A stretch of 64,000 bases of DNA from Limisphaerales bacterium. GTDB taxonomy: Bacteria > Verrucomicrobiota > Verrucomicrobiia > Limisphaerales > DSYF01. Below the pieces are notes generated by a model that searched no databases, was not told where the DNA came from, and saw only the letters and a list, made by a program, of their open reading frames with translations. Made by a program: the position numbers and the translations under genes. The stretch spans positions 9,881 through 73,880 of the forward strand of contig JBKBTZ010000003.1 in assembly GCA_046290825.1 (NCBI GenBank). The letters run 5' to 3'. Below are positions 1-64,000 of this stretch, one piece after another; position 1 is the stretch's first letter; the number at the start of each line of letters is the position of its first letter.

Positions 1-500
1 GCCGCGAGAATTTTTTCGCCGGTGGCGTAAGACCAGAGCGGCGTGCCGTCCGTGACGCTCAAGGCATGCAGCCGCCCATCGCCCGCCCCCACAATGACCC
101 GGCCACCCAACACCAGCGGCGGCGCTTCGACCGCCCCACCCGCCGGGAAGGACCACACCTTTGCGCCCGATGCCAAATCCAGCGCGTAAAGCTGCTGGTC
201 ATCCGAGCCGATGAAGACCTTGCCCCCCGCCACGACCGCCGACGATTTCACCGGACCGCCGGTCTTGAACGACCAGCGCAGGCGCAGCGGCAGCCGCAGT
301 TCGCCGGGAGCCACGCCGGTCAAGGCCGGGTTGCCGCGAAACTCGGGCCACTCCGTGACGGGGGGTTCCTGGCGCGGCGGGTCACTTTCGCGAACTGCTT
401 CGGAGACCTGCTCGCGACATCCCGCGCACAGACAGACAAATACCAGCGCAATGCCCGCCACGCTGACACGCGCCGCGGGCCAGAAAAACAACCGGTTCAT
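1..500 (-). CDS. PQQ-like beta-propeller repeat lipoprotein (BamB-like fold); C-terminus lies beyond the window
   Basis: Hand translation of the minus strand from ATG 500..498 gives MNRLFFWPAARVSVAGIALVFVCLCAGC (lipobox-like). It is followed by repeated blades: GGKVFIGSDDQQLYALD, GRVIVGAGDGRLHAL. It is absent from the ORF track because it runs off the window edge. Confidence 0.6.
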   Translation of the reverse strand, partial: MNRLFFWPAARVSVAGIALVFVCLCAGCREQVSEAVRESDPPRQEPPVTEWPEFRGNPALTGVAPGELRLPLRLRWSFKTGGPVKSSAVVAGGKVFIGSDDQQLYALDLASGAKVWSFPAGGAVEAPPLVLGGRVIVGAGDGRLHALSVTDGTPLWSYATGEKILA

Positions 501-577
501 GCAGGCGAGTATCGCGTTGTCGCGATGGTTGCGCAACGTCCCCGGCCGCCTGCCTGTGGTGGGCCCGGGCTGCCGCC

Positions 578-3500
578 TCAAGGCACCAGCCGGATCCGGT
601 AGTAGCGTTCGGGGGAGGTGGCCGCGTTGTCGGTGAAGTTGGTTTCCCCGCCGATACCCGTGATGACGCCGCCGAGGTTCTGCCACGCGCCCAAGACCAG
701 GTTGGTGCGGAATTCGACCTGATACCGCGCGCCCGGCACCGTCTGCCAGCGCAGATGGGCTGCGTTGCCGGAGACGGACGTTGCCGCAAGGGTGGGCGGC
801 GGGAATGCGGTGCAACACACACGGTTCGAGGTCACGAGGGTGACCGTCCAACCGCCCGGAATCGAGCCGCCCTTGGTGCTGAGGAAATCCTGAACATACA
901 GCTTCCACTCACCATTGGGCGTGGCCGCGAGGGCATTGACGCTGGTGCCGTAAGGTCCGGCTGGCGCGGGGGCGGTCAGCGGCGGGGCGCTGTTGTCCGT
1001 AGGCAACCAGGTGCCGGAGAGCAGCACGCCCCCATCGCCCGGAACGGGGCCGGAGGCATTGTCGTCAAAAACCAGTTGCGCGCTGCTGGCCGTCGCGGCC
1101 CCCGGGTAGCCCAGCAGCATGACCGTCTGCCCGCCGGGGCCTTCCGCCAGCACGGCGATGTCTGAAACGCGGGTGTGCGACAAACCATTCAGGCGGATGG
1201 TGGTTTTGATCACGTTTCCGTCCACGCCCGCCACGTTGACCCGTCCGGGATATGGCAGCGCGGTGCCGAAGGTGTTGATGGTAATGGGCGCCGTGCTGGT
1301 GAACTGCTGCGTCACGACCACCGGGCTGCCCATGGGAATGGCCACCACGGGCTGGCCGAGCACTGCCGCGTTGTCCGTCAGGCGAACCTGGGCGTTGACG
1401 TTGCTGGCGCACGGCCCGCTGGCGGTGAAGGTAAAGGCCCGGGTCACCATCTGGCCGGGGGCAATGACCCCGAGCGTCTCCGCCGGACCGGGCGCGAGGA
1501 CGCCGTTGGTCGCCAGCAAGGTGGCCAGGAGATTCGTGGTGGAGGCGAGACCGATGTTGCGGAAACGCAGTTCCATCGTGACCGTTTCGCCCGGGTCCAC
1601 GTTTTGGTTGCCGGGCGGACAGGATTCCAGAAGCACCGCGCCTCGTTCCACCACCAGCAGGGGAATCGGCAGCCCCGGCACCACGGTAAAATTGGTGTCC
1701 GAGACATCGTAGAAAATGTTGCCCGCCCCCTCGACCTTGATGCGGGCACGCGTCGAGGAAACCGGCGGCAGCACGACCTCGGCAGCGCCGGTGTTGGGCA
1801 CATTGCTGGCCAACAGGAATGGGAAATGGAGGCCTCCGTTGGTCGAGAGCCAGATGTTGACCCCGGCGGTGTTGATCGGCGCTGCCGCCGTGCCCGCGAC
1901 GTTCCACGTCACCGTCTGCACGTTGGACCAGGTAACCGCCGAGTTGGGCGCGGTGACCACGAATGGCCCGGCGTTGCTGATCACGGTGACGGTGGTGTCC
2001 GCGTCCGCCACGCCTCCGCCACCGGCGCGATTGTCGCGCACGGTAACGCGGAACTTCATGGTGCGGTTGAGCACCGGCAGCTTCTCCTGGTTCCAGTTGG
2101 TGTTGGCCAGCACACTGGTCAAGCGCGGGAAGAAGCGGGTTGGATTGTTGGTGGGCGGGAACGAGCGGAACAGCGGGCTGCTGCCGTTATCGGGGTCATT
2201 GAGTGACTGGGCCGCGCCGGTATCCATCTGCTCCCAGCAATAGGTGAGGGCATCCCCGTTGGGATCCGCGGCAATGGCAGTGAGCGCGAAGGGGGTCCGC
2301 GCCGGAATCACGTAGGCCGGTCCCGCATCCACCGACGGGGCGGCGTTGCCCGTGGGCACGTTGGCCGCGCAGGCGCCGCCGCTGCCGTTCAGGAACGCGA
2401 GAATCTCCGCCAGGCTGGTGGCGTGGAAATAGGGGTCGCTGTTGGGCTGCAGGTTGTTGGGGGCGCAGATGCCCGCGTAGGCCATGATGGTCGAACCGCT
2501 GCCCGGCTCGGTGGCGGTCGAGGCGTTCCGGTTGCCAAAACCGCAGGAGCCGCTGGTGGCGTTGAAGGTGTGGTTCGCGCCGAACTGATGTCCCATTTCG
2601 TGCGCCACGTAGTCCACCCAGAAGCTGTCCCCGGTGGGCGACGAACTGCCCGTCACTCCCTGGGCCTTGCGGGTGCTGCTGCACACGCTTCCCAGCGATG
2701 CCACACCGCCGCCACCCGTGCTGAACACATGGCCAATATCGTAGTTCGCGGAACCGATGATGCTGTTCACGGTGGTCTGGTTTTGCGTCAGCATGGTGAC
2801 CCCGTCATCGTTCGTGTAGGGATCGCTGCCGGGGTTGGTAAAGACCAGAAGGTCGTTGTTGGCCACGAGGATGAGCCGCACGGCAAACTCCCGCTCGAAG
2901 ATCCCGTTGATGCGGTTGATCGCAGTCACAATGGCCGCCTGGCCCTGGGCCACCGTGCCGCCGTGAAACTGCGTGTATTCTCCCGTGGCCGCGCAGGCCA
3001 GCCGGTAGGTGCGCAGCGTGGCGCCGAACAACGTGCGCTCCCCCTCGGGCCGGGGCAACACGCCCGGAACCGTTTCCCCACCCGGCACAAGACATTGGAA
3101 CGCTCCCGCTTCACGCCACTGCTCCGCCCGGCGGTAGCTCACATAATGCGTGGTGTCCCCGCGATACGCCGGATCCACATAAATGGCCCCTTCCGGCCCG
3201 AGGACCTGCGCATGGAAGCCGGCGGGAGTCACGTCGGCGCGCAGCGTGGTGGCCGGATCATCCACCGCCTCGCCCGCGAAGGTCTTGATCTCCGGGAATT
3301 TCACCGCCAGGCCCGGTTCCATGATGCTGGTCTCCACCACCCGAAACCACCGAACCTCCCCGTCCGGCAGGGGCACCGGCAGGAGCGCGCCCGCCGTGCG
3401 GGCCTGCCACGGTTCCCCCGAAGGCACCGCGCCCAGGCTCCCGCGAAACGCCGCCTCGTCCCATGCGAACATCGCTCCCCCCGTCGGCGCCACCCAACGC

Positions 3501-3658
3501 TCAACACCGGCACGGGACGCGGGTGGTTCCGGCAGATGCGTCCAAAGAATGTCAGACTGCGCCATCGCGGCGCCGGTCAGACCAATCAGGGCCAGACCGC
3601 CGGACCAGCGGCGAAGGCCGCGCCAAACAGGTAGGATAATTACGAGGATGAATTTCAT
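578..3658 (-). CDS. secreted reprolysin-like (metzincin) zinc metalloprotease with P-domain-like and C-terminal Fn3-like modules
   Basis: ORF 578..3952 trimmed to ATG 3658 (MKFILVIILPVW, signal-like). It has the HEMGHQFGANH motif (HExxHxxGxxH) and an IMAY Met-turn. It also has a DPNGDALTY module and CARDB-like and proprotein-convertase P-domain-like segments. Confidence 0.8.
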   Translation of the reverse strand: MKFILVIILPVWRGLRRWSGGLALIGLTGAAMAQSDILWTHLPEPPASRAGVERWVAPTGGAMFAWDEAAFRGSLGAVPSGEPWQARTAGALLPVPLPDGEVRWFRVVETSIMEPGLAVKFPEIKTFAGEAVDDPATTLRADVTPAGFHAQVLGPEGAIYVDPAYRGDTTHYVSYRRAEQWREAGAFQCLVPGGETVPGVLPRPEGERTLFGATLRTYRLACAATGEYTQFHGGTVAQGQAAIVTAINRINGIFEREFAVRLILVANNDLLVFTNPGSDPYTNDDGVTMLTQNQTTVNSIIGSANYDIGHVFSTGGGGVASLGSVCSSTRKAQGVTGSSSPTGDSFWVDYVAHEMGHQFGANHTFNATSGSCGFGNRNASTATEPGSGSTIMAYAGICAPNNLQPNSDPYFHATSLAEILAFLNGSGGACAANVPTGNAAPSVDAGPAYVIPARTPFALTAIAADPNGDALTYCWEQMDTGAAQSLNDPDNGSSPLFRSFPPTNNPTRFFPRLTSVLANTNWNQEKLPVLNRTMKFRVTVRDNRAGGGGVADADTTVTVISNAGPFVVTAPNSAVTWSNVQTVTWNVAGTAAAPINTAGVNIWLSTNGGLHFPFLLASNVPNTGAAEVVLPPVSSTRARIKVEGAGNIFYDVSDTNFTVVPGLPIPLLVVERGAVLLESCPPGNQNVDPGETVTMELRFRNIGLASTTNLLATLLATNGVLAPGPAETLGVIAPGQMVTRAFTFTASGPCASNVNAQVRLTDNAAVLGQPVVAIPMGSPVVVTQQFTSTAPITINTFGTALPYPGRVNVAGVDGNVIKTTIRLNGLSHTRVSDIAVLAEGPGGQTVMLLGYPGAATASSAQLVFDDNASGPVPGDGGVLLSGTWLPTDNSAPPLTAPAPAGPYGTSVNALAATPNGEWKLYVQDFLSTKGGSIPGGWTVTLVTSNRVCCTAFPPPTLAATSVSGNAAHLRWQTVPGARYQVEFRTNLVLGAWQNLGGVITGIGGETNFTDNAATSPERYYRIRLVP

Positions 3659-3911
3659 GGTTGTGGGGGTGGGCAAGGTTGCGCCCGGTCTAACCAAACC
3701 CAGGTCGGAACACAATCCGTGAATAGGTCGCGCTTGGGAATCAGGGCGTCCACACCAGTTGCCGTGAGGCAGGGCCGGGACAAGGCGGTCGGCAGAGCGC
3801 GGGAAATTCTTTCCCCCCACGCGGGTAGAGGCCTCCCCTGCTGACGGCACACAGCCAACTACCTCCCGACAAAAGCAATGAGCTCCACTGACCGCCCGCT
3901 CCAAGCGCCCA

Positions 3912-6900
3912 TCAAGGTTGCACCAGGATTCGGTAGAACCGCATCGGTTCATTCGGCGCCGCGTTGGTGATGCTGAGGAGCGTGTTGGTGCCGGGCACGG
4001 GCGCGCCCAGGTTTTGCCAAGAGCCGCTTGTGAGGTTGGTGCGGAATTGCACCTGGTAATTGGGGCCGGGCACTGCCGCCCACGTCAGCCGCGCCACGCC
4101 GTTCGACCAGGTGGTGCTGGTAAAGACCGGCGCGGGGAGCGTGCCGCAACAGACGGTGTTGGTGACCGCGGTCACAAACCGCAGCGTCCAACTGGCCAGC
4201 AATCCTGCGTCGGGCGACGCATAATCGAAGAAATAGAGGGACCAGGTGCCATTGGGTGAAACCGCCAACGGGGCCAGACGATAATCGTAATACCAACCCG
4301 GCGCCGGCGGGGGCAAATCGTAAGGCCCGGCTTCGCCATAGTAGTAATCGGTGGGCTGGTAGGTGCCCGAGGGAATTCCACCGGAATACGGCACGAGGCT
4401 CGCGGCCTCATCGTCGAAGGTCAACGTGATGCCGTTCACCGGCCCCGGATAGGTATAGCTCATGAGAATCGTGCGTTGTCCGTTGGGTGCGGCAAGCAAC
4501 ACGAACACGTCCTCCACGTAGGTGTGTGTCAGGCCGTTCAATGAAACGGTCATTTTGGTAACCGGGTTGGTCACACCGGACACGTTGATGGTAGAGGGAT
4601 ACGGCAGCGCGGTATTGTTGTCGCGGATGGTGATGGGCGAGGCGTTGTTGAAGACCTGCGTGACGACGTTGATCTGCGGCGCCCCTAGGTTGAACACCCG
4701 ACTGCGCGTGCCGTAATTGGCGGGCCCGTCGGCCAATTGCACCACCCCGGTCACCGCTCCGCCACACGGACCACCCGCCGTGAAGGTGAAGGGCCGCGAC
4801 ACGACGCCGCCGGGCGGAATGACACCATAGTTTTGCGGCGCACTCGGGAAATAGACCCCGTTGGTCGCCAGCAGCGTCGCCACCAGATTGGTGGTGGGCG
4901 CATTGCCGGAGTTGGTGATGGCCCAGTTGAGGGTCACCGTTTCATACGGGTCCACCACGCCGTTGGTCGGCAGGCAGCTTTCGGCCAGCAGCGTGACTGG
5001 CCCGACACTCAAATCGGGCGCAAGCGTGCTGATGGTGAAATTCACATCGGAGACGTCGTAAAAAATGCCGCCCGCCGCCTCGACCTTGATGCGCGCCTGC
5101 GTCGAGACCAGTCCCTGCACGTTGATGGTGCGTGAGCCGGTGTTGGGCACGTTGGTCGCAATCCAGTGCGGCCAGGTCTGCCCGCCGTCGGTGGAGAGAA
5201 AGATATTCACGTTGGCAACATTGATGGGCGATGACGCCGTTCCGGCCACATCCCATGTCACGGTGTGGGTATTGGACCACACGAGGGCGGTGTTGGGCGA
5301 AGTGACGCGGAAGGGCGCGCCAGTGTTGATCACATTAACCACGGTGTCGGCATCGGCCACACCGCCGCCCGCCGCGCGGTTGTCGCGCACCGTGACGCGA
5401 AAGTTGAGCGTGCGCGTGGTGGCGGGCAGCACCTCCTGGTTCCAGTTGGTGTTGGCGAGCACGCTGCTCACACGCGGAAAGAACCGCGTCGGACTGTTGG
5501 TCGGCGGGAGCGACCGGAACAGCGGGCCGCTGCCGCTGTCCATTCCCGTCAATCCGCTGGCCGGCCCCAAATCCCGCTGTTCCCAGCAATAGGTCAGCGC
5601 GTCGCCGTTTGGGTCCGTGGCGCTGGCGGTCAGGAAAAAGGGCGTCCCCGCCGGAATGGTGTAAGGCCCGCCCACGCTGACGGTCGGCGCGCTGTTGCCC
5701 GTAGCGGAGGTGGCCGCGCAACTCACGCTGGACAAAAATGCTTGGATCTCATCCAAGCTGGCCGTGTGAAAGTAGGCGTCCCCCTGCGATTGCAAATTGT
5801 TCGGCGAACAAATCCCCGCGTAGGCCATGATGGTGGAGCCGCTACCCGGCTCGTAGGCCGTCGAGGCATTCCGATTACCACCGCCGCAACTGCCGCTGGT
5901 GGCGTTGAAAGTATGGTTTGCGCCCAATTGATGGCCCATTTCATGCGCCACATAATCCACCCAGAAACTGTCCCCCGTTGGCGACGAACTGCCCGTCACG
6001 CCGCGCGCCTTGATTCCCGTCGTGCAAACACAGCCCAGGGTGGCAATCCCGCCCCCGCCCGTGCTGAACACATGCCCAATGTCGTAATTGGCGCTCCCGA
6101 TGATGGCGTCCACGGTGGCCTGGTTCTGCGATAACATCGCAGACCCGTCGAAGTTGTCATAGGGATCGGTCCCCGGGTTGGTGAAGACCAGCAGCGAGTT
6201 GTTGCCCACCAGCACCAGCCGCACGGCCAGTTCCTTTTCGAAAATGCCGTTGATGCGGTTGACCGCCGTCACAATCGCCGCCTGCCCCAAGGCCACCGTC
6301 CCGCCGTGAAACTGCGTGTATTCCCCCGTCGCCGCGCACGCCAGCCGGAAGGTCCGCAGCGCCGGCCCGGACTGCGTCTTTAATGCCGTGCCGCCGCCCG
6401 TTGCGATCGTTTCACGCAGGACAGCGCATTGCCACTCTTCCGCAAGCGGGACGTTGTCGCGCTTGTAGTAGCTCACCACATGATCACGGTCGCCCCGGAA
6501 CGCTGGATCCACGTAGATCGAGCCGTGCGGTGAAAGAATCTGCCCGTGAAAGCCGGCGGGCGTCACATCAAAGCGCGCCGTCGCCTCGGGATCGTCAATC
6601 CCCTCCCCGGCGTAAGTTTTGACGTCGGGAAACTGCGCCGCGAGTTCGGGCGCCATCACCGGCGTTTCCACAATCCGGAATCGCGCCGTCCCGCCGTCGG
6701 GCATCGGCACTGTTACCACTCGTCCCACCGCAGAAATCTCGGATGGTTCGGCCGGGGCAACCTCGGCGAGTTCCACCGCCAGTTGGGAATGGTTGACCCG
6801 AAACACGCCACCCCGCTGAGGGGCCACCCATCGTTCCGGCCCGCCGCGTTGGGCGGCAACTTCACCCAGATACTCCCACGGAGAAGAAGCTGCCGAGGAC

Positions 6901-6980
6901 GCTGACTGACCAGCCGCTGGACTCAGACAACCCAGGGCGAACGCAAAAACGGAAGTTGCCGCCAAAGCGCGTCGTTTCAT
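3912..6980 (-). CDS. secreted reprolysin-like (metzincin) zinc metalloprotease, tandem paralog of 578..3658
   Basis: 1022-aa ORF with a signal peptide (MKRRALAATSVFAFALGCLSPAAG) and HEMGHQLGANH. It is collinear with the neighbour across all domains (for example LACAATGEYTQFHGGTVA.GQAAIVTA.NRINGIFE). Confidence 0.85.
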   Translation of the reverse strand: MKRRALAATSVFAFALGCLSPAAGQSASSAASSPWEYLGEVAAQRGGPERWVAPQRGGVFRVNHSQLAVELAEVAPAEPSEISAVGRVVTVPMPDGGTARFRIVETPVMAPELAAQFPDVKTYAGEGIDDPEATARFDVTPAGFHGQILSPHGSIYVDPAFRGDRDHVVSYYKRDNVPLAEEWQCAVLRETIATGGGTALKTQSGPALRTFRLACAATGEYTQFHGGTVALGQAAIVTAVNRINGIFEKELAVRLVLVGNNSLLVFTNPGTDPYDNFDGSAMLSQNQATVDAIIGSANYDIGHVFSTGGGGIATLGCVCTTGIKARGVTGSSSPTGDSFWVDYVAHEMGHQLGANHTFNATSGSCGGGNRNASTAYEPGSGSTIMAYAGICSPNNLQSQGDAYFHTASLDEIQAFLSSVSCAATSATGNSAPTVSVGGPYTIPAGTPFFLTASATDPNGDALTYCWEQRDLGPASGLTGMDSGSGPLFRSLPPTNSPTRFFPRVSSVLANTNWNQEVLPATTRTLNFRVTVRDNRAAGGGVADADTVVNVINTGAPFRVTSPNTALVWSNTHTVTWDVAGTASSPINVANVNIFLSTDGGQTWPHWIATNVPNTGSRTINVQGLVSTQARIKVEAAGGIFYDVSDVNFTISTLAPDLSVGPVTLLAESCLPTNGVVDPYETVTLNWAITNSGNAPTTNLVATLLATNGVYFPSAPQNYGVIPPGGVVSRPFTFTAGGPCGGAVTGVVQLADGPANYGTRSRVFNLGAPQINVVTQVFNNASPITIRDNNTALPYPSTINVSGVTNPVTKMTVSLNGLTHTYVEDVFVLLAAPNGQRTILMSYTYPGPVNGITLTFDDEAASLVPYSGGIPSGTYQPTDYYYGEAGPYDLPPPAPGWYYDYRLAPLAVSPNGTWSLYFFDYASPDAGLLASWTLRFVTAVTNTVCCGTLPAPVFTSTTWSNGVARLTWAAVPGPNYQVQFRTNLTSGSWQNLGAPVPGTNTLLSITNAAPNEPMRFYRILVQP

Positions 6981-7033
6981 TGCCCAAACCTAGAAATGCC
7001 CGCCGGAAAAACGAGCCGAAACCTCCCGCGTCA

Positions 7034-8512
7034 TCAGTGGCCCGAAGCGCTGCTCAACAAACCGATCAACCCCGCCGGCGCGCAGCCCAGCGCCACCACT
7101 AGCACCGCCAACACCACCAACGTCAGGAGCGTCGCCAACGGCACTCGGATCGCATCGGCCCGGTCGGTCCCATCCGTCACATACACCGCCTTCAACACCC
7201 GCAGATAGTAGTAGAACGAAACCGCGCTCATCGCGATGGCCAGCACCACCAGCCACAACAGCCCGAGGTGCTTCGCCTCCGCCCCCACCACCGCGCTGAA
7301 CACAAAAAACTTTCCGATAAACCCCGCCAGCGGCGGAATGCCGCCCAGCGACAGCAGGAACACCAGCAAACACAATGACAAGACCGGTGCCCGGCGGCTC
7401 AAGCCCGCGAAGCTCGCGAGGGCATCATTCCCCGTCGCGTCCTCCACGACCTGCACGACGCCGAAAGCCCCAAGCGTGGTCACCGCGTAGGTGATGACGT
7501 AGAACAGCAAGGACGCCTGGCTCGTCTCCGTATTCGCCAGCACGCCGAGCAGCATGTAGCCCGCATGCGCAATCGCGGAATAAGCCAGCAGTCGCTTGAC
7601 GCTGCTTTGCGCGATGGCCGTGAGATTGCCCAGCACCATCGAAAGCGCCGCCACCACCGCCACCGTCGGCACCCAACCGGAAAGGAAACCGCGCCACACC
7701 CCGCTACCCTCCGCACCCGCGAACCCAATCATCATGACCTTTGCCAGAATGAAAAAGCTCGCCACCTTGGAACCCGTCGCAATGAACGCCGCGCTCGGCG
7801 TCGGCGCACCCTCATACGCGTCCGGCGCCCACAGATGGAACGGCACCGCCGCCACCTTGAACCCGAACCCGATCACCGTCATCACAATCGCGACGATCAA
7901 CATCGGGTCCAGCCCCTTGCCCGCCAGCCCGGTTGCAATCTCCCGCAGGTTCGTCGAACCCGACAGGCCATACAGCAGGCTGATGCCGAACAGCAGGCAC
8001 GCCGCCGCCATCCCGCCGAACAAGAAGTATTTCAGCGCCGCCTCCGCCGACCGGATGTTCCGCTTGTTGAACGCCGTCAGCACATAGAGCGAGAGACTGA
8101 GCAGTTCCAGCGAGATGAAGATCATCAGCAAATCCTCCGCACTCACGAGGAACATCATGCCCGCCGTCGCCAGCAGGATGAGCGCGAGATATTCGCCCAC
8201 GTGCTCGGTGAATTTGCTCGAAGTCGAAAGCACCACCGTGAAGATCGTCAGCCCGAGGATGGCCGCCTTGACCACGTTCGTCAGCGAATCCACCACGAAC
8301 ATGCCATTGGCAATGTTCGCCACGTCATGCCGCCCCACCGCCAGAAAGATGGCCAGCAGGCAGCCCACGCTGGCGATGGCCGCTCCCAGTCCGAATCGGA
8401 TGCGCACCGGCTGCTCGCGCAACGCCAGCAAATCCGCCGCCAGCACCGCCAGCGCCGTCAACACCACCGCCGTCTCCGGCGCGGCCAGCTTGAGTATTTC
8501 GAGATAGCTCAC
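7034..8512 (-). CDS. nuoN: NADH-quinone oxidoreductase subunit N
   Basis: ORF 7034..8563 trimmed to GTG 8512 (VSYLEILKL). GGGAGG lies 6 nt upstream and GTGA overlaps the nuoM stop. Polytopic ND2/NuoN-like sequence. Confidence 0.85.
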   Translation of the reverse strand: MSYLEILKLAAPETAVVLTALAVLAADLLALREQPVRIRFGLGAAIASVGCLLAIFLAVGRHDVANIANGMFVVDSLTNVVKAAILGLTIFTVVLSTSSKFTEHVGEYLALILLATAGMMFLVSAEDLLMIFISLELLSLSLYVLTAFNKRNIRSAEAALKYFLFGGMAAACLLFGISLLYGLSGSTNLREIATGLAGKGLDPMLIVAIVMTVIGFGFKVAAVPFHLWAPDAYEGAPTPSAAFIATGSKVASFFILAKVMMIGFAGAEGSGVWRGFLSGWVPTVAVVAALSMVLGNLTAIAQSSVKRLLAYSAIAHAGYMLLGVLANTETSQASLLFYVITYAVTTLGAFGVVQVVEDATGNDALASFAGLSRRAPVLSLCLLVFLLSLGGIPPLAGFIGKFFVFSAVVGAEAKHLGLLWLVVLAIAMSAVSFYYYLRVLKAVYVTDGTDRADAIRVPLATLLTLVVLAVLVVALGCAPAGLIGLLSSASGH

Positions 8513-10020
8513 AGCGCACCTCCCTTCGCCAGCAACCGTTGAAACAGCGGCGAGTTCAGGCACGGCTCAATCCAGTTCAGCAGCACGTTTGGGTAAAGCC
8601 CCACCAGCAGCGAAGTGCCGATCAGCAGCACCGCCCCAACCCGCTCCGGGACGGAGATCGGCTCCAGCTCGTGCGCGTGCTCGCCATCTGTCGAGCTGGT
8701 CACATCCGTCCCGTCTGCATAAAATCCCCGTTGCACCGCGCGCAACGTGTAAGCCACGCCCACCACGATGCCCACGCCCGCCAGCACCGCCGCCGCCGGA
8801 AAAGCCTTCCACGCGCCCATGAGCACCTGGAGTTCCGCCACAAATCCACTGAAGCCGGGCAGCCCCATCGAAGCCACGCCCGCGATGACAAACGTCACCG
8901 CCACGAACGGCAGCTTCCGGCTCAGGCCCATCAACTCCAGTTCGGTGAAGTCCCGCGTATGGGTCCGGTCATACAACATCCGGCCCACCACGGCGAACAG
9001 CAGCCCCGCGATAATGCCGTGCGAGAACATCTGCAACACCGCGCCGCTCAAGCCGACCGTGTTCAGCGTCGCCAGCCCCAGCAGCACGAAGCCCATGTGG
9101 CTCACGCTCGAATAGCCGATGACGAACTTGAAATCCTTCTGCACCAGCGCCACGCCCGCGCCATAGACGATGCCGATCACCGCCAGCACCGCGATGGCAG
9201 TCTTCCACATCGCCGCACCCTCGGGGAACAGCACCATCGCCACGCGCAGGCAGCCATAAGCGCCCAGCTTCATCACCACGCCGGCCAGCAACATCGAACC
9301 CGCCGTCGGTGCCGCCACGTGACCGGTCGGCGCCCACGTGTGGAACGGCCACAAGCCCGCGAGAATCGCGAACCCGACGAACGTCAGCGGGAAGGCCCAT
9401 TTCTGGAACTCCACCGGGAATGAAACTTTCGACAGCTCCACCAAATCCAGCGACGCGTGACCGAGTTGCCCCTTCGCCACCACCCAAGCCGCGATGAGTC
9501 CGATGAGCACGAGATGGCTGCCGACGAACGAATACAGCGCCAGCTTCATCGCGCCGTATTCCTTCCGCGTGCTGCCCCAGCGCGCGATGAGGAAATACTT
9601 CGGGATGATGGTCAACTCGTAGAACACGAACAGCAGCAGCAGATCGAAGCTGAGGAACACGCCATACACGCCGCCGATGAGCGCGAGGTAGAACGCGAAG
9701 AATTCCTTCGTCCGCTTCTCGATGTTCCAGGAAAACAAAATCCCCGCAATGGCTGCCAAGCCCGTTAGCACCACGAGCGTCAGACTAATGCCATCCGCCG
9801 CGAGATGATAATTCGCTCCCAGCGAAGGGATCCACGAGCAGTTCGTGATGGTCGCGATCTCGCCCGGATTGCCCTGCTGCAACGCGCCGATCAGCGCCAC
9901 GGCGAACCCGCCGATGGCCGTGAGCAGCGCCACCTTGCGCGCCGCCCGCGCGTCATCCCGCGGCAGGAGCATCAACACCAGCACGCCGAGAAACGAAATG
10001 TAAATGGTCCAAGCCAGCAT
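8509..10020 (-). CDS. nuoM: NADH-quinone oxidoreductase subunit M
   Basis: 503-aa ORF with ATG at 10020. ND4/NuoM-type antiporter-like subunit (WGSTRKEYGAMKLALYSFVGS). Confidence 0.9.
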   Translation of the reverse strand: MLAWTIYISFLGVLVLMLLPRDDARAARKVALLTAIGGFAVALIGALQQGNPGEIATITNCSWIPSLGANYHLAADGISLTLVVLTGLAAIAGILFSWNIEKRTKEFFAFYLALIGGVYGVFLSFDLLLLFVFYELTIIPKYFLIARWGSTRKEYGAMKLALYSFVGSHLVLIGLIAAWVVAKGQLGHASLDLVELSKVSFPVEFQKWAFPLTFVGFAILAGLWPFHTWAPTGHVAAPTAGSMLLAGVVMKLGAYGCLRVAMVLFPEGAAMWKTAIAVLAVIGIVYGAGVALVQKDFKFVIGYSSVSHMGFVLLGLATLNTVGLSGAVLQMFSHGIIAGLLFAVVGRMLYDRTHTRDFTELELMGLSRKLPFVAVTFVIAGVASMGLPGFSGFVAELQVLMGAWKAFPAAAVLAGVGIVVGVAYTLRAVQRGFYADGTDVTSSTDGEHAHELEPISVPERVGAVLLIGTSLLVGLYPNVLLNWIEPCLNSPLFQRLLAKGGAL

Positions 10021-10029
10021 GTTCAGTAT

Positions 10030-10223
10030 TTGGAGTGCGGTGACTTGTCACCGCTTTCACCGCTTTGGCGACTGGTCTCCAAAGCAGAGCCGCGTCCAGC
10101 GGCTCGACGAACAACGAAAGCCTGACGCTTCGCCGCCAGGCCGCCGCAAACAAATCGAACGCCCCGGGTGATTGACGGCGACAAGTCGCCTGCGGAAAGC
10201 GGCGACAAGTCACCGCACTCCAA
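10030..10223. repeat. about 194-bp palindromic element with terminal inverted repeats TTGGAGTGCGGTGACTTGTCACCGCTTTC / GAAAGCGGCGACAAGTCACCGCACTCCAA (family F)
   Basis: The arms at 10030..10058 and 10196..10223 are reverse complements. Each arm contains its own 8-bp hairpin (GCGGTGAC-TT-GTCACCGC). There are internal hairpins GCTTTGG..CCAAAGC and GGCGACAAGTCGCC. Confidence 0.75.
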
Positions 10224-10255
10224 GGCGGGCAGCCACCCCGCCACACCAGTTTCAA

Positions 10256-10285
10256 ATCCGTGTCTATCCGTGTTCATCCGTGGTT
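10256..10285. repeat. three tandem 10-nt units ATCCGTGTCT/ATCCGTGTTC/ATCCGTGGTT abutting the nuoM(2) stop codon
   Basis: Read directly from the sequence. A single related unit (CATCCGTGGTTA) follows the family F copy at 30409..30422. Confidence 0.7.
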
Positions 10286-11915
10286 AAAAATTCAGTTGCT
10301 CCACCAGCTTCACGACGGTCGCGTCCACCACGCCCAGCACGAGCTGCGGATACAGCCCCAGCACGAACATCAGCACCGTGCCCGGCAGCACGAGCAGCAG
10401 TTCGCCGGGCGACAAGTCAGGCAGGCGCGCCCACTTCTCGTTCAGTGGGCCGCAGAACACGCGCTGAATCAGCGTCAGCAGGAAAATCGCCGTCACGAGG
10501 ATGCCGATCGTGGAAATCGCCGCGGCCCACGGCGCGAGCGGAAACACGCCCTTGAAGATGAGGAATTCGCCGACGAACCCGTTCAGCCCTGGCAACCCGA
10601 GCGAGGAGAACAACGCGATGCCCATCAAGCCGGTGAACACCGGCACCACTTTGCGGATGCCGCCAAAGTCATCCAGCCCGCGCATTCCCCCGCTCCGCTT
10701 CTCCAGCAGGCTGACGAAGAGGAACAGCGCCGACGCCGTCAGGCCGTGGTTGAACATCTGGAGCAGCACACCGTTCAACGCGGCGGCTTTCTGGAGTTCC
10801 GGCTGGTTCACCGCCGTGGCCGCGCCGGCCGCCGCAAACATCGCGAGCAGACAGTAGCCAAGGTGGTTGATGGATGAGTAGGCCAGCATCCGCTTGAGAT
10901 CGCGCTGGGCGAACGCCGCGCACGCCGAGAGCACAATGGTCAGCACGGCGAGCCACAGCAGCGGCGTCAGCACGAGGCGGATTTGCTCGGGGAAGATCGG
11001 CAGCAGGATGCGGAGGAAGCCATACACGCCCATCTTCGACATCACGCCCGTGAGCAGCATCGTCACCGGGCTGGGGGCCTCGGAATACGCTGACGGCAGC
11101 CACGTATGAAACGGCACCACCGGCACCTTCACCGCGAACCCGAGAAACGCGCCACCGAAGATGATCAGCCCGAGCGTCTGGTAACTCAGCGTCTTCCAGC
11201 CGAGAGCATCGCCAAGTTTGGTGACGATTTCGCCGCGCTTGGCCATGTCCGAGAGTTCGATGAAATCAAAACTGCCCGTCGCCAGCCGCAGCGCGAGGAA
11301 GCTCAACAACAGCGCCACGCTCCCGACCATTGTGTAGATGAAAAACTGCGTCGCCGCCGGGCCGCGATTGGGTCCGCCCCAGAGCTTGATGAGGAAGAAC
11401 GCGGGGATCAGCGCCAGTTCCCAAAACAGGAACCAGTGGAAGAAATTCAGCGCCGTGAACGTGCCGAACAACCCCGCCTGCAACCACAACACCAGCGCGC
11501 CAAAAAGGTGGGCGTTGTCAACGCTCCCCTCACCCGCCCTTCGGGCACCCTCTCCCCGTCCGACGGGGAGAGGGCCGGGGTGAGGGGCCGCCCCGGCAAA
11601 TAGACGGTTGGAGGCCAGCAACGCCAGCGGCGTGACGATGGCCGTGAGCAACAGCATCAGCAGGCCCAGCCCGTCCACGCCCAGGCGGTATTGGATGCCG
11701 AGCGATTTCACCCAGTCGAACTGCTCGGTGAATTGCAGGTCACCCGACGCGGCGTTGAAGTTCTTCCACAAAAGCAGAGTCAGGCCGAGCGAGAGGAAGC
11801 TGAAGGTCAGCGTCAGCTTGCGCGCGAGCTTCTGCTGGTCACGCAGTCCAATGACCACAACCCCGCCGAAGACTGGCAGGAGCGTGAGGATGGTCAGCCA
11901 GGGAAAACCATTCAT
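10284..11915 (-). CDS. nuoM: NADH-quinone oxidoreductase subunit M, second paralog
   Basis: 543-aa ORF whose ATG overlaps the nuoL stop (ATGA). NuoM-type sequence (MNGFPWLTILTLLPVFGG.., WGGPNRGPAATQFFIYTMVGS). It carries a repeat-encoded insert, PHPGPLPVGRGEGARRAGEG. Confidence 0.85.
   Translation of the reverse strand: MNGFPWLTILTLLPVFGGVVVIGLRDQQKLARKLTLTFSFLSLGLTLLLWKNFNAASGDLQFTEQFDWVKSLGIQYRLGVDGLGLLMLLLTAIVTPLALLASNRLFAGAAPHPGPLPVGRGEGARRAGEGSVDNAHLFGALVLWLQAGLFGTFTALNFFHWFLFWELALIPAFFLIKLWGGPNRGPAATQFFIYTMVGSVALLLSFLALRLATGSFDFIELSDMAKRGEIVTKLGDALGWKTLSYQTLGLIIFGGAFLGFAVKVPVVPFHTWLPSAYSEAPSPVTMLLTGVMSKMGVYGFLRILLPIFPEQIRLVLTPLLWLAVLTIVLSACAAFAQRDLKRMLAYSSINHLGYCLLAMFAAAGAATAVNQPELQKAAALNGVLLQMFNHGLTASALFLFVSLLEKRSGGMRGLDDFGGIRKVVPVFTGLMGIALFSSLGLPGLNGFVGEFLIFKGVFPLAPWAAAISTIGILVTAIFLLTLIQRVFCGPLNEKWARLPDLSPGELLLVLPGTVLMFVLGLYPQLVLGVVDATVVKLVEQLNF
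11526..11587. repeat. 62-bp nested palindrome (family G): CCCCTCACCC..CCCTCTCCCCG-TCCGA-CGGGGAGAGGG..GGGTGAGGGG
   Basis: The outer 10-bp and inner 11-bp stems are perfect reverse complements. A near-identical copy lies at 63472..63532. Confidence 0.8.
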
Positions 11916-14068
11916 GACTTACGCCCCCACACGAGGAAGATGACCAGCACCACCAGCGCGACGCCGAGAACACGCAGGTAGGTTTGCACGCGGCCCGTGT
12001 GCAATTTGGACAGGCCGCCCCCGCCGCGCCGGATGCCCTCGCAGCCGGCGTCGAAACCCAGGTTCACCACAAATTCATCCGTGATGCGGTAGAGCCACGC
12101 CAGCCCGACCGTGATGCCGGACACAACCATTACCGCCCCGCCCCAAATCCAACGGTCTGCGAAATCGCACGCCTTGGCGAACCACGCGTTGAAGCGGATG
12201 ACGGTGGCTTCGTAAAGTTCATCCACGAAATACTTGTTCTTCAGCAGCGCGAAGATGTCGGGCCGCGCGACTTCGAGCACGTCCGGCTCCGCCGCCGTCT
12301 TGCGCTGACGTTTGCCGTAGAGCCACCAGCCAAGTCCGAGACCGGTGAACACGATGAGCGCCGAGGCGCCCATCAAACCGAGCGTGCCGGATTCGGTGAG
12401 CTTGCTGAAGTTGAACTCCGCGTGATGCCCGTTCAGATACGACTCAAACCACGGCCACGCGGGCGTGCCAATGATTCCCAGAAGCACGGCACAAACGGCG
12501 AGGGTGACGAGCGGCCACGTCATGACGCCGGGACTTTCGTGCGGCTCCTTGGAGTGCGCGGACTTGTCCGCGCTTTTCAAGAAGGCTCCGGTCGCGTGAA
12601 CGCCATCCGACTTCGCGTGGTTCTTGGAAAGCGGCGACGAGTCGCCGCACTCCACATGCCCGCCGCGATAGTGCCCGAAAAACACCAGCGCCACCTGCCG
12701 CGTCATGTAAAACGCGGTCAGCAGCGCGCCCGCGCAGCCGATGTAGAACGGCCAGTGCGACACCGGCCAGTTGTGCGCCGCGTGCAGGATTTCGTCCTTG
12801 CTCCAGAACCCGGAGAAGAACAGCGGGAAGCCCGCAAGCGCCAGCATGCCGACCGCGTAGGTCGCGAACGTCACCGGCATGAACTTCTTCAGCCCGCCCA
12901 TGTGCCGGATGTCCTGCTCTTCATGGCATCCGTGAATCACCGAGCCGGAACCGAGGAACAGCAGCGCCTTGAAGAATGCATGCGTAATGAGATGGAACAT
13001 GCCCACCGCCACACCACCGACGCCGAGGCCCATCATCATGTAGCCGAGCTGCGAAACCGTAGAGTAGGCGAGGATGCGCTTGATGTCATTCTGGGCGACG
13101 GCGATGGAGGCGGCGAAAATTGCGGTGAGTGCGCCAACCCAGGTCACGACCTGGAGCGCAGCAGTCACCGGCACACCGTCCGCCCCTGCCCCGCCTGCTC
13201 CCATCAACGGGAACACCCGCGCCACAAGGAACACGCCCGCCGCCACCATCGTCGCCGCGTGGATAAGCGCGCTGACGGGCGTCGGGCCTTCCATCGCGTC
13301 CGGCAACCACACGTGCAACGGCAACTGGCCGGACTTGCCGACCGCGCCGAGGAAGATGAGCAGGCCAATCGCGGTTGAAACGGCCATGCCCGCGCAAGTT
13401 GTCTTGGCAACCATCGCCGCGAGCGCAGATTGTTGCAGGCAGCCAGTGCCATCCTCGGTGTAAAAACTCAACGTGCCCGTTTGCGCGTAAAGCCAGACCA
13501 TGCCGATGAGCAGGCCGAGGTCGCCGATGCGCGTAGTGATGAATGCCTTCTTCGCCGCCGCCGCCGCGCTGGGTTTGTGATACCAGAAGCCAATGAGCAG
13601 ATAGCTGGTCAGGCCGACGATCTCCCACGACATGAACAACAGCAGAAGATTGTTCGCGATGACCACGCCGAGCATCCCCGCCGCGAACAGTGACAGGAAA
13701 CAGAAGAACCGCGTGAAATTCTCGTCGTGCGCCATGTAGCCGATGCTGAAGATGAAGATGAGCGCGCCGACGAACGTGACCATCACCAGCATCACCGCCG
13801 TGAGCGGGTCGAGCACCCAGCCAAGTTGCAGCCATTGCCCGCCAAACTGGAGCCAGTTGAAATTGAAGACCAAAGGCTCCGCCCCGTGCCCGCCATGCTT
13901 GAACGTCGCCGCCAGGGCACAAAGCGAGAGCAGGAACGCGCCGACCATCGAACCGACCGCAAGCGTCCAAGCCCGCGTCCGTTTCGGCTGCGTGCTGACG
14001 GCGATCAGCCCCGCCGCCAGCAAAGGCAGCGCGGGAATCAGCCAGAGGTTTTTTACGATCCAGATCAT
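11912..14068 (-). CDS. nuoL: NADH-quinone oxidoreductase subunit L (long form, 718 aa)
   Basis: ND5/NuoL-type sequence (MSWEIVGLTSYLLIGFW, HESP, C-terminal amphipathic helix plus final TM). ATG 14068 lies 1 nt after the vapC stop. Confidence 0.9.
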   Translation of the reverse strand: MIWIVKNLWLIPALPLLAAGLIAVSTQPKRTRAWTLAVGSMVGAFLLSLCALAATFKHGGHGAEPLVFNFNWLQFGGQWLQLGWVLDPLTAVMLVMVTFVGALIFIFSIGYMAHDENFTRFFCFLSLFAAGMLGVVIANNLLLLFMSWEIVGLTSYLLIGFWYHKPSAAAAAKKAFITTRIGDLGLLIGMVWLYAQTGTLSFYTEDGTGCLQQSALAAMVAKTTCAGMAVSTAIGLLIFLGAVGKSGQLPLHVWLPDAMEGPTPVSALIHAATMVAAGVFLVARVFPLMGAGGAGADGVPVTAALQVVTWVGALTAIFAASIAVAQNDIKRILAYSTVSQLGYMMMGLGVGGVAVGMFHLITHAFFKALLFLGSGSVIHGCHEEQDIRHMGGLKKFMPVTFATYAVGMLALAGFPLFFSGFWSKDEILHAAHNWPVSHWPFYIGCAGALLTAFYMTRQVALVFFGHYRGGHVECGDSSPLSKNHAKSDGVHATGAFLKSADKSAHSKEPHESPGVMTWPLVTLAVCAVLLGIIGTPAWPWFESYLNGHHAEFNFSKLTESGTLGLMGASALIVFTGLGLGWWLYGKRQRKTAAEPDVLEVARPDIFALLKNKYFVDELYEATVIRFNAWFAKACDFADRWIWGGAVMVVSGITVGLAWLYRITDEFVVNLGFDAGCEGIRRGGGGLSKLHTGRVQTYLRVLGVALVVLVIFLVWGRKS
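12549..12654. repeat. short (about 106 bp) family F element inside the nuoL coding sequence
   Basis: Arms TTGGAGTGCGCGGACTTGTCCGCGCTTTTC (12549..) and GAAAGCGGCGACGAGTCGCCGCACTCCA (..12654). It is translated in frame as ECGDSSPLSKNHAKSDGVHATGAFLKSADKSAHS. Confidence 0.7.
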
Positions 14069-14069
14069 G

Positions 14070-14477
14070 TCATTTGATCGGCGGACAAATCAGCGGGATG
14101 GTTTCCCGTTTGTTGCGGCGATAGACGCGAAAGTCCTCCCGGTCAGTGGTCAATATCGCGCGATCCGGGTTGAGTTCACTCATGCGGATCAGGCAAAGGT
14201 CGGCAAGATCAGGGGCGCGATCCTTGTAACGGTCCGCAAGTTCCACCAAATGCATGAGATGATCGTTTGCGTCAAAAGCCACGGCTACAAACTGATCCTC
14301 CAGCAAGCCTAGAATGGCGCGGGAGTCCTGGAGAAGGTAGGCGGCCTCCGCCAGCACAGCCTCACACGTCAGCACGGGAACATCCAACTGCGCCTCGACG
14401 CCCATGGCCCAATCGTGATGCGCATCCCGCGCATTGACATACGCCACAAGGAAACCGGTGTCGGCAATGGCCTTCAT
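14070..14477 (-). CDS. vapC: PIN-domain ribonuclease toxin VapC
   Basis: ORF 14070..14645 trimmed to ATG 14477 (MKAIADTGFLVAY). It shows the PIN acidic pattern: D6, E in TCEAVLAEA, D in DLADLCL, D in TTDRED. ATGA overlaps the upstream antitoxin. Confidence 0.8.
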   Translation of the reverse strand: MKAIADTGFLVAYVNARDAHHDWAMGVEAQLDVPVLTCEAVLAEAAYLLQDSRAILGLLEDQFVAVAFDANDHLMHLVELADRYKDRAPDLADLCLIRMSELNPDRAILTTDREDFRVYRRNKRETIPLICPPIK

Positions 14478-14689
14478 CCGCGCGAGAATCCCTTTCGCAT
14501 GGACAGGTCGCGTGGCCCGTTCTTGAGATAACCAGCCCAGCGCAGATGCGGACGCCCGCCCGCCGCTGCGCGGGCCTTCTCCAACTGGTCGCGAATCACC
14601 TTGCCCTGCGGCACACCGGTGCGCTCCGAGGTTTCCGCCAGCCACTCGGCCAGCTCCTTGTTAAGACGAACTGTGATTGTATGACTCAT
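14474..14689 (-). CDS. ribbon-helix-helix (CopG-like) antitoxin, VapB-type
   Basis: 71-aa ORF MSHTITVRLNKELAEWLAETSERTGVPQGKVIRDQLEKA with an RHH-like N-terminus. It is translationally coupled to vapC. Confidence 0.7.
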   Translation of the reverse strand: MSHTITVRLNKELAEWLAETSERTGVPQGKVIRDQLEKARAAAGGRPHLRWAGYLKNGPRDLSMRKGFSRG

Positions 14690-14713
14690 ACGGCAAAAGT
14701 GTATTCGCCCGGG

Positions 14714-15025
14714 TCAGCCTTTCAAGTTTCTCACTTCATCCAAATTCGCCGTCTTGTAATGGCGGTAGATGGCGATGATGAGCGCCAAACCCACCGCCGC
14801 CTCCGCCGCCGCGAGGGCGATGGAGAAGATCACGAATATCACGCCGGTCAACGCCTCGGGATTCGGGCCGAAGCGCCAAAACGCGATGAAGTTCAGGTTT
14901 GCCGCGTTGAGCATCAGTTCGATGCCGATGAGCGCGATGATGGCATTGCGCCGGGTCAGCGCGCCGGCCAACCCGATGGCGAAGAGCAGGGCACTGACCA
15001 GGAGGCAGCCTTGGAGCGAGGTCAT
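14714..15025 (-). CDS. nuoK: NADH-quinone oxidoreductase subunit K
   Basis: ORF trimmed to ATG 15025 ([42 protein letters not shown]). 103 aa, with ATGA overlapping the nuoJ stop. Confidence 0.9.
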
Positions 15026-15606
15026 GCTTTCCTCCCTGAAGTTGGAGGGTGGAGGATGGAGGATGGAGCGGACGGCTCTGCCATCTTCGATTCTCGATCT
15101 GCCATCTTCGTCCCCGGCACCTCGTCGCGCATTGCAATGATGACCGCCCCAATCATCGCCGCCGTGAGCAGCAGGCCCATGACTTCGAGCGGCAGGACGT
15201 ATTTGCTCATCAGCGCGTCGCCGATGTTCTTCACGGTCACGTCCGGCGCGGCGGGCGTTTCCTTCGCGATTGCGTTGCTGTTCAACACGGCCCAGCCGAG
15301 CGCGGTAAACACGAGGGCGGAGATGATGATTCCCGCAATCCATCCCGGTGCGAGGACGGCCTGGTTTGGCGTGTCACCACTGCGCGTGAGCAGGATGGCA
15401 AACACGATGAGAATGGCGACCGCCCCGATGTAAACGAGCACCTGCGCGAAGCCAACGAACTGCGCGTGAAGTTGCAGAAACAGCGCCGCGAGCCCCGCGA
15501 ACGTCACCACGAGCGACAGCGCGCAATGAACGAGGTTGCGCAGGCTCATGGCTGCCGCGGCGGAAAGCAGCGTCACCAGTGCGAGGATTAGGAATACGGG
15601 GGTCAT
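15022..15606 (-). CDS. nuoJ: NADH-quinone oxidoreductase subunit J
   Basis: The ORF track start at 15618 is TTG. ATG 15606 ([19 protein letters not shown]) lies 1 nt after the nuoH stop. ND6/NuoJ-like TM pattern. The C-terminal 33 aa are repeat-encoded. Confidence 0.8.
15044..15110. repeat. heptamer array GGAGGGT/GGAGGAT/GGAGGAT/GGAGCGG followed by a 21-nt direct repeat TCTGCCATCTTCG.. (family E)
   Basis: Read directly. The second part carries a partial complement (CCATCTTC) of the first. Confidence 0.6.
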
Positions 15607-15607
15607 G

Positions 15608-16804
15608 TCAGTCCGCAAACCGGTAGGTGCGTCGGCCCAGCCGCTTCTTTTCCATCAACCCGCGGCCAAGCAGGATGTAAGGGCCGACGACCAGCAGCGC
15701 GCAGACGATCCAGCGCGCAAAGCCCGGCCCCATGAAATGCCAGACGGCCGCGACAACCACGTTGATGAGGGCCAGGGGAATCATGAACTTCCAGGCAAAG
15801 TTCATGAGCTGGTCCATGCGCAGGCGGGGCAGCGTGCCGCGAATCCAGATGAACGTGAAGACGATGGCCAGCAGCTTGAGGAAAAACCACACATACGACG
15901 GCACCCATGTCAGGAACGGGAACGGCGCATGCCAGCCGCCGAGAAACAGGGTGATGCCCAGCCCGGCGATGGCGAACATGCCGAGGTATTCCCCAAGAAA
16001 GAAGAGGGCGAACTTGAACCCGGAGTATTCCGTGAAGTAACCCGCGATGATTTCCGATTCGGCCTCCGGGAGGTCAAAGGGGGCACGGTTCGACTCCGCG
16101 AGCGACGCGATAAAGAACAGCACAAAGCCCGCGAAGCCCCACGGCGTCAGCACAAACCAATTCGGCAGCAGGCCGGTGTGGCCCGCCTGGGCGGCGACAA
16201 TCGCATTCAGGTTCAGCGAGCCGACGATCATGATGACCGCCACAGAGGAAAGGATGAGGGGGATTTCGTAGCTGATCATCTGCGCGATGCCGCGCATGGC
16301 GCCGAGGAGCGAATACTTGTTGCGGCTGGACCAGCCCGCCATGAACACCGCCAGTTCCACCGCTCCGCCGACGGCGAAGAAAAACAGCACGCCGGCGTCG
16401 AAGTCCGCCACCGACATGTGGCGGCCAATGGGCAGCACCGCATAGGCGAGCAGCACGGGAATGAGCAGCACGACCGGAGCGAGGAAATGAACCACCTTGT
16501 CCGCCGCGCGCGGGACGACGTCCTCCTTGATGAGCGCCTTGATGCCGTCGGGAATGAACTGGCCAAAGCCGCACAGGCGGATGTCGGTGAAAGGAATGCC
16601 GACGCGATTGGGGCCGTAACGGTTCTGGATGCGGCCCAGCCCCTTGCGCTCGAAGATTGTCACCAGGGCAAACAAACCGCCGAACACGGCAACCAGCGGG
16701 GCGACTGACAGGACGGCCGAAGCAAGCGGCTGCCAGGCGTCGGGAAACAATCCGACGGCCCAGCGTTTCAAGATGACGAAAAATTGGTCCAGCGTGTCGG
16801 CCAT
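15608..16804 (-). CDS. nuoH: NADH-quinone oxidoreductase subunit H
   Basis: ORF 15608..16861 trimmed to ATG 16804 (MADTLDQFF). ND1/NuoH motifs: ERKGLGRIQNRYGPNRVG, FAESE-like LAESNRAPFDLPEAESE. Confidence 0.9.
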   Translation of the reverse strand: MADTLDQFFVILKRWAVGLFPDAWQPLASAVLSVAPLVAVFGGLFALVTIFERKGLGRIQNRYGPNRVGIPFTDIRLCGFGQFIPDGIKALIKEDVVPRAADKVVHFLAPVVLLIPVLLAYAVLPIGRHMSVADFDAGVLFFFAVGGAVELAVFMAGWSSRNKYSLLGAMRGIAQMISYEIPLILSSVAVIMIVGSLNLNAIVAAQAGHTGLLPNWFVLTPWGFAGFVLFFIASLAESNRAPFDLPEAESEIIAGYFTEYSGFKFALFFLGEYLGMFAIAGLGITLFLGGWHAPFPFLTWVPSYVWFFLKLLAIVFTFIWIRGTLPRLRMDQLMNFAWKFMIPLALINVVVAAVWHFMGPGFARWIVCALLVVGPYILLGRGLMEKKRLGRRTYRFAD

Positions 16805-16927
16805 GTTTACTTCACAGGCGGCGGCCCCTAGAGGGCCGCAGGGTTGACGGAAAACCCCCATGAATCAAGGCGTGAAACCGGGGCACGGGCGGGTGCCCGC
16901 CGGATTCAGGACACCTAACCGGCAGCA

Positions 16928-17512
16928 TTACGCGGCTTGAGTGGCGGGTTTCGCCTTCGCGTCCGCCGCCGCGCGCGCCTTGGCCTCGGCCTTGGCCTTC
17001 TCCGCGGCCAGCGCGGCATCGGAAGCCGCAGCATCGGCCGGATGAATTTTATGGTAGTGCGCGTTGGACTTGGCGAGGCGGTCCTTCGAGTAAAGCAGTC
17101 CGCCGAAGCGGTCGTCCGTGCTCAACTCGAATTCGGTGTCCATTTTGATGGATTCGAAGGGACAAACCTCCACACAGATCTGGCAGCTCATGCAGACCGA
17201 AATGTCGATGTCGAACACCGCCGGATAGAACTGCATCTGGCCCTTGTAGTCGGGCTTCTTGTCCTTGCTCTTGACGATGTAAATGCACTGGGGAGGACAC
17301 TCCTTTTCACAAATCTGGCAGGCCACACAGCGCAGCCCTTTTTCGGGGTCGTCCCCATCATAGACGAGGAAGGGAAACTGGCGGGCGTTCTCCTTGGGCG
17401 GCAGGCGCTCCTCCGGGTATTGGACCGTGGGCAGCCGGTCTTTCGAGACGTAACTCCCGAGAAAGTTTTTGGCGGTGACCGCCATGCCCTTGATGATGGC
17501 TTCGCCTAGCAT
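16928..17512 (-). CDS. nuoI: NADH-quinone oxidoreductase subunit I (2x[4Fe-4S])
   Basis: ORF trimmed to ATG 17512 (MLGEAIIKGMAVTAKNF). Two ferredoxin motifs, CVACQICEKECP and CMSCQICVEVCP. Ala/Lys-rich tail. Confidence 0.9.
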   Translation of the reverse strand: MLGEAIIKGMAVTAKNFLGSYVSKDRLPTVQYPEERLPPKENARQFPFLVYDGDDPEKGLRCVACQICEKECPPQCIYIVKSKDKKPDYKGQMQFYPAVFDIDISVCMSCQICVEVCPFESIKMDTEFELSTDDRFGGLLYSKDRLAKSNAHYHKIHPADAAASDAALAAEKAKAEAKARAAADAKAKPATQAA

Positions 17513-17519
17513 GGGGAAA

Positions 17520-17604
17520 GGTTGAGGGTTGAAGGTTGAAGGTTGAAGGTTCTCCAGGTTGAACGCACGCCAGCTGTCCCAACCTGCAACTGGCAACCTT
17601 CAAC
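17520..17604. repeat. heptamer array (GGTTGAR)x4 plus the complementary arm CAACCTTCAAC (family C hairpin)
   Basis: Units at 17520, 17527, 17534 and 17541. The segment 17594..17604 is the exact reverse complement of GTTGAAGGTTG. Confidence 0.7.
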
Positions 17605-17621
17605 TTGAAACCAACGCGCGC

Positions 17622-18788
17622 TCACCGGTCCACCTCCCCCAGGACAATGTCCACGCTGCCGAGGATGATCACAGCGTCGGCCACACGCTGCCCCAGACAC
17701 ATGTCCTCGAGAATGGTCAAATTGATAAAGCTGGGCGGCCGCACGCGGTAGCGATAGGGATTGGGCGAGCCGTCGCTGATCAGGTAGAATCCCAATTCTC
17801 CTTTCGGGGCTTCGATGCGGCCGTAAGCCTCGCCCGCCTTGGGGCGAAAGCCGCGCAACTTTGCCTTGGGGTCCATCACCGGGCCGGGGGGGATGTCCCG
17901 CAGGGCCTGGCGGAGAATTTTCACGCTCTCGCGCATCTCCAGCACGCGTATCATGAAGCGGTCGTAAAGATCGCCGTGTTCGCCCAGCGGCACCTTGAAG
18001 TCAAACCGGTCGTAGATCCCGTATTTGTCCACCTTGCGGATGTCGTAATTGACACCGCTGGCGCGGAGCATCGGTCCGGTGACGGACGCATTGATGGCCA
18101 GTTCGCGCGGCAGCACACCGACACCCTGGGTGCGGGCCAGGAGAATCTCGTTCTCGTTGAACAGCGTTTCGAACTCGTCCAAAAACGGGTCGTAGCCCTC
18201 AACCAGTTGCCGGGCACGCTGCAGCCAGGCGTCGGACACGTCGCAACGGACGCCGCCGAACCGCATGTAGTTATACATCATGCGGGCGCCGGTCAGCTCC
18301 TCGAACAGATCGAGGATCTTCTCTCGCTCCCGGAAGGCATACATGAGCGGCGTGCCGAGCGCGCCCATGTCCTGGACCAGGAAGCCGATGAGACAGGTGT
18401 GATTCTGAAGACGCGTGAGTTCGGCGGCAATCACGCGGATGTATTCGGCGCGCTCGGGAACCTGCAAACCCGCCAGCTTCTCGACAGTCAGGGCGTAGGC
18501 CCAGTTGTTCGTCATCGAACAGAAGTAGTCCAGCCGGTCCGTGTAAGGCATCGAGGCCAGATACGTTGTGCCCTCGGCAATCTTCTCGTGATTGCGGTGG
18601 AGGTAGCCGAAAACGGGCTTGAGCTTGACCACCTTCTCGCCGTCGAGCACCACGTCCATGCGAAACACCCCGTGGGTGGACGGATGATGCGGTCCCATCG
18701 AAACCTCCAGCAATTCCCCTTCGGGATCGGAGCCTTTGGGAAGCAGTTCGTAATTCTTCCGGGCGGGGATTTCGGTGATGGCGCTCAT
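17622..18788 (-). CDS. nuoD: NADH-quinone oxidoreductase subunit D
   Basis: 388-aa ORF, 49-kDa/NuoD-like ([14 protein letters not shown], ..RPPSFINL..), with ATGA overlapping the nuoC stop. Confidence 0.95.
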
Positions 18789-19420
18789 GGCTGGACCTCC
18801 CGCGCGTGGTGCGCCTTCACCCTCTCCAACACCCGGTCATGCGGCGTCGGCTCGTATTCGTAATCATCCGGCTCCACGTAATCTTTGCGCATGGGATGGC
18901 CTTCGAACTCGTCCCACATGAGGATGCGACGCAGATCGGGATGGCCGTCGAAGACGATTCCGAACAAGTCGTAGGCCTCGCGTTCCTGGAATTCGCAGCC
19001 GCGCCAGACGGGCGTCAGCGAAGGCACCCGGACCTTGTCGGCGCGATCCTCGGTGCGCAGGCGAAGGATCACGGGACCATGCTTGTGACGCATCGAATAG
19101 AGGTGATACACCACCTCCAGATGCCCGGAGCGGAGGGTGTCAATCGTCTCCTCGACCTCCTTCTCCACACCATCCACCACGACCCGCTTTTTCAACTTCG
19201 TTTTCACGACCGCTTCGGGCCAATCCACACCGGTGACGTTGGAGCAGTAGTCCAGCGCGAGGTCGGGATCATCCCGCAGGAAACGGGCGAAGGCCACGGC
19301 GTGCTCGTGATCCACGCGGAGGGAGCGCTGGCCAGCGGGGCTGTCGTTCTCAAGGATGTCGAGCCGGGCGCCGGGGCAGCGGTCCACGAAGCGGGCCTTG
19401 ATTTGTTCGAGCGTTTCCAC
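18785..19420 (-). CDS. nuoC: NADH-quinone oxidoreductase subunit C
   Basis: 211-aa ORF with a GTG start 3 nt after the nuoB stop. 30-kDa subunit motifs: [22 protein letters not shown]. Confidence 0.9.
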
Positions 19421-19423
19421 GGG

Positions 19424-20035
19424 TCAGCGGATGAGGGTGGGCGGGTGCCAGATCTGATCGTTTTTTGGTGGCTCCAGATCTTTCGGACCGTATTTCGGCA
19501 CGGGAAATTCACTGGGCGCATTGGGGTCAAGATGCCGCGGCTTGTCCGGCCCGGTGAGGCTCTGCGCTTCGATTTTTTTCTGCAAGGTCATGAACGCGTG
19601 AATCAATGCCTCGGGCCGGGGCGGGCAGCCCGGAATCACCACGTCCACCGGAATGTATCGGTCTATGCCCTTGAGCACGTTGTAACCCTGTTTGAACGGG
19701 CCGCCAGAGATGGCGCACGCACCCATGGCGATGACGTATTTTGGCTCGGGCATCTGGTTGTAGAGACGCACCACCAGCGGCGCCATCTTCTTCGTCACCG
19801 TGCCCGCGACGATCATGAGGTCCGCCTGTCGCGGCGAGGGACGGAACACTTCCGCGCCAAAGCGCGCCAGGTCGAAGCGCGCCATTGAAGTCGCAATCAT
19901 TTCGATGGCGCAACACGCGAGGCCAAACGTCAGGGGCCATACGGAGTTGGAGCGTCCCCAGTTGTAAAGCTCCTCCAGGGTCGTGGTGAACACGCCCTGT
20001 TTTTGCAATTCGCTTCTGAGTCCTTCGTCAATCAC
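19424..20035 (-). CDS. nuoB: NADH-quinone oxidoreductase subunit B
   Basis: PSST/NuoB motifs: [34 protein letters not shown] prefer GTG 20035 (GGAG 7 nt upstream). The ORF track start at 20125 would translate the AAGATT repeat. Confidence 0.8.
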
Positions 20036-20053
20036 GGCTTTGCTCCGGCTCGA

Positions 20054-20141
20054 GGGATCAAGATTAAGATTATGATCAAGAAAACCGGCGTAAGCCCCCG
20101 GCCTCCCTCTTAATCTTCCTTTCAATCATAATCTTAATCCC
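20054..20141. repeat. palindrome built on AAGATT hexamers (family A): GGGATCAAGATTAAGATTATGATCAAG ... CAATCATAATCTTAATCCC
   Basis: The 15-nt core GATTAAGATTATGAT and its reverse complement ATCATAATCTTAATC are separated by about 45 nt. It fills the nuoA/nuoB junction. Confidence 0.7.
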
Positions 20142-20147
20142 TTTCGG

Positions 20148-20525
20148 TTATTTCCACGTCAGCACACCCTTCCGCCACGCCCAAACCAGTCCCTCCACCA
20201 GCAACAACAGAAAAATCATCATCGCCACGAAAGCCCCCGCGCTGAGGCCGGTGAAGGAGACCGCGAAGGGCAGCAGAAAAATCGTCTCCACGTCGAAAAC
20301 GAGAAAGATGATGCCGTAGAGATAATACTCGGAGCGGAAATGGATCCATGCATCCCCCTTGGATTCCAGGCCGCACTCGTAAATGGCATTTTTGTCCGGC
20401 CCGGGTTTGGGGGGTGAAAAAAATTTCGCCCACAGCCACGCTAGTGTCAGCGGCGCCGCCGCGAAGGCGATGGCTGTCACCATGAGCACGGCAAGGACCA
20501 GATAGGGCGATTCAGCGGCGCTCAT
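20148..20525 (-). CDS. nuoA: NADH-quinone oxidoreductase subunit A
   Basis: ORF 20148..20903 trimmed to ATG 20525 (MSAAESPYLVLAVLMV). 125 aa, ND3/NuoA-like (YECG, FLVFDVE). Confidence 0.9.
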   Translation of the reverse strand: MSAAESPYLVLAVLMVTAIAFAAAPLTLAWLWAKFFSPPKPGPDKNAIYECGLESKGDAWIHFRSEYYLYGIIFLVFDVETIFLLPFAVSFTGLSAGAFVAMMIFLLLLVEGLVWAWRKGVLTWK

Positions 20526-20803
20526 GTTTCCTCCTGCGAACGCCGAAGCACAGCCCGCTGCAGGCCCACCTCCTGCGCGATGTCGTCGAATTCCTGTCGG
20601 CTGACCGTCTCCAGCCGCTTGCCGCGCGCCGCCAGCTTTTCGTTGATCTTGATGGCCTTCTCGGTCATGGCCTCGTGGGTTTCCGCCGTGCCCCCCGCGA
20701 GCAGGAAGTTTTCCCCGCGCGTCACCCGCTTGTGCCCGTCGGAATCCAATCCGAGGCCAAGCAGCATGGCGCGGCGCGCGCTTCTGGAATCGCCCTTCGG
20801 CAT
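20522..20803 (-). CDS. small conserved-looking hypothetical protein (93 aa), first cistron of the nuo operon
   Basis: ATG 20803 has promoter-like hexamers immediately upstream. The stop overlaps the nuoA ATG (ATGA). Hydrophilic, with no family I recognise. Confidence 0.55.
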   Translation of the reverse strand: MPKGDSRSARRAMLLGLGLDSDGHKRVTRGENFLLAGGTAETHEAMTEKAIKINEKLAARGKRLETVSRQEFDDIAQEVGLQRAVLRRSQEET

Positions 20804-20809
20804 GGCCGG

Positions 20810-20837
20810 AAGCTAGAGCAAGCGTTCGCGAGGTCAA
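20810..20837 (-). promoter_or_regulatory. putative sigma70-type promoter of the small ORF-nuo operon: TTGACC-16-TAGCTT, then 6 nt to ATG
   Basis: Hexamers read on the minus strand (plus-strand ggtcaa 20832..20837, aagcta 20810..20815). Confidence 0.45.
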
Positions 20838-20866
20838 GCCGACGGGCAGACCGCGCGACGCGCCGC

Positions 20867-20895
20867 TTGAATTTCCCCGCGCCAGCCCCGACGAT
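20867..20895 (+). promoter_or_regulatory. putative promoter of the M20 peptidase gene: TTGAAT-17-GACGAT, then 6 nt to ATG
   Basis: Same geometry as the other first cistrons, but the -10 is weak. Confidence 0.3.
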
Positions 20896-20901
20896 GCCGC
20901 C

Positions 20902-22284
20902 ATGCAAGCTGTCCTGGATCACCTCCATCAAAACCAACCCCGCGCGCTCGAGGAACTCTGCGCCTACCTCCGCTTTCCCAGCGTCTCCGCCCAGCCGCAA
21001 CACGCTTCCGACATGCGCGCCTGCGCCGACTGGCTCGCGCAGCATTGCCGCCGCATCGGCCTCACCGCCGAAGTCATTCCCACCGCCGGCCATCCGGTCG
21101 TCCTCGCCCGCACGCCGCGTTCCGCAAAGGCCGCGCGCGGACGCAAACACTTCGTCGTCTATGGTCATTACGACGTGCAGCCGCCCGAGCCGTTTGAGTT
21201 GTGGCACTCGCCGCCCTTCGAGCCGGTGGTCAAGGACGGGAAACTTTTTGCCCGCGGCGCCTGCGACAACAAGGGCCAGAACTTTGCCCATCTCAAGGCC
21301 GTTGAAGCCTACCTGAAAACCGGCACGCCCCTGCCCTGCGACCTCACATTCCTCATCGAAGGCGAAGAGGAGGTCGGCAGCAAGAGCCTGCCCGCGTTCC
21401 TGCGGCAGCACCGCAAGCAACTCGCCTGCGACGCTTTTGTTGTTTCCGACACCGGCATGCCCGCCCGGGGACTCCCCGCGCTAACCTACGGGCTGCGCGG
21501 CATCTGCGCCCTTGAAATCACCCTGCATGGCCCCGCCCGCGACCTCCACTCCGGCATCTTCGGCGGCTCGGTCGAAAACCCGGCGATGGCCCTTTGCCAG
21601 CTTTTGGGGAAACTCCGCGACGCCCGCGGCCGCATCACGGTGCCCGGCTTTTACGACGACGTGAAACCGCTCTCCGCCTATGAGCGCCGTCAACTCGCCC
21701 GCCTGCCCTACAACGAAGCCGCTTACAAAAAGCTCCTCGGCGTGAAGGCGCTCTTCGGCGAACGCGGCTTCACCGCCATCGAACAACGCAGCGCCCGCCC
21801 CACCCTTGAAATCAACGGCCTCACCAGCGGCTACCAGGGCGAGGGCAGCAAGACCATCATTCCCGCCTGGGCACGCGCCAAACTCACCCTGCGCCTGGTG
21901 CCCGACCAGGACCCCGAAAAAATCCTGCGCCTCCTGACCGCCCATCTGCGCCGCCTGTGCCCATCCACCGTGCGACTCGAAATCACGCCCGGCCACGGCG
22001 CGCGACCCTACGCCGTCTCACCGCAAAGCCCGCCCGCGCAGGCCGCCTTGCGCGCCCTGCGCCAGGCCTTTGGCACCGAACCCGTTCTCCTGCGCGAGGG
22101 CGGCTCGATTCCCATTGTGAACGAATTCAAACGAATCCTGGGCGCGGACACGCTGCTGCTCGGCCTCGCGCTGCCGGACGACAACGCTCATTCGCCAAAC
22201 GAGAAATTTGAGCTGGATTGTTTCGTCAAAGGCCAGCTCATGTCCGCGCACCTCTGGCCCGAACTGGCGGCGGCAGGCAAGTAG
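20902..22284 (+). CDS. M20 family dipeptidase / metallohydrolase
   Basis: 460-aa ORF with M20 hallmarks: FPSVSAQPQH, VVYGHYDVQP, ARGACDNKGQ, FLIEGEEEVGS. Confidence 0.85.
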   Translation: MQAVLDHLHQNQPRALEELCAYLRFPSVSAQPQHASDMRACADWLAQHCRRIGLTAEVIPTAGHPVVLARTPRSAKAARGRKHFVVYGHYDVQPPEPFELWHSPPFEPVVKDGKLFARGACDNKGQNFAHLKAVEAYLKTGTPLPCDLTFLIEGEEEVGSKSLPAFLRQHRKQLACDAFVVSDTGMPARGLPALTYGLRGICALEITLHGPARDLHSGIFGGSVENPAMALCQLLGKLRDARGRITVPGFYDDVKPLSAYERRQLARLPYNEAAYKKLLGVKALFGERGFTAIEQRSARPTLEINGLTSGYQGEGSKTIIPAWARAKLTLRLVPDQDPEKILRLLTAHLRRLCPSTVRLEITPGHGARPYAVSPQSPPAQAALRALRQAFGTEPVLLREGGSIPIVNEFKRILGADTLLLGLALPDDNAHSPNEKFELDCFVKGQLMSAHLWPELAAAGK

Positions 22285-22299
22285 TTCACCGGCGGCAGT

Positions 22300-23139
22300 T
22301 CAAGTCGTTCCAGCCGTCACGGCGTCCCGATACGCTGCCCACCATCGCCGCGTTTCCGGCGCGGACGGCAGCGGGTGACCGTCCACGGACGCCACTTCGA
22401 CAACGCCGTGCGAACTGAGCGTGAGGAAGATGCCGTCCGCGCCGCGAAGTTCATCGGGGCGGCAAACCGTTTCACGCACCGGCAGCCCCGAAGCCGCGGC
22501 CAGTTCGCAAATCAAACCGCGCGTCACTCCGGCCAGCACACCGGCCTTCACGGGCGGCGTGTGCAGGACGCCGTTGCCGAGCCAGAACAGATTCCCACTG
22601 GCCGCCTCGATCACGTTTCCCGCCGTGTCCAGCAGCAATGCCTCCTCCGCGCCCGCCGCCTCGGCCTCCGCGCGAGCCAGCACTTGCGCGAGCTTGTTGA
22701 CCGTCTTGAATGCCGCGAGACCATCGCCTGCCGGCAAACGGAACGATGCCACCCGCGTCCGCCAGCGGAGCAGTTCGGGCGCGGCTGTAAAAGGATGCGC
22801 CGTCATCACCACGGTGGGCCGGTCCGCGCCGCGTGGCGAATACCCGCGCGGTCCGACTCCCCGCGAAACCGTCAGCCGCAACAGCGCGTCCGCCAGCCCG
22901 TTTCGCCGGACCAGTTCCGCCGCCGCCCGCGCCAGTTCCGCGCGCGGGAACGGTAAAACGATGCCTAAAAACGCCGCGCCCCGTTCCAACCGGTCAAGAT
23001 GCCGTTCGAGCAAAAAAATGCGCCCGTTCGCCACGCGCATCGTCTCAAACAAACCGTCGCCATACAAAAAGCCGCGGTCGAACACCGACACCGTGGCGGC
23101 GGCTTCGGGCACGAACTGGCCGTTGAGAAAGACGGTCAT
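22300..23139 (-). CDS. pabC: aminodeoxychorismate lyase / class IV aminotransferase
   Basis: 279-aa ORF (VFDRGFLYGDGLFETMR). ATGA couples it to the upstream pabB-like gene. Confidence 0.75.
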   Translation of the reverse strand: MTVFLNGQFVPEAAATVSVFDRGFLYGDGLFETMRVANGRIFLLERHLDRLERGAAFLGIVLPFPRAELARAAAELVRRNGLADALLRLTVSRGVGPRGYSPRGADRPTVVMTAHPFTAAPELLRWRTRVASFRLPAGDGLAAFKTVNKLAQVLARAEAEAAGAEEALLLDTAGNVIEAASGNLFWLGNGVLHTPPVKAGVLAGVTRGLICELAAASGLPVRETVCRPDELRGADGIFLTLSSHGVVEVASVDGHPLPSAPETRRWWAAYRDAVTAGTT

Positions 23140-24638
23140 GGGCGGGCGGGGGATGATGCGTGATGCCTGATGCGTGAGGCCCCGGCGGCGTCCGCCTTAA
23201 CATTCGTCACCAAGTGGGAAGTCCCGGTGATTTCCAACGCTGCCAGGAAGCCGCGCGCTTTGGCCAGCGTTTCATCGTATTCGGCGGCGGGGTCGGAATC
23301 CGCCACGATGCCCGCGCCAACGGAGAAATGCGCCCGCCCTGCGTGGCAGACGGCGGTGCGGATGGCGATGCTCAACTGGCTCTCGCGGTTGAAACCGAGA
23401 TAACCAATGGCCCCGCAATACGGTCCGCGCGCAACCGGCTCCAGCTCGTCAATGATCTCCATCGCGCGGAACTTCGGCGCGCCCGTGATGCTGCCGCCCG
23501 GAAAACACGCGGCCAGCGCGGCCAGATGCGTGACATCCTTCCGCAGCCGGCCCTCGACGGTGGACACGAGATGCTGCACCTGCGCGAACTTCTCGAGCCG
23601 CAGCAGGTCCGGCACCTGCACCGTGCCGAATTCGCAGACGCGCCCGAGGTCGTTGCGCAGCAAATCGGTGATCATCACCAGTTCGGCCTGCTCCTTGGCG
23701 CTGGTCTGCAACTCAAAGGACAATTGCGCGTCGCGGGCCGGGTCAGCGTCGCGGGGGCGGGTGCCTTTGATGGGGCGCGTCTGGATGTGAGCGCCGCTCA
23801 TCCGCAGGAACAACTCGGGCGAGGACGAGGCCAGTTGAAAATCTCCCGCATCCACAAACGCCGCGAACGGCGCGGGCGAAACTTCGGCCAGCCGGAGGAA
23901 CAATTCCTCCGCTGGAAACGGGCACGCCGCGGTCAGCCGCTGCGCGAGGTTGACCTGGTAGATGTCGCCCTGGCGGATGTAACGCTGCGCGGCGTTGACG
24001 GCGGCGAGGAACTGGTCGCGGGTGAGGGTGGAAGTGATGCGGGATGCGGGATGCGGGAGGCGGGATGCCGGGCGCGAGGGCGTTGGAGCCGGTTCGGAAG
24101 CGAGGTGCGCTTGCCAGAAATCGCGCTGCGCGGCGGCGCGTTCCGGCGAACGCGAGCCGTCGGCGGCCAGGCCGGTGGCGATGATCCAGGCGTTTCCGGC
24201 GCGGTGATCGAACACCACCAAGCTGTCGTGGAAGCCCATGTGGCAGTCGGGCAGTTCCAGATCGTTGCCAGTGCGGACGCGCAGCTTCGGCTCGACGAAT
24301 TTCTTCAAGTCATAGCCCCAGAAACCGAATCCGCCGCCCAGTGGGAATGGTGTGTCCGGCTCGTCCGGCAATTCGTAACGCGCCAGCAACGCATCCAGCA
24401 GATGCCACGGGTTGCCGAAGGAGACCTGCTCCGCCTGACCGTCGCGTGCCGTGACGACGCACCGCGAACCGGACGAGCGGAACGTGAGAAAGGGACGTGC
24501 CGTCACCAACGAATACCGCGCCTGCGGCGACTCGAAATGCCGGCTGCGCAGCACCACCACGCCCGGCTCGCCCGCCAGCGACGCGAGGAGCGTCTCGGGC
24601 GTGTGCGCGGTGGCGATCGGTTCAATCAACGGAGGCAT
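23136..24638 (-). CDS. pabB: aminodeoxychorismate synthase component I (chorismate-binding enzyme)
   Basis: 500-aa ORF with chorismate-binding motifs: PIKGTRPR, FPGGSITGAPK, RGPYCGAIGY. It contains a repeat-encoded linker and tail. Confidence 0.8.
   Translation of the reverse strand: MPPLIEPIATAHTPETLLASLAGEPGVVVLRSRHFESPQARYSLVTARPFLTFRSSGSRCVVTARDGQAEQVSFGNPWHLLDALLARYELPDEPDTPFPLGGGFGFWGYDLKKFVEPKLRVRTGNDLELPDCHMGFHDSLVVFDHRAGNAWIIATGLAADGSRSPERAAAQRDFWQAHLASEPAPTPSRPASRLPHPASRITSTLTRDQFLAAVNAAQRYIRQGDIYQVNLAQRLTAACPFPAEELFLRLAEVSPAPFAAFVDAGDFQLASSSPELFLRMSGAHIQTRPIKGTRPRDADPARDAQLSFELQTSAKEQAELVMITDLLRNDLGRVCEFGTVQVPDLLRLEKFAQVQHLVSTVEGRLRKDVTHLAALAACFPGGSITGAPKFRAMEIIDELEPVARGPYCGAIGYLGFNRESQLSIAIRTAVCHAGRAHFSVGAGIVADSDPAAEYDETLAKARGFLAALEITGTSHLVTNVKADAAGASRIRHHASSPARP
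23152..23179. repeat. heptamer array GATGATG/CGTGATG/CCTGATG/CGTGAGG (family D)
   Basis: Read directly. It lies in the last codons of pabB, translated as ASRIRHHAS. Confidence 0.65.
24034..24071. repeat. heptamer array (GATGCGG)x5 variant (family D) inside pabB
   Basis: GTGATGCGGGATGCGGGATGCGGGAGGCGGGATGCCGGG, translated on the minus strand as RPASRLPHPASRIT. Confidence 0.7.
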
Positions 24639-24644
24639 GGCAAG

Positions 24645-24977
24645 TCAGGGCAAAAACAATACCCGCTCGACCGGGTCGGCATGGAAGGCGTGCAGCGTGA
24701 CCGAATGGGTGCGCAGCAGTTCCACGATGGTTTCCGTCGGGCAATTTCCAACCCGCAATCGAACCACTTTCGGCGGGCAGCCACGCACCAAGGCGCGTTC
24801 AACAAAGTCCGAGTCTTTCGAGACGAGGGTGAATTCATGGCGGGCGGCCCATTCCCAAATCCGCTCGTCCTCGGCGCGCTGCAAACCAGCCTCCCGGACA
24901 TGCTGGGAACCCGGATAGAGGTCCGCCAGCACCACGGATAGACGGGGCGGCAGGTTCTCGTCGAACAGGAGCTTCAT
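24645..24977 (-). CDS. DUF5615-family PIN-like protein (putative toxin)
   Basis: ORF trimmed to ATG 24977 (MKLLFDENLPPRL...VSKDSDF). ATGA overlaps the DUF433 gene. Confidence 0.7.
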   Translation of the reverse strand: MKLLFDENLPPRLSVVLADLYPGSQHVREAGLQRAEDERIWEWAARHEFTLVSKDSDFVERALVRGCPPKVVRLRVGNCPTETIVELLRTHSVTLHAFHADPVERVLFLP

Positions 24978-25198
24978 GCGGGGGGCGTGCCGAGCCGACG
25001 CTCCCGATTGGCCGCGTATCCCAAACAAGCGCGGATGTCCTCCAGGGTAAGGTCAGGAAACTCGGCCACGATCTGTTCCGGCGTCATGCCTCCCGCGAGG
25101 TATTCCAACACGTCCTGCACGGTGATGCGCAACCCCCGAATGCAGGCTTTGCCGCTCCGTTTCCCCGGCTCCACCGTGATGCGGTCTTCGTAATTCAT
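24974..25198 (-). CDS. DUF433-family protein (putative antitoxin)
   Basis: 74-aa ORF: ITVEPGKRSGKACIRGLRITVQDVLEYLAGGMTPEQIVAEFPDLTLEDIRACLGYA, the typical DUF433 signature. Confidence 0.75.
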   Translation of the reverse strand: MNYEDRITVEPGKRSGKACIRGLRITVQDVLEYLAGGMTPEQIVAEFPDLTLEDIRACLGYAANRERRLGTPPA

Positions 25199-25228
25199 GC
25201 TTCAGCTTGCCCCGCACCCCAACGGCCG

Positions 25229-26503
25229 TCAACGGCCCAAAAGACCGGCCAGTTCCCCCGCCAGTGGCCGACCGGGCCGACCCGCGCACACCACGGCCAG
25301 ATTCAACCGGTCGGGCCGGAAAAAATCCGCCGCCACGCGGCGCACCTCCGCCGCCGTCACCGCCGCGAGTCGGCGTTTCGTCACCGCCGGCGGCACGATG
25401 CGACCATAGCCGAGCAGTTGTTCCCCCAGCAGGTTCATTTGATTCTCCGTGCTCTCCAGGCTGAGGTCCATCTGGCCGATCGCGAAATCCCGCGCCCGCC
25501 GTAATTCGGCGGCCGAGACGGTTTCCTCCGCACAGCGACGCAGCTCGCGACGGATGAGCCGCACGACGCGGGGCAACTGCTCCACATCCAGCCCGGCGGA
25601 AATGACGAGGTCGCCCACGTCCGCATAAAAGGACAGCCCGCTGTAAATGTTGTAGGCCAGGCCGAGGTCTTCGCGGATGCGTTGAAACAGGCGCGAACTC
25701 ATGTTCTCGCCGAGCAGCGCATTGAGCAGGCGCAACGCGAACCGCCGCTCGTCATGCCGCGAACAGGTGCGGATGCCAAGGGCCAGTTGCGCCTGCTCGG
25801 TGTCCTGCGCCACCAGGCGGACGCGCGGCCCGGTCTGCCGGGCGTTCGCGGGCGCAAACGTCGGCGCGGGGCCGGCTGTAAAGCGATTCACCACGGGCCG
25901 GACCGCACGCAAAACGGTGTCATGGGAGAGCGGTCCCGCCACCGCGAGCACCGTGTTGGCGGCGCGGTAGTGCGTGGCCAGAACTCCCAGCAATTCCCGC
26001 CGCCCGATCCGGTTCAGCGACCGCGCTGAGCCGGTGATGCTGCGCCCGAGCGGCTGTCCGGGCCAGGTAAGCGCATTGAGGATTTCCTGCACGTGCTGCG
26101 CGGGCTGGTCGCGATACATGGCAATCTCTTCCTTGATCACCTCGCGCTCCTTGGCCACGTCCGCCGGGGCAAATCGCGATCCCAGCATCATGTCGAGCAA
26201 CACTTCGAGCACGTCCGAAAAATGCCGGTGATGGACGCGGGCGTGAAAGCAGGTGTGCTCCTCGCTGGTGAAGGCGTTCAGGTAGCCGCCCAAACCCTCG
26301 ACCGCCTCCGAAATCTCCCGGGCCGAGCGCCGCTGTGTGCCTTTGAACAGCATGTGCTCGATGAAGTGGCAGGCGCCGTTCAGTTCCGCCGGCTCGTAAC
26401 GCGAGCCGGTGCCGACCCAAAGCCCCAGGCTTACGCCTGCCATTTCTGGCAGCGTGGCGGTGGCAACGCGCAGGCCATTGGGCAGGCTGGTGAGGCGATA
26501 CAT
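25229..26503 (-). CDS. M16 family (insulinase-like) zinc peptidase
   Basis: HFIEHMLFKG (HxxEH). I prefer ATG 26503 (MYRLTSLPNGLRV). The ORF track start at 26536 lies inside the AAGATT repeat. Confidence 0.85.
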   Translation of the reverse strand: MYRLTSLPNGLRVATATLPEMAGVSLGLWVGTGSRYEPAELNGACHFIEHMLFKGTQRRSAREISEAVEGLGGYLNAFTSEEHTCFHARVHHRHFSDVLEVLLDMMLGSRFAPADVAKEREVIKEEIAMYRDQPAQHVQEILNALTWPGQPLGRSITGSARSLNRIGRRELLGVLATHYRAANTVLAVAGPLSHDTVLRAVRPVVNRFTAGPAPTFAPANARQTGPRVRLVAQDTEQAQLALGIRTCSRHDERRFALRLLNALLGENMSSRLFQRIREDLGLAYNIYSGLSFYADVGDLVISAGLDVEQLPRVVRLIRRELRRCAEETVSAAELRRARDFAIGQMDLSLESTENQMNLLGEQLLGYGRIVPPAVTKRRLAAVTAAEVRRVAADFFRPDRLNLAVVCAGRPGRPLAGELAGLLGR

Positions 26504-26514
26504 CGTTTGGCTCT

Positions 26515-26595
26515 GAATCGTAATCTTACTCTTCATCTTAAGCTCCCCCGACCGGTGGCGGGATTAAGATTAAGATTATGAGCAAGATTATGAGA
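26515..26595. repeat. second AAGATT-hexamer palindrome (family A)
   Basis: Left arm GAATCGTAATCTTACTCTTCATCTTAAG. Right arm GGGATTAAGATTAAGATTATGAGCAAGATTATGAG. Confidence 0.6.
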
Positions 26596-26603
26596 AGGTG
26601 GCG

Positions 26604-27305
26604 TCAGCGGAACGCGCTCGGCACGATGTCCGGCGGGCCGACGCGGCGCTCGTAGTCGAGGATGATTTCCACCGCTTCGTCCGCGGTTTCGACCAGCGAA
26701 AACAGGTCAAGGTCTTCCGGGCTGATGAGTTTGCGGCGTTCCACCATTTGCGCCTTCATCCAGGCCAGCAGCCCCAACCAGAACTGGCGCCCGATCAGGA
26801 TCAACGGAAATTGCGGAATGCGGCCGGTCTGCACCAGCGTGGCAATCTCGGCAAACTCATCGAGCGTGCCGAATCCGCCGGGCAGATACACGAAGCCCAT
26901 GCTGTATTTCGCGAAGCACACCTTGCGGGCGAAGAAATAGTGGAAATGCAGCGGGATGTTGGCATAGCGGTTGCCCTTTTGCTCGTGCGGCAGTTCGATG
27001 TTCAACCCCACCGACTTGCCGCGCCCCTTCGCCGCGCCGCGATTGGCCGCCTCCATGATGCCCGGCCCGCCCCCGGTGATGACCGCAATCTTGTGCTTGG
27101 CCAGTTGCCGCCCCAGTTCCACCGCCACCTTGTAGCACGGGTCCGACGGCTTCATCCGCGCCGAGCCAAAGACCGACACCGCCGGACCCACTCGCGACAT
27201 CGTTTCAAATGAATCCACGAACTCCGCCATGATGCGGAAGATGCGCCACGGATCCTCGCGGATGAAGTTGCGGTCGCCGTTGCCAAAGCCATTGTGGTTG
27301 TTCAT
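26604..27305 (-). CDS. LOG family protein (TIGR00730-type nucleotide phosphoribohydrolase)
   Basis: ORF trimmed to ATG 27305 (MNNHNGFG). Motifs GGGPGIMEAANRGA and PGGFGTLDE. Confidence 0.85.
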   Translation of the reverse strand: MNNHNGFGNGDRNFIREDPWRIFRIMAEFVDSFETMSRVGPAVSVFGSARMKPSDPCYKVAVELGRQLAKHKIAVITGGGPGIMEAANRGAAKGRGKSVGLNIELPHEQKGNRYANIPLHFHYFFARKVCFAKYSMGFVYLPGGFGTLDEFAEIATLVQTGRIPQFPLILIGRQFWLGLLAWMKAQMVERRKLISPEDLDLFSLVETADEAVEIILDYERRVGPPDIVPSAFR

Positions 27306-27312
27306 GCGGGCC

Positions 27313-27340
27313 AAGATACCCGCCCGCGCCGGGGCGGCAA
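27313..27340 (-). promoter_or_regulatory. putative promoter of the LOG gene: TTGCCG-16-TATCTT, then 7 nt to ATG
   Basis: Read on the minus strand (plus-strand cggcaa 27335..27340, aagata 27313..27318). Confidence 0.4.
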
Positions 27341-27361
27341 ACCCCAAGTCGGGGGCGCTGA

Positions 27362-27444
27362 GGGAACATCCAACGTCCAAGGACCGCTCGGCTCCACTCG
27401 GATGTTGGATGTTGGATGTTGGATGTTGGTCGTTGGATGTTCCC
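27362..27444. repeat. hairpin with a (GGATGTT)x6 heptamer array (family B)
   Basis: GGGAACATCCAACG (27362..27375) is the perfect reverse complement of CGTTGGATGTTCCC (27431..27444). The array spans 27400..27441. Confidence 0.75.
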
Positions 27445-27526
27445 ATATTCTCCGAGCCGAGACCACCGCCGAGTTGGTCGAGTGGTTGCCCGCCATCCTC
27501 GACCGCGCCTTCAATGGCCATCCAAC

Positions 27527-27555
27527 TTGACAGGGGGCGGCGTCAAACATAGTTT
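27527..27555 (+). promoter_or_regulatory. putative promoter of the abrB-doc operon: TTGACA-17-TAGTTT, then 6 nt to ATG
   Basis: Consensus -35. An inverted repeat TTGAC..GTCAA spans the spacer and could be an operator. Confidence 0.5.
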
Positions 27556-27561
27556 TACACC

Positions 27562-27789
27562 ATGATAAAGACGATTACGAAAATTGGAAATTCACAGGGG
27601 CTGATGTTCGATTCCGCCTTGATGGATTTGGCGCGCCTGCGCGTCGGCGACGAGGTGGCCGTGAGCGTGCATGAGGGCGGTTCGATTGTGTTGACCCCGG
27701 TGCGCCCGGTCATTACGCCCGCCAAGGCCGCAACCACGACAAGGCGGCTGATCAAGAAAAACGCGGAATTATTCCGTCGGCTGGCATGA
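27562..27789 (+). CDS. AbrB/MazE/SpoVT-type antitoxin
   Basis: 75-aa ORF: MIKTITKIGNSQGLMFDSALMDLARLRVGDEV (swapped-hairpin signature). ATGA overlaps doc. Confidence 0.75.
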   Translation: MIKTITKIGNSQGLMFDSALMDLARLRVGDEVAVSVHEGGSIVLTPVRPVITPAKAATTTRRLIKKNAELFRRLA

Positions 27790-28184
27790 GGAGTCCGCTG
27801 GCGCATCTCACGGTGGAGGCGGTGAAGGCGATTCACGCCGAAGTGTTGAACGCACACGGCGGCGACACGGGATTGCGCGAGGAAGCATTGTTGGAATCGG
27901 CCGTGGCCGCGCCGCAAGCGACGATGGCAGGCGAGCCGCTGTTCACGGACCCGGTGGAAATCGCGGCAGCGTATTTGTTTTACTTGTGCCGCAATCACCC
28001 GTTTGTGGACGGCAACAAACGAACGGCGCTGGCAACCTGTCTGGTGTTTTTGAGCGAGAACGATTTGCTGCCGAATGAAAAACTCGACGTGGATGCGTGG
28101 GAATTGTTGATACTGGACGTGGCGGACGGCCAACTTGACCGCGAGCAAACGACCCGGCGGCTGCGAAAGCTGCTGCTGCCATAA
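27786..28184 (+). CDS. doc: Doc (death-on-curing) Fic-family toxin
   Basis: 132-aa ORF with the Fic/Doc motif HPFVDGNKRTA. Confidence 0.85.
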   Translation: MRSPLAHLTVEAVKAIHAEVLNAHGGDTGLREEALLESAVAAPQATMAGEPLFTDPVEIAAAYLFYLCRNHPFVDGNKRTALATCLVFLSENDLLPNEKLDVDAWELLILDVADGQLDREQTTRRLRKLLLP

Positions 28185-28185
28185 C

Positions 28186-28253
28186 GGAATGCGGCGGACT
28201 GCGACCTCTGCGCTTCGATGTCGGGGGTTGGATGTTGGATGTTCCGCCATTCC
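28186..28253. repeat. family B hairpin (GGAATGCGGCGGA ... GGATGTTGGATGTT-CCGCCATTCC) immediately after the doc stop
   Basis: Inverted repeat with a 2-nt bulge. Two GGATGTT units lie at 28230..28243. Confidence 0.6.
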
Positions 28254-28298
28254 TCTAACCCGCCCAAATCCCGACCCGGCGCCGACACTGACCCTATT

Positions 28299-28329
28299 TG
28301 TTGACATATCAACATTCCGGCGCTAAACA
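28299..28329 (+). promoter_or_regulatory. putative marR promoter with an overlapping 16-bp palindromic operator TGTTGA-CATA-TCAACA
   Basis: -35 TTGACA (28301..28306), 17-nt spacer, TAAACA (28324..28329), then 7 nt to ATG 28337. The palindrome 28299..28314 has perfect 6-bp arms. Confidence 0.5.
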
Positions 28330-28336
28330 TTACGTC

Positions 28337-28807
28337 ATGAACACCCGCCGCGCCGCCGACGTTCGTTACGAGGCCCTGCTGCACCTGCTCGCCACCGCCG
28401 ATACCGTCTGGAACGCCAGCCGCCTGTTCTTTGCCCGCTGGGACCTCAGCCCCAGCCAGTTCAATATTCTGAACCTCCTGTGCGGCGAGCCGGAGGGTCT
28501 CGCGCAAATCGAGCTGGGCCGCCGGCTCATCATGCACCGCTCGAACGTCACCGGCCTGGTGGACCGGCTGGAAAAGCGCGGCCTCGTGGTCCGCCGGGAC
28601 GACGCGCACGACCGGCGCGCCTACCGCGTGGTGCTCACCGCTGGCGGCCGTCGGCTGCTGGACGAGATTTACCCGCATTACCGCGCAGCGGCGGAAGCGG
28701 CCTGGGACGGCGTGAAGTCCGCCGTCATCGAACAAACGGTCACCGCCCTCACTCAAGTGGCGCGGAACGCGGAACAAATCGCGACCGCGCGGAAAGGCAC
28801 CGCATGA
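28337..28807 (+). CDS. MarR family transcriptional regulator
   Basis: ORF trimmed to ATG 28337. wHTH region: SPSQFNILNLL..LAQIELGRRLIMHRSNVTGLVDRLEKRGLVVRRDDAHDRRAYRV. Confidence 0.85.
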   Translation: MNTRRAADVRYEALLHLLATADTVWNASRLFFARWDLSPSQFNILNLLCGEPEGLAQIELGRRLIMHRSNVTGLVDRLEKRGLVVRRDDAHDRRAYRVVLTAGGRRLLDEIYPHYRAAAEAAWDGVKSAVIEQTVTALTQVARNAEQIATARKGTA

Positions 28808-30176
28808 ACTCCCCCGCCCCCGTGTCTGCAATCGGATGGAAGGCTCATGCCGCGTGGGCGTTGGTGGCGATTGTTTTCTTTCATCTGGCTCACGGCATCG
28901 GCACGGGTTGGTTGCTGCTGCCCTGCGCCTACGCCCTCATTGAAATAAGCCGGGCGGCCACGCGGCGGCTCGTCTTTTACCCAATGCTGGGCGTGGGCTT
29001 TCTGTTTTACGCGCCGCAACTGGGCTTCTTCTGGAGCATCTTCGGTCCCCCCGCCATCGCCCTTTGGCTGGTGCTGGCGTTCTGGATCGGACTGTTCGGC
29101 CTGTTGTTGCGGCTGGTGCGCCTGCGCTTCGGCAACGGCTGGATGCTCGCGCTGACGCCGTTTGTCTGGACCGGTCTCGAATACTTCCGCAGCGAACTCT
29201 ACTATCTGCGTTTTGGCTGGCTGACGTTTGGCATGGCGGGTTTGGTCCGGGCCTGGCCGCGCTGGGCGTCTTCGGCTGGGGCTTCGCGATCATGGCCGCC
29301 GCCGCCGGGCTGCACGCGCTGCGCAACAGGAAGCCCGGGTTCGCGGTGGCGCTGCTCACCTTGGGGCTGGTGGCCACGAGCGGGCTTTGGTTTCCAACAG
29401 CGGCAAAGGATGAAACCGGCGACGGACTGGCCGTTGCAGGAGTGCAGCTTGAATTCCCCGACGAGGCACAGGTGCTCGCCGGCCTGGACCGCGCCCGCGC
29501 GAGATTTCCCGATGCACAGTTGTTTTTGCTCAGCGAATACACCTTCCAAACGCCGCCGCCACCATCGGTTCTCGCTTGGTGCGCGTCCAACCAGGTGCAT
29601 CTCGTGGTGGGGGGCAAGGAGCCGCTCGGTGAGACCAACTTCCACAACATGGCCTACGTCATCAGCACCAACGGAGCCGTCGTCCATCAGCAGGCCAAGA
29701 GCGTGCCCATTCAGTTTTTCCAGGACGGCCTGCCCGCGCCGGAGCGCAAGGTCTGGGATTCGCCCTGGGGCAAGCTCGGTGTGCTGACCTGCTACGACCT
29801 GAGTTACACGCGCATCGTGGACGACTTTGTGCGGCAGGGTGCCATCGCGCTGCTGAACCCGACGATGGACGTGGTCGAGTGGGGCGAACATGAACATCGG
29901 TTGCACGCCCGCGTTGCGCCAATTCGCGCCGCCGAATACGGCATCCCCATCTTTCGGGTGGCCAGTTCCGGCATTTCGCAACTGGTCACTGCGCGGGGCC
30001 GCGTCGTTACTTCGGCTCCCTTCCCCGGAGAGGGCGAAACCATCGGTGGCCGGCTGCCGCTTAACGCCCAACCGCGCCTGCCACTGGATCGCTGGCTCGC
30101 GCCCGCGTGCGTTGGCATCACAGGACTGGCGCTGGCTCTCAGCCTCCTTCCCGCTCGCAAACGGAACCCATTGTGA
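28804..30176 (+). pseudogene. lnt: apolipoprotein N-acyltransferase-like (polytopic N-terminus plus CN-hydrolase domain) gene interrupted by a -1 frame change near 29239..29245
   Basis: Frame 1 (from ATG 28804, ATGA with marR) reads sensibly up to ..LRFGWLTFGMAG. The frame shifted by -1 continues GFGPGLAALGVFGWGF.. through the E/K/C triad context (LSEYTF, QQAKSVP, VLTCYD) to stop 30176. Confidence 0.7.
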
Positions 30177-30208
30177 ACTCGAAGAAACCCGACAATCCCG
30201 GCAGCCAT

Positions 30209-30390
30209 TTGGACTGCGGTGACCCATCACCGCGTTCCGTGAGCGACCTGTCGCTGTCGAATTGCCGCCGCAGCAGTTTTGGCGGCAGCCTGAACGCGAG
30301 GCGTCAGGCACCTGTCATTAGTCGCGTGTCTGAACGCGGCACTGCTTTGGCGAGCAGTCACCAAAGCAGCCCCTGGTCGTTGCACTCCAA
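30209..30390. repeat. diverged family F element (termini TTGGACTGCGGTGAC.. / ..GCACTCCAA)
   Basis: It shares the terminal inverted repeat and the internal hairpin CTGCTTTGG-N10-CCAAAGCAG with 10030..10223. It is followed by CATCCGTGGTTA, as at 10276..10287. Confidence 0.55.
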
Positions 30391-30435
30391 AATCCAAGTT
30401 TCCTCTTGTCCATCCGTGGTTACTCTCTTCGCAAC

Positions 30436-32601
30436 ATGATTCCCATCCTGCGCCTCCTGCTCCGCTTGTTGTTCGGGTTCCGGGCCTACGGCGCCGACGC
30501 GCTGCGCACGCCCGGCCCGGTGCTGCTGCTGCCCAATCACGTTTCGTGGTGGGACTGGCTGTTCCTCGGCGTGTGCCTCGACAAGGACTGGCGGTTCGTG
30601 ACCTCGGCGACGACGGCCCGGACCAGTTGGATTCACCGCCTCATCATGGTCAACCGTCGCACGTTCCCGGTGGAAAACGATTCGCCCTACGCGGTGAAGC
30701 GCATGGCCGAATACCTGCAAGGCGGCGGACGGCTGGTGCTGTTCCCGGAAGGCCGGCTCTCGCGCACCGGCTCGTTGATGAAACTGTTCGATGGCACCGG
30801 CTTTCTCATCCACAAGACGCGGGCCAGGGTGGTGGTCGGCTATCTGCGCAACGCCAACCAGCTCAAGCCCGCCGTGCATCCCGGGTTCACCCGCTGGTTT
30901 CCGCGTGTCTCGGCGCACTTTACCCCTGCGCTCACCGCGCCCCAGCCCGAGCACGTCAGCACCGCCGTGGCCCGGACGCGCATCACCAACTGGCTGCGGG
31001 ATGAAATGACGCGGCTGCAATTTGAGACCGAAATGGCCTTCGGCCCGACCACCGTGCCCGCCGCCATCGCCGAACGCGTGGCCGAGCGGCCAGGTTTCAA
31101 GGTGCTGGAAGACGTGACCTGGCAGCCGCTCAGCTACCGGCGAATTGCGCTGGGAGCCAAATTGCTCGCCGCCCAGTGGCGGGCACGCCTAAGCGGGGCG
31201 CAGGCAGGGCGGCCTGCGCTACCGTCGGAGCGCATCGGCGTCTTGCTGCCAAACGTCAACGCCCTGCCCGTGACTCTGCTCAGCCTGTGGCGCGCCGGGT
31301 TCACGCCCGCCATCCTCAACTACACCACCGGTCCCGCCGTCATGCTGGCCTGCGCGGAACTGGCGGGGCTGAAACACATCATCACCGCGCGCAACTTCCT
31401 CGCGAAAGCCCGGCTCGACGTGAAACCTCTGGAACAGGCGGGCGTGCAATTCCATTACCTCGAAGACGTCCGCGCGAGCATCGGCGCGGGCACGAAGCTG
31501 GCCGCGCTGGTGGCCAACTGGTTCGCCCCGGCGCGCGGCCTCACCACCCCGCAAACCGCTGACGACACCGCCGTGGTGCTGTTCACCAGCGGTTCCGAAG
31601 GCGTGCCCAAGGGCGTCGAACTTTCCCATCGCAACCTGCTAGCCAACCTCCGGCAAATGTGCGCGGTGTGTGATTTGCAGGACACCGACCGGTTCTTCAC
31701 CGCGCTGCCGTTGTTCCACAGCTTTGGGCTGACGGTCGGCACGCTCCTGCCGCTGGCGCGCGGCGCGCGGGTGTTCTTGTATCCGTCGCCGCTGCACTAC
31801 CGCGTGGTGCCGACGGTGCTCTACGACAAGGACGCGACGGTGTTCCTCGCGACCAACACCTTTCTCGCCGGCTACGCGCGCAAGGCGCATCCCTATGACT
31901 TTCGCAGCCTGCGCTACCTGTTTGCCGGCGCGGAAAAGGTTCAGGAAACGACGGTCCGCCTGTGGAGCGACCGCTTTGGCGTGCGCGTGCTCGAGGGCTA
32001 CGGGGCGACCGAATGCAGCCCGTGCATCAGCGTGAATGTGCCATTGCAACCCCGCCCCGGGAGCGTGGGGCGGCTGCTGCCCGGCATGGAGGGACGCGTG
32101 GAACCCGTTGAGGGCGTGACCGAGGGCGGCCGCCTGTTCGTGCGCGGGCCGAACGTGATGAAGGGCTATCTGAACCCGGAGGCCGACGCGAAGTTCCGGG
32201 CGCTCGGCGGCTGGTATGACACCGGGGACATTGTTCACGTGGATGAGGACGGATTTCTGCACATTCGCGGGCGGCTGAAACGCTTTGCGAAGGTCAGCGG
32301 CGAGATGGTCAGCCTGACCGCGGTCGAAGAGGCGCTGGCTGGCGCGTTCCCGCACTACGGCCTGCGCTTTGCCGCCGCAGTCGTCGCCATGCCCGATGCG
32401 GACAAGGGCGAACGTCTCATCGCCGTCACCAACGAATCCCGGCTGACGCTGGAAGAAGTGCGGAACGCCATCAAGGCCAGGGGCCTGAGCAACCTCGCCG
32501 TGCCGCGCGAAATCAAGGTGGTGCGGGAGATTCCCAAACTCGGCACGGGGAAGGTGAATCATCGCGAACTGGAGCGGGTGATACGGGAGGAAACGGTGTG
32601 A
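30436..32601 (+). CDS. aas: bifunctional 2-acyl-GPE acyltransferase / acyl-ACP synthetase (Aas-like)
   Basis: ORF trimmed to ATG 30436. PlsC-type HX4D motif (NHVSWWD) and FPEGRLSRTG, followed by AMP-binding motifs (LFTSGSEGVPKGV, YGATE, GDIV). Confidence 0.85.
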   Translation: MIPILRLLLRLLFGFRAYGADALRTPGPVLLLPNHVSWWDWLFLGVCLDKDWRFVTSATTARTSWIHRLIMVNRRTFPVENDSPYAVKRMAEYLQGGGRLVLFPEGRLSRTGSLMKLFDGTGFLIHKTRARVVVGYLRNANQLKPAVHPGFTRWFPRVSAHFTPALTAPQPEHVSTAVARTRITNWLRDEMTRLQFETEMAFGPTTVPAAIAERVAERPGFKVLEDVTWQPLSYRRIALGAKLLAAQWRARLSGAQAGRPALPSERIGVLLPNVNALPVTLLSLWRAGFTPAILNYTTGPAVMLACAELAGLKHIITARNFLAKARLDVKPLEQAGVQFHYLEDVRASIGAGTKLAALVANWFAPARGLTTPQTADDTAVVLFTSGSEGVPKGVELSHRNLLANLRQMCAVCDLQDTDRFFTALPLFHSFGLTVGTLLPLARGARVFLYPSPLHYRVVPTVLYDKDATVFLATNTFLAGYARKAHPYDFRSLRYLFAGAEKVQETTVRLWSDRFGVRVLEGYGATECSPCISVNVPLQPRPGSVGRLLPGMEGRVEPVEGVTEGGRLFVRGPNVMKGYLNPEADAKFRALGGWYDTGDIVHVDEDGFLHIRGRLKRFAKVSGEMVSLTAVEEALAGAFPHYGLRFAAAVVAMPDADKGERLIAVTNESRLTLEEVRNAIKARGLSNLAVPREIKVVREIPKLGTGKVNHRELERVIREETV

Positions 32602-32623
32602 TGCGTGATGCGTGATGCGTGAA
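32598..32623. repeat. heptamer array (GATGCGT)x3.5 (family D) starting at the aas stop codon
   Basis: GTGATGCGTGATGCGTGATGCGTGA has TGA at 32599, 32606, 32613 and 32620, which covers all three forward frames. Confidence 0.75.
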
Positions 32624-32645
32624 AAGGGACGAGGAACAACTGCGG

Positions 32646-33440
32646 ATGCGCGTGCATGGCTCTTCTGCCCTGCCCGCGCTGATCTATCTGCCGGGGATTC
32701 ACGGCGACTGGACGCTGGTGGGCAGTTTTCGCGCCGCGCTGGCGGGGCGGGTGCGGTTCATCGAGTTCACCTATCCCCGCCGCCCGGGCTGGTCACTGGA
32801 CGAATACGCGGCAGCCATTGAATCGGCGTTGCGGGACGCGGGCGTGACGTCGGGCTGGGTGCTGGGAGAATCCTTCGGCTCGCAGCCCGCGTGGCAACTG
32901 GTGGCGCGGCAACTGGCGGGAAACGGAGCGCTCTCCATTGAAGGACTGATTCTGGCCGGCGGCTTTGTGAAGCATCCGTGGCCCTGGGGTGCCCGATTTT
33001 TGCGATGGTTGACGGAACGGACGCCGCGCTGGTTGTTGCGCGGAATGTTGGGCGGCCTCGAAAGGCTCGCCGGCTGGCGGCACCGGCACGCGCCGGAGAC
33101 GCGCCGCGACGTTGCCGAGTTCGTCCGCAACCGGCTGCATTCCGATGACCCGGCCGCGTGGTGTCATCGTTACACGTTGATTGCGGGCGCCGACCTGCGC
33201 CCGGTGGCGCGGCAGTTTCGCGGGCCGGTGTTTCAGTTGACCGGCGCGCTGGACCCGATTGTGCCCGCGCCCCTCGTGCGGCGCTGGCTGCGGCGGCATT
33301 GTCCGGGCTTTCGCGGGTCGCGCACGGTTTGGTTCGCCGACCACAACGTCCTCGGCACCGCGCCCGCGGCGTCGGCCGCGATTATTGCCACCTGGATGGC
33401 CGACGCTCACCGACGGGAAGCAGCCGAAGCGCCCGCCTGA
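32646..33440 (+). CDS. alpha/beta hydrolase
   Basis: Nucleophile elbow GESFGS. I prefer ATG 32646 (MRVHGSSALPALIYLPGIHGD). The GTG at 32619 in the ORF track lies inside the repeat. Confidence 0.7.
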   Translation: MRVHGSSALPALIYLPGIHGDWTLVGSFRAALAGRVRFIEFTYPRRPGWSLDEYAAAIESALRDAGVTSGWVLGESFGSQPAWQLVARQLAGNGALSIEGLILAGGFVKHPWPWGARFLRWLTERTPRWLLRGMLGGLERLAGWRHRHAPETRRDVAEFVRNRLHSDDPAAWCHRYTLIAGADLRPVARQFRGPVFQLTGALDPIVPAPLVRRWLRRHCPGFRGSRTVWFADHNVLGTAPAASAAIIATWMADAHRREAAEAPA

Positions 33441-33521
33441 ATGACAAGCCTGGCCGGGGCGAAGCCGTCGCCCGGCGAAGTTCCCCTTTACTCCGCCGTC
33501 GGCGCCTGATTCGCTTCGGGC

Positions 33522-35165
33522 ATGGCGTTGCATCCTCTGGCCGGACAACCTGCCCCCGCTGCGCTGTTGATTGATGTCGCGCAGCTCGAACGTGATTATT
33601 ACAGCAAACAGCCCGACCTCGCGGATCCGGGCCAGCTCGTCAGTTTTGGCACGAGCGGCCATCGCGGCACGCCGTTGCAGGGCACGTTCACCGAAGCCCA
33701 CATCCTCGCCATCACCCAGGCCCTGTGCGAACACCGCCGGGCGCGCGACATCACGGGGCCGCTTTACCTGGGCCGGGATTCCCACGCGATTTCCGCGGCG
33801 GCCCAGCGCACCGCGCTCGAGGTGCTGGCGGCCAACGGCGTTGAGATCTTCATTCAAGAGAACAACGGACTGACGCCCACCCCCGCGGTCTCCCACGCCA
33901 TTCTCACGCACAACCGGGGCCGCCCCGCCGGACTGGCCGACGGCATCGTCATCACCCCATCCCACAACCCGCCCGAGGATGGCGGCTTCAAATACAATCC
34001 GCCCAACGGCGGCCCCGCCGACACGGACATCACCACGTGGGTGCAAAACCGCGCCAACGAAATCCTGCGTGGCGGCAACCGCGAGGTGAAACGCCGTCCT
34101 TACGAGGCCGCGTTGCGGGCGCCCACCACGCACGCGTTTGATTTCATTGCGCCCTACGTGGCCACGCTCGGCGAGGTGGTGGATATGGAAGCCATCAAGG
34201 CGGCCGGTGTGCGCATCGGCGTGGACCCGCTGGGCGGCGCCTCGTTGCCGTATTGGGAGCCGATTGCCGCGCGTTACGGCCTGAACCTGACCCTTGTCAG
34301 CCAGCAATTGGACCCGCGCTTCGGGTTCATGACCGTGGACCACGACGGCAAAATCCGCATGGACTGCTCCAGTCCGCACGCGATGGCGGGACTGCTGGGA
34401 TGGAAGGACAGGTTTGACGTCGCGTTCGGCAACGACCCCGACGCGGACCGGCACGGCATTGTCACGCCCTCGGCGGGTCTGCTGAATCCGAACCATTACC
34501 TGGCGGTGGCCATTCGCTACCTGCTTACGCACCGGCCCGGATGGAACCCCGCCGCCGCGGTCGGCAAGACGCTGGTCAGCAGCTCGCTGATTGACCGGGT
34601 GGTGGCCGACCTCGGGCGTCGGTTGCTCGAGGTGCCCGTGGGATTCAAGTGGTTCACCCCGGGATTGTTTGACGGCTCGGTGTGTTTTGGCGGCGAGGAA
34701 AGCGCGGGGGCGAGTTTCCTGCGCCGGGACGGGACGGTGTGGAGCACGGACAAGGACGGTCTCATCCTCGGATTGCTGGCGGCGGAAATTTGCGCGACGA
34801 CCGGCAAGGACCCCGGGCAGCATTACGCGGAAATCACTGCAAAGTTTGGCGCGCCGTGCTATCAGCGCAGGGATGCGCCCGCCACGCCCGAGCAAAAGCG
34901 GGCCTTCAAAAAACTGACGCCCGAAGCCGTGAAAGCCGGGACGCTGGCCGGCGACGCCATCACGGCCAAGCTCACGCGCGCGCCCGGCAACAACGCGGAG
35001 ATCGGCGGCTTGAAAGTCTGCACCGCGAATGGCTGGTTCGCCGCGCGCCCGTCCGGCACGGAAAACATCTACAAGGTGTATGCCGAAAGCTTCAAAGGGG
35101 CCGCGCATCTGGAAGCCATCCTCGCCGAAGCGCAGCAGATCGTGACCGCGGCGCTGCGGGCGTAA
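33522..35165 (+). CDS. pgm: phosphoglucomutase, alpha-D-glucose-phosphate specific
   Basis: 547-aa ORF with FGTSGHRG (active-site Ser loop) and [11 protein letters not shown] (metal loop). Confidence 0.9.
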
Positions 35166-35243
35166 AGGGCTGACGGATTTCGCCGGGGAGTTTGAACAGT
35201 CCGCCAGTCCCGCTGTCATTCTGTCGGCAACCCATTCAAAACC

Positions 35244-36233
35244 ATGAGCCACGGACTCGCCGCCATCAACGCCGCCGTCACCGAGGCGGGCGCCTTCACC
35301 CGTCCCCTCTTCAACGAACTGGCCAAGGTCATCGTCGGGCAGCAATACCTCGTCGAGCGACTGGTCATCGGCCTGCTGGCCAACGGTCATGTCCTCCTCG
35401 AGGGCGTGCCCGGGCTGGCCAAAACCACGGCCGTCAAGGCGCTGGCCAATGCCCTGCGGGTGAAGTTCTCCCGCCTGCAATTCACGCCGGACATGCTGCC
35501 CGCCGACGTCATTGGCACCCAGGTCTATAATCCCCAGTCCGGCACCTTCAGCACCCGCAAAGGCCCCATCTTTGCCCACCTGATTCTGGCCGACGAAATC
35601 AACCGCGCGCCCGCCAAGGTGCAGTCCGCCCTGCTCGAGGCCATGCAGGAAAAGCAGGTCACCATTGGCGAACAAAGTTACCGGTTGGAGGAGCCCTTCC
35701 TGGTCCTGGCCACACAGAACCCGATCGAACAAGAGGGCACGTATCCGCTGCCGGAAGCGCAGGTGGACCGGTTCATGTTGAAGCTCAAAATCGGCTACCC
35801 GACCCGCGCCGAGGAGCGGCAAATCCTGGAACTCATGGCCCGCACGACCAATCCGCCGCACGCCGAACCCGTGGTGGACCCGCAACAAATCCTCCGGGCC
35901 CGCGAGGTCATCAACGACATCTACGTGGACGACAAGGTGAAGGACTACATCGTGGACGTGGTGTGCGCCACGCGCGATCCCGGCCATTACAAAATCGCGG
36001 TCAAGGAGTTCATCCAACTCGGGGCCTCCCCCCGCGCCACCATTGCGCTCACGCTCGCCGCCAAGGCTTACGCCTTTCTCAAGGGCCGCGGCTACGTGAC
36101 GCCGCAGGACGTCAAGAGCATCGGCATGGACGTGCTCCGTCACCGTGTGGCCATCACCTACGAGGCCGAGGCGGAGGAAAAGACCAGCGAGGACATCATT
36201 CGGAAGATCTTTGACGAACTGCCCGTGCCGTAA
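35244..36233 (+). CDS. MoxR-family AAA+ ATPase
   Basis: 329-aa ORF. Walker A GVPGLAKT and Walker B LILADEINRAPAKVQSALLEAMQE. Confidence 0.9.
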   Translation: MSHGLAAINAAVTEAGAFTRPLFNELAKVIVGQQYLVERLVIGLLANGHVLLEGVPGLAKTTAVKALANALRVKFSRLQFTPDMLPADVIGTQVYNPQSGTFSTRKGPIFAHLILADEINRAPAKVQSALLEAMQEKQVTIGEQSYRLEEPFLVLATQNPIEQEGTYPLPEAQVDRFMLKLKIGYPTRAEERQILELMARTTNPPHAEPVVDPQQILRAREVINDIYVDDKVKDYIVDVVCATRDPGHYKIAVKEFIQLGASPRATIALTLAAKAYAFLKGRGYVTPQDVKSIGMDVLRHRVAITYEAEAEEKTSEDIIRKIFDELPVP

Positions 36234-36257
36234 GCGGCATGGCGAGCGCGGGAGGGG

Positions 36258-36331
36258 TGGAGCGGGCGAAGGGAATCGAACCCTCGTGTGCAGCTTGGAA
36301 GGCTGCCGTTCTACCATTGAACTACGCCCGC
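36258..36331 (-). tRNA. tRNA-Gly (anticodon UCC), CCA encoded
   Basis: Manual cloverleaf: GCGGGCG-TA-GTTC-AATGGTA-GAAC-G-GCAGC-CTTCCAA-GCTGC-ACAC-GAGGG-TTCGATT-CCCTT-CGCCCGC-T-CCA. Confidence 0.85.
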
Positions 36332-36362
36332 GCCGCGCCGCATCGTATCGGGGTCGCCCGCC

Positions 36363-36390
36363 TTGTCAACCTTGCCCCCCCGTGTATGCT
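36363..36390 (+). promoter_or_regulatory. putative pyrC promoter: TTGTCA-16-TATGCT, then 8 nt to ATG
   Basis: Hexamers read directly from the sequence. Confidence 0.45.
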
Positions 36391-36398
36391 CGCCGCGC

Positions 36399-37784
36399 AT
36401 GAATTCGCTGCTGCTGACCGGCGGGCGCGTGATTGACCCGGCCCACTCGTTCGACGCCGTCGCCGATCTGCTCATTGCCGACGGTCGGATCGCAGCCGTG
36501 GGCGCCGGGGCGGCCCGGCACGCACCGGCGGACTTCCGGCGGCTGGACGTCTCCGGATTGGTGGTGTGTCCCGGCCTGATTGACCTGCACGTCCATCTGC
36601 GCGAGCCGGGCCAGACGGCCAAGGAAACCATCGCTTCCGGCACCGCCGCCGCCGCGCGGGGCGGGTTCACGTCGGTGGTCTGCATGCCCAACACGGCCCC
36701 GGCGATTGACAGTGCCGCCACCGTGGCGCTGGTCCATGAGCGCGCCAAGCAATCCGCGGTCGTCAATGTATTTGTCGCCGGGGCGATCACCAAGGGCATC
36801 GCCGGCGAGGAACTGGCCCCCATCGGCTCCCTGCACCGCGCGGGGGTCGTGGCCATCACCGATGACGGTCATTGCGTGCAGAACCATGAACTCATGCGCC
36901 GCGCCCTGGAATACGCCCACATGTTCGGGCTGCCGGTGATGGACCACTGCCAGGACTACGGCCTGGTGACCGACGGCGTGATGCACGAGGGCTACTGGAG
37001 CATCGCCCTCGGGCTGCGCGGCTGGCCGTCCGTGGGCGAGGAGATGATCGTTGCCCGCAACATTCTCCTCGCCGAACAGACCGGCTGCCACGTGCATTGC
37101 CAGCATCTCAGCGCGGCCGGCAGCGTCCGCCTGCTTCGCGAGGCCAAACGCCGCGGCGTGCCCGTTTCCGGCGAGGCCTGTCCGCACCATTTCACCCTGA
37201 CGGACGCGGCGGTGGCGGGCAGCGACAAATTCTGGGCCGCCGACGGGAACGGCGTGACCGGCATTGCCTCCATGCGCCCCGCCCTGCCCGCCTGGCCCGC
37301 GTATCACACGCATTTCAAAATGAACCCCCCGCTCCGGTCCGCCGCGGACCGCGAGGCCATCCTCGAGGGGCTGGTGGACGGCACCATCGAGATTCTCGCC
37401 AGCGACCACGCGCCGCATTGCAATTACGAAAAGGAGGTCGAGTTTGACTACGCCCCGTTCGGCATCACCGGCCTGGAAACCGAGCTGGCCCTCTCGCTGA
37501 TGCAGCTCTACCACGGGCGCCGGCTCGGCCTGGCGGAAGTCCTCGCCAAGTTCACCGTCCACCCCGCCCGGCTGCTCAAGCTGAACAAGGGCACGCTGGC
37601 CGTCGGCGCAGACGCGGACGTCACGGTGTTCGATCCTGACCGCGAATGGGTCTTCACCCCGGGCGAATCCGTCAGCAAATCCCGCAACAGCCCGTTCTTC
37701 GGTTGGACGCTCAAGGGGCGGGCGATGGCCACGATTGTCGGGGGCCGTCCGGTCTGGCTGGACCAGCGGCTGGCCGCCGCGTGA
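36399..37784 (+). CDS. pyrC: dihydroorotase (amidohydrolase family)
   Basis: ORF trimmed to ATG 36399 (MNSLLLTGGRVIDP). Metal-binding motif GLIDLHVHLREPG and ..ASDHAPH. Confidence 0.85.
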   Translation: MNSLLLTGGRVIDPAHSFDAVADLLIADGRIAAVGAGAARHAPADFRRLDVSGLVVCPGLIDLHVHLREPGQTAKETIASGTAAAARGGFTSVVCMPNTAPAIDSAATVALVHERAKQSAVVNVFVAGAITKGIAGEELAPIGSLHRAGVVAITDDGHCVQNHELMRRALEYAHMFGLPVMDHCQDYGLVTDGVMHEGYWSIALGLRGWPSVGEEMIVARNILLAEQTGCHVHCQHLSAAGSVRLLREAKRRGVPVSGEACPHHFTLTDAAVAGSDKFWAADGNGVTGIASMRPALPAWPAYHTHFKMNPPLRSAADREAILEGLVDGTIEILASDHAPHCNYEKEVEFDYAPFGITGLETELALSLMQLYHGRRLGLAEVLAKFTVHPARLLKLNKGTLAVGADADVTVFDPDREWVFTPGESVSKSRNSPFFGWTLKGRAMATIVGGRPVWLDQRLAAA

Positions 37785-37839
37785 ACGACGCGCGCCAACT
37801 TCCCCTTGCGCTTTGCCCCTGCGCCGCCACCCTTGCGCG

Positions 37840-38730
37840 GTGAGCGCCACGCCCCTCCTGCATCTGGACCTCCCCGGCATCCCGCGCGTCCGCAGCGGCA
37901 AAGTCCGGGAGATTTTCGACCTCGGCGACGGCCTGTTGCTCGTCGCCACCGATCGCCTGTCCGCCTTCGACGTCATCCTTCCCAACGGCATCCCGCGCAA
38001 GGGCGAGGTGCTGACGCAAATCTCGCATTTCTGGTTCGCCCGCTTCGCCGACCTCGTCCCCAACCATCTGCTGGCCGGCGCCGACGCCCCGCTGCCCGCC
38101 CGGTTGCAGCCCTTCGCGGCGCAACTGGCCCGGCGCTGCATGATCGTCAAAAAGGCGCAGCCGCTCGCCATTGAATGCATCGTGCGCGGCTACCTCAGCG
38201 GCTCGGGCTGGAAGGAGTATCAAAAAAACCAGACCGTGTGCGGCATCCGGCTCCCGGCCGGACTGGTGGAATCCGCCGAACTGCCGGAACCGATTTTCAC
38301 CCCCTCCACCAAGGCCGCCTCCGGTCATGATGAAAACATTTCCTTTGACCGCGCCCGGGAAATCCTCGGTCCGGACCTGGCGGAACAGGCGCGCGACCTG
38401 AGCCTGCGGCTTTACCGGGCGGGCCGGGACTACGCCCGGACGCGCGGCATTCTCATCGCAGACACCAAATTCGAGTTTGGCCTCTGGGAGGGGAGGCTCA
38501 TCCTGATTGACGAGGTGCTCACGCCCGACTCGTCCCGTTTCTGGCCCGCCGACCAGTATGTCCCGGGCCGCAGCCAGCCGAGCTTCGACAAGCAATTCGT
38601 CCGCGATTACCTGGAGACGCTGGACTGGGACAAAACGCCGCCCGGCCCCGTGCTGCCCGACGAGGTGGTGGCGCGCACCAGCGCCAAATACCTCGAGGCC
38701 TACGAACGCCTCACCGGACGGCCGCTCTAA
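37840..38730 (+). CDS. purC: phosphoribosylaminoimidazole-succinocarboxamide synthase
   Basis: SAICAR synthetase motifs: SGKVREIF, VATDRLSAFD, LIADTKFEFG. I infer a GTG start at 37840 (VSATPLLHLDLPG); the upstream part of the ORF overlaps pyrC. Confidence 0.8.
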   Translation: MSATPLLHLDLPGIPRVRSGKVREIFDLGDGLLLVATDRLSAFDVILPNGIPRKGEVLTQISHFWFARFADLVPNHLLAGADAPLPARLQPFAAQLARRCMIVKKAQPLAIECIVRGYLSGSGWKEYQKNQTVCGIRLPAGLVESAELPEPIFTPSTKAASGHDENISFDRAREILGPDLAEQARDLSLRLYRAGRDYARTRGILIADTKFEFGLWEGRLILIDEVLTPDSSRFWPADQYVPGRSQPSFDKQFVRDYLETLDWDKTPPGPVLPDEVVARTSAKYLEAYERLTGRPL

Positions 38731-38767
38731 CGCGGTGCCCGGGCGGCAAACTGTGATCATTCGCCCG

Positions 38768-39739
38768 TCAATCCGGGTAACCAGTCGGATGCTTCACGTG
38801 CCACGCCCACGCCGTGGCGACGATGTCCTCGAGTTTGGGGAAGCGCGGTTTCCAGCCCAGTTCCCGGATGGCCTTCTCGGCGGAGGCCACCAGCTTCGGC
38901 GGATCGCCCGGGCGGCGCGGCCTGGCCACGGCGGGGATTTTCTTTCCGGTAACGCGTTCGCACGTTTCGATGACCTGTTTGACGGAATAACCGTCCCCGT
39001 TGCCGAGGTTGTAAAAGCCGGTCTTGCCGGGCGTGAGACCAAGGATGTGCGCCTGGGCCAGGTCCTGGATGTGGATGTAATCGCGGATGCAGGTGCCGTC
39101 CGGCGTCGGGTAATCCGTGCCGTAGATTTCGCAATGGGTCGCCTGCCCGAGCGCCACCTTGAGCACGTTGGGAATGAGATGCGTCTCGACGCGGTGATGT
39201 TCCCCGAATTTTTCGCTCGCCCCGGCCGCGTTGAAGTAGCGGAACGCGATGAACTCCAGTCCGTAAATCCGCTGATACCAGCTCAGCGCCTTCTCGAACA
39301 TGAGCTTGGATTCGCCATAGGGATTGATGGGCCGCTGCGGCAGGTCCTCCGTCATGGGCACGCGGTCGGGCGGGCCGTAGGTGGCGCAGGTGGAGCTGAA
39401 GACGAATTTCTTCACGCCGTGCGCCACGGCGGCATCGGCGAGCTGGAGCGCGTGGCAGAAGTTGTTGCGGAAATACTTGGACGGATTGGTCATGGACTCG
39501 CCGACCAGCGTAAACGCGGCGAAGTGCATAATGGCGTCGGGCTTCACGGCGGCCACGGCGGCGGCGATGTTTCCCGGCTCCTCGGGACGGGCCTGCACAA
39601 AGGCTGCCCGCGCGTCCACCGCCGAGCGGTGCCCTTCCGAAAGGTCGTCATAAACCGTGACGTCATGCCCCGCGTTGAGCAGTTCCTCGACGCAGATGGA
39701 CCCGATATAACCGGCACCGCCGGTAACCAGAACTTTCAT
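38768..39739 (-). CDS. galE: UDP-glucose 4-epimerase
   Basis: 323-aa ORF: MKVLVTGGAGYIGS, YGESK (YxxxK). Confidence 0.9.
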   Translation of the reverse strand: MKVLVTGGAGYIGSICVEELLNAGHDVTVYDDLSEGHRSAVDARAAFVQARPEEPGNIAAAVAAVKPDAIMHFAAFTLVGESMTNPSKYFRNNFCHALQLADAAVAHGVKKFVFSSTCATYGPPDRVPMTEDLPQRPINPYGESKLMFEKALSWYQRIYGLEFIAFRYFNAAGASEKFGEHHRVETHLIPNVLKVALGQATHCEIYGTDYPTPDGTCIRDYIHIQDLAQAHILGLTPGKTGFYNLGNGDGYSVKQVIETCERVTGKKIPAVARPRRPGDPPKLVASAEKAIRELGWKPRFPKLEDIVATAWAWHVKHPTGYPD

Positions 39740-40074
39740 GGCGGGCGCAGGCTACCGCAGGACCGCCACCCGGCTCAACGCGCATTTCGATCGCATCAAA
39801 TCGAAACCCAGCCTTGGTCCGGATGACCGTGCCAGCCCCGTAGCGGCGCCTCGGCAAAGCGCTGCCATCTTGCCCGCAGCCCCCCGCCGCACCGCCCGAG
39901 AAGTCACCGTCGGTCTCCGGCGCCGTAGCCCCACGACCAGCCACGCGGCTGCGGATGAGGACATCCGCGCTCCACGCCACCGGCGCGCGGACGGCCTGCA
40001 CTAGCCCCGGGAGCGGCGGCGCGGGTGTTTTCCCGGTTGCGGGCGATTGCCCGGGCGTGAATACTGCGGCCTGT

Positions 40075-40152
40075 CGGAGCGTAGCTCAGCCTGGCTAGAG
40101 CACTTGCTTTGGGAGCAAGACGTCGCAGGTTCGAATCCTGTCGCTCCGACCA
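40075..40152 (+). tRNA. tRNA-Pro (anticodon UGG), CCA encoded
   Basis: Manual cloverleaf: CGGAGCG-TA-GCTC-AGCCTGGCTA-GAGC-A-CTTGC-TTTGGGA-GCAAG-ACGTC-GCAGG-TTCGAAT-CCTGT-CGCTCCG-A-CCA. Confidence 0.85.
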
Positions 40153-40199
40153 TTTCTTTTTTCCCCCGCCGCCGACCGCTGCCCACCGCGCCAGAGAAG

Positions 40200-41090
40200 T
40201 TATTGCTTTGCGACCGGACGGCCGAAACCGCGTTCGCGCAGCCAGAATTCGCAGTCGCGCGTCCAGGGATGGCGGGACTCGGGCTGCCACTGGCTGGTGC
40301 CCAAACCAAGACCATGACCACCGCGTTCGTAAATGTGCAGGGCGAACGGCACGCCCGCCCGGCGGAGGGCGGCGGCGAATTGAAGGGAGTTTTCGACCGG
40401 GACGCCTTTGTCCTCCCAAGTGTGCCAGATGAAACAAGGCGGGGTGTTCGAGGTGACCTGACGCTCGTTGGAGAGCAGTTCGATCAGCGCAGGGTCGGGG
40501 TCGTCGCCGAGAAGGTTCTTGCGGGAGCCGCGATGGGTAAATTCTCCCAGGGTGATAACCGGGTAGCACAGGATGCCGAGGTCCGGGCGGCTGGATTGGC
40601 GTTCGATGGCGTCAGCCGCATCGGGCTGGCCGGCGTCGAAATGGGTGAGCAGGGTGGAGGCGAGGTGGCCGCCGGCGGATGAACCCATGATGCCGACGCG
40701 GCGCGGGTCCACGCCCCATTCGGCAGCGCGGGCGCGGACGGTGCGAAGGGCGCGGGCGGCGTCCTGCAGCATGGCCGGATGCCGGTAGCCCGCAGACCCG
40801 AGGCGGTAGCGGAGCACGAAACCGGCAATGCCCTGTTCGTTGAGCCAGCGGGCGTAGTCCTCGCCTTCGTGCCGGGCGAGATGGCCGTAGCCGCCGCCCG
40901 GACAAATGACGATGGCCGCGCCGGTGGCAAGGTTGGTGGCGGGGAGATAAGCGGTCAGTTTTGGGATGTCGTTGGAGGAATTGCCCAGCGCACCGGGGGC
41001 ACCGTCGGGCCAGAGAGGAAATTGCATCGGCGTTTCACCTTGGGCCAGGAGGGCGGCGGACAGCAGGCTGGCGAGGAAGAGCGTTTTCAC
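40200..41090 (-). CDS. secreted alpha/beta hydrolase (esterase/lipase-like)
   Basis: GSSAGGH (GxSxG) and HGGG-like CPGGGYG. I infer a GTG start at 41090 (VKTLFLASLLSAALLAQG signal peptide, GGTGGA upstream). Confidence 0.7.
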   Translation of the reverse strand: MKTLFLASLLSAALLAQGETPMQFPLWPDGAPGALGNSSNDIPKLTAYLPATNLATGAAIVICPGGGYGHLARHEGEDYARWLNEQGIAGFVLRYRLGSAGYRHPAMLQDAARALRTVRARAAEWGVDPRRVGIMGSSAGGHLASTLLTHFDAGQPDAADAIERQSSRPDLGILCYPVITLGEFTHRGSRKNLLGDDPDPALIELLSNERQVTSNTPPCFIWHTWEDKGVPVENSLQFAAALRRAGVPFALHIYERGGHGLGLGTSQWQPESRHPWTRDCEFWLRERGFGRPVAKQ

Positions 41091-41229
41091 GCTTCCACCA
41101 TATCGTTCGGGCGGGGCGGCGCACGCGGAAATTTGCGTCATCCACCGGGTCCGCGACTCGGGCCGGAAATGGCTCCCCAAGCAAGGGAGGCGCGGCCCCC
41201 GGCCATGGCCGTTTTCGCCGGAGCGCTGG

Positions 41230-42612
<1,383 letters not shown>

Positions 42613-42656
42613 GACAATGCGCGGGGTTGACCGGACCGGGGACGGCCCGGGGGCGA

Positions 42657-43124
42657 TCAGAGCGGGCGGACCCGGAAAATGGGCTGGCCGAACTCGACCG
42701 GTTTGGCGTTTTCCACCAACACTTCCGTGATCACGCCCCGGACTTCAGCCTTGATCTCGTTCATGACCTTCATGGCCTCAATGATGCAGACCACGGTGTC
42801 CGGGTTCACTTCCGTGCCCACTTCGACATAGGCAGCCGCTTCCGGGGAGGGCGAACGGTAGAAGGTGCCGATCATCGGCGATTTGATCTCGATGCCCCCG
42901 GCTGACGCCGGGGCGGCAGCGGGCGCGGGCAGAGCGGCAGGCGCTCCCCCGGTTGCTGGACCAGGAGCGGGTGCATAGGCTACCGGTGCCTCTTCATACA
43001 CCACGGGTGCTCCGGCTCCGCCCCGCTTGAGGCGGATTTTGAAGCCCTCACGCTCCATCTCGAACTCCGAAACGGAGTTCTTTTTCATCAGGTCAATGAT
43101 CGCTTTGATGTCCTTGAGGTCCAC
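42657..43124 (-). CDS. accB: acetyl-CoA carboxylase biotin carboxyl carrier protein
   Basis: GTG start at 43124 with GGAGA upstream. Ala/Pro linker and biotinylation motif EAMKVMNEI. Confidence 0.9.
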
Positions 43125-43321
43125 AACGAGTGTCTCCGGGTATTTTTGTTAAGATTGGATGTCGTTAATGAAAAAGGCACCGCGAAAACCCGGGAATAAG
43201 GCCAAAACCATCGTCAAAACGGGGCGACGCTAGCAGCGCAGGAAGGTGAGTCAAGCGAAGAGTCGGAATCATCGCCGCTCGACAATCGTCGCTAGCAGGT
43301 GTCATTCCGGGCCGATTCGGA

Positions 43322-43753
43322 CTATTCTTTAACGCTAACCGCAGCGATTAATCCTAGGATATACGAGTTTTTCCCAAAACCGGCGATGATCCCCTTGCAA
43401 ACCGGCGCGATCATCGAGTGATGCCGGAACTCCTCCCGCGCATGGACGTTGGAAAGGTGGATTTCGATGGCGGGAACGCCGGTGGCCGCCAAAGCATCAC
43501 GGATGGCAACGCTCGTGTGGGTGTAAGCGGCGGCGTTGATGACGATGGCATCGAACTGGCCCTTGGCCTGTTGTATCCAAGTGACCAGTTCGCCCTCGAG
43601 GTTCGACTGGCGAAAGGCGATTTCCACCCCACGCCGGTCGGCTTCCGCCCGGACGGCCTGCTCGATTTCACCCAGGGTCAGGGTTCCGTAAATGCCCGGT
43701 TCCCGGGTGCCCAGCAGGTTCAGGTTGGGGCCGTTGAGGAACAGCACTTTCAT
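43322..43753 (-). CDS. aroQ: type II 3-dehydroquinate dehydratase
   Basis: 143-aa ORF: [23 protein letters not shown].., [12 protein letters not shown]. Confidence 0.9.
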
Positions 43754-43761
43754 CGGCGACG

Positions 43762-43790
43762 AGTTTGGGAGCCGCAGCCCGGGTTGTCGA
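43762..43790 (-). promoter_or_regulatory. putative aroQ-accBC promoter: TCGACA-17-CAAACT, then 8 nt to ATG
   Basis: Read on the minus strand (plus-strand tgtcga 43785..43790, agtttg 43762..43767). Confidence 0.4.
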
Positions 43791-43813
43791 ATCTTTAGCG
43801 GGCAGGCCGTCGG

Positions 43814-43842
43814 TTGCCATCGGGGCGGGTTCCGGCTTAACT
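43814..43842 (+). promoter_or_regulatory. putative promoter of the ABM-ADH genes: TTGCCA-17-TTAACT, then 6 nt to ATG
   Basis: Hexamers read directly. It lies back to back with the aroQ promoter. Confidence 0.4.
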
Positions 43843-43848
43843 CCGCCC

Positions 43849-44154
43849 ATGCTCGTCGTCCACGTTCACGTTCAGGTCAAACCGGAATATGTCGAGGCCT
43901 TTGTTGCCGCCACGCTGGCCAATGCGCGGGAAAGCATCCGCGAGCCGGGGGTGGCGGCGTTTGACGTCGTGCAGCAGGAAGACGATCCCACCCGCTTTGT
44001 GTTGGTTGAGGCCTACCGGACGCCCGACGCCCCGGCAGCCCACAAGGAAACCGCCCATTACAAGGCCTGGCGCGATGCCGTGGCTCCCATGATGGCCGAA
44101 CCGCGTTCCAGCGTGAAATTCCGCAACCTGTTTCCCGACGACGCCAACTGGTGA
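43849..44154 (+). CDS. ABM-domain (antibiotic biosynthesis monooxygenase-like) protein
   Basis: ORF trimmed to ATG 43849 ([25 protein letters not shown]). About 100 aa, typical ferredoxin-like ABM pattern. Confidence 0.7.
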
Positions 44155-44155
44155 C

Positions 44156-45310
44156 ATGCGCTGGGAATTCGCCACCGCCGCGCGCGTCCTTTTCGGGCCG
44201 GGCGTCCGCCGGGAAATCGGCCCCCTGGCCCGCGAATTCGGGCGACGGGCGCTGGTCGTGACTGGAGCCAGGCCAGACCGGGCGGCGGAACTGCTGGCAT
44301 TGCTCCGGGCGGCGGGCCTTGAGGCGGACGTTTTCCCGGTCAGCGGCGAACCCACGGTGGCGACGGCGGAAACCGGCGTGGCACGCGCACGGGAAAGGGC
44401 CTGCGAACTCGTCATCGCCTGCGGCGGTGGCAGCGCGCTGGACGCTGGAAAGGCCATCGCCGCGCTGCTGACGAACCCCGGCCCGGTGACGGATTATTTG
44501 GAAGTCGTCGGGCGCGGCCAACCGTTGGGCGCGCCGCCGGTGCCGTTTATTGCCATTCCCACCACCGCCGGAACCGGCGCGGAAGTGACCCGCAATGCCG
44601 TCCTGGCCGTGCCCGAACGGCGGGTCAAAGTCAGCCTCCGCAGCCCGCTCATGCTGCCCCGGCTGGCGCTGGTGGACCCCGAACTTACCCTCGCACTGCC
44701 TCCCAACGTCACCGCCGCCACCGGTCTCGACGCCCTGACGCAACTCATCGAGCCGTATGTTTCCTGCCGGGCGAATCCGATGACCGACGCCTTGTGCGCG
44801 GCGGGCATTCCGCTGGTTGCGCGGGCCTTGCCGCGCGCCTTCGCCAACGGCCACGACCTCGCCGCCCGGACAGACATGGCGCAAGCCAGCTTGTGGAGCG
44901 GCATGGCCCTGGCCAACGCCGGCCTGGGTGCCGTGCATGGCCTGGCGGGGCCGATTGGCGGGCGGTTTACCGCGCCGCACGGGGCGGTCTGCGCTGCTCT
45001 GTTGCCGCATGTGTTTGCGGTCAACTGGCGGGCGGTGCGGGAACGCGGTGCCAATCCGCCACTGTCCGCCCGCTTCGCTGCCATCGCCCGCTGGCTCACC
45101 GGACAGGAATCGGCGGAGCCGGAAGACGCGGGGCGCTGGCTGGGCGAGCGGGTGCGGGAGTTTGGGATTCCGCCGCTCCGGCATTACGGCATCGCGGAAG
45201 GAGATTTTGACGAACTCATCACCCAGTCCGCCGCGGCCAGCAGCATGAAGGGCAACCCGGTGCCGCTGACGCCGGGGGAGGTGCGGGGGATTCTCCGGGC
45301 GGCGTGGTAG
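44156..45310 (+). CDS. iron-containing alcohol dehydrogenase
   Basis: 384-aa ORF. Fe-ADH pattern: GGGSALDAGKAIA, AIPTTAGTGAEVT, conserved His residues. Confidence 0.85.
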   Translation: MRWEFATAARVLFGPGVRREIGPLAREFGRRALVVTGARPDRAAELLALLRAAGLEADVFPVSGEPTVATAETGVARARERACELVIACGGGSALDAGKAIAALLTNPGPVTDYLEVVGRGQPLGAPPVPFIAIPTTAGTGAEVTRNAVLAVPERRVKVSLRSPLMLPRLALVDPELTLALPPNVTAATGLDALTQLIEPYVSCRANPMTDALCAAGIPLVARALPRAFANGHDLAARTDMAQASLWSGMALANAGLGAVHGLAGPIGGRFTAPHGAVCAALLPHVFAVNWRAVRERGANPPLSARFAAIARWLTGQESAEPEDAGRWLGERVREFGIPPLRHYGIAEGDFDELITQSAAASSMKGNPVPLTPGEVRGILRAAW

Positions 45311-45325
45311 CCGCGTGGGAAAACT

Positions 45326-45429
45326 GAAATCCGAATGACGAAGGACCGCTCAGGCCGCCACCTGCGGAATGAGCTTTGACAGGAAGCACGACGACACCGT
45401 CCCGGCGGTGAAATTCACCTTCGGATTTC
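45326..45429. repeat. inverted repeat GAAATCCGAA ... TTCGGATTTC with an about 82-nt spacer (family H)
   Basis: Arms at 45326..45335 and 45420..45429. A related pair lies at 63381..63429. Confidence 0.55.
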
Positions 45430-45606
45430 GACACTGAGTATTCATCCGCCCAGGCGGGCGGAGCGTTGCCGTCTTGGCCAGGTTGCGCATTTTCTTCATC
45501 CCGCGCATTGCGCCGCGCGGCATCGGGTTTATGTTGGTTTACCGGCCTGCGCGATGGAGCAGTGTCGGCAATTCAACCAAGGTCGTTCAACGGGAAAGGA
45601 TGCATC

Positions 45607-45900
45607 ATGACAGAGGAAGCCAACATGGAGAAAATCATTACCGACTTGAAGGTTTTGTCACGGGACGCGGAGGCTGTGCTGCACGCCACCGCCGGTCAGG
45701 CGGGCGACAAGATGGCGGAAGTCCGCCAGAAACTCGCCCAGGCCCTCGAATCGGCGAAGGCCACGTGCCACAAGTTTGAAGAGAAGGCCATCGCCGGGGC
45801 GAAAGCGGCGGACAAAACCATCCGCGCGCATCCCTACGAGTCCATGGGCGTTGCCTTCGGCATCGGGCTGTTGATCGGGGTGCTCGTCGCCCGGCGTTGA
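45607..45900 (+). CDS. ElaB/YqjD/DUF883 family membrane-anchored protein
   Basis: ORF trimmed to ATG 45607 (GGAAAGGA upstream). C-terminal signature HPYESMGVAFGIGLLIGVLVARR. Confidence 0.8.
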   Translation: MTEEANMEKIITDLKVLSRDAEAVLHATAGQAGDKMAEVRQKLAQALESAKATCHKFEEKAIAGAKAADKTIRAHPYESMGVAFGIGLLIGVLVARR

Positions 45901-45903
45901 GCC

Positions 45904-46290
45904 ATGAGCGACACTTCCAGTTCGGAAGGCGGACTGTTTGCGGCCCTGCCGCGCTTGTGGCGGACGCTCCGCCTGCTGGCCACCAGCCGCGTCGAGCTGT
46001 TCCTCCTGGAACTCAAGGAGGAACGGCTCCGGCTGTTTGACGCGCTGCTGCTGGCAGCGGCGGTCGTCGTGTGCGGGGCGTTCGCGCTCGGCCTGCTCAC
46101 CCTGACGCTCGTGGTGGCCTTCTGGGACCAATACCGTGTGCTGGTGCTGGCCTTGTTGACGCTGGCGTTCGCCGGCGGAGCGGGCGGCTGCTTCTGGACG
46201 CTGCGCCGCCGGTTACTGCGCTGGCAGGCGTTCGCCGCCACGCGTGAGCAACTCAAGAAAGACTGCGCATGTTTCACCGCCGACAACTAG
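45904..46290 (+). CDS. YqjE-like / holin-X (DUF1469) family membrane protein
   Basis: 128-aa ORF: RVELFLLELKEERLRL followed by two TM helices. Position after the DUF883 gene matches yqjD-yqjE. Confidence 0.65.
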   Translation: MSDTSSSEGGLFAALPRLWRTLRLLATSRVELFLLELKEERLRLFDALLLAAAVVVCGAFALGLLTLTLVVAFWDQYRVLVLALLTLAFAGGAGGCFWTLRRRLLRWQAFAATREQLKKDCACFTADN

Positions 46291-46571
46291 ACGCCCTCCA
46301 GCGGCGCAAGGAATTGCTGGTGCTCCAGTGCGACGCCACCCGCAGCCTGCTCACGCTCGAATGTCGCCGCCTCAAATCGCCCGGTCTGTGGCTGGGCGAG
46401 GCGGGGCGGCTCGCGCGGGAGCATCCGCTGTGGACGGCGGGCCGGGAAGTGGTGGCGGGGGCCGCCGTCGCCCGGATGGCCTCGCGCCCGCGCCAATGGG
46501 CCGGGTGGCTGCGCGTGGGCATGCAAGCGTTGCCGACCGCGCTCAGCCTGTGGCGGACCTTGCGCAAGTAG
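46269..46571 (+). CDS. YqjK-like small protein
   Basis: 100-aa ORF overlapping the yqjE-like 3' end by 22 nt. Arg-rich coiled N-terminus and a hydrophobic segment. Called mostly from synteny. Confidence 0.45.
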   Translation: MFHRRQLDALQRRKELLVLQCDATRSLLTLECRRLKSPGLWLGEAGRLAREHPLWTAGREVVAGAAVARMASRPRQWAGWLRVGMQALPTALSLWRTLRK

Positions 46572-46688
46572 GCGGAGACCTCTCCGCGAGCGCTGGCTCA
46601 GGGCGGACTCGCTGAGCCGGGTTCTTTACGCCGTCGCATCGCCCGGTGTTTTCCCTCCGCCGCCGACCGCCTGCTCCCGAGTCTGCGG

Positions 46689-46717
46689 TTGAATTCGCGT
46701 CCCCGGCGCAACATCCT
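46689..46717 (+). promoter_or_regulatory. putative kpsF promoter: TTGAAT-17-CATCCT, then 6 nt to ATG
   Basis: Hexamers read directly from the sequence. Confidence 0.4.
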
Positions 46718-46723
46718 CCGCGC

Positions 46724-47695
46724 ATGACGCACCTCGCCCGCGCCCGCGAAGTTTTCGATATCGAACTCGCCGCCGTCCGCGCCGTCCGCGCCCAACTCGA
46801 CGAGCAATTCAGCCGGGCCGTCGAGACGATTGTCGCCGCGCTCCGGAATCGCGCCAAGCTGGTCCTCGTGGGCATCGGCAAATCCGGCGCGGTGGGCCGC
46901 AAGATCGCCGCCACCCTCACCAGCACCGGCTCCACCTGCGTGGTTCTGGACAGCGTGGACGCGCTGCACGGCGACCTCGGCATCGTCAACGACGGCGACG
47001 TGGTGCTCGCCCTGAGCTATTCCGGCGAGTCGGAGGAGTTGTTGAACCTGCTCCCCGCCCTCAAGCGGTTCGCCGTGAAAATCATTGCCCTCACCGGCGG
47101 GGTGAAATCCTCGCTGGCGAAGCACAGCGACATTGTGCTGAACGTCCGCGTGCCCAAAGAGGCCTGCCCCTTCAACCTCGCCCCCACCGCCAGCACCACC
47201 GCCACGCTCGTCATGGGCGACGCCCTCGCGATGGCCGTGCTGCAGGCGCGCGGCTTCAAGCGGAGCGATTACGCCCGCTATCATCCCTCCGGCGCGATTG
47301 GCCGCGCGATGCTGCTGCGGGTCGGCGACATCATGCGCGCCGGCGACCGCAACGCCGTGGCCGCCGAAACGCTCACCGTCAAGGAAGCCCTCCTCGTGAT
47401 GACGCGCGCCAAGTCCGGCAGCCTCGCCGTCGTGAACGCGCGCGGCAAACTCACCGGCGTCTTCACCGACGGCGATTTCCGCCGGCACATGTCGAAGGAC
47501 GACGGCCTGCTCACCCGCCCGCTGAAATCCGTCATGACGCCCCACCCGATCACCATCCGCGACACCGCACTGGCCGTCGAAGCGTTGAAGATCTTCAACG
47601 AGCGCAACATTGACGACCTCATCGTGGTGAACGCGAAGCGCGAGCCGGTGGGTCTGGTAGATTCGCAAGACCTGCCGAAGCTGAAGATGATGTGA
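46724..47695 (+). CDS. kpsF: KpsF/GutQ family arabinose-5-phosphate isomerase (SIS plus 2 CBS domains)
   Basis: ORF trimmed to ATG 46724. Motifs GIGKSGAVGRKIAATLTSTG and SYSGESEE, plus tandem CBS domains. Confidence 0.85.
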   Translation: MTHLARAREVFDIELAAVRAVRAQLDEQFSRAVETIVAALRNRAKLVLVGIGKSGAVGRKIAATLTSTGSTCVVLDSVDALHGDLGIVNDGDVVLALSYSGESEELLNLLPALKRFAVKIIALTGGVKSSLAKHSDIVLNVRVPKEACPFNLAPTASTTATLVMGDALAMAVLQARGFKRSDYARYHPSGAIGRAMLLRVGDIMRAGDRNAVAAETLTVKEALLVMTRAKSGSLAVVNARGKLTGVFTDGDFRRHMSKDDGLLTRPLKSVMTPHPITIRDTALAVEALKIFNERNIDDLIVVNAKREPVGLVDSQDLPKLKMM

Positions 47696-47717
47696 CTTCG
47701 CCCGTCCCCTCCGCGCC

Positions 47718-48647
47718 ATGACCTCCACCCTCAAATCACTCCGCGCGCTGTCCGACCAAACCCGCCTCCGGCTGCTGGCGCTGCTGGAACATGAGGAGTT
47801 GTCGGTCAACGAGCTGCAGGAGGTAACGCGGCTGGGGCAGTCCCGCATCTCGACGCATCTGGGCCAGCTCCAGGACGCCGGGCTGGTGCAGTCCCGGCGC
47901 GAGGGCAAGCGCACCTTCTACCGCCTGAACCCGGCGGCGGACGCCACCGCGCGGGAGTTCATCGAACTGGCAATCCGCGGGGCGCGTGAGATGACCGAGC
48001 ACGAGGGGGACCAGTTGAACCTCAAGCGGCTGCTGGCCCGGCGACGCGAGCAGGCGCAGATTTTTTTCAACCAGGTGGCCGGGCGGTTTGACCGGGTCTA
48101 TGGCCCGGGCCGTTCGTGGCAGGCGTTCGGGCATCTGCTGTTGCGCATCCTGCCCCCGCTCGTCGTCGCCGATCTCGGCGCGGGCGAGGGGCTGCTGAGC
48201 GAACTGCTCGCGCGCCGCTGCAAACAGGTCATTGCCGTGGACAACTCGGAGAAGATCGTCGAGTTCGGCGCGCGGAAGGCCAAAAAGAACGGGCTGAAGA
48301 ACCTCGAATTCCGGCTGGGCGATTTGCAAAACCCGCCCATCGAACCGGAAAGCGTGGACCTGGTCGTCCTCAGCCAGGCGCTGCACCATGCGGAGAACCC
48401 CGCGCTGGCCCTGCAATCCGCGCATCGCCTGCTCCGGCCGGGCGGGGCGGTGATGATTCTCGATCTCCGGCAACATGCCTTCGAGGAGGCGCGCAAGCTT
48501 TATGGCGACCGCTGGCTGGGCTTCGCCGAGGCCGATTTGCACCGTTGGCTCGAGGCGGCGGGCTTCAAGCAGATCGAAATCAGCACCGTAGCCCGCGAGG
48601 AGGAACCGCCGCACTTCGAAACCCTGCTGGCCAGCGGAACGAAGTGA
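47718..48647 (+). CDS. ArsR-family wHTH fused to a class I SAM-dependent methyltransferase
   Basis: N-terminus LSDQTRLRLLALLEHEELSVNELQEV..SRISTHLGQL. C-terminus VADLGAGEGLLS (motif I). Confidence 0.8.
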   Translation: MTSTLKSLRALSDQTRLRLLALLEHEELSVNELQEVTRLGQSRISTHLGQLQDAGLVQSRREGKRTFYRLNPAADATAREFIELAIRGAREMTEHEGDQLNLKRLLARRREQAQIFFNQVAGRFDRVYGPGRSWQAFGHLLLRILPPLVVADLGAGEGLLSELLARRCKQVIAVDNSEKIVEFGARKAKKNGLKNLEFRLGDLQNPPIEPESVDLVVLSQALHHAENPALALQSAHRLLRPGGAVMILDLRQHAFEEARKLYGDRWLGFAEADLHRWLEAAGFKQIEISTVAREEEPPHFETLLASGTK

Positions 48648-48654
48648 GTCCGTT

Positions 48655-49155
48655 TCAGCGCGTTTCGCCGGGCGCGGCCTCGTCCAGGAACACGATCTTC
48701 GGCGCGGCGGGCTTGGCGTCGGCCATCCGGTCCATCAGGGTTGCCGCTGCCGGGGCGGGAGCGGGCTGGTCCACGGACGGCGGGCCGGCTCCCAGCGCGG
48801 AGCGCAGCGCGCCCTCCACGAGTTGCGCGCAGTGAATCTTCATGGGCGGCAGCGGGCCTAATTCGCCCGCCAGTTGCTCGGTTTTCAACGCCAGCGCCTC
48901 GGCGGCGGTCTTGCCGCGGATCAGCTCGGTGGCGAGGCTGGCCACGGCGATGGCCGTTTCGCAGCCAAAGGACTGGAAGGTGGCGCGGTCAATCACCTTG
49001 CGCCCGTTCTCCTCGCGAAACTTCACCCACATGCGCAGCATTTCGCCGCAGTCGGAATTGCCCACGGTGCCGACCGCGTCGGCGTCCGGCATCTCGCCGA
49101 CATTTTGCGGCCGGGCGAGGGCGGCCTGAAGACGTTCCTGAAGGTTTTCGTTCAT
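48655..49155 (-). CDS. IscU/NifU N-terminal-domain-like Fe-S scaffold protein
   Basis: 166-aa ORF with three scaffold cysteines in the expected contexts: NSDCGE, SFGCETAIA, IHCAQL. Confidence 0.8.
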   Translation of the reverse strand: MNENLQERLQAALARPQNVGEMPDADAVGTVGNSDCGEMLRMWVKFREENGRKVIDRATFQSFGCETAIAVASLATELIRGKTAAEALALKTEQLAGELGPLPPMKIHCAQLVEGALRSALGAGPPSVDQPAPAPAAATLMDRMADAKPAAPKIVFLDEAAPGETR

Positions 49156-49190
49156 GGCGGATCCAGCGTTGGTTCGGGAAAACAGGAAGG

Positions 49191-49739
49191 TCAGCCGCCG
49201 AGACGGTAGCGGCGCACGGTGGGGTCCACTTCCTGCGCCCAGGCGTCAATGCCGCCGCGCAGGCACCGCACGTTTTGCAGGCCGTGCCCGGCAAAATACG
49301 CCGCCGCGTCCAGCCCGTGCCGGCCCTGATGATCCACGATGACGATGGGGCGGGTGTTGGTGCCCTCGGCCAGCAACTCTTGCATGACGGTTTGCGAGAG
49401 CAGCACGGAACCGGCGATGTGGACCGCCTCGAACTCCTCGCGCGAGCGGATGTCCACCAGCAGCACCGCCGGATCGGTGGCGCGCCAGCGTGCGAGTTCC
49501 TGCGGTTCGATCAACACCCGGCGGTCCTCGGCGTGGCTGGCGCGTAGATGCTCGAGCACCTCGGCCACGGGCAGGTTGCCGTGGCGGGCGCAGACCTCGG
49601 CCAGCGTCTCGGTCGGCTGGAAGCCGCAACTGCTGCAGCCGCCAATGTGATAACGGCGGAACAGCGCCCGTTGCGCCCCGGGAAACGCCGCCAGCACGGC
49701 GCTCATCGGCGAATGGCCCGAAAGCTCGGTCTCGTTCAT
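49191..49739 (-). CDS. DUF1858 (redox-disulfide-like) domain fused to a rhodanese-homology domain
   Basis: ORF trimmed to ATG 49739. N-terminus VLAAFPGAQRALFRRYHIGGCSSCG. Rhodanese fold LLVDIRSREEFEAVHIAGS.., with the loop IVDHQGRHG carrying Asp where the catalytic Cys is expected. Confidence 0.75.
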   Translation of the reverse strand: MNETELSGHSPMSAVLAAFPGAQRALFRRYHIGGCSSCGFQPTETLAEVCARHGNLPVAEVLEHLRASHAEDRRVLIEPQELARWRATDPAVLLVDIRSREEFEAVHIAGSVLLSQTVMQELLAEGTNTRPIVIVDHQGRHGLDAAAYFAGHGLQNVRCLRGGIDAWAQEVDPTVRRYRLGG

Positions 49740-49746
49740 GCCGCGC

Positions 49747-49775
49747 AATCTGCCCGCGACCCGTCGCGCTGTCCA
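49747..49775 (-). promoter_or_regulatory. putative promoter of the rhodanese-iscU-like pair: TGGACA-17-CAGATT, then 7 nt to ATG
   Basis: Read on the minus strand (plus-strand tgtcca 49770..49775, aatctg 49747..49752). Confidence 0.4.
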
Positions 49776-49833
49776 CTGTGGCGCGGCCATTCATCGCTGG
49801 ACTTGGCGGGGGCGGCCCCGGCACCTTGCGGTC

Positions 49834-51228
49834 ATGAAAGTCCACTTCTTCGGGGCCACGCGCACCACCACCGGCTCGCTTTACCTGCTTGAGGTCAACG
49901 GCCGCCGCCTCGTGCTCGAGTGCGGCCTGTTTCAAGGGCGGCGGGGCGAGTCCATCGAGCGCAACCGGCGGTTTCCGTTCGACCCGAAAACGGTGGACGC
50001 GGTCATCCTCAGCCACGCGCACATTGACCATTGCGGCAACCTGCCCAACCTCTGCTGCCAGGGCTTCGAGGGGAACATTTACAGCACGTTCGCCACGCGG
50101 GACCTCGCCAGCATCATGCTCGAGGACTCGGCGGAAATTCAGCGGGCGGACGCAGCGTTTGTCTCCAAGCAGCGCGCCAAACAGGGGCTGCCGCCGGTCG
50201 AACCGCTGTATTCGGCGACCGACGCGGAGAAGGCGGTCCGGCAGTTCGTGGCGCTGAACTATGACCGGCCTTTTCCGGTGTGCGACGGCGTGACCTGCAC
50301 CTTCAAGGACGCCGGGCACATCCTCGGGTCGGCGCAGGTGGTGCTGGACATCCGTGAGCAGGGGCGGTCGTTTCGCTACCTGTTCACCGGCGACCTCGGG
50401 CGCGGGCGGGACGAAATCCTGCGCGACCCGGAGCCGGTGGAGAATGTGGATTACCTGCAAATCGAGAGCACCTACGGCGCGCGCGATCACGTGGCCAAAC
50501 GCGAGGCGGACGACGCGGTGTGCGAACTGGTGTGCGGGACGCTGCAGCAGAACGGCAAAGTGATCATCCCCGCGTTTTCGGTGGGACGCACGCAACAAAT
50601 GGTCTATACGCTGCACCAGCTCACGCTTGCGGGGCGGCTGCCGCGCGTGCCGATTTACGTGGACAGCCCGTTGAGCGTGAACGCCACCGAGGTCTATCGG
50701 CTGCATCCGGAGTGTTTCAACGCGGACATCTACGCCTTCATGCGCGAGAAGGCCAACCCCTTCGGCATGGAGAACCTGACCTACATCCGCGAGCTGGCCC
50801 ACTCGATGAAGCTGAACGACCTGCGCGAGCCGGCCATCATCATCAGCGCCTCGGGCATGTGCGAGGCCGGGCGCATCCGGCATCATCTCAAGAACCACAT
50901 TGGCAATCCGGCCAACCTCGTCCTGTTCATCGGTTACTGCGCCGAGCACACGCTGGGCGCGCAGATCCTCCAGGGCCGCAATCCCGTCAACATCTTCGGT
51001 CAACCGGTCAAGGTGGCCGCGCGGGTGGCCTCCATTGACTCCTTCTCGGGCCATGCCGACCGCACGGAGTTGACCGCCTACGTCAAACGGCTGACGGGGA
51101 AGATCAAGCGCATCGCCTGCGTCCACGGCGAGGAGGAGCAATGCCTGGCCTGGGCGAAAACGCTCGAGGGGCTGTTTCCCCACGCGAAGGTCTTCGCGCC
51201 CGAATATCAGCAGGTGATGGAGGTTTGA
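49834..51228 (+). CDS. MBL-fold beta-CASP family hydrolase (RNA-processing nuclease-like)
   Basis: ORF trimmed to ATG 49834 (MKVHFFGATRTTTGS). HAHIDHCG (HxHxDH) and C-terminal beta-CASP/RMMBL-like motifs (SGHAD). Confidence 0.85.
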   Translation: MKVHFFGATRTTTGSLYLLEVNGRRLVLECGLFQGRRGESIERNRRFPFDPKTVDAVILSHAHIDHCGNLPNLCCQGFEGNIYSTFATRDLASIMLEDSAEIQRADAAFVSKQRAKQGLPPVEPLYSATDAEKAVRQFVALNYDRPFPVCDGVTCTFKDAGHILGSAQVVLDIREQGRSFRYLFTGDLGRGRDEILRDPEPVENVDYLQIESTYGARDHVAKREADDAVCELVCGTLQQNGKVIIPAFSVGRTQQMVYTLHQLTLAGRLPRVPIYVDSPLSVNATEVYRLHPECFNADIYAFMREKANPFGMENLTYIRELAHSMKLNDLREPAIIISASGMCEAGRIRHHLKNHIGNPANLVLFIGYCAEHTLGAQILQGRNPVNIFGQPVKVAARVASIDSFSGHADRTELTAYVKRLTGKIKRIACVHGEEEQCLAWAKTLEGLFPHAKVFAPEYQQVMEV

Positions 51229-51558
51229 CGGGACGGGCGCAAGCCGAGGCCCGAAAAATCGAACGCGTCTGGCGCGAAGATTCCTCACCAGGCGCTGAGC
51301 GGCGGCGGCACTGTCCTGTTTATGGCACGACCACCGGGTGAAGCCGAAATCGCAACGGGAAGCCGTTTCTTTCTTCTGACAATCCCGTGGCAGCCAGCGG
51401 GAGCGGAAGCGTTGGCGGAGCGCGGTTTCCGGCGGACTGACGTGAGCGCGCAAAAGTGAGAGCGGAAACGCCCTTTCGCACGCCTGCGGCAAAAGCGCCT
51501 GGGACAGTTGGTTTGCGCAGCATGGCACTGGCGATGCTGGGAAGCGCCCCAACAGTCC

Positions 51559-52440
51559 ATGCAACACGGGCCAGCCAGCCGGGATTTCAAGGTCAGCCCT
51601 CTCCACGTCGCGCGCGTCGTTCTGTGTCTCTTGTTCTGCGCCCGCTTCGCGCTGTGTTCGCCCGCCGCCAACGGCACCAACAACTTCGGCGTGGACCAAG
51701 CCATCCGGCTGCGGGCCTTGCCGGAGCCGCCCGCGCCGGAGCCGGTGACGTTCATGGGCCGGTTCCAGGCGGCGGTGGACCAGCGGGCGGATGATGTGTT
51801 TGCCGACCGGCTGCATCCGCTCAAATGGATGCAGTGGGGGGTCAGCCGACCGTCCGGTTTCCCGGATTGGGTGCGGGACCGCACCGACCGCGCCGCGCGC
51901 CGCGCCCTCGGCAAGTCGCTCGAATACGGCCTGCGCGACGCGCTGGTGGACGCGGCACTGGTGGGCTGGGTGGAGGACCGCGCCGACGCGCTCGGAGAAT
52001 TCCTCCTCGGCTCGCTGGACGCGGTGGAGGAGGAGGAACTCGCCCCGTTTGAACTGGGCTACGGCGCGGTCGAGCGCGCCTGGTGGCGGAGCGTGGCGGA
52101 GCGGCGGTCGTGGCGTTACGGGCTGCGGCCGTTGCGGGCCGATCCGTATGCGTTTCTGAGCCTGCAGGTGCGGGAACGGGGCCGACCGCTGCTCCTCGGC
52201 CATGCCCGCTACTACTTCCAGAACCTGACCGACCACAAGTTTGAGCTGGCGGTTTCCTTCCCGCTGGCACACGGGTTCATGCTCGATTGCGGCACCTCCT
52301 ACCAGTTCGGCGAAAATCCCGACCAGCAGCGGCTGGTGGTGAAACTGTTCAAGCCGATTGGCGACGCCGGCCTGATCCACATCGGGCTGGATCTGCGGGA
52401 GAAGCCGGAAGTGCTCGCCGGGGTGACGATCGCGCTCTGA
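51559..52440 (+). CDS. hypothetical secreted protein
   Basis: Part of ORF 51508..52440. ATG 51559 gives a signal-like N-terminus (VARVVLCLLFCARFALCSPAANG). No family recognised and the start is uncertain. Confidence 0.45.
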   Translation: MQHGPASRDFKVSPLHVARVVLCLLFCARFALCSPAANGTNNFGVDQAIRLRALPEPPAPEPVTFMGRFQAAVDQRADDVFADRLHPLKWMQWGVSRPSGFPDWVRDRTDRAARRALGKSLEYGLRDALVDAALVGWVEDRADALGEFLLGSLDAVEEEELAPFELGYGAVERAWWRSVAERRSWRYGLRPLRADPYAFLSLQVRERGRPLLLGHARYYFQNLTDHKFELAVSFPLAHGFMLDCGTSYQFGENPDQQRLVVKLFKPIGDAGLIHIGLDLREKPEVLAGVTIAL

Positions 52441-52452
52441 GCACGGCGCGCG

Positions 52453-52938
52453 TCAATCGCGGAAGTTCACGAACTGGAGGGCAACCGGGAATTCCTTCGC
52501 CCGCACGGCGGCAATGACGGCCTGCAACTCGTCCCGGCTCTTGCCGGTGACCCGCACCTCCTCGCCCTGAATCGCGGTGGTGACCTTGAATTTGGCGTCG
52601 CGGATGAAGGTGGTGACCTCCTTCGCGGTTTTCGCGTCGAGGCCCTGTTTGATCTTGAGCACCTGCCGGGCATGGCCGAGCGGGGAGACGTCTGCCGGCG
52701 GACGCTCGATGTTCTTCAGGCTGACGCCGCGTTTGGCCAGCTTGCCCAGCACAATGTCCACCAGGGTGTTCACCTTGAACTGGTCCTCGGCGGCGAGCTG
52801 GATCTCGTTTTTCTCGAGCACGATGGTCGCCTTGCTGCCGCGAAAATCGAAGCGGCTGGCCAGTTCTTTGTTGGCCTGGTTGACGGCGTTCTCGATTTCC
52901 ATCGAGTTGACCTTGGAAACAATGTCGAAAGACGGCAT
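52453..52938 (-). CDS. YajQ family (UPF0234) nucleotide / cyclic-di-GMP-binding protein
   Basis: ORF trimmed to ATG 52938: MPSFDIVSKVNSMEIENAVNQANKELASRFDFRGS, the classic YajQ N-terminus. Confidence 0.9.
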   Translation of the reverse strand: MPSFDIVSKVNSMEIENAVNQANKELASRFDFRGSKATIVLEKNEIQLAAEDQFKVNTLVDIVLGKLAKRGVSLKNIERPPADVSPLGHARQVLKIKQGLDAKTAKEVTTFIRDAKFKVTTAIQGEEVRVTGKSRDELQAVIAAVRAKEFPVALQFVNFRD

Positions 52939-53026
52939 GGCCGAAGAATAGCGAGGCAGCGCGGGGGGCACGATGAAAAACCCCGCGCCACGGAACGCAG
53001 CGCGGGGTGGAAGACACAGGCACGCC

Positions 53027-54955
53027 TTACCGCGCCACGCCCCACGGGCTGAAGATGACGTAGAGAATCAGGGTCACGATCACAACCGCAATGCCGGCGA
53101 TCTTCGAGCTGGCGCACGATTCGAGGTTGAGGCGGGTGTTGACCTTGAACTCAACCGGCTGCGGCAGCGGCTTCAGCGAGGCAATGATCCACATCACGGC
53201 CAGCACGGTGAAGAAGCAGATGGCCATCGCGTCGAGGAAGGCGATGTCCGTGAACCGGTCGAGCGCCCAGTAAAGCACGGGGTTGAGGAGCAGCCCGACG
53301 ACGCCGCAGAGGCCGGGGCCGCGGCGGTTCAGGATGCCAAACACGAACACGGCCAGGATGCCGGGCGAGGCGTAGCCCTGGAACATCTGGATGTATTTGA
53401 AGATGGACCCGAACTTGTCGAGGTTGGGCGCGAGCAGGCAGCCCGTCAGCGCAAAGAGGCCGACCGCCACGCGGCCCGCCAGCACGAGGTTCTTTTGCGA
53501 GGCGTTGCGGTTCATGTAGCGGTGGTAAATGTCCATCGTGAAGATGGTGGAGGCGGCGTTGAGCACGGCGGCGAGCGAGCTGATGATGGCGCCGAGCAGC
53601 GCGGCCAGCACAAACCCGACCAGGCCGCTGTTGGCCGGCAGCAGGTTCTTGATGAGCAGGTTCAGCGCGGCGTCGTATTTGTAGCCCGCGAGGGTGTGAA
53701 CGGTGACGTCCTTCAGCTTGGCCAGCGCAGAGGGCACGGTGACGAAACGCTGCTCGTCCGTGAGCGGACCCTCACCCAGCCCCGGAACGCTGACGCCCTT
53801 CGCCTTGAGCACCGCGAGGTTGTGGGCATCCACCTGCGCGGCCTTCTCGGGGTTGATGCGCGCCCACTGAATGCCAACGGCAAAGGCGTGGCCTGAATCG
53901 GGCTTGCCGAGGTGCTGCTCAAACGCGGCCCACTCGGCGGCGTTCTTGCGGGCGTCAATGGCCGCGAGGTCCTTGCTGTAAAGGTTGAAGGCGATGATGC
54001 CCGGGATGACGATCACGAACGGGATGATGAGCTTCATGGCCGCCGCGAACACGATGCCCTTCTGGCCCTCCTTCAACGACGCCGAGCCAAGGATGCGCTG
54101 GGTAATGTATTGATTCAGGCCCCAGTAGTAGAAATTCGGAATCCACAGGCCGATGAGCAGCGCCGTCCACGGAATGTTCTTGTCCCAGCGGGGCAGGTCC
54201 ATGCGGAGCTTCTCGTGGTTGAGGGCGATGAGCTTCTGCAGGCCGCTCGCGCCGTCGGCCACGTCGCGCGGGCTGGCACTGCTGGCGGTGAGGTCGGCCA
54301 CGGGCGTCGCGCCCAGCTTGTGGATGGCGAAATACGCGATGATGCCGCCGCCAACGATGAGGGCGAGGCCCTGGATCAGATCGGCCCAGGCCGAGGCGTT
54401 CAGACCACCCGCCGCGATGTAGGCCGCCGCGAGCAGGCCGATGATCCAGCACCAGCCGGCCAGCCCGAAGTTGAACGTCGGGTGCCCGGCGAACAGCTCG
54501 CTCATGGTCAGGCCGCCCGCGTAAATCACGCCGGTCAACGACACAAACACCAGCAGCACCATCATCATGAACGCCATGATGGCGCGGGTGCTGTCGCCAT
54601 AACGATGTTCGAGAAACTGCGGCATGGTGAAGATGCCCGTTTTGAGGAAGTAGGGCAGAAACGCGAACGCCACCACGACCAGGGTGATGGCCGCCATCCA
54701 CTCGTAGCTGGCGATGGACATGCCGAGGTAATCCGCCGCCGAACCGGACATGCCGACGAACTGCTCGGAGGAGATGTTGGCCGCGATGAGCGACACGCCG
54801 ATCAGCCACCACTTGAGGCCGCGCCCGGCCAGGAAGTAGGCCTCCGAGTCCTTGCCCTCGCCCTTGCTCTTGTAGAGGCCGAGCGAAATGACCGCCGCGA
54901 TGAACGCGAGGAAGATGAGGATGTCCAGCGTCGAGATGCCGAAGGTTTCGTTCAT
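53027..54955 (-). CDS. sodium:solute symporter (SSS/SGLT-like), probably a sugar transporter
   Basis: 642-aa polytopic ORF: YFLAGRGLKWWLIGVSLIAANISSEQFVGMSG. It lies immediately downstream of galK. Confidence 0.9.
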   Translation of the reverse strand: MNETFGISTLDILIFLAFIAAVISLGLYKSKGEGKDSEAYFLAGRGLKWWLIGVSLIAANISSEQFVGMSGSAADYLGMSIASYEWMAAITLVVVAFAFLPYFLKTGIFTMPQFLEHRYGDSTRAIMAFMMMVLLVFVSLTGVIYAGGLTMSELFAGHPTFNFGLAGWCWIIGLLAAAYIAAGGLNASAWADLIQGLALIVGGGIIAYFAIHKLGATPVADLTASSASPRDVADGASGLQKLIALNHEKLRMDLPRWDKNIPWTALLIGLWIPNFYYWGLNQYITQRILGSASLKEGQKGIVFAAAMKLIIPFVIVIPGIIAFNLYSKDLAAIDARKNAAEWAAFEQHLGKPDSGHAFAVGIQWARINPEKAAQVDAHNLAVLKAKGVSVPGLGEGPLTDEQRFVTVPSALAKLKDVTVHTLAGYKYDAALNLLIKNLLPANSGLVGFVLAALLGAIISSLAAVLNAASTIFTMDIYHRYMNRNASQKNLVLAGRVAVGLFALTGCLLAPNLDKFGSIFKYIQMFQGYASPGILAVFVFGILNRRGPGLCGVVGLLLNPVLYWALDRFTDIAFLDAMAICFFTVLAVMWIIASLKPLPQPVEFKVNTRLNLESCASSKIAGIAVVIVTLILYVIFSPWGVAR

Positions 54956-54994
54956 GGTTTTCTGTGTTGTGGGGTTGTTCGGTGGGGGAAAGGG

Positions 54995-56176
54995 TCAGCC
55001 CTGCAACAAGGTTGCGCCCTGGCCGGGCCGGGAAACGAACAGGGTCGGGGTGATTTTCGTCCGCGCGCGGTAGGCCTTCGCCAGTTTCGCGGCGATGGTC
55101 TTCACTTTGGCGGATTCCACCAACGCGACGCAGCAGCCGCCAAAGCCGCCGCCCGTCATGCGGCAGCCGAAGACGCCGCCCTTGCGGCCGAGGCCGTGCG
55201 CGATGGCCACCACCTCATCCAGTTCCGGGCAGCTCACCTCGTAGTCTCCGCGCAACGAGCCGTGGCTGGCATACATCAATTCGCCGGCGGCGGCCCAGTC
55301 GCCGGCGGCAAACGCGGCGGCCGCCTCGGTGGTGCGCGCGATTTCGGTGACCACGTGCCGGGCGCGGCGAAACTGCAGATTGGTCAGTTGGGCGGGGGCC
55401 GCGTTCACGTCGGCCAGCGTGGCCTGCCGGAGGGATTTCACGCCCAGGGCGCGGGCCGCCTCCTCGCATTGCCGGCGGCGGTCGGGGTATTCGCTGCCGG
55501 TGAGTTCGTGTTTGACGTTGGTGTTGATGACCAGGATGGCGACGCGCCTGGACCGCATCGGCACCTGGCGGGTTTTGCGGGTGGCGCAGTCGAGCAGGAG
55601 CACATGGTCCTTGCGGCCCATGACGGAGATGAACTGGTCCATGATGCCGCAGGGCATGAGGGCGAACTCGTGTTCGGCTTTCTGGCACAGCAGCCCCTTT
55701 TGCACCGGGGTGAGCTTCTTTTTCGTCGCCGCCTCGAGCAGCGTGGCGGTGGCCACCTCGAGCGCGGCGCTGCTGGAAACGCCGCCGCCCGGCGGCACGG
55801 TGGATTCGATGTGCGCGTCGAAGCCGGGAATGTCCGCGCCCAGCCGCTGGAAGCCGGCGAGGACGCCCTTCACGTAGTTGGCCCACGCGGGTTCGCCGCG
55901 CTGCAGCGGCTGTTCCAGGTCAATCGTGGCCGCGCCCTTGGCGGTGCTGCTGGTCAGCGTAATCCGGCGTGACTGGTTCGGGGCGGCGGCAATGACGGTG
56001 TAGCGCTCGAGGGCCATCGGAAACACAAAGCCGTCGTTGTAATCGGTGTGCTCCCCGATGAGATTGACGCGCCCCGGAGCGGCGGCAATCCACCGGGCGG
56101 GCCGTCCGGCGTGGTGATGAAAGGCAATGGCGGTGGAACGGGCGAGCTGTTCGAGGGGTGTGTTTGAGCCGATCAT
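54995..56176 (-). CDS. galK: galactokinase
   Basis: ORF trimmed to ATG 56176. GRVNLIGEHTDYNDGFV signature, GGGVSSSAALEVA and MTGGGFGGC. Confidence 0.9.
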   Translation of the reverse strand: MIGSNTPLEQLARSTAIAFHHHAGRPARWIAAAPGRVNLIGEHTDYNDGFVFPMALERYTVIAAAPNQSRRITLTSSTAKGAATIDLEQPLQRGEPAWANYVKGVLAGFQRLGADIPGFDAHIESTVPPGGGVSSSAALEVATATLLEAATKKKLTPVQKGLLCQKAEHEFALMPCGIMDQFISVMGRKDHVLLLDCATRKTRQVPMRSRRVAILVINTNVKHELTGSEYPDRRRQCEEAARALGVKSLRQATLADVNAAPAQLTNLQFRRARHVVTEIARTTEAAAAFAAGDWAAAGELMYASHGSLRGDYEVSCPELDEVVAIAHGLGRKGGVFGCRMTGGGFGGCCVALVESAKVKTIAAKLAKAYRARTKITPTLFVSRPGQGATLLQG

Positions 56177-56307
56177 GGATGGTCGCAACGGGGTAACCCG
56201 GGAACGTCTGGACGGCGCGGAGTATGCCGCAACCTGCCCGCCCGTCGAGCCATTCCTTGTCATCCCTTTGGGTGATGGACAGGCCGGCGGCGGTCGCCCG
56301 CCTGGCC

Positions 56308-59300
56308 TCATCCGGCGTGGTGGAGGCCGGCCAGCGCCTGTTCCAGCCGTTTCACGGAAACCGTCTCAGCCGTGCCCAGTTCCTGCGCAAACAGCGAAAC
56401 CTTGAACTCCTCGACCAGCCAGCGGAACGCCTCCACCCGCCGCCGTCCTTCCTCGCTCGCCGGCGGCTTTGCCTGCCACTGCCGGAGGGCGGTAACAAAC
56501 GGCGCGAGCTGGCGGGCGCGTTCCCGGTCCTTCACCGGATTCAATGCCGCGCGCTCCGCCCGGATGCCGAGGGCCTTGAGGTAACGCGCCAGATGCGGCA
56601 GCCGCTCGTGCGGGGTCACGACGAGAAACCGCGCGGGCAGCAGCGCGTCCAATTCGGCCTGCAACGGGTGCGGCGGTTTGGCGGCGACGGGCACAGCGGC
56701 AAGCTGGCGGAAATCCTTCAGGCTGGCAGGCCGACCGGGCGCGGCGGACTGACTCGCGCCGAGCTTGAGCGCCACTTGCTGCCGTAACTGGAGCAGCGCC
56801 TCGAGTTGGTCGCAAAAGCGGGGCACCAGGCCGGCCAGCCGCTGGCGCGCAGCGGCGACGCGCGCATGGAATTCGGCCTCGCGCAGGGCGGGCAGCGGTT
56901 CCGTGCCGAGGACGTGGTTCCGTAAGTGTTCCGCTGCGGTTTCGCGCAGTTCCTCGGCGGAGCCGATCGGCGCGTAAAGCGGGGCCAGCTTGTGCAGGGC
57001 GCGCAGGTCGTTTTCCAGCCACGCGAGGTCCTTTTGCAGGACCAGTTCAAGCAGCCGTTGCAGGCCCGCCACACCCGCTTCCCGGGCCAGTTCCGCGCTG
57101 CGGAACAGGCGCACGCTGACGTGTCCGTCCTCCACGGCCAGACCCGGCCAGGCGAAAACGGGCGGAGGTCCCGCCGCCGAAGTTTCACTGCCGCCGACGA
57201 CAATCCGTTCCGGCAAATCACCAAACGTCCATCCACTGAGGGAAACCCGTTCCCACCGCGCCGCCGCGCGCCGCCAGTCGGCGTTCTCGGTGTTCCGGCC
57301 CGTTGGCACGGCGCGCAGTTGGTCCCGCAACGCTGCCAGTTCCCGCCCGGAAACCACGGCCCGGCCGCCGGCATCCACCACCTCGATGCGGGGCCGGAGA
57401 TGCGCGGGCACGGCGTCCGCTTTCCAGGCCTCCGCCGGCACCGCGACCCCGTAACGCCGGTGGAGAAACCGCGCCAGGTCTTCGGTCAGCGCCGCGCCGG
57501 ACGGTTGCAGTTCGCGCACGATCTCCTCGATCTTGGGCTCGAGCGGCTGCAGTTCGCGCCGGAGAGACTTGGGCAACGAACGCAGCAGTTCCGCCACCTG
57601 TTCCCGGCGCAGGCCCGGCACCGCCCACGCCACCGCTGCGCCCGGCAGCGACCGCGCCAGCTCGACCGGCATCTGCACCGTGACGCCGTCCCACTCCTCG
57701 CCCGGCGCGTAGGCGTAGCGCACCGTTAGCGGCTGACCGGCCAGTTCCACGGCCTCGGGGAATTCCGTCGCATTGAAGTCCAGTTTCAAATCGCCAACCA
57801 AATCCGCCTCGGTGGCGCAGAGGAAGCTTTGATCCGGCCGCTCGCGCAGCAGGCGGTTCAGCTCATCGAAGGACGAGAGGTCGCCCAGCCGCGCCGCGTA
57901 GAAATCACACAGGGCCTGGTCCAGGTCCACCAGCCCGTGGTGGCGCGTGCGTCGCTGCCAGTCCTCAATGCGTTGCCGCACGGCGCGGTTGTGCTCCAGA
58001 AAGCGATACTGCGAACGCGCAGCGGGGAACGCGGAGCGCGGAGCCGGGCCGTCCTCGATCCCGGCCCAGTCGCTCGGGCGGAACCTGGCGTTCCGCGTTT
58101 CGCGTTCCGGGTTCTCCGTATCTTCCTCCACCTCCACCAGCGCGGCCCGGATGAAAATGGCCGCCGCCTCTTTCGGCGCGATGTTGCCGTAGGCCACGCG
58201 CTTGCGTTGCACTTCCAGCCCTTGGAAGGTCACCACCTCGTCCGCGATCACGCGGCGGGATTTCGCGTCCCAGCGCGGATGCTGGTGGGCGACCTTGCAG
58301 CAATGGGGCGCGAGTTCGTAAATCCACTCCGGCTCGATGCCCGCGAGAGTGCGGATAAACAGTTGCGAGGTCTCCACCACTTCGCCCGCAACGACCCATT
58401 CCGGCTGGCTCGACTTTGGCTCCGGCGTGGTCGGCTGGGCAGGGCTGGCCGGACGCCCTTTCGCCGGCTTCTCACCGCGAACGAACAGCGCCGAACCGGG
58501 AAAGACCGTCACCCGCCGATTGCCCGACGCCTTGTAGCGGTTCCGCTCCTCGCGCCGCGCGACATGGCCGACCAACCCCGCGAGAATCGAGCGGTGAATG
58601 GCGGCGTAGGCCGGATGGCTTTTTGCTTCCCTCTCCCCATCGGACGGGGAGAGGAATTGAGGGTGTGGGGCCAGACCCCGCTTGGCGTGTTCGCCCCGGG
58701 GAGAATTTTGAACTGTAGGTTGTCCCAACTCCTCACCCCGGCCCTCGCCCCGTCCGACGGGGCGAGGGAGGTCAGAGAGCGCGTCCTCCAATTGCGCGTG
58801 CAAGTCCTGCCACTCGCGCATCCGCACATACGAGAGGAAGTGGCGCTGGCAGAATTTCCGGCGCTGGTTCTGGCTCGGCAGCTTCTCCCATTCGTCATGC
58901 ACCGCGTTCCAGATGTTCAGCAGCGTCAGGAAGTCCGAAGTCGGGTCGGTGAACCGCTGATGCGCGGCGTTGGCGGCGGCCTGCTGGTCCAGCGGACGTT
59001 CGCGCGGGTCCTGGATGCTCAACCCGGCGGCGATGATGAGCACCTCGCGGGTCGCGTGTTCCCGCTGCGCCTGGAGCAACATCCGGCCCAGGGTCGGATC
59101 AATCGGCAGCCGCGCGAGATCGCGCCCGAGGCCGGTCAACGCGCGTTGCGCATCCAGCGCGCCCAGTTCCTGCAACAGCGCGTAACCCGCCGCGATGGCG
59201 GCCGGCGTGGGCGGCTGGAGGAACGGGAACGTCTCGATGTCGCCCAGCCCGAACGCCTTCATCCGCAGGATGACCTCGGCCAGGTTGGCGCGTTGAATCT

Positions 59301-60603
59301 CCGGCTGCGTAAAGGCCGGGCGCTTCGCAAAGTCGTCCTCCGCATACAGCCGGAGGCACACGCCCGCCTGCACACGGCCCGCGCGGCCCTTGCGCTGGTT
59401 CGCGCTGCTTTGCGACACCGGCTCGATGGGCAGCCGCCGCGTGCGGGTGCGGGGGTTGTAACGACTGATGCGCGCCAGCCCGGCATCAATCACAAACCGG
59501 ATGCCCGGAATGGTCAGCGAGGTCTCGGCGATGTTGGTCGCCACCACCACCTTGCGCCGCGCGCCGGGCGCGAACGCGCGCTGCTGCTCGCCCGCGCTGA
59601 GCCGGCCAAAGAGCGGGATGATTTCCGCCTCGCGCCCGAGCCGGCCCTCCAGTTGATCGCGCGCCTCGCGGATATCCCGTTCGCCCGGCAGGAAAATCAG
59701 CACGTCGCCGAAATCCGATTCAATCAGCACGCGCTCCGTCGCCTCCACCGCCGCGTCCACGTAGCTCACGTCTCCTTGTTCCTCCGAGGCTGCCGCCAGC
59801 GGTTGATAGACCACCTCGACCGGATACATCCGCCCCGAGACCTCGATGATGGGGGCGTCGTTGAAGTGTTTCGCGAACGACTCCGTATCAATCGTGGCCG
59901 AAGTGATGATGAGCTTGAGGTCGGGGCGGCGCGCGAGCAGGCCCTTGAGATGCCCCAGCAGAAAATCAATGTTCAGGCTCCGCTCGTGCGCCTCGTCAAT
60001 GAGGATGGCCTCGTATTCGGACAGTTGGGGGTCGCCCTGCGCCTCGGCCAGCAGGATGCCATCGGTCATCAGCTTGATGTAGGTCTGCGGGCTGGACCGG
60101 TCGTCGAAGCGGATTTTGCAGCCCACCTGCCGGCCCCACTGGACGTTCAACTCCTCCGCGATGCGCCGCGAAATGGACAACGCCGCCACGCGCCGCGGCT
60201 GGGTGCAGCCGATCTTTGCCCGGATGCCCAGCCCGGCTTCGAGGCACATCTTCGGCAACTGTGTCGTCTTGCCGGAACCGGTTTCGCCCGCGATGACCAC
60301 CACCGGATGGGCGCGAATGGCCGCCACGATCTCATCTTTGCGCGCCGTGATGGGCAGGTCTGGCGGATAGCTGACGACGGGAACCGCCCGTTGCCGTTCT
60401 TCGCGCAAGGCCACCGATGCCCGCGCCTGTTCCAGCAGGCGCTGCAACACGGCGTCATGTTTGTCTGGATGCAGCCGGTCGCGGAGTAACCGGTTCGCGC
60501 GCAGGCCGAGCCGCACCCAGTCAGGCAGCATGGCCTGCGGGAGCAACTGGCGGAGTTCCTGGATGCGCGGGTCGTTCAGCACCGGACGCAGGTTGTAACC
60601 CAA
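56308..60603 (-). CDS. hrpA: ATP-dependent RNA helicase HrpA (DEAH-box)
   Basis: 1431-aa ORF: GETGSGKTTQLPK, DEAHERS, SATID, QRKGRAGR. The start is uncertain (TTG 60603 or GTG 60582). It carries a repeat-encoded insert. Confidence 0.9.
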   Translation of the reverse strand: MGYNLRPVLNDPRIQELRQLLPQAMLPDWVRLGLRANRLLRDRLHPDKHDAVLQRLLEQARASVALREERQRAVPVVSYPPDLPITARKDEIVAAIRAHPVVVIAGETGSGKTTQLPKMCLEAGLGIRAKIGCTQPRRVAALSISRRIAEELNVQWGRQVGCKIRFDDRSSPQTYIKLMTDGILLAEAQGDPQLSEYEAILIDEAHERSLNIDFLLGHLKGLLARRPDLKLIITSATIDTESFAKHFNDAPIIEVSGRMYPVEVVYQPLAAASEEQGDVSYVDAAVEATERVLIESDFGDVLIFLPGERDIREARDQLEGRLGREAEIIPLFGRLSAGEQQRAFAPGARRKVVVATNIAETSLTIPGIRFVIDAGLARISRYNPRTRTRRLPIEPVSQSSANQRKGRAGRVQAGVCLRLYAEDDFAKRPAFTQPEIQRANLAEVILRMKAFGLGDIETFPFLQPPTPAAIAAGYALLQELGALDAQRALTGLGRDLARLPIDPTLGRMLLQAQREHATREVLIIAAGLSIQDPRERPLDQQAAANAAHQRFTDPTSDFLTLLNIWNAVHDEWEKLPSQNQRRKFCQRHFLSYVRMREWQDLHAQLEDALSDLPRPVGRGEGRGEELGQPTVQNSPRGEHAKRGLAPHPQFLSPSDGEREAKSHPAYAAIHRSILAGLVGHVARREERNRYKASGNRRVTVFPGSALFVRGEKPAKGRPASPAQPTTPEPKSSQPEWVVAGEVVETSQLFIRTLAGIEPEWIYELAPHCCKVAHQHPRWDAKSRRVIADEVVTFQGLEVQRKRVAYGNIAPKEAAAIFIRAALVEVEEDTENPERETRNARFRPSDWAGIEDGPAPRSAFPAARSQYRFLEHNRAVRQRIEDWQRRTRHHGLVDLDQALCDFYAARLGDLSSFDELNRLLRERPDQSFLCATEADLVGDLKLDFNATEFPEAVELAGQPLTVRYAYAPGEEWDGVTVQMPVELARSLPGAAVAWAVPGLRREQVAELLRSLPKSLRRELQPLEPKIEEIVRELQPSGAALTEDLARFLHRRYGVAVPAEAWKADAVPAHLRPRIEVVDAGGRAVVSGRELAALRDQLRAVPTGRNTENADWRRAAARWERVSLSGWTFGDLPERIVVGGSETSAAGPPPVFAWPGLAVEDGHVSVRLFRSAELAREAGVAGLQRLLELVLQKDLAWLENDLRALHKLAPLYAPIGSAEELRETAAEHLRNHVLGTEPLPALREAEFHARVAAARQRLAGLVPRFCDQLEALLQLRQQVALKLGASQSAAPGRPASLKDFRQLAAVPVAAKPPHPLQAELDALLPARFLVVTPHERLPHLARYLKALGIRAERAALNPVKDRERARQLAPFVTALRQWQAKPPASEEGRRRVEAFRWLVEEFKVSLFAQELGTAETVSVKRLEQALAGLHHAG
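58629..58773. repeat. composite of two family G half-elements in inverted orientation around an about 58-bp spacer, inside hrpA
   Basis: Half a is CCCTCTCCCCATCGGACGGGGAGAGG + TGAGGGTGTGGGG. Half b is CCTCACCCC + GGCCCTCGCCCCGTCCGACGGGGCGAGGG. Translated as RPVGRGEGRGEE...FLSPSDGERE. Confidence 0.6.
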
Positions 60604-60777
60604 AGCGGGCGGAGGGTCAGCCCTTCCTTTTTCCGCGGCCGCTCGGCGCTTTCGGCGGCCAGGCGGACCGCGGTTGGACAGCCCGGCGGAACTGCGCTAG
60701 CGTCGTTCCGGCGGCGGATTGAACAATTTCGCCGCCTCGCCGTCCAAAGTCCGTCCGAACAAACCAAAACGCATCCC

Positions 60778-61212
60778 ATGAAAACCTCACTGCTCGCCGT
60801 CCTCACGCTGGCCGCCGCCCTGTCCTCGGCCTCCGCGCTGCAATGGCACACCGACCTGCCCAAGGCGCAGGAACTGGCCAAAAAGGAAAACAAACTCGTC
60901 CTCATGAACTTCACCGGCTCCGACTGGTGCGGCTGGTGCATCAAGCTCAAGAAGGACGTGTTCGACACGGAGAAGTTCAAGGCTTACGCGGAGAAAAACC
61001 TCGTGCTGGTGGAGATTGATTTCCCGCGCCGGAAGGAGCAGAGCGAGGAACTCAAAAAAGCCAACCAGGCCCTCCAGCGGAAATACAAAATTCAGGGCTA
61101 TCCGACGCTGATCGTCCTGAATGGCGATGGCAAACAGCTCGGCGAACTGGGCTACGAGAAAACGCCCGAGGCCTTCATCGCCAAACTGGAGGCGGCCGCA
61201 AAAAAGAAGTAA
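60778..61212 (+). CDS. secreted thioredoxin-fold protein (CxxC)
   Basis: 144-aa ORF with a signal peptide. FTGSDWCGWCIKL active site and GYPTL cis-Pro loop. Confidence 0.85.
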   Translation: MKTSLLAVLTLAAALSSASALQWHTDLPKAQELAKKENKLVLMNFTGSDWCGWCIKLKKDVFDTEKFKAYAEKNLVLVEIDFPRRKEQSEELKKANQALQRKYKIQGYPTLIVLNGDGKQLGELGYEKTPEAFIAKLEAAAKKK

Positions 61213-61232
61213 GGCGCCGATGTTTTCCGCCG

Positions 61233-61268
61233 CGCGCGACGGTTCCTCCCGTCGCGCGTTTTGCTTTC
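61233..61268 (+). terminator. Rho-independent terminator after the thioredoxin-fold gene
   Basis: Perfect 10-bp stem CGCGCGACGG / CCGTCGCGCG with a 6-nt loop, followed by TTTTGCTTTC. Confidence 0.65.
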
Positions 61269-61301
61269 GCCAGGCACGGCAGAGGGGGGCCTCCGCCCTC
61301 C

Positions 61302-61330
61302 TTGCCCCGGCGCTTCACCCACCCTATTGT
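61302..61330 (+). promoter_or_regulatory. putative promoter of the HAD hydrolase gene: TTGCCC-17-TATTGT, then 9 nt to ATG
   Basis: Hexamers read directly from the sequence. Confidence 0.35.
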
Positions 61331-61339
61331 CCCGCGCCC

Positions 61340-62023
61340 ATGATCCGACTGGTGCTCTTCGACATTGACGGCACGCTGGTGCATACCGGCGGGGCGGGCG
61401 TGAAGGCGTTTGCGAAGGTGTTCGCCAGCGAGTTCGGCGCGGACGGCGCGGAGCGGTTGCGTTTTGCCGGGCGGACGGATGTGAGCCTGGTGCGCGAATT
61501 TTTTCAGCTCCATGGGATCCCCGCCACGGCGGCAAACTTTGCGCGGTTCTTCGATCGTTACGTCTTCTGGCTGGATCACATTCTGGCGCACAGCCACACG
61601 GAGGAGTGTCCCGGGGTGCGGGCCTTGATCCACGAGCTGGAGGCGCTACCCGACCCGCCCCTGATCGGCCTGCTCACGGGCAACATCCGGCTCGGCGCGG
61701 AGATCAAGCTGCGGCATTTCGGGCTGTGGGAACATTTCGTCACCGGTGGGTTTGCGGACGACCACGAAGATCGCGACCGCATAGCCGCCGCCGCCAAACA
61801 ACGGGGGGAGCGGGTGCTGGGCCGCGCGCTGGCCGGAGAAGAGGTGCTGGTGATCGGCGACACGCCGCTGGACATCCGTTGCGGGCGGGCCATCGGCGCG
61901 CGCGTGCTGGCGGTGGCCACCGGCGGTTCCCACATGGAAGAACTGGCCCGGCACCAGCCCGATCGGTTGGTGGCTGACGTGCGCGGATTGCGGGCGGCGG
62001 AGCTTTGCGGGCGGACGAAGTAG
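61340..62023 (+). CDS. HAD-superfamily hydrolase
   Basis: Part of ORF 61121..62023. ATG 61340 gives MIRLVLFDIDGTLV (DxDGT motif I). Motif IV is IGDTPLD. Confidence 0.8.
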   Translation: MIRLVLFDIDGTLVHTGGAGVKAFAKVFASEFGADGAERLRFAGRTDVSLVREFFQLHGIPATAANFARFFDRYVFWLDHILAHSHTEECPGVRALIHELEALPDPPLIGLLTGNIRLGAEIKLRHFGLWEHFVTGGFADDHEDRDRIAAAAKQRGERVLGRALAGEEVLVIGDTPLDIRCGRAIGARVLAVATGGSHMEELARHQPDRLVADVRGLRAAELCGRTK

Positions 62024-62070
62024 GTGGCAAACCAGGCCCCGTTTTCGGGCCGCCGTTCGCCAAGCGTTGG

Positions 62071-63312
62071 CTATCGGACGGCGGTTCCGCCGCGCTTCAG
62101 GCCGAGGTCGTCCTCGTAGGTGCCCAGCTTGATCGCGGCGACGGACTGCTGACCGCGCAATTCCAGCCGCAGCCGTTCGATGCGGTTCTGCGCCACCTGC
62201 GCCGCGCCGGCTTCAGGGTCGAGGTCAATGATCCGCTGGAGCGTGCCGCGCACGGTGTCGTAGTCCGCGCCGCCCTTCACCTGGAAATCCGCCAGCAGGT
62301 TCAACCAGCGGACGACGTCCCGCGTCGGCTGGTTGGGGAACTGGATCAACTGCTCCAACTGATCCATCGCCAGATCCAGCCGGTGGTAGTGCTCGAGGTA
62401 AAGGCGCGCCAGTTTCTCGCGGATTTCATTGTCGTGCGGAAACTCTTCGAGGTGCTTCACCCATTGCGCGGCCTGGCGGTCCGGGTCCACCTCGGGCGGC
62501 GCGGTCACGCGGCCCCGTTCGAGGCCGGGATCGCCCTCAATGGGCGCGACCTTGAAGGTCCGGCGTTCGTTGCGCTGGTCGAGCTGCGCGCGGCTGGGCA
62601 GGTGGGCGATGCGTTGCTGCGCGCGCAAGGCCCATTCCGATTCCGGCAGCCGCTCGACGATGCGCGTCAGGGCGGCGCGCGCGCCGTCCAAATCCTGCGT
62701 GACTTGCAGATGCCAGTCGGCCAGCGCGTTCCAGGCGAGGGCGATGTTGGGGGCGGGCAGGTTGGGCAGGGCGGTGGCGCGGGCAATGGCGACTTCGGCG
62801 GCGGGCAGATCCTTGAAGTTGAGCGCCTCGATCTCGGCGAGCAGCATGTGGCCCTCGAAATCGTGGGGGAACTGCCGCAGTTGCTCACGCACCTCGGCCC
62901 GCGCGCCGTGAAAGTCGCCGCGCTGCCGCCGGGCCTGGGCGGCGGAGTATTGCGGCTTGGGTTCGGCCTCGAGATCGCCGCCGTCGTAGAGCGAAGCGAA
63001 AGGTTTGGCGATGAGCATGGTGAGGTTGTGCCGCCAGATCAGGGCGAGCACCAGGCCCATCACCGCCGCGGCCGGAATGCCGACAAACGCGCCCTCGTAT
63101 CCTCCCTGCTGAACCATCGGCACCACCACGCGGATCAGGATGGCCAGCGCGACGGCGGTCATGATCCATTTGAACAGCAGCCGGGGCGGGTCGTCTGAGC
63201 GTCGCAACGCGCGCCAGAACATCCAGCCGAGGCCGCCCACCAGCGTCACCACGAGGGCGATGCCGATCAGCCAGTCCCAAAAATCCGGCGTGGGTGCGGG
63301 GGTGGGTTGCAT
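62071..63312 (-). CDS. hypothetical membrane-anchored helical-repeat (TPR-like) protein
   Basis: ORF 62071..63606 trimmed to ATG 63312 (MQPTPAPTPDFWDWLIGIALVVTLVGG). Three predicted N-terminal TM helices, then a helical repeat region. The upstream part of the ORF is repeat DNA. Confidence 0.5.
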   Translation of the reverse strand: MQPTPAPTPDFWDWLIGIALVVTLVGGLGWMFWRALRRSDDPPRLLFKWIMTAVALAILIRVVVPMVQQGGYEGAFVGIPAAAVMGLVLALIWRHNLTMLIAKPFASLYDGGDLEAEPKPQYSAAQARRQRGDFHGARAEVREQLRQFPHDFEGHMLLAEIEALNFKDLPAAEVAIARATALPNLPAPNIALAWNALADWHLQVTQDLDGARAALTRIVERLPESEWALRAQQRIAHLPSRAQLDQRNERRTFKVAPIEGDPGLERGRVTAPPEVDPDRQAAQWVKHLEEFPHDNEIREKLARLYLEHYHRLDLAMDQLEQLIQFPNQPTRDVVRWLNLLADFQVKGGADYDTVRGTLQRIIDLDPEAGAAQVAQNRIERLRLELRGQQSVAAIKLGTYEDDLGLKRGGTAVR

Positions 63313-63380
63313 GGGGAACTCTGCGGGAACGTTCCTCCCGGTGGGCGGAAAAACAAGTGGATTGTGGGCGGCAAAGGACA

Positions 63381-63429
63381 GAAATCCGAAAGCCAGAAGT
63401 TGGAGCCTTGGGTCTCGGCCTTCGGAATT
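63381..63429. repeat. family H inverted repeat GAAATCCGAAAGCC ... GGCCTTCGGAATT
   Basis: Imperfect 13-nt arms separated by 22 nt. Confidence 0.45.
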
Positions 63430-63471
63430 AGAGCGCTGGCAACAACGTCGTGGCATCGCGAACGCTCGCCG

Positions 63472-63532
63472 CCCCTCACCCGCCCTTTGGGCACCCTCTC
63501 CCCTTCCGAAGGGGAGAGGGAAGGGTGAGGGG
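63472..63532. repeat. 61-bp nested palindrome (family G), intergenic copy
   Basis: CCCCTCACCCGCCCTTTGGGCACCCTCTCCCCTTCCGAAGGGGAGAGGGAAGGGTGAGGGG, nearly identical to 11526..11587. Confidence 0.8.
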
Positions 63533-63571
63533 CCAAGCGTTGATGGCCCGCCGCGCATGGATGGAATTGCC

Positions 63572-64000
63572 CTATATCCCCTCGCCGCCGATGAAGCCGG
63601 GCGCAAACACTTCCTGGCTGGCCACGGGCGCGCCCTTGGCCACGGCCTCGAGCGTGGCGTTGTCCATCAGCCGCGTGACGTAGTTCCGCGCGTCCAGAAA
63701 CACGCGGCGGAAGCGGCACACCGGTTCCTGCGTGCAACGTTCGTAACCCGACGTGGAGACGCAGCCGATGGGCGCGATGATGCCGTCGAAATGACGCACC
63801 ACCTCGCCCATCGTGATCTTCGCGGGCGGCTTCGCGAGGAAGATGCCACCCCGCACGCCAGCCACGCTGTCCACCCAGCCCCGGCGTTTGAGGTCGAGGA
63901 CGATCTGCTCGAGAAACCGCTTGGGCACGTCGTTGCGCCGCGCCAGTTCGCGGATGGGAATCGGCCCGCGCCCGTAGTGCTCGACCAGCGTGAACAGCGT
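63572..64000 (-). CDS. Rrf2 family transcriptional regulator; N-terminus lies beyond the window
   Basis: ORF 63572..63928 continues in frame upstream (..TLFTLVEHYGRGPIPIRELARRNDVPKRFLEQIVLDLKRRGWVDSVAGVRGG). Three Cys residues (C..C....C) suggest a cluster-binding type. Confidence 0.8.
   Translation of the reverse strand, partial: TLFTLVEHYGRGPIPIRELARRNDVPKRFLEQIVLDLKRRGWVDSVAGVRGGIFLAKPPAKITMGEVVRHFDGIIAPIGCVSTSGYERCTQEPVCRFRRVFLDARNYVTRLMDNATLEAVAKGAPVASQEVFAPGFIGGEGI

What the first reader, a model, noticed from the sequence alone, without database searches (positions are those of the whole stretch)
29233..29247. Lnt-like gene changes frame exactly at a G_GGT_TTG (X_XXY_YYZ) heptamer
Seen in sequence: the N-terminal frame reads ...FGWLTFGMAG (codons atg gcg ggt ttg). 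The only sensible continuation (GFGPGLAALGVFGWGF..., carrying the CN-hydrolase E/K/C contexts) is in the -1 frame. The junction is g-ggt-ttg in the zero frame, the formal pattern of a -1 slippery site. A -1 slip would give a seamless ...GMAGLGPGLAAL... product. Established knowledge: homopolymer runs are also hotspots for true 1-nt deletions and for sequencing errors. Lnt is normally essential in diderms. The three options are a pseudogene, an assembly error in the GGG/TTT run, or programmed -1 frameshifting. The zero frame stays open for about 180 further codons, which is uninformative at this GC content. I see no obvious SD-like stimulator upstream.
Basis: partly seen in the sequence, partly recalled or inferred. 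Interest (0 to 1): 0.6.

Follow-up and report, generated by a model that had tools for sequence, protein, structure and literature searches.

The report
One-base deletion breaks Lnt-like paralog
A spare copy of a lipoprotein-acylating enzyme gene has lost a single base in a short G/T run, which splits it into two reading frames; every relative examined has the extra base and one intact gene, so this looks like an ordinary fresh gene break rather than programmed frameshifting.

Summary
An Lnt-like gene (ATG 28804) reads ...FGMAG in frame 0. It continues as FGPGLAAL... to the stop at 30176 only in the -1 frame, and the junction is g_ggt_ttg at 29238-29244.

The programmed-frameshift reading is not supported.
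- Three related populations from other studies (93-94% nucleotide identity) each carry exactly one extra base at this site: GCG GGG TTT, GCA GGG TTT and GCG GGT TTT. All three encode MAGFG in one ORF.
- The junction lies inside one stop-free match in 86 of 87 related loci, and 108 of 120 listed homologs hold both halves in one chain.
- A -1 slip would put Leu where the closest relatives have Phe.
- The downstream RNA folds no better than shuffles, and no SD-like element lies upstream.
- The heptamer phase follows automatically from deleting one base in GGGG-TTT or GGG-TTTT.

The genome has a true lnt elsewhere (288 bits against a cut-off of 132.9), so this copy is a dispensable paralog. It was found in only 7 of 30 relatives.

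An independent assembly of the probable source run reproduces the deletion. No other frame split was found in 109 other conserved intervals of this MAG.

Best reading: a real, recent 1-nt deletion (about 0.78). Read error is about 0.12. Functional recoding is about 0.04.

The parts
28804..29244 (+). N-terminal membrane part of the Lnt-like paralog, frame 0 (147 codons, ...FGWLTFGMAGL)
   Evidence: It is 88% identical to residues 1-146 of the intact relative P0001. No Pfam or NCBIfam hit at E<=0.01 on its own. The family profile aligns this region to the membrane domain of solved Lnt structures.
29238..29244 (+). Lesion site: GGGTTTG. It is one base shorter than in all close relatives and formally matches X_XXY_YYZ in frame 0.
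   Evidence: table 4: X2 has +G behind 29237, X3 has +A behind 29237, and X10 has +T behind 29240. The X1 contig is identical to the window.
29241..30176 (+). C-terminal part in the -1 frame (FGPGLAAL... to stop TGA 30174-30176): two predicted membrane segments plus the CN-hydrolase domain
   Evidence: PF00795 at 6.9e-10. TIGR00546 at 54.7 bits, below the cut-off of 132.9. 91% identical to P0001 residues 147-455.
28298..28807 (+). Upstream MarR-family regulator gene. Its TGA stop (28805-28807) overlaps the Lnt-like ATG (28804-28806).
   Evidence: PF12802 MarR_2 at 2.1e-16. The overlap was read.
30436..32601 (+). Downstream Aas-like gene (acyltransferase + AMP-binding acyl-ACP synthetase fusion)
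   Evidence: PF01553 at 2.4e-15 and PF00501 at 4.1e-60. The same neighbour lies in G006 and G002. It is present within 600 nt downstream on the same strand in 24 of 73 related loci with enough flank.

Best explanation
The gene is a non-essential Lnt-like paralog: a membrane domain plus a CN-hydrolase domain, in a marR / lnt-like / aas-like gene row. In this population it has lost one base from a 4-base homopolymer. The ancestor read either GCG GGG TTT or GCG GGT TTT, and the window reads GCG GGT TTG. The loss shifts the frame after Gly-146. Translation from ATG 28804 would then give the first four or so membrane helices followed by about 180 out-of-frame residues, without the catalytic domain. 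The gene is therefore most likely inactivated, that is, a very young pseudogene. Shown here: the length difference from all relatives, the intact state of the relatives, the presence of a true lnt elsewhere, and the reproduction of the deletion in a second assembly. Inferred: that the deletion is present in the cells rather than being a read artefact, and that the product is non-functional.
For: (1): contigs from three other studies lie on the gene at 93.2%, 94.0% and 92.7% identity (103/1508, 73/1215 and 58/792 other letters). Each has exactly one gap, a single inserted base at 29237/29240. The results are GCG GGG TTT, GCA GGG TTT and GCG GGT TTT. These are synonymous variants of M-A-G-F, which points to selection on one continuous frame. 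(2): P0001 (457 aa, 91%) and P0002 (443 aa) read FGMAGFGPGLA in one chain. (3): orthologs in all 7 relatives' genomes that have the gene lie in single open frames of 481-631 aa. Only G000 has two frames. (4): 108 of 120 listed homologs hold both halves in one chain, and 86 of 87 loci have the junction inside one stop-free match. (5): a true lnt lies at G000:C248 (288.4 bits against a cut-off of 132.9) and is a single 561-aa ORF; the paralog was found in only 7 of 30 relatives, so its loss is tolerable. (6): the Logan contig of run X1 (6924 b, depth 11) matches the window with 0 other letters and 0 gaps, so the MAG's assembler did not create the deletion. (7): among 110 distinct conserved intervals of G000 compared with G002 ORFs, only this gene is frame-split. 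The same rule found 154 of 179 simulated 1-nt deletions, so the assembly is not indel-prone. (8): 92 of 92 columns that are >=95% conserved in 108 full-length homologs are kept in the window. There is no second lesion, so the break is recent.
Against: No raw reads were seen, because X1 is held only as contigs. X1 is probably the source of the MAG, so it is not independent at the level of reads. Contigs drop minority variants, so an intact allele could coexist in the population. The complete preservation of conserved residues (92/92) fits equally well with a sequencing error or with a gene still expressed by recoding. Loss of function was not tested. Twelve of the 120 listed homologs are short (228-368 aa, on contigs of 902-4219 b). 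Three of them start at the Met of the FGM motif. Their contigs could not be inspected, so other split forms cannot be fully excluded.
Confidence: 0.78

Rival explanations
1. Sequencing or consensus error: the organism has the intact GGGGTTT or GGGTTTT, and one base was lost in the reads or in assembly polishing.
For: The site is a short homopolymer pair. The gene is otherwise perfectly preserved (92/92 conserved columns). The genome is a fragmented MAG (315 contigs, 86.6% complete). The only run that holds the exact sequence is the probable source, so there is no independent sample with the deletion.
Against: A second, independent assembly of that run gives the same sequence at depth 11 with no alternative contig. 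None of 109 other conserved intervals show a frame split, with 86% detection sensitivity. Runs of 3-4 bases are not typical error hotspots (general knowledge, not tested here).
Confidence: 0.12
2. Programmed, or at least functionally useful, -1 ribosomal frameshifting at G_GGU_UUG, giving a full-length ...GMAGLGPGLAAL... enzyme.
For: The heptamer has the formal X_XXY_YYZ phase. The downstream frame is fully intact, with all conserved residues. A review abstract (PMC5009743, seen in the listing) notes that frameshifting can serve as translational 'correction' of indels.
Against: The split is not conserved. None of 87 loci and none of 3 close populations share it. The slip product would carry Leu where the closest relatives have Phe. 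The downstream 86 nt fold at -37.9 kcal/mol against a shuffle mean of -44.4 (z +1.69), and 195 of 200 shuffles fold at least as well. No GGAG-like element lies in the 20 nt upstream (read). In passages read from PMC4066793, the efficient E. coli motifs are V_VVA_AAR, H_HHU_UUY, U_UUA_AAG, C_CCC_CCC and A_AAG_GGG. G_GGU_UUG is in none of these classes. The U_UUG tetramer is only 1.8-3.6-fold above a background of about 0.06%, even with a pseudoknot. The phase of the heptamer follows from the deletion itself.
Confidence: 0.04
3. Two-piece enzyme: the two halves are made as separate polypeptides and assemble, with an internal restart for the C-terminal part.
For: Three database homologs (P0004, P0007, P0080) begin at the Met of the FGM motif. 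This could hint at separately called C-terminal parts.
Against: In the window that Met is in the upstream frame, not the downstream one. The break lies inside the membrane domain, which aligns to Lnt residues 77-233. Those three proteins sit on contigs of 1347-3863 bases and may be truncated calls. No split was seen in the 87 loci.
Confidence: 0.03

Closest known systems
Apolipoprotein N-acyltransferase Lnt (TIGR00546; E. coli and P. aeruginosa structures 5n6h, 5xhq, 6nwr, 5vrg)
   Same: An N-terminal polytopic membrane domain followed by a CN-hydrolase domain. The family profile hits Lnt structures at about 1e-8, including the F-x-W-L-x-F-G membrane motif just before the break and the Cys context (CYD against CYE). 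JGI names many homologs apolipoprotein N-acyltransferase.
   Different: It scores 54.7 bits (window C part) and 72-88 bits (intact relatives) against a cut-off of 132.9. The genome's true lnt scores 288. The protein is shorter, at about 457 aa. Its distribution is patchy, in 7 of 30 relatives. Its substrate is unknown.
Bacterial programmed -1 frameshift sites (dnaX A_AAA_AAG; IS3/IS911 A_AAA_AAG with SD and hairpin or pseudoknot)
   Same: The formal X_XXY_YYZ phase at the junction between two overlapping frames.
   Different: The motif is outside the efficient classes reported for E. coli (PMC4066793 passages). There is no stimulatory structure and no SD-like element. The site is not conserved, and orthologs are unsplit. 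The dnaX and IS features are recalled from general knowledge.
Frameshift pseudogenes from homopolymer contraction (slipped-strand replication error)
   Same: A single-base length difference in a G4 or T4 run relative to intact close relatives. There is one lesion only, and a paralog covers the essential function.
   Different: The run is short (3-4 bases), unlike the long tracts of phase-variable contingency loci (recalled). Reversible switching is therefore not expected.

Membership tests
Programmed -1 ribosomal frameshift signal | Slippery heptamer X_XXY_YYZ in the zero-frame phase | tested here: met
   g_ggt_ttg at 29238-29244. However, such heptamers occur at 2.16 per 1000 codons in this genome, and the phase is forced by the deletion.
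Programmed -1 ribosomal frameshift signal | Motif belongs to a class that shifts efficiently in bacteria | tested here: not met
   Passages of PMC4066793 list the efficient classes as V_VVA_AAR, H_HHU_UUY, U_UUA_AAG, C_CCC_CCC and A_AAG_GGG. G_GGU_UUG is not among them. These are E. coli data, not from this organism.
Programmed -1 ribosomal frameshift signal | Downstream stimulatory hairpin or pseudoknot, or upstream SD-like element | tested here: not met
   z +1.69, and 195 of 200 shuffles fold at least as well. No GGAG/AGGA in 29218-29237. Pseudoknots were not modelled.
Programmed -1 ribosomal frameshift signal | The split and the heptamer are conserved among orthologs | tested here: not met
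   None of 87 loci are split at the junction. All 3 close populations have one more base. 108 of 120 homologs are single chains.
Lnt equivalog (TIGR00546) | Score over the curated cut-off of 132.9 bits | tested here: not met
   54.7 bits for the window C part. 71.9, 88.1 and 75.7 bits for the intact P0001-P0003. The true lnt of the genome scores 288.4.
Lnt equivalog (TIGR00546) | CN-hydrolase domain with conserved catalytic contexts | tested here: met
   PF00795 at 6.9e-10. 92 of 92 family-conserved columns are kept. The Cys context aligns to Lnt. Assignment of the E/K/C triad residues themselves is by recall.
Lnt equivalog (TIGR00546) | LNT_N membrane domain (PF20154) | tested here: inconclusive
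   No hit for the window N part or for P0001/P0002 at E<=0.01. P0003 hits at 5.2e-12, and many homologs carry a precomputed PF20154.
Frameshift pseudogene (homopolymer indel) | One-base length difference from intact close relatives, in a homopolymer | tested here: met
   table 4..
Frameshift pseudogene (homopolymer indel) | The lesion is present in the DNA of the organism, not only in the assembly | tested here: inconclusive
   A second assembly of the probable source run agrees. No other split was found in 109 intervals. Raw reads were not available.
Frameshift pseudogene (homopolymer indel) | Loss of function of the product | not testable with these tools
   Inferred from separation of the catalytic domain from the start codon.

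The most novel reading that the evidence does not exclude
The deletion is real, and the resulting G_GGU_UUG heptamer lets a small fraction of ribosomes slip -1. A fresh indel in a membrane acyltransferase would then be partly rescued by translation ('savior' frameshifting), giving a full-length enzyme with Leu in place of Phe at the junction. This would be a nascent recoding site caught at birth.
Probability: 0.05. Interest if true: 0.45.

Novelty: already known. Interest (0 to 1): 0.1.

Why it matters
It matters little beyond correct annotation. The gene should be marked as a frameshifted (pseudo)gene of an Lnt-like paralog, not as a recoding candidate and not as loss of the essential lnt. 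A general lesson for the scan follows. When a frame change coincides with an X_XXY_YYZ heptamer, a one-base loss in two adjacent homopolymer codons produces that phase automatically. The phase is therefore not independent evidence for programmed frameshifting. The Lnt-like paralog family itself may deserve study in its own right. It is widespread in Verrucomicrobiota-named metagenome records, sometimes sits next to an Aas-like lysophospholipid re-acylation gene, and has an unknown substrate.

Tried and rejected
- Searches used coordinates one base off and failed. They were corrected.
It was reworded.
- RNA evidence: no RNA holder was listed for the stretch, so expression could not be assessed.
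- phmmer of the C part against PDB sequences found nothing at E<=0.001. The family profile did find matches.
- The contigs of the 12 short homologs were sought among the fetched loci and not found, so it could not be decided whether they are truncated or split.
- Earlier notes of the scan on this genome: none fit.
- Transcriptional slippage and phase variation were considered and set aside, because the runs are only 3 bases long. This is general knowledge and was not tested.
- A chimeric de Bruijn path between G4T3 and G3T4 strains was considered and rejected by reasoning. The deleted form's words would not exist in either strain's reads.
- Structure prediction and complex prediction were not run, because they would not bear on the question.

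Full report
**Observation.** The window sequence reads atg gcg ggt ttg gtc at 29233-29247.
- Frame 0 starts at ATG 28804 and gives MNSPAP...YYLRFGWLTFGMAGL. It then stays open, out of register with any homolog, to 29787 (ORF 28480..29787).
- The -1 frame (ORF 29064..30176) gives ...GGFGPGLAALGVFGWGF... and runs to the TGA at 30174-30176.
- That frame holds a CN_hydrolase domain (PF00795, E 6.9e-10) and a partial match to lnt (TIGR00546, 54.7 bits, cut-off 132.9).
- The heptamer g_ggt_ttg sits at 29238-29244 in X_XXY_YYZ phase.

**What the gene is.** It is not the organism's lnt.
- The assembly (G000: 315 contigs, 86.6% complete) has a true lnt on contig C248. It scores 288.4 bits, over the cut-off, and is a single 561-aa ORF.
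- The window gene belongs to a separate Lnt-like family. Its intact members score only 72-88 bits on the lnt model.
- A profile of 11 members hits solved Lnt structures at about 1e-8. The match includes the membrane motif F-x-W-L-x-F-G directly before the break and the Cys context of the hydrolase domain.
- Sources name the homologs 'apolipoprotein N-acyltransferase' or leave them unnamed, and the organism names given are Verrucomicrobiota/Verrucomicrobiae.
- With P0001 as query, the paralog was found in 7 of 30 relatives' genomes: 3 of 6 in the same family and 4 of 24 in other families of the order. In each it lies in a single open frame of 481-631 aa. It was not found with this query in the other 23.
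- The gene's ATG overlaps the TGA of an upstream MarR gene (ATGA at 28804-28807).
- An Aas-like acyltransferase/acyl-ACP-synthetase fusion follows at 30436-32601. The same neighbour is present in G006 and G002. It lies within 600 nt downstream on the same strand in 24 of 73 related loci with at least 400 nt of flank.

**Relatives at the junction.**
- The closest database protein, P0001 (457 aa), is 88% identical to the N part and 91% identical to the C part. It reads ...FGWLTFGMAGFGPGLAALGVFG... in one chain, and P0002 (443 aa) reads the same.
- Of the 120 homologs listed, 108 align to both halves in one chain. The other 12 are short (228-368 aa) and come from contigs of 902-4219 bases. Three of them begin at the Met of the FGM motif. 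Their contigs were not among the fetched loci, so whether they are truncated or split stays open.
- 87 loci with DNA were examined: 80 from metagenome contigs and 7 from relatives' genomes. In 86 of them the junction (query residues 125-175) lies inside one stop-free tblastn match.
- The exception, L049, has an in-frame stop at a different place, query residue 111.

**The decisive comparison.** This comes from laying public contigs on 28700-30300.
- Run X1 is flagged as the possible source of this DNA. It gives one contig of 6924 bases at depth 11, identical to the window (0 other letters, 0 gaps).
- Three runs from three other studies carry relatives: X2 at 103 differences in 1508 bases, X10 at 73 in 1215, and X3 at 58 in 792.
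- Each has exactly one gap, and it is at the site: +G behind 29237 (X2), +A behind 29237 (X3), +T behind 29240 (X10).
- The three sequences are GCG GGG TTT, GCA GGG TTT and GCG GGT TTT. They differ only at synonymous positions and all encode M-A-G-F-G in one frame.
- The window (GCG GGT TTG G) is what remains when one G is lost from GGGG or one T from TTTT.
- Because the relatives have GGG/GGT and TTT as in-frame codons, any such loss leaves XXX YYY as -1-frame codons. That is an X_XXY_YYZ heptamer in the upstream frame. The 'slippery' phase is a by-product of the lesion, not independent evidence.
- In-frame heptamers of this form are in any case common. There are 76 in 35,179 codons of 89 conserved coding stretches of this genome, or 2.16 per 1000 codons, about one per gene of this size. 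GGGTTTG itself occurs 0 times in that set.

**Programmed frameshifting.**
- The split is not conserved.
- A slip would give Leu where the nearest relatives have Phe.
- The 86 nt downstream fold at -37.9 kcal/mol against -44.4 ± 3.8 for shuffles (z +1.69), and 195 of 200 shuffles fold at least as well.
- I see no GGAG-like element in the 20 nt upstream.
- In the passages I read of Sharma et al. 2014 (PMC4066793; passages only, not the figures or supplements), the efficient E. coli motifs are V_VVA_AAR, H_HHU_UUY, U_UUA_AAG, C_CCC_CCC and A_AAG_GGG. The U_UUG tetramer is 1.8-3.6-fold above a background of about 0.06% even with the IS3 pseudoknot. Motifs without a stimulator reach at most about 10 times background.
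- G_GGU_UUG falls in none of the efficient classes. Its own value is in a figure I could not see.
- A low level of accidental slippage cannot be excluded. The abstract of PMC5009743 (seen in the listing only) mentions translational 'correction' of indels.

**Mutation or error.**
- The deletion is reproduced by a second assembly of the probable source run, so the MAG's assembler did not create it.
- As a control for indel-prone data, I took 586 stop-to-stop ORFs of at least 200 aa from 21 stretches of the same-family genome G002 and searched G000 with tblastn.
- 180 ORFs had a hit of at least 50% identity over at least 100 aa. These fall in 110 distinct intervals, and some queries are antisense shadows.
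- Only the Lnt-like gene showed two adjacent matches in different frames. It had been included as a positive control.
- The same rule recovered 154 of 179 simulated mid-gene 1-nt deletions.
- The assembly is therefore not generally frameshift-ridden.
- The gene carries no second lesion. All 92 columns that are at least 95% conserved among 108 full-length homologs are kept. This fits a very recent deletion, but equally an error.
- Raw reads were not available, and contigs hide minority alleles.

**Verdict.** This is a real, recent one-base deletion in a dispensable Lnt-like paralog (0.78). Rivals are read or consensus error (0.12), useful recoding (0.04) and a two-piece enzyme (0.03). The finding is ordinary.

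Noticed in passing
window 28804-28807: The MarR-family gene (28298-28807) and the Lnt-like gene overlap by ATGA, with stop and start sharing bases. This suggests one operon with translational coupling.
   Followed up: partly
window 30436-32601; L006, L007 and 24 of 73 related loci: An Aas-like fusion (acyltransferase PF01553 + AMP-binding PF00501) follows the Lnt-like paralog on the same strand. From recalled E. coli biology, Aas re-acylates the lysophospholipid left by Lnt, so the pair may form an acyl-transfer and repair module.
   Followed up: partly
L049 about 2843: A distant relative of the paralog (50% identity, metagenome contig) has an in-frame stop at the position of P0001 residue 111. 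This is a second, independent broken copy in the family.
   Followed up: partly
P0004, P0007, P0080: Three database homologs begin exactly at the Met of the conserved W-L-T-F-G-M motif. They may be truncated gene calls at contig ends, or genuinely separate C-terminal parts. Their contigs could not be inspected.
   Followed up: partly
Alignment column after FGM; L006 ORF 1452..2993: The segment just after the FGM motif varies greatly in sequence and length among homologs. G006 has about 56 extra residues, giving 513 aa against 457. The deletion therefore falls at the edge of a poorly constrained linker.
   Followed up: no
window 27786-28184 (+): A 132-aa ORF contains ...NHPFVDGNKRTA..., which resembles the Fic/Doc toxin motif (recalled, not searched). 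It lies just upstream of the MarR gene.
   Followed up: no
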